Shown here: in pieces, positions 1-10,752 of the stretch
Layout: each line of letters begins with the position of its first letter
How positions within the stretch are numbered: the stretch's first letter is position 1
Source: Promethearchaeota archaeon
Lineage (GTDB): Archaea; Asgardarchaeota; Odinarchaeia; Odinarchaeales; JBHLKK01
Reading direction: 5' to 3'
Length of the DNA stretch: 10,752 nucleotides
Assembly (NCBI GenBank): GCA_048939465.1
Contig: JBHLPL010000066.1
Location: forward strand, 1-10,752
Position numbers and translations under genes: made by a program
Notes under the pieces: model-generated
Databases searched by the model: none
Told to the model about the DNA's origin: nothing
Seen by the model: the letters and a program-made list of their open reading frames with translations, nothing else

Positions 1-1014
1 TACTGTGGAGAGACTACGGCTTTGATACTTGATGTCATAAGAGATACGAGACGGACCACTTTTGAGAGCAACTTCAGCGGAATTCGATTCGATACTTTTC
101 GAACTGGAAAAAGAGTTAAGATTGATTCCCTTGAAATTGAGCCTATTCACGTTGACCATTCGGTCCCCGGTGCATACGGCTTTATAATTCATACATCCTC
201 CGGCAGTGTAATCTACACTGGTGATTTTCGTCTACATGGTACAAAGCCTGAAATGACGAGGGAGTTCATACAAAAGGCCAAGGAATCCAAGCCAAAAGCC
301 GTAATCACAGAGGGAACCAATCTGAGAGGCGCTCCGATGTCCTCAGAACCTGAGGTCGTAAGAAAGCTTATGATGTTAACTGAGCAGACGGACGGACTTA
401 TCGTTGCCAATTTTGCTTGGGCGGATGTGGATCGCTTTCGATCATTCTATACAGCCGCAAGAGAAAGTGAACGATATCTTGCAATATCATTGAGGCAGGC
501 ATATCTGCTGGACAAACTCAGCAAAGATCCTCGCTTGGAAACACCGAACTTGGATGATAAGACGCTACTAATATTCAAAAAATCTAAAAAGCGATACGAT
601 AAGTGGGAACAAGAAGTCCTAAATCTTGGAAAAGTGGTCGAAAGCTCCGATATCTCGAGAATACAGAGTAAGACGATCCTTGTTGCAGGACTGTATGATT
701 TCGGCGAGCTTGTTCAGGTCGACCCAACTCCAGGCAGCTGTTTTGTTCATTCCATGTCTGAACCATTTGATGAAGAAATGGAGATTGATTTTGAAAAGCT
801 ATCTAATTGGCTGAAGCACTATGGATTACCTCATTATCATATTCACACCTCTGGACACATAATGCCGATGCAACTCAGGCAAACTCTGAAGGAGATTGGG
901 GGAGAGAAGGTATATCCGATACATACGGAGACTCCAGAACTGTTTAGGAGATTTATGAATGACTTGGATAGCAAGTTCATTACGGTAAAAAAGGGCGAAG
1001 TATACAACGTATAG
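1..1014 (+). CDS. MBL-fold metallo-hydrolase of the beta-CASP / RNase J-like family (5' end lies outside the window)
   Basis: The frame is open from base 1 (YCGETTALILD…), so TTG 22 is probably not the real start. Motifs: VDHSVPGA (His), YTGDFR (Asp), ITEGT (motif A), TSGH (motif B), PIHTE (motif C). His in motif C is typical of RNA-acting beta-CASP enzymes. The HxHxDH motif would lie upstream of the window. Confidence 0.85.
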   Translation, partial: YCGETTALILDVIRDTRRTTFESNFSGIRFDTFRTGKRVKIDSLEIEPIHVDHSVPGAYGFIIHTSSGSVIYTGDFRLHGTKPEMTREFIQKAKESKPKAVITEGTNLRGAPMSSEPEVVRKLMMLTEQTDGLIVANFAWADVDRFRSFYTAARESERYLAISLRQAYLLDKLSKDPRLETPNLDDKTLLIFKKSKKRYDKWEQEVLNLGKVVESSDISRIQSKTILVAGLYDFGELVQVDPTPGSCFVHSMSEPFDEEMEIDFEKLSNWLKHYGLPHYHIHTSGHIMPMQLRQTLKEIGGEKVYPIHTETPELFRRFMNDLDSKFITVKKGEVYNV

Positions 1015-1057
1015 AATCGTAATGCCTCTTTCAAAAGCTGTAGGAAACTGAGAGCCG

Positions 1058-2968
1058 ATGAAGTCTGTGAAAAGAGATTTAGTCAATAAAAAACGCACGC
1101 TAGGTAAATTTTACACAAGAGGAGACGTCGCCGATCTTATAAACGCGTTCTGTATAAAGACAGGCAACGAAACCATAGCCGATTTCAGCTGCGGCGAAGG
1201 CATTTTCTTGATAAGGGCATACTCTATGCTCAAGTATCTTGATCCAGAGAAAACCCATAGCAAGCTGGTAACTCAACTTCTCGGAGTGGACATAGATCTG
1301 CCATTCATCAGTCTTCCTCCTTTGGGAGCCCCCTCGAACAACCTGCATTACTTGAATTCAAAGCCTGAGTTATACTGCCGAGATTTCTTTGATTTAAGAC
1401 CTGAGGATTTTCCGGAATTTGATGCAGTGATTGGAAATCCTCCCTATACTAGACATGAGAGGCTCGGGGATATGACTCCCGATTATGGAAATAAGTTGAG
1501 AAAAGTGCTCCAGACTGACTGGAGCAAGGAAATCCGTCTCAATCGGGCCGGAATTCATATATATTTCATATTGCATAGCCTGAAGTTTCTCAGACCCGGC
1601 GGGTGTCTGGGACTTGTGATTTCCAAATCGTGGCTGGATGCGGATTACGGGAGGCAACTACGCAAATTCCTTTTGAAGAATACAAGAATAAGAGCCATTG
1701 TAGAGAGCAAGGTTGAACGATGGTTCAGTGATGCCGATGTGAATACGGTGATCGTCATCCTGGAGAAAATAGATGAGAGGTGTATTCCGAGCGATAATAT
1801 CATAAAATTCGTCCAATTCTTAATTCCCTTAAATCGTCTTTTTCCAGAAGGCTGCAAATGCGAAAGAACAAGATTCCGAGCCATAACAGGAATTGTAGAT
1901 CTGATTGAAAATACTGAAAAGCCCTATATCGATGGAAGAATAAGAATAATCCCCCGGGAACAGAACAGGCTTAAGGGAAGAATCTTTCGAGACCGCAGAC
2001 TGGAATCAAAATGGGGCGTATACTTGCGAGCTCCATCAATATTCTTTGAAGTCCTGAAGAAGGCCAAAGAATACCTTATACCTCTTGAGAGAATCGCCGA
2101 AGTGAAACGGGGGTTTGCCACTGGTTGCAATGAGTTTTTCTATCTGACAAGAGATGATATACAGAAATGGCAGATAGAAGAAGAATTCTGGACGATTGCT
2201 GAGAACGGGATGTCGGTGCCGAACTATGTCATTAGGCATCCGAGAGAGAGCACAGCACTGAATATAGCACCGGAGCGGCTCAGCCATTTTGTGTTGACCG
2301 TAACCAAGGATAAGCGGGATTTAGTTGGCACGAACGTATTAGACTATGTCCAATGGGGTGAAAAGCAAGGCTACGATAATCGGACTACTTGTCTAGCACG
2401 TCCAAGATGGTATGACTTAGGTAAAAGGAAACCTGCAAAGATGCTATTTCTGAGGGCCACATCGGACAGACCAGCCACATACGTATGCAAGACTGGGTTA
2501 CTGCATGACCAGACTTTCTATTCAATCAATTCAAGAAACGAGCTTTGGACAACTGTTATTGCAGCTATCTTGAATTCAAGCCTTGAAAACTTCTTTTTTA
2601 GAGAATTACTAAGCGGGGCCGGAATTGCATTGGGCTTGGGGGCCCTATGGAGCACAGTCCGTGATGTCAAATCGCTTCCAATACTTAATCCTGAGAAGCT
2701 GGACAAATACCAAACCAGAATCCTTGAAAGAAGTCTCACAAGATTATTATCCAGGCCAGTATATTCTGTTTTTGAAGAAATCGGGGCCAAGACCGCCGCT
2801 GAGGTTTCCATCAACAATGTGAAGCCAGACAGGATGAATTTGGACCAGATTGTTTTCGATGCAATCAATCTGAATAAAGGAGAGCAATTAAGAGTATACA
2901 GGGCAGTCATAGATCTGACGTTATCTAGGTTGAAACGTGCAAAATGGAAAACGGGAGGACGGTCCTGA
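1058..2968 (+). CDS. N6-adenine DNA methyltransferase, gamma class (Eco57I/TaqI-like MTase domain plus C-terminal target-recognition region)
   Basis: 636-aa ORF. Motif X GKFYT, motif I DFSCGEG (SAM-binding, a variant of DPxCGxG), motif II GVDID, motif IV VIGNPPY, later SWLDADYG and WFSDADVNTVIVIL. No N-terminal nuclease domain precedes motif X. Confidence 0.88.
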   Translation: MKSVKRDLVNKKRTLGKFYTRGDVADLINAFCIKTGNETIADFSCGEGIFLIRAYSMLKYLDPEKTHSKLVTQLLGVDIDLPFISLPPLGAPSNNLHYLNSKPELYCRDFFDLRPEDFPEFDAVIGNPPYTRHERLGDMTPDYGNKLRKVLQTDWSKEIRLNRAGIHIYFILHSLKFLRPGGCLGLVISKSWLDADYGRQLRKFLLKNTRIRAIVESKVERWFSDADVNTVIVILEKIDERCIPSDNIIKFVQFLIPLNRLFPEGCKCERTRFRAITGIVDLIENTEKPYIDGRIRIIPREQNRLKGRIFRDRRLESKWGVYLRAPSIFFEVLKKAKEYLIPLERIAEVKRGFATGCNEFFYLTRDDIQKWQIEEEFWTIAENGMSVPNYVIRHPRESTALNIAPERLSHFVLTVTKDKRDLVGTNVLDYVQWGEKQGYDNRTTCLARPRWYDLGKRKPAKMLFLRATSDRPATYVCKTGLLHDQTFYSINSRNELWTTVIAAILNSSLENFFFRELLSGAGIALGLGALWSTVRDVKSLPILNPEKLDKYQTRILERSLTRLLSRPVYSVFEEIGAKTAAEVSINNVKPDRMNLDQIVFDAINLNKGEQLRVYRAVIDLTLSRLKRAKWKTGGRS

Positions 2969-3097
2969 TCATCCATGTAACAATTCGAGAATACCACATC
3001 AATGAGAACATAAGGCTTTTATATGACGGATATATTACTGCTGAGAAAAATCACAAAAAGGGGTCATCGCTGTTCAGGAAGATTTCAAAAGAGAGCC

Positions 3098-3138
3098 ATC
3101 CAGGCACCGAAAGGCTGGGATCTTTATTATTCCTTTTA
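3098..3138 (+). terminator. Hairpin with GAAA loop followed by a T-rich tract; possible terminator or processing site
   Basis: ATCCAG-GCA-CC-GAAA-GG-CTGGGAT (3098-3121), then CTTTATTATTCCTTTT, ~130 bp after the MTase stop. The reverse strand is also followed by CTCTCTTTTG. Confidence 0.3.
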
Positions 3139-3521
3139 GATTCTTCTCCTCTCCCCCCTAATCTAGAGATCCCTCCCGGTAACGCTGCACGGATACATAA
3201 ACTGATGCTTGAACAACATGGTCTCAATCGGATCTAGAATGCATCAATATAGGATTTTCTCTCCTTTCAAACGCCTGAGAACTATTATGTCAACTGTTCC
3301 CGGCTTCCGCAAGGAGCTTCCTGTTTCATCCATTCCCCAACGGGATATGCTCTTGCAGGCTCTGCGGACAGTTCCTGCTCTGAAACCCTGTGTTTGCGAA
3401 TTGGCCAGTGTTGCCTCGACTCAATTCCATCTGCTTGTCGTGAAGACAAGTATTTGAACACCTCGCGATTCATCTCCACTCTTTCGGATGGGGTCTTCTT
3501 GCGGGCAATAGATAAATAGTC

Positions 3522-3536
3522 GCGAAGATTTAATAT
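3522..3536 (+). promoter_or_regulatory. Candidate archaeal BRE/TATA element upstream of tfb
   Basis: GCGAAGA-TTTAATAT resembles purine-rich BRE + TTTAWAW, ~70 bp upstream of ATG 3603. A second candidate is GAAAGGA-TTTTATGC near 3557-3571. Confidence 0.35.
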
Positions 3537-3602
3537 GATATAGTCACCTAGACGCTGAAAGGATTTTATGCAGTTTCGAAGTGAAATATTCCGGAAAAGG
3601 GG

Positions 3603-4442
3603 ATGATAAGCATCTCGGACAAAGCAAAAAGGGAACCTGTCAAAGAAATCTCATGCCCTAATTGTCGTAGCCATAAGTTATATGTAGACAATCAACGTGG
3701 TGAAATAGTCTGCGGAGAATGTGGAACGGTGGTAACCAAACGAATCCTGAGTGCGGCAAGAACCTATGAGGGAACCCGCTCTTCTTATGTTCCGAGACCC
3801 CGAACTCCTAAATCAATGGCAGCATACAGAAAGATACAGCGACTGCAAAAGCAATTGCAGGCCTCTCGGACTCTCATCTCTACTGCTCGGGAAGTTCAGC
3901 GCATCACATCCCAGCTAGATGTTCCCGAGCTAGTAAAAAAAACAGCTATTTCTGTTGGCAAAAAGGCCGTGGATAAAGGGTTGGCTCGCGGACGTTCGGC
4001 CGTTGACATAGCTGCAGCCGCCGTCTTAATTGCAGCAAGATTACATAAAATGCCAATAAGCCACAAAGAAGTCACAAGAGTATCCAAGATACCAACGGAA
4101 GAAAAATTAGGAAAGGTCTACCGAAGCGTTACCCGCGCTCTGAAGATAAGGATTCCAGTTCCGAAATCTAGTCATTTCGTATCTCAATTGGCCAACAAAC
4201 TAGGTCTGTCCATGAAGGTTCAGACGGGAGCTTACAATATTCTAAAAAGACTAGAGGGTACGAACATTTCTCATGGAAGGGATCCAAGAGGAATAGCGGG
4301 CGCCGCAATATATATTGCATCAATCGTCCACGGTGAAAGAAGAACGCAGTCAGAGGTTTCAGAGGCTACCGGGATAACTGAAGTAACTTTAAGAAAACGA
4401 TACAAAGAATTAGTTCAAAAGCTTAAGCTGAAAATGAGTTGA
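3603..4442 (+). CDS. tfb: Transcription initiation factor B (TFB/TFIIB family), divergent paralog
   Basis: 279 aa. N-terminal Zn ribbon CPNC…RGEIVCGECG. Two cyclin-fold repeats (KGLARGRSAVDIAAAAVLIAAR; GRDPRGIAGAAIYIAS). C-terminal HTH RTQSEVSEATGITEVTLRKRYKEL. The usual GPEWR(A)F B-reader motif is absent. Confidence 0.93.
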   Translation: MISISDKAKREPVKEISCPNCRSHKLYVDNQRGEIVCGECGTVVTKRILSAARTYEGTRSSYVPRPRTPKSMAAYRKIQRLQKQLQASRTLISTAREVQRITSQLDVPELVKKTAISVGKKAVDKGLARGRSAVDIAAAAVLIAARLHKMPISHKEVTRVSKIPTEEKLGKVYRSVTRALKIRIPVPKSSHFVSQLANKLGLSMKVQTGAYNILKRLEGTNISHGRDPRGIAGAAIYIASIVHGERRTQSEVSEATGITEVTLRKRYKELVQKLKLKMS

Positions 4443-4453
4443 AAAAGAACTGC

Positions 4454-4461
4454 TTTTTATA
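4454..4461 (+). promoter_or_regulatory. Candidate TATA box for nurA-herA
   Basis: TTTTTATA/TTTTATAT in the 55-bp tfb-nurA gap, ~40-45 bp upstream of the start. SD-like TGAGGTG at 4494-4500. Confidence 0.4.
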
Positions 4462-4497
4462 TGGTTTGCAGTAATTAGAAGTAAATACATCTGTGAG

Positions 4498-5769
4498 GTG
4501 TCACTGTTGACCCTTGAGATTGCTGTTTCTGAAAGCTTTGATCGAAAAGTGAGGAATGCACTGCGCGAAATAAAACTCAGGGAAAGATCTAAGAAAACAG
4601 AACTGAATCAAGATTTGCCGGTATTGAAGAAGATCCTCACTCCCCTTCAGCCAATAAATGCTGTCAAAGAAGACTTCCTGATCGGCGGGGTAGATGGAAG
4701 TGGCGTCCCCCCACTTCTTCGGTACGATGATATAATGATTCATATCATAACTGCAAATCTGGCTGTCTATAACACGAGTGCTCGTACTGATCAGATAATA
4801 AAACATGTTCCATTAACCGATTCCTCGCCTATACCTGATAGAGGTCAGCTTATTGAGGCATTTTGGATTTCAATGGAAAATAGCTTGACTTGGAGATATA
4901 TTGAGGAATTCATCAAACGCATTTATATGCTTAAGAATGTAAATGAGCTTCTTTTTCCGCTTTTCGGTGATGTTGCTGGAGCTCAGGTTTCCTCTCTTAA
5001 AGATATTGCCAAACTCGGCTTTAGGATAACTTCACTGGAGCAAATAGCTACACTCCCGTCTGCATCAGACATCCTTCACATTCATGATCTTATGCGATCG
5101 ATAACGGAATTCGCATTGGCTAGACGAGCAATTGAATCCAATCTATCTTTCAAATACCTGTTCATCGATACATCCTTAACCCTTCTTATTCCGAAAGGTA
5201 GGAAATACTCACGTCTGATAGACGATTATCTTAAACGCGATCTCTGCAAGAGAGCAAAAGAACGTGACACCATACTGCTGTGGGTTTCCAAGACTCACAC
5301 CATTCCGTGTGCTAGTTTGATTGCTGACTTGGCCGAGAAGGAGTTTGGCAAGGATGCATTATGGTTTTGTAGAATTACGGGCGACGAGGACCCTGAAGGA
5401 CGGCTCTCAATCCTGCGTGATAGACACTACGTTCCACCGGTGGCTGCAGTAACATATATCTTCCGCTTTTCCAGAGATTCTCCCATCTTCAGGCTGGATT
5501 TAGATAGAAATTGGTGGAAAGAGAATATGTATGACGAAAAAGCTACTAGCATGAAGGAAAATGAGAAAAGGTTGTTTGGCGAAATAGAATACATAAGCCG
5601 CGATGCTAGATGGTTCGGCTATCCTGCCCCCCTCTCCTTTGCTCACATCAATTGCAGAGTATCCAAAGAGGAAGCATCTTTAATGATTGAACGTGCCATA
5701 AGCATCGCAAAGGAAGAAGGATTCGATGACGAAAAGCTTATCGATCCTCGCTCGCGTATTGGATTATGA
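4498..5769 (+). CDS. nurA: NurA-family 5'-3' nuclease (RNase H fold)
   Basis: 423 aa. IGGVDGS (catalytic Asp), MRSITEFALA (Glu), LFIDTSL (second Asp; normally DG), WVSK, and C-terminal GYPAPLSFAH (His). Directly upstream of herA. The true start may be TTG 4507, 6 nt after GAGGTG. Confidence 0.85.
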   Translation: MSLLTLEIAVSESFDRKVRNALREIKLRERSKKTELNQDLPVLKKILTPLQPINAVKEDFLIGGVDGSGVPPLLRYDDIMIHIITANLAVYNTSARTDQIIKHVPLTDSSPIPDRGQLIEAFWISMENSLTWRYIEEFIKRIYMLKNVNELLFPLFGDVAGAQVSSLKDIAKLGFRITSLEQIATLPSASDILHIHDLMRSITEFALARRAIESNLSFKYLFIDTSLTLLIPKGRKYSRLIDDYLKRDLCKRAKERDTILLWVSKTHTIPCASLIADLAEKEFGKDALWFCRITGDEDPEGRLSILRDRHYVPPVAAVTYIFRFSRDSPIFRLDLDRNWWKENMYDEKATSMKENEKRLFGEIEYISRDARWFGYPAPLSFAHINCRVSKEEASLMIERAISIAKEEGFDDEKLIDPRSRIGL

Positions 5770-5777
5770 ACTGAGGG

Positions 5778-7511
5778 TTGAAAGTGGAAAGAAGTAATGA
5801 AACATTTGGCGAATCTTTCGGAAAGCTGGCCGGAGGAAGCATGGAAGAACTCCTACTGATCACACAAAATAGGGATATTTCGTTAGGAGAATTCTTCCTA
5901 ATCCCATCAAAGCGAGGGGAGAATGAACGGATTTTCATATTTAGAGTCCTTGACGCTCAGAACATAATGAGAAGCGTTACCAATCTTTCAAGGCTCGCAG
6001 GGACGTTGGTTACCGAAGGACGTTCTTATTTTGCCGATAGTGATAGGGAAAAGCTCCTTGGAGTATTTGGTAAGCTCTTGGGCTATTCTGAGAAGAAGGG
6101 AGACAACTGGACCTTCATGCTGCCGAGAAGATTGCCCGAGCATCTTGCGACAGTTTACCGTCCTACTGAAGAGACCGATGCGTTAATGGAGAAGCTCTTA
6201 GGAAGTCAGGTCGATGGAAGTCTATACGTTGGCAATCTCCAGGCTGGAAGCCGATCTTTGAATATTGATGTCAGGCTTCCTCTTCATTTCATGCCGATGC
6301 ACATGGGAATATTCGGGACAACAGGATCAGGTAAATCGAACCTAGTCGAGGTTTTGCTCAAATCCTGTATTGATTTAAACATGAAGGTAATCCAAGAGGG
6401 CAAAGGACGTAGGCTTTCAATGTTGGCTATCGATCCTCATGATGAGTTTGCCTTAGGGATAGATACGCACGGGATACAAGACATCGTGGATTCATTAGAT
6501 GTTGAGGCTCGAAGAGCTATAATCGGAGACTTTTATTATCTTACGCCATACTTGGGTGCTGCAGCTAGACGAATTCGACCATATACCAGGGCAATAAGAA
6601 TATTGTGGAAGGAAATAACTCCTCAAGACATTCTAAGCGTTCGAAGGTTTGAACCCCAGCAAGTAGATTTTCTTTCGGTCGCTCATAACAAGTGGGGACA
6701 GGAATGGATTAATGAAACCTTAAAACAGGAAGGTCCTGTGCTAGGCCACCGTGAGATCACTGTTAGAGCCGTCCAACGAAGATTGAGATTCATGGAACGC
6801 TCTTCCATCTTCACAAGCGAGGGGGAGTCCGTCTTGGGCGATTTGATTGAGGCTTTGGAAGGTGGCCATCCTGTGATCGTTAACACAAGTCTGCTCAGCG
6901 ATATTGAGCAATTCCTATTTACGACGGTGGTGTCTCGCACACTATTTGATTTACGTCGGGCCTTGAAGTCCTCAACAAACTGGAGTGAATTTAGTAAGCA
7001 AGCAGAGATGAGGCTCCCTCCGTCTTTCTTCTCCTCATTTAAGAGCAAGGCCAAGAAGTTTTATGTAAAGGGACGTTCAGGTGAGACTTCTGTTATCAAA
7101 GATCCGGCAGATCTACCGGTAGTTCTGGTCACAGTTGAAGAAGCCCCTTCCATACTCAATCCAGAGTTAATGAGAGGCGAGAGCGTCTTTAAATCGATCG
7201 CAAGGCAGGGCAGAAAATTCCAAATAGGGCTGATTGTCATCTCTCAGCAGGTAAGTGCTATCGATAGCGTTATCCTGTCTCAAATGAACACCGAAATAAA
7301 TCTTAAGCTGGGGAATGAAGATGAGATCAGGGCCGCTGTCAAGAATGCATCAACGAACATCTCAGGATTCGAGAAGGAATTCAAGGCTATGGACCGCGGA
7401 GAGGCTTTACTGACTGCAAGCTATCGAAAGATGCCGCTCCCCATAAAAATACCGAAATTCGATGACCTTTTTAAAAAAGATAGCAAGACTTATGCCTCAG
7501 GGTCTCTTTAG
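5778..7511 (+). CDS. herA: HerA-family ATPase / bipolar helicase-translocase (FtsK/HerA superfamily, DUF87)
   Basis: 577 aa. N-terminal HAS-barrel-like region, HMGIFGTTGSGKSN (Walker A, ~6315-6338), LAIDPHDEF, VTVEEAP (Walker B), IARQGRKFQIGLIVISQQ (Arg finger and Gln motif). Alternative start GTG 5784. Confidence 0.92.
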   Translation: MKVERSNETFGESFGKLAGGSMEELLLITQNRDISLGEFFLIPSKRGENERIFIFRVLDAQNIMRSVTNLSRLAGTLVTEGRSYFADSDREKLLGVFGKLLGYSEKKGDNWTFMLPRRLPEHLATVYRPTEETDALMEKLLGSQVDGSLYVGNLQAGSRSLNIDVRLPLHFMPMHMGIFGTTGSGKSNLVEVLLKSCIDLNMKVIQEGKGRRLSMLAIDPHDEFALGIDTHGIQDIVDSLDVEARRAIIGDFYYLTPYLGAAARRIRPYTRAIRILWKEITPQDILSVRRFEPQQVDFLSVAHNKWGQEWINETLKQEGPVLGHREITVRAVQRRLRFMERSSIFTSEGESVLGDLIEALEGGHPVIVNTSLLSDIEQFLFTTVVSRTLFDLRRALKSSTNWSEFSKQAEMRLPPSFFSSFKSKAKKFYVKGRSGETSVIKDPADLPVVLVTVEEAPSILNPELMRGESVFKSIARQGRKFQIGLIVISQQVSAIDSVILSQMNTEINLKLGNEDEIRAAVKNASTNISGFEKEFKAMDRGEALLTASYRKMPLPIKIPKFDDLFKKDSKTYASGSL

Positions 7512-7563
7512 ACCATTGAGAGAGAATTGCAGGGGCGTGAAATCTACTCTTATATGTCTGCAA

Positions 7564-7571
7564 TTTATATT
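7564..7571 (+). promoter_or_regulatory. Candidate TATA box for mre11-rad50
   Basis: TTTATATT in the ~100-bp herA-mre11 gap, ~40 bp upstream of ATG 7611. SD-like GAGGGAGTGA at 7596-7605. Confidence 0.35.
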
Positions 7572-7610
7572 GAATAAAGAGACTCAATTCATCTAGAGGG
7601 AGTGACGATT

Positions 7611-8931
7611 ATGGTTGTGATAGCTCATGTCTCTGATACTCATCTAGGATATCGAACAACTGAGGGCGTTCGCGGTGGATGGGATGTGGAACGAAAGACT
7701 CGAAGGATAGAAAATGATTTCTACGAATCTTGGGAACATGTACTCAAAGAAATTACGGATCGAAAAGATGAGATAGATCTGATAGTACATGCGGGTGACC
7801 TTTTCGATACGCCTTGACTAATCGAGTTTGATGCTCATTAGGGGTAAGGATCGGAAGCCTCACCCTCCGCCCGAAGTAGCTAGAGAGGTTGTATTTAGGA
7901 GTCTGAAATCATTCTTCTCAGAAACGAAGATTCCAATGTTTGCCATAGATGGTAACCATGGTGTATATACTGGTTATCATGCGTCTACGTTAGACACCTT
8001 GAAGATAGCCTTTCCTAAGTTGCATGTTATTACGCGATGGGATTTGTGGGATGCAATATTCAAGGGAAAATCTCTTTATCTAGACTCTAATGACGCAAGA
8101 ATCTTCGGCTTTCCTTACATAACCTCCGATATAATTGATAGATATGGCTTGACTTATGACTTCAATAGCTGGATTGTAAATCTGCAAACCCCCTCCGAGA
8201 ATAGGATCAATATTGCTGTTGTTCATGGCATGACTATCGATAATTCTCTGAATCCCAGAATATTAGACAATGGATATGATTATGTCGCTCTTGGGCACGA
8301 CCATCGGATGCACAAAATGTCTGAGAACTCCTGGTACTCCGGTTCAACAGAACGTTGGAGGTTTGATGAATGCGACCATCCGAAAGGTTTTCTCATAGCT
8401 CAAGTAGAATCGGATGAGCCAGCTGAGATCAAAAGAGTTCATCTGAAATTGGGAAGGCCGATGTATGTTAAGAGAATAGAGGTTGGCTCAGACCTTACTT
8501 CGAAGCAGATTAATGAAAGAGTAATGAGCTGGATCGAGAAACTGGGATTAGCCTGCGGGTGGGATTCCAAGACTGGCGCTAGGCTGAAATTCATTTTTGA
8601 AGGGAAGATTCCGGTTGAATTCTGGAGAATCACAAACGAACTTGAGTTACTGAGAAGGGAACTCCTTGGAAATGATGATTACAATGTAGTTCAACTGGTC
8701 TGGGACTGGAAGGCTGCACTCAGAGAATGGATTCCGCCTGCATTTCAAGATGAAGGTGTTGAGTATCTTATCGGGGATCCTGAGAAGGATTTCGAAGACT
8801 ATCTCAAAGCGATTGAAATCGAAGAGGGTTTTGAGCCAGCGCTACTGATTAAGATTGCCAGCAAAGCAATCAAAAAGACGTTAATGGGTGGTAGGAGTGC
8901 TGATAAAAAGGATCAGACTGAGGAACTTTAA
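7611..8931 (+). CDS. mre11: Mre11/SbcD metallophosphoesterase nuclease; predicted join(7611..7816,7848..8931), 429 aa after splicing
   Basis: Motif I AHVSDTHLG and motif II HAGDLFD are in the 5' piece. Motif III IDGNHG, motif IV AVVHG, motif V ALGHDH and YSGSTER are in the 3' piece. The pieces are in different frames and are rejoined by removing 7817-7847. ATG 7611 is preferred over GTG 7602 because of SD spacing. Confidence 0.9.
7817..7847 (+). other. Putative 31-nt bulge-helix-bulge (archaeal tRNA-type) intron in the mre11 mRNA
   Basis: Central 4-bp helix GCCT(7811-14)/GGGT(7842-45); 3-nt bulges TGA(7815-17) and AAG(7846-48); intron stem CTAAT(7818-22)/ATTAG(7837-41) + GAG/CTC. Exon-exon stem TTTTCGAT.C(7801-10)/GATCGGAAG(7849-57), plus GGGTGA(7793-98)/TCACCC(7860-65). 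Cuts TG|A and AA|G restore the frame. Confidence 0.8.
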
Positions 8932-10752
8932 GCCCTTCAAAGATTTAATACTTCCCGGAAAGGATCAAGTCTTTCCTGAGGGCCTTATACTAATTGAAGG
9001 AAGGAACTCCTCGGGAAAATCTTCAATAGTCGAGGCAATCCTGTGGGCATTCTGGGGACCAAGCGCAGTAGTTCTCAGCAATGAGGATCTGATCCGATTT
9101 GGGAGCTCCAAATGTCAAGTTATCGTTGAATTCGAAGTTGAAGGAAACGGATATGTGATAGATCGTTCTTACGAGCGGGGGGGAACCATTCATGTTGCTT
9201 TGTCTCAGATTGTCGATGGGCAGAAGAGAATCCTAGCAAGCAAGTCTGGCGGAGTTGATCGAGAGCTCTTCAGCATTCTAAGAATCGGGTACCAGCAGGC
9301 TTTGAAAACTCTTTTGATCCGCCAAGGCGAGGTAGCCGAGCTTGCGACAGCAACTCCTGCCAGACTTCGAGAACTCATACAAGACGTTTACAACCTGAAG
9401 ATCTTTGATCAAGTAGGAAACACGCTACGGGATGAAGAGAATACGGTTCAGGGCAAGATCGGGAGAATAGAACAAGATTACATAGATCCGAACATCATAA
9501 AAAAGCAAGCTGATTCCCTAAGAAGAAGGATGAAGGAAGTCGATAAGGAAATCGTTAAGCTTTCGAAATCTGAGAAAGAGCTGAAGGGAAATCTAGATCT
9601 TCTGCCTGAAGCCAACCTCATACGAGCCATGGAGCTAGCAAAAGCCCGAGTTGATGATTCAAGTGAATCCATCCAAAAAGAGAATAAGCGGCTCCAAAAT
9701 AAGTATAGAGAACTAAGAATGACTCCCCCCAAGGGGATCTCAGATCTGGCTCTAGTTAGAAGAAAAGTCAAAGCAGATCAATTGAAGATAGAAAAGAGGA
9801 TAGCAAATGGTAGAAAGAAATCTGATGCCTTAGTCGAGGAAATTGGACGTCTGAGAGGAGTAAATCGAGGTCTCGAAGAAAAAATCCAAAGACTAAGCGA
9901 ACCTTCCCTTGCCAAAGGAAGAGTTTTTAGATGCCCGACCTGTAATACCCCCCTCTCATTGAAGAAGAGAGATGATATCATTTCAGACTATAAGGGAGTT
10001 ATTGATTCTAATAACAAAACCATTTCGAGGCAGCAAACAGAGAATGGGAGACTGCACATCAAAACGGAGCAGTTAGACCGGAAACGGATTGAGCTGATTC
10101 ACCTTGACAATGAGTTGAATACGATTCCTGAGATCTACAACAGAATAGATTCTCTCCAAGAGACTAGGAGCCTGAATTCATCTGAGTTGAGAGGAATGCT
10201 TGAAGAGACTGGTTCCTCTTCTCTGGAGGGGCTTCTCTCGAAGTTTTCGGCCAGAACCTTCTCAGATTTGAATTCGCTGGTTCAGGAGAAGCAGAACGAA
10301 TTGCACGGGGTTGTTGCTGAGATCAAAGCTAAGAGGGGTGAATTAGACGTCATCGATCAGCAAATAAAGGAGCTTAAATCGCAAAGAAGCAAAATGGAGA
10401 AGCTGGCAAAAGAGCGAGAGAAGTTGGAATACTTGGACAGACATATCCAACACCTTCGAAAAGTGTTGATGAAAGGATTCCTCACTCAGTTTGTGGTTCA
10501 GAGACGTCTTCTCGGGGCTATAAAGCGGGCTTCTGCAGTTTATCTAAGCAGGTTTACTGCAGGTCAGTACGTCTACGTCGATCTTATTCCCACGGAAGCC
10601 AGGGGGGGAGGCGGTTCTGGATTAAGTCTTCAAATAGAAGACAGAATGGACGGCATGTTTAAACAGAAAGAACAGTTGAGTTTTGGAGACAGGACAGCTG
10701 TTGGACTTGCACTTCGGCTGGGGATTGCACAAACTATGGCCAGAATCAGGCC
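8897..10752 (+). CDS. rad50: Rad50/SbcC SMC-family ATPase (3' end outside the window; absent from the supplied ORF track)
   Basis: Manual translation from GTG 8897 is stop-free to the window end (618 codons): MLIKRIRLRNFKPF, Walker A EGRNSSGKSS, Q-loop LIRQGEV, coiled coil, Zn hook CPTC (9932-9943), ABC signature-like LSFGDR (10676-10693). Overlaps the mre11 3' end by 35 nt. Confidence 0.93.
   Translation, partial: MLIKRIRLRNFKPFKDLILPGKDQVFPEGLILIEGRNSSGKSSIVEAILWAFWGPSAVVLSNEDLIRFGSSKCQVIVEFEVEGNGYVIDRSYERGGTIHVALSQIVDGQKRILASKSGGVDRELFSILRIGYQQALKTLLIRQGEVAELATATPARLRELIQDVYNLKIFDQVGNTLRDEENTVQGKIGRIEQDYIDPNIIKKQADSLRRRMKEVDKEIVKLSKSEKELKGNLDLLPEANLIRAMELAKARVDDSSESIQKENKRLQNKYRELRMTPPKGISDLALVRRKVKADQLKIEKRIANGRKKSDALVEEIGRLRGVNRGLEEKIQRLSEPSLAKGRVFRCPTCNTPLSLKKRDDIISDYKGVIDSNNKTISRQQTENGRLHIKTEQLDRKRIELIHLDNELNTIPEIYNRIDSLQETRSLNSSELRGMLEETGSSSLEGLLSKFSARTFSDLNSLVQEKQNELHGVVAEIKAKRGELDVIDQQIKELKSQRSKMEKLAKEREKLEYLDRHIQHLRKVLMKGFLTQFVVQRRLLGAIKRASAVYLSRFTAGQYVYVDLIPTEARGGGGSGLSLQIEDRMDGMFKQKEQLSFGDRTAVGLALRLGIAQTMARIR

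What the first reader, a model, noticed from the sequence alone, without database searches (positions are those of the whole stretch)
7793..7865. Canonical BHB intron interrupting the mre11 mRNA: a candidate spliced protein-coding gene outside cbf5
Seen in sequence: mre11 stops at TGA 7815-7817 just after metal-binding motif II (GDLFD) and resumes in another frame. The break folds as hBHBh': central helix GCCT/GGGT (two G-U pairs), bulges UGA and AAG (both ending in a purine), an internal hairpin, and a ~15-bp exon-exon duplex. Cutting after the 2nd nucleotide of each bulge excises 7817-7847 (31 nt) and gives CCT TG|G GAT CGG = P-W-D-R, an intact ~429-aa Mre11. Shifting the 31-nt cut by one base either way creates a stop (TAG or TGA), so of these three registers only the canonical one works. 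The 31 nt contain stops in all three frames (TAA 7819, TGA 7829, TAG 7839, TAA 7845), so one sequencing indel or a simple ribosomal frameshift cannot explain the break. Established: archaeal EndA cuts BHB motifs in pre-tRNA and pre-rRNA; the crenarchaeal cbf5 mRNA intron is the well-documented mRNA case. Inference: Mre11 production here depends on the tRNA splicing machinery, and annotation pipelines would call the gene a pseudogene or split gene.
Basis: partly seen in the sequence, partly recalled or inferred. Interest (0 to 1): 0.92.

Follow-up and report, generated by a model that had tools for sequence, protein, structure and literature searches.

The report
tRNA-type intron inside Asgard mre11
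The DNA-repair gene mre11 of this uncultivated Asgard archaeon is interrupted by a 31-base insert shaped like a tRNA intron, which almost certainly has to be cut out of the messenger RNA by the tRNA-splicing enzyme, a route published so far for only one archaeal protein gene (cbf5).

Summary
No RNA data exist.

- **The break:** mre11 (7611-8931) stops at TGA 7815 and resumes in another frame.
- **The repair:** removing exactly 7817-7847 rebuilds a Trp codon (TG|G) and gives a 429-aa protein reading GDLFDTPWDRKPHPPPE. Intron-less orthologues read GDLFDSPWDRNPHPPPE with identical spacing.
- **The fold:** these two cut sites are the second-nucleotide positions of two 3-nt bulges that flank a 4-bp helix.
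- **Chance:** a motif this good at a fixed site pair occurs about 3e-7 of the time in this genome.
- **Conservation:** six diverged variants from independent metagenomes all keep a 31-nt insert. It differs at 1-4 bases where 12-18 would be expected from synonymous divergence (dS 0.5-1.2).
- **Selection:** both exons have dN/dS of about 0.1.
- **Pairing:** no intron substitution breaks a pair.
- **Machinery:** the genome encodes two EndA paralogues, one a crenarchaeal-type catalytic subunit with the broad-specificity loop lysine. It also encodes RtcB ligases and heavily interrupted tRNA genes.
- **Rivals:** pseudogene, split gene, frameshift and a gene-60-like hop (CCU to CCU) are each contradicted.
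- **Context:** this scan has noted similar mRNA introns in this genome (gatA, ahcY, pyrG) and in other archaea.

The parts
7611..7816 (+). mre11 exon 1 (68 codons plus the first two bases, TG, of the split Trp codon). It carries phosphoesterase motifs I (DTH) and II (GDLFD).
   Evidence: Translation. Pfam Metallophos hit at residues 4-67. dN/dS 0.07-0.12 against four variants.
7817..7847 (+). 31-nt BHB-type intron, phase 2, with stops in all three frames.
   Evidence: Its removal restores DTPWDRKPHPPPE, matching intact orthologues. It is 31 nt in all six variants, with 1-4 differences.
7848..8931 (+). mre11 exon 2 (third base of the Trp codon, 360 codons, and the stop at 8929-8931).
   Evidence: dN/dS 0.09-0.10. 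Homologues are annotated as DNA repair exonuclease.
7811..7814 (+). Central helix H, 5' strand (GCCU). It pairs with 7842-7845.
   Evidence: Read from the sequence. Invariant in six variants.
7842..7845 (+). Central helix H, 3' strand (GGGU).
7815..7817 (+). 5' bulge UGA. The predicted cut lies between 7816 and 7817.
   Evidence: The third base varies (A or G) among variants.
7846..7848 (+). 3' bulge AAG. The predicted cut lies between 7847 and 7848.
   Evidence: The second base varies freely (A, G or C) among variants.
7818..7841 (+). Intron hairpin h' (5 bp, a bulged C7823, 4 bp, and loop 7828-7832).
   Evidence: Folds. The two stem substitutions keep pairing: A-U to G-U and U-G to U-A.
7793..7810 (+). 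Outer helix h, 5' (exon 1) strand.
   Evidence: All 15 positions pair here, against 10-11 of 15 in intron-less orthologues that encode the same peptide.
7849..7865 (+). Outer helix h, 3' (exon 2) strand.
   Evidence: Pair 7805:7853 is C-G, C.A or U-A among the variants.
5778..7511 (+). herA, the upstream gene of the repair cluster (context).
   Evidence: Pfam DUF87/HerA.
8888..10750 (+). rad50, the downstream gene; it runs off the contig (context).
   Evidence: Pfam AAA_23 and SMC_N.

Best explanation
Bases 7817-7847 are a bulge-helix-bulge (BHB) intron in the mre11 pre-mRNA.

Proposed mechanism:
1. The transcript folds so that exon 1 (7793-7810) pairs with exon 2 (7849-7865).
2. A 4-bp helix (7811-7814 with 7842-7845) is then flanked by two 3-nt bulges, and the intron closes in its own hairpin.
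3. The archaeal splicing endonuclease EndA cuts after the second nucleotide of each bulge. Here EndA is a two-paralogue, crenarchaeal-type enzyme with the broad-specificity loop.
4. RtcB joins the exons. This rebuilds the Trp codon UG|G and gives an mRNA for a full 429-aa Mre11.

Shown: the geometry, the exact match of the predicted junction to intact orthologues, conservation of the insert, selection on both exons, and presence of the enzymes.

Inferred: that EndA and RtcB carry out the reaction, and that splicing is required for Mre11 synthesis.
For: 1. **Junction.** Excising 7817-7847 gives HAGDLFDTPWDRKPHPPPEVARE. Intact orthologues at 50-52% identity read HAGDLFDSPWDRNPHPPPEVARE with identical spacing to the GNH motif, and others read DSPWENNPSQPP. 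No other 31-nt register gives Trp.
2. **Geometry.** These cut sites are the canonical second-nucleotide positions of a 3-4-3 BHB. The chance of such a motif at a fixed site pair is 3e-7.
3. **Conservation of the insert.** The same 31-nt insert sits at the same place in the sister species and in five further variants, from NCBI MAGs and from Logan, JGI and ENA contigs. No indel or intron-less joint appears in contigs from four studies.
4. **Selection.** Both exons have dN/dS 0.07-0.12 at dS 0.5-1.16. The intron shows 1-4 differences where 12-18 are expected at the synonymous rate (P 1e-4 to 1e-9).
5. **Pattern of substitutions.** The five variable intron sites are two bulge bases, one loop base and two stem bases that keep pairing. 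The central helix is invariant. One outer pair runs C-G, C.A, U-A.
6. **Exon codon choice.** Exon codons give 15 of 15 outer-helix pairs, against 10-11 of 15 in intron-less orthologues encoding the same peptide.
7. **Machinery.**
   - There are two EndA paralogues. One aligns end to end with the A. pernix catalytic subunit (3P1Z_B, E 1.5e-44) and keeps the CSL lysine (RKPK aligned with EKPR).
   - There are two RtcB genes.
   - That lysine confers broad specificity (PMC3241643). Asgard EndA is reported as the (alpha-beta)2 type with this loop (PMC5829648).
8. **Genome context.** 19 of the 25 tRNA genes that ARAGORN finds carry introns. gatA lies in three Pfam-contiguous pieces separated by inserts of about 30 nt, and removing a 29-nt hairpin restores GSDTGG|SIRQPA.
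Against: - There is no RNA-level evidence of any kind.
- Covariation is not statistically significant. The six variants are 97% identical across the motif, and shuffles reach the observed score in 333 of 500 trials.
- The outer helix has only one pair next to the 3' bulge before a bulged A.
- The central helix has two G-U pairs.
- At 37 C the thermodynamic optimum is a shifted register, 1.5 kcal/mol better.
- In three variants pair 7805:7853 is a C.A mismatch.
- My own ab initio genome scan for BHB motifs that join open frames showed no excess over decoys. It therefore gives no independent support for widespread mRNA introns.
Confidence: 0.85

Rival explanations
1. Programmed translational bypass of the phage T4 gene 60 type. 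Peptidyl-tRNA-Pro would take off from CCU 7812-7814 in front of the UGA and the hairpin, and land on CCU 7858-7860. It would skip 43 nt and give GDLFDTP-HPPPE.
For: Take-off and landing codons match, a stop codon follows the take-off codon, and a stable hairpin follows at once. The landing codon is in the downstream frame.
Against: - The product would lack W-D-R-K, which intact orthologues conserve (WDRN, WENN, WEGN).
- Those residues are still encoded in frame at 7848-7857. In the variants they change only R to Q, or synonymously CGG to CGA.
- Variant v4 (L038, L043, and run X17) has UGG instead of UGA, so no stop follows the take-off codon.
- Bypassing does not explain the exact 3-4-3 bulge geometry.
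Confidence: 0.03
2. An inactivated or split gene. A 31-bp (or 46-bp, GCCT-flanked) insertion broke mre11. Either it is a pseudogene, or two separate polypeptides (68 aa and about 360 aa) assemble.
For: Gene callers and NCBI annotate two pieces, or only the C-terminal piece. TTG 7828 and ATG 7831 could serve as start codons in this genome.
Against: - Both pieces are under strong purifying selection across dS greater than 1, and the insert has kept its exact length.
- The putative internal starts are not conserved. G001 reads CTG and ATA at those positions.
- The end of the N-terminal ORF is not conserved either: 68 aa in most variants, 76 aa in v4.
- A split here would destroy the conserved Trp codon.
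- This is the only mre11 found in a 91%-complete genome, and it sits between intact herA and rad50.
Confidence: 0.04
3. The insert is removed from the RNA, but not by EndA. Candidates are another structure-specific nuclease plus a ligase, or removal at the DNA level in part of the population.
For: No enzyme assay exists. The motif departs slightly from the textbook BHB.
Against: - The cut sites required by the protein coincide with EndA's rule to the nucleotide.
- No intron-less DNA joint appears in contigs from four studies.
- No other archaeal enzyme known to me excises 31-nt hairpins with this geometry (own knowledge).
Confidence: 0.05

Closest known systems
BHB intron in the cbf5 (pseudouridine synthase) pre-mRNA of Crenarchaeota (Aeropyrum, Sulfolobales, Desulfurococcales; Watanabe 2002, Yoshinari 2006, Yokobori 2009 = PMC2738675)
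   Same: A short intron inside a protein-coding sequence, with BHB geometry at the exon-intron boundaries. It is removed by the hetero-oligomeric splicing endonuclease. Gene prediction is confused in the same way (split gene or apparent frameshift).
   Different: The gene differs (mre11, a DNA double-strand-break repair nuclease). The lineage differs (Asgard, not Crenarchaeota). Splicing here is predicted, not demonstrated. PMC2738675 states that splicing had been confirmed for no archaeal pre-mRNA other than cbf5. I found no paper that combines mre11 with BHB and none on Asgard mRNA BHB introns.
Archaeal pre-tRNA and pre-rRNA BHB introns, including the heavily interrupted tRNA genes of Asgard archaea (bioRxiv 10.64898/2026.10.13.758758)
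   Same: The same 3-4-3 motif, the same predicted cut positions, the same enzymes (EndA, RtcB) and a similar intron size. This genome's tRNA genes are also intron-rich.
   Different: [quoted passage not shown] The exon helix is therefore constrained both by protein sequence and by pairing.
Unconventional cytoplasmic splicing of HAC1/XBP1 mRNA (IRE1 cleavage, then ligation; by RtcB in animals)
   Same: Spliceosome-independent removal of a short intron from an mRNA by a protein endonuclease that recognises RNA stem-loops, followed by ligation, changes the reading frame (own knowledge; RtcB role cited in PMC5829648 reference list).
   Different: The endonuclease and the motif differ. HAC1/XBP1 splicing is regulatory, whereas here splicing appears to be obligatory.
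Phage T4 gene 60 translational bypass
   Same: A coding gap of about 45-50 nt after a stop codon, with a hairpin and matched flanking codons.
   Different: The product predicted by bypass lacks conserved residues, and one natural variant lacks the stop codon. This reading was rejected (see rivals).

Membership tests
Archaeal BHB (EndA-type) intron | [quoted passage not shown] | tested here: met
   Bulges UGA 7815-7817 and AAG 7846-7848. Helix GCCU/GGGU with two G-U pairs. Read from the sequence. The fold lies 1-2.6 kcal/mol above the MFE in all six variants, and is part of the MFE at 55-70 C.
Archaeal BHB (EndA-type) intron | Flanking helices: h (exon-exon) and h' (within the intron). | tested here: met
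   h' has 5 + 4 bp. h has 1 + 8 + 6 bp, with a bulged A7809 and a 2x2 internal loop. The single pair next to the 3' bulge makes this a slightly relaxed form.
Archaeal BHB (EndA-type) intron | Cutting after the second bulge nucleotide on each side yields the functional mature RNA. | tested here: met
   The predicted junction gives DTPWDRKPHPPPE, matching intact orthologues in sequence and spacing.
Archaeal BHB (EndA-type) intron | The structure is maintained in evolution (covariation). | tested here: inconclusive
   98.2% of cells are paired, against 39-54% for slid controls. There is one compensatory pair and three pair-preserving single changes, and no disruptive change inside the intron. Shuffles reach the observed score in 333 of 500 trials, because the six variants are 97% identical.
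Archaeal BHB (EndA-type) intron | The host encodes a splicing endonuclease able to cut BHB motifs outside the anticodon loop, plus an RNA ligase. | tested here: met
   Two EndA paralogues (C90, C139), each with both Pfam domains. The C90 protein aligns with A. pernix alpha (3P1Z_B) and conserves the K44 equivalent. Two RtcB genes are present (PMC3241643, PMC5829648).
Archaeal BHB (EndA-type) intron | The intron is excised in vivo or in vitro (spliced RNA, circular intron). | not testable with these tools
   No RNA run was listed for this DNA.
Mre11/SbcD nuclease | Calcineurin-like phosphoesterase motifs and the herA-mre11-rad50 gene context. | tested here: met
   Pfam Metallophos hit on exon 1. 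The motifs DTH, GDLFD, GNH and GHDH are visible in the translations. Homologues carry PF00149 and PF12850 and are named DNA repair exonuclease. herA lies upstream and rad50 downstream.
Gene 60-type translational bypass | A stop or slow codon after the take-off codon, conserved, with a product that matches the functional protein. | tested here: not met
   Variant v4 reads UGG. The bypass product would lack the conserved WDR(K/N).

The most novel reading that the evidence does not exclude
The mre11 intron may be one visible piece of a genome-wide layer of obligatory, EndA-dependent mRNA splicing in this small-genome Asgard lineage. That layer would cover DNA repair, translation and core metabolism genes. 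The cell would then need some way to keep ribosomes off unspliced transcripts, which would be a prokaryotic precedent for separating RNA processing from translation.
Probability: 0.4. Interest if true: 0.9.

Novelty: new member of a known kind. Interest (0 to 1): 0.7.

Why it matters
- **A rare class of gene.** Published work documents endonuclease-dependent splicing of only one archaeal protein-coding gene (cbf5, in Crenarchaeota). A well-supported second case matters more because it lies in a DNA double-strand-break repair gene, in the archaeal group closest to eukaryotes.
- **What it would mean.** The tRNA-splicing machinery could then gate the expression of unrelated essential functions.
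- **The question it raises.** How does a cell without a nucleus avoid translating unspliced mRNA?
- **Annotation.** Pipelines currently report this gene as a truncated 'SbcCD subunit D' and miss the catalytic motifs I and II. Gene inventories of such genomes therefore undercount intact genes.
- **Testability.** The case is easy to test, because the junction, the enzyme genes and a 31-nt circular product are all defined.

Tried and rejected
- **RNA evidence.** No RNA holder was listed for the gene, so splicing could not be observed.
- **JGI metagenome contigs.** A protein-pattern scan found no relative.
- **Repeated element.** A blastn-short search of the intron against the whole genome found no second copy, so it is not a repeated mobile element.
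- **Ab initio genome scan.**
  - I searched for a 4-bp helix with two 3-nt bulges and flanking pairs that joins two open frames, with codon-usage scoring and decoy offsets.
  - It recovered the mre11 intron but showed no excess over decoys at any stringency. One setting gave 124 hits against 100-135 for decoys; another gave 27 against 17-23.
  - The strict filter also missed the gatA and pyrG inserts.
  - The scan is therefore uninformative about how many mRNA introns the genome has.
- **Covariation statistics.** They are not significant with six near-identical variants.
- **Simple +1 frameshift.** Rejected. Frame 0 closes at 7815, and the downstream frame opens only at 7822.
- **Assembly artefact.** Rejected. 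An 8.4-kb contig from another study differs at one base over the 601 bases laid, and diverged relatives keep the insert.
- **Spliced protein in other tools.** It could not be sent to the structure or Pfam tools, because it has no reference form. The junction was assessed by alignment in scripts instead.
- **Other ORFs in the window.** Pfam found nothing for 2944-3237, 3209-3457 or 4498-5769.

Full report
**What is in the sequence**

The window is a whole 10.75-kb contig of a 1.96-Mb, 91%-complete MAG. It carries a TFB gene, an unassigned 423-aa ORF, herA (5778-7511), mre11 and rad50 (8888 onward) on one strand.

mre11 starts at ATG 7611. It reads MVVIAHVSDTHLG...HAGDLFDTP and stops at TGA 7815-7817. 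The remaining 360 codons are in the +1 frame, which is closed by TAA 7819 and open only from 7822. The two frames do not overlap, and the 31 intervening bases hold stops in all three frames. A single indel or a simple frameshift therefore cannot join them.

**The junction is fixed by homology and coincides with the BHB cut sites**

A search of 40 related genomes found intact one-piece orthologues of 425-485 aa open frame.
- The nearest (50-52% identity) read HAGDLFDSPWDRNPHPPPEVARELVYK...IDGNHG.
- More distant ones read DSPWENNPSQPP or DSPWEGNPSQPP.
- Deleting exactly 7817-7847 gives HAGDLFDTPWDRKPHPPPEVAREVVFR...IDGNHG. The spacing to the GNH motif is identical and the protein has 429 aa.
- The Trp codon is rebuilt from TG (7815-7816) and G (7848).
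- Neighbouring 31-nt registers give a stop or a non-Trp residue.

These two positions lie after the second nucleotide of two 3-nt bulges (UGA and AAG). [quoted passage not shown] An intron hairpin closes the inside, and 15 exon-exon pairs close the outside.

In this genome, basic geometry of this kind at a site pair chosen beforehand occurs with frequency 3.7e-4. A motif with helices as long as these occurs with frequency 3e-7.

The fold is not the computed optimum at 37 C (-27.0 against -28.5 kcal/mol). It stays within 1-2.6 kcal/mol in all variants, and its core is the optimum at 55-70 C. The outer helix has one pair and then a bulged A next to the 3' bulge, so the motif is near-canonical rather than textbook.

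**It is real DNA and it is conserved**

The sister species carries the same 31-nt insert at the same codon. Its record is JBHLKK010000037.1, labelled Candidatus Hodarchaeota; its mre11 exon 2 protein is 82% identical to the window's.

Cluster members of the C-terminal protein led to contigs from NCBI MAGs, Logan assemblies, JGI and ENA. Together they give six distinct variants, all with a 31-nt insert.

Contigs of four studies were laid on the window.
- None showed an indel or an intron-less joint.
- They included an 8.4-kb mangrove contig with one difference over the 601 bases laid.
- They also included relatives at 85% and 89% identity.

Against the window, both exons have dN/dS 0.07-0.12 at synonymous divergence 0.5-1.16. 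The intron differs at only 1-4 of 31 bases, where 12-18 would be expected at the synonymous rate (P 1e-4 to 1e-9). The gene is therefore functional, and the insert itself is under selection.

**Pattern of change**

Five intron sites vary:
- the third base of the 5' bulge (7817);
- the second base of the 3' bulge (7847: A, G or C);
- one loop base (7828);
- two stem bases that keep pairing (A-U to G-U at 7821, U-G to U-A at 7833).

The central helix never varies. In the outer helix, pair 7805:7853 is C-G, C.A or U-A. The 5' change is a synonymous TTC to TTT.

With six sequences at 97% identity this is not statistically significant, and I count it as consistent rather than as proof.

Exon codon choice gives 15 of 15 outer-helix pairs here. 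Intron-less orthologues that encode the same peptide reach 10-11 of 15, and more distant ones 5-7 of 15. This suggests that the exons have adapted to the motif.

**Machinery and genomic background**

- The genome has two EndA paralogues, each with the N-terminal and catalytic domains.
- One aligns over its whole length with the catalytic alpha subunit of the A. pernix heterotetramer (E 1.5e-44). It keeps the loop residues RKPK aligned with EKPR (K44 and R46).
- That loop and lysine confer cleavage of BHB motifs outside the anticodon loop (PMC3241643). Asgard EndAs are reported as (alpha-beta)2 with this insert (PMC5829648).
- Two RtcB genes are present.
- ARAGORN finds only 25 tRNA genes, 19 of them with introns. 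This fits the heavily interrupted tRNA genes described for some Asgard archaea (bioRxiv 10.64898/2026.10.13.758758).
- Earlier notes of this scan list further BHB-like inserts in protein genes of this same genome.
- I checked gatA in part. It lies in three pieces that are contiguous in the Amidase profile (positions 1-105, 104-153, 155-445). Removing a 29-nt hairpin restores the signature GSDTGG|SIRQPA.
- ahcY is also in pieces.
- My own unbiased scan could not measure how common such introns are.

**Rivals**

- **Gene 60-like hop (CCU 7812 to CCU 7858).**
  - It fits superficially, with a stop, a hairpin and matched codons.
  - It would delete the conserved WDRK, which is still encoded in frame.
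  - Variant v4 has UGG instead of UGA.
- **Split gene or pseudogene.**
  - It is contradicted by selection on both parts.
  - It is also contradicted by non-conserved internal start codons (CTG and ATA in G001) and by the variable end of the N-terminal ORF.
- **Removal at the DNA level.** It has no support in the contigs.
- **A nuclease other than EndA.** It cannot be excluded without an assay, but it is not needed.

**Comparison with what is known, and verdict**

The mechanism is the one established for the crenarchaeal cbf5 pre-mRNA (PMC2738675). That paper states that splicing had been confirmed for no other archaeal pre-mRNA. My literature searches found no report on mre11 or on Asgard mRNA BHB introns.

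This scan has itself flagged similar introns in other archaeal genes and genomes, so the kind is probably more widespread than the literature shows.

I classify this as a new member of a known kind: strongly supported by comparative evidence, and unproven at the RNA level.

The class-level taxonomy is uncertain. NCBI labels are Hodarchaeota and Promethearchaeota. The nearest intact homologues carry Odinarchaeia labels, and an earlier follow-up on this genome called it Odinarchaeia.

Noticed in passing
G000 contig C31:2961-5708 (- strand; loci L046, L048): One RtcB gene is a 973-aa open frame. RtcB profile positions 1-57 and 45-426 are about 1.4 kb apart in it, which looks like an intein-containing RtcB.
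   Followed up: no
G000 contig C77:43519-44908 (- strand; loci L053-L055): gatA (Amidase) lies in three pieces that are contiguous in the Pfam profile, separated by inserts of about 30 nt. Removing a 29-nt hairpin (44385-44413) restores GSDTGG|SIRQPA. For the other insert, the best BHB register (36 nt) gives the wrong frame, so its exact boundaries are unresolved.
   Followed up: partly
G000 contig C118:315-951 (- strand) and C24:7080-7271: ahcY (AdoHcyase) matches in several pieces with stops between them. One piece is on another contig.
   Followed up: no
whole genome G000: ARAGORN finds only 25 tRNA genes in a 91%-complete genome, and 19 of them have introns. Many tRNA genes are probably too fragmented by introns to be detected.
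   Followed up: partly
window 4498-5769 (+): A 423-aa ORF sits directly upstream of herA, where nurA usually lies. It has no Pfam hit even at E = 1.
   Followed up: partly
window 3603-4442 (+): A TFB paralogue (Zn ribbon plus two TFIIB repeats, 279 aa) lies just upstream of the repair cluster.
   Followed up: no
window 2944-3237 and 3209-3457 (+): Two short ORFs in different frames overlap by 29 nt, and neither has a Pfam hit. They could be another interrupted gene, or nothing at all.
   Followed up: partly
window 1058-2968 (+): A 636-aa Eco57I/N6-methylase-type restriction-modification protein.
   Followed up: no
loci L038:725-805 and L043 (variant v4); window position 7817: A natural variant has G instead of A at the first intron base. 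This turns the in-frame TGA into TGG and lengthens the unspliced N-terminal ORF from 68 to 76 aa.
   Followed up: yes
window 8888-8931 (+): The rad50 open frame (GTG 8888) overlaps the end of mre11 by 44 nt. The true rad50 start was not determined.
   Followed up: no
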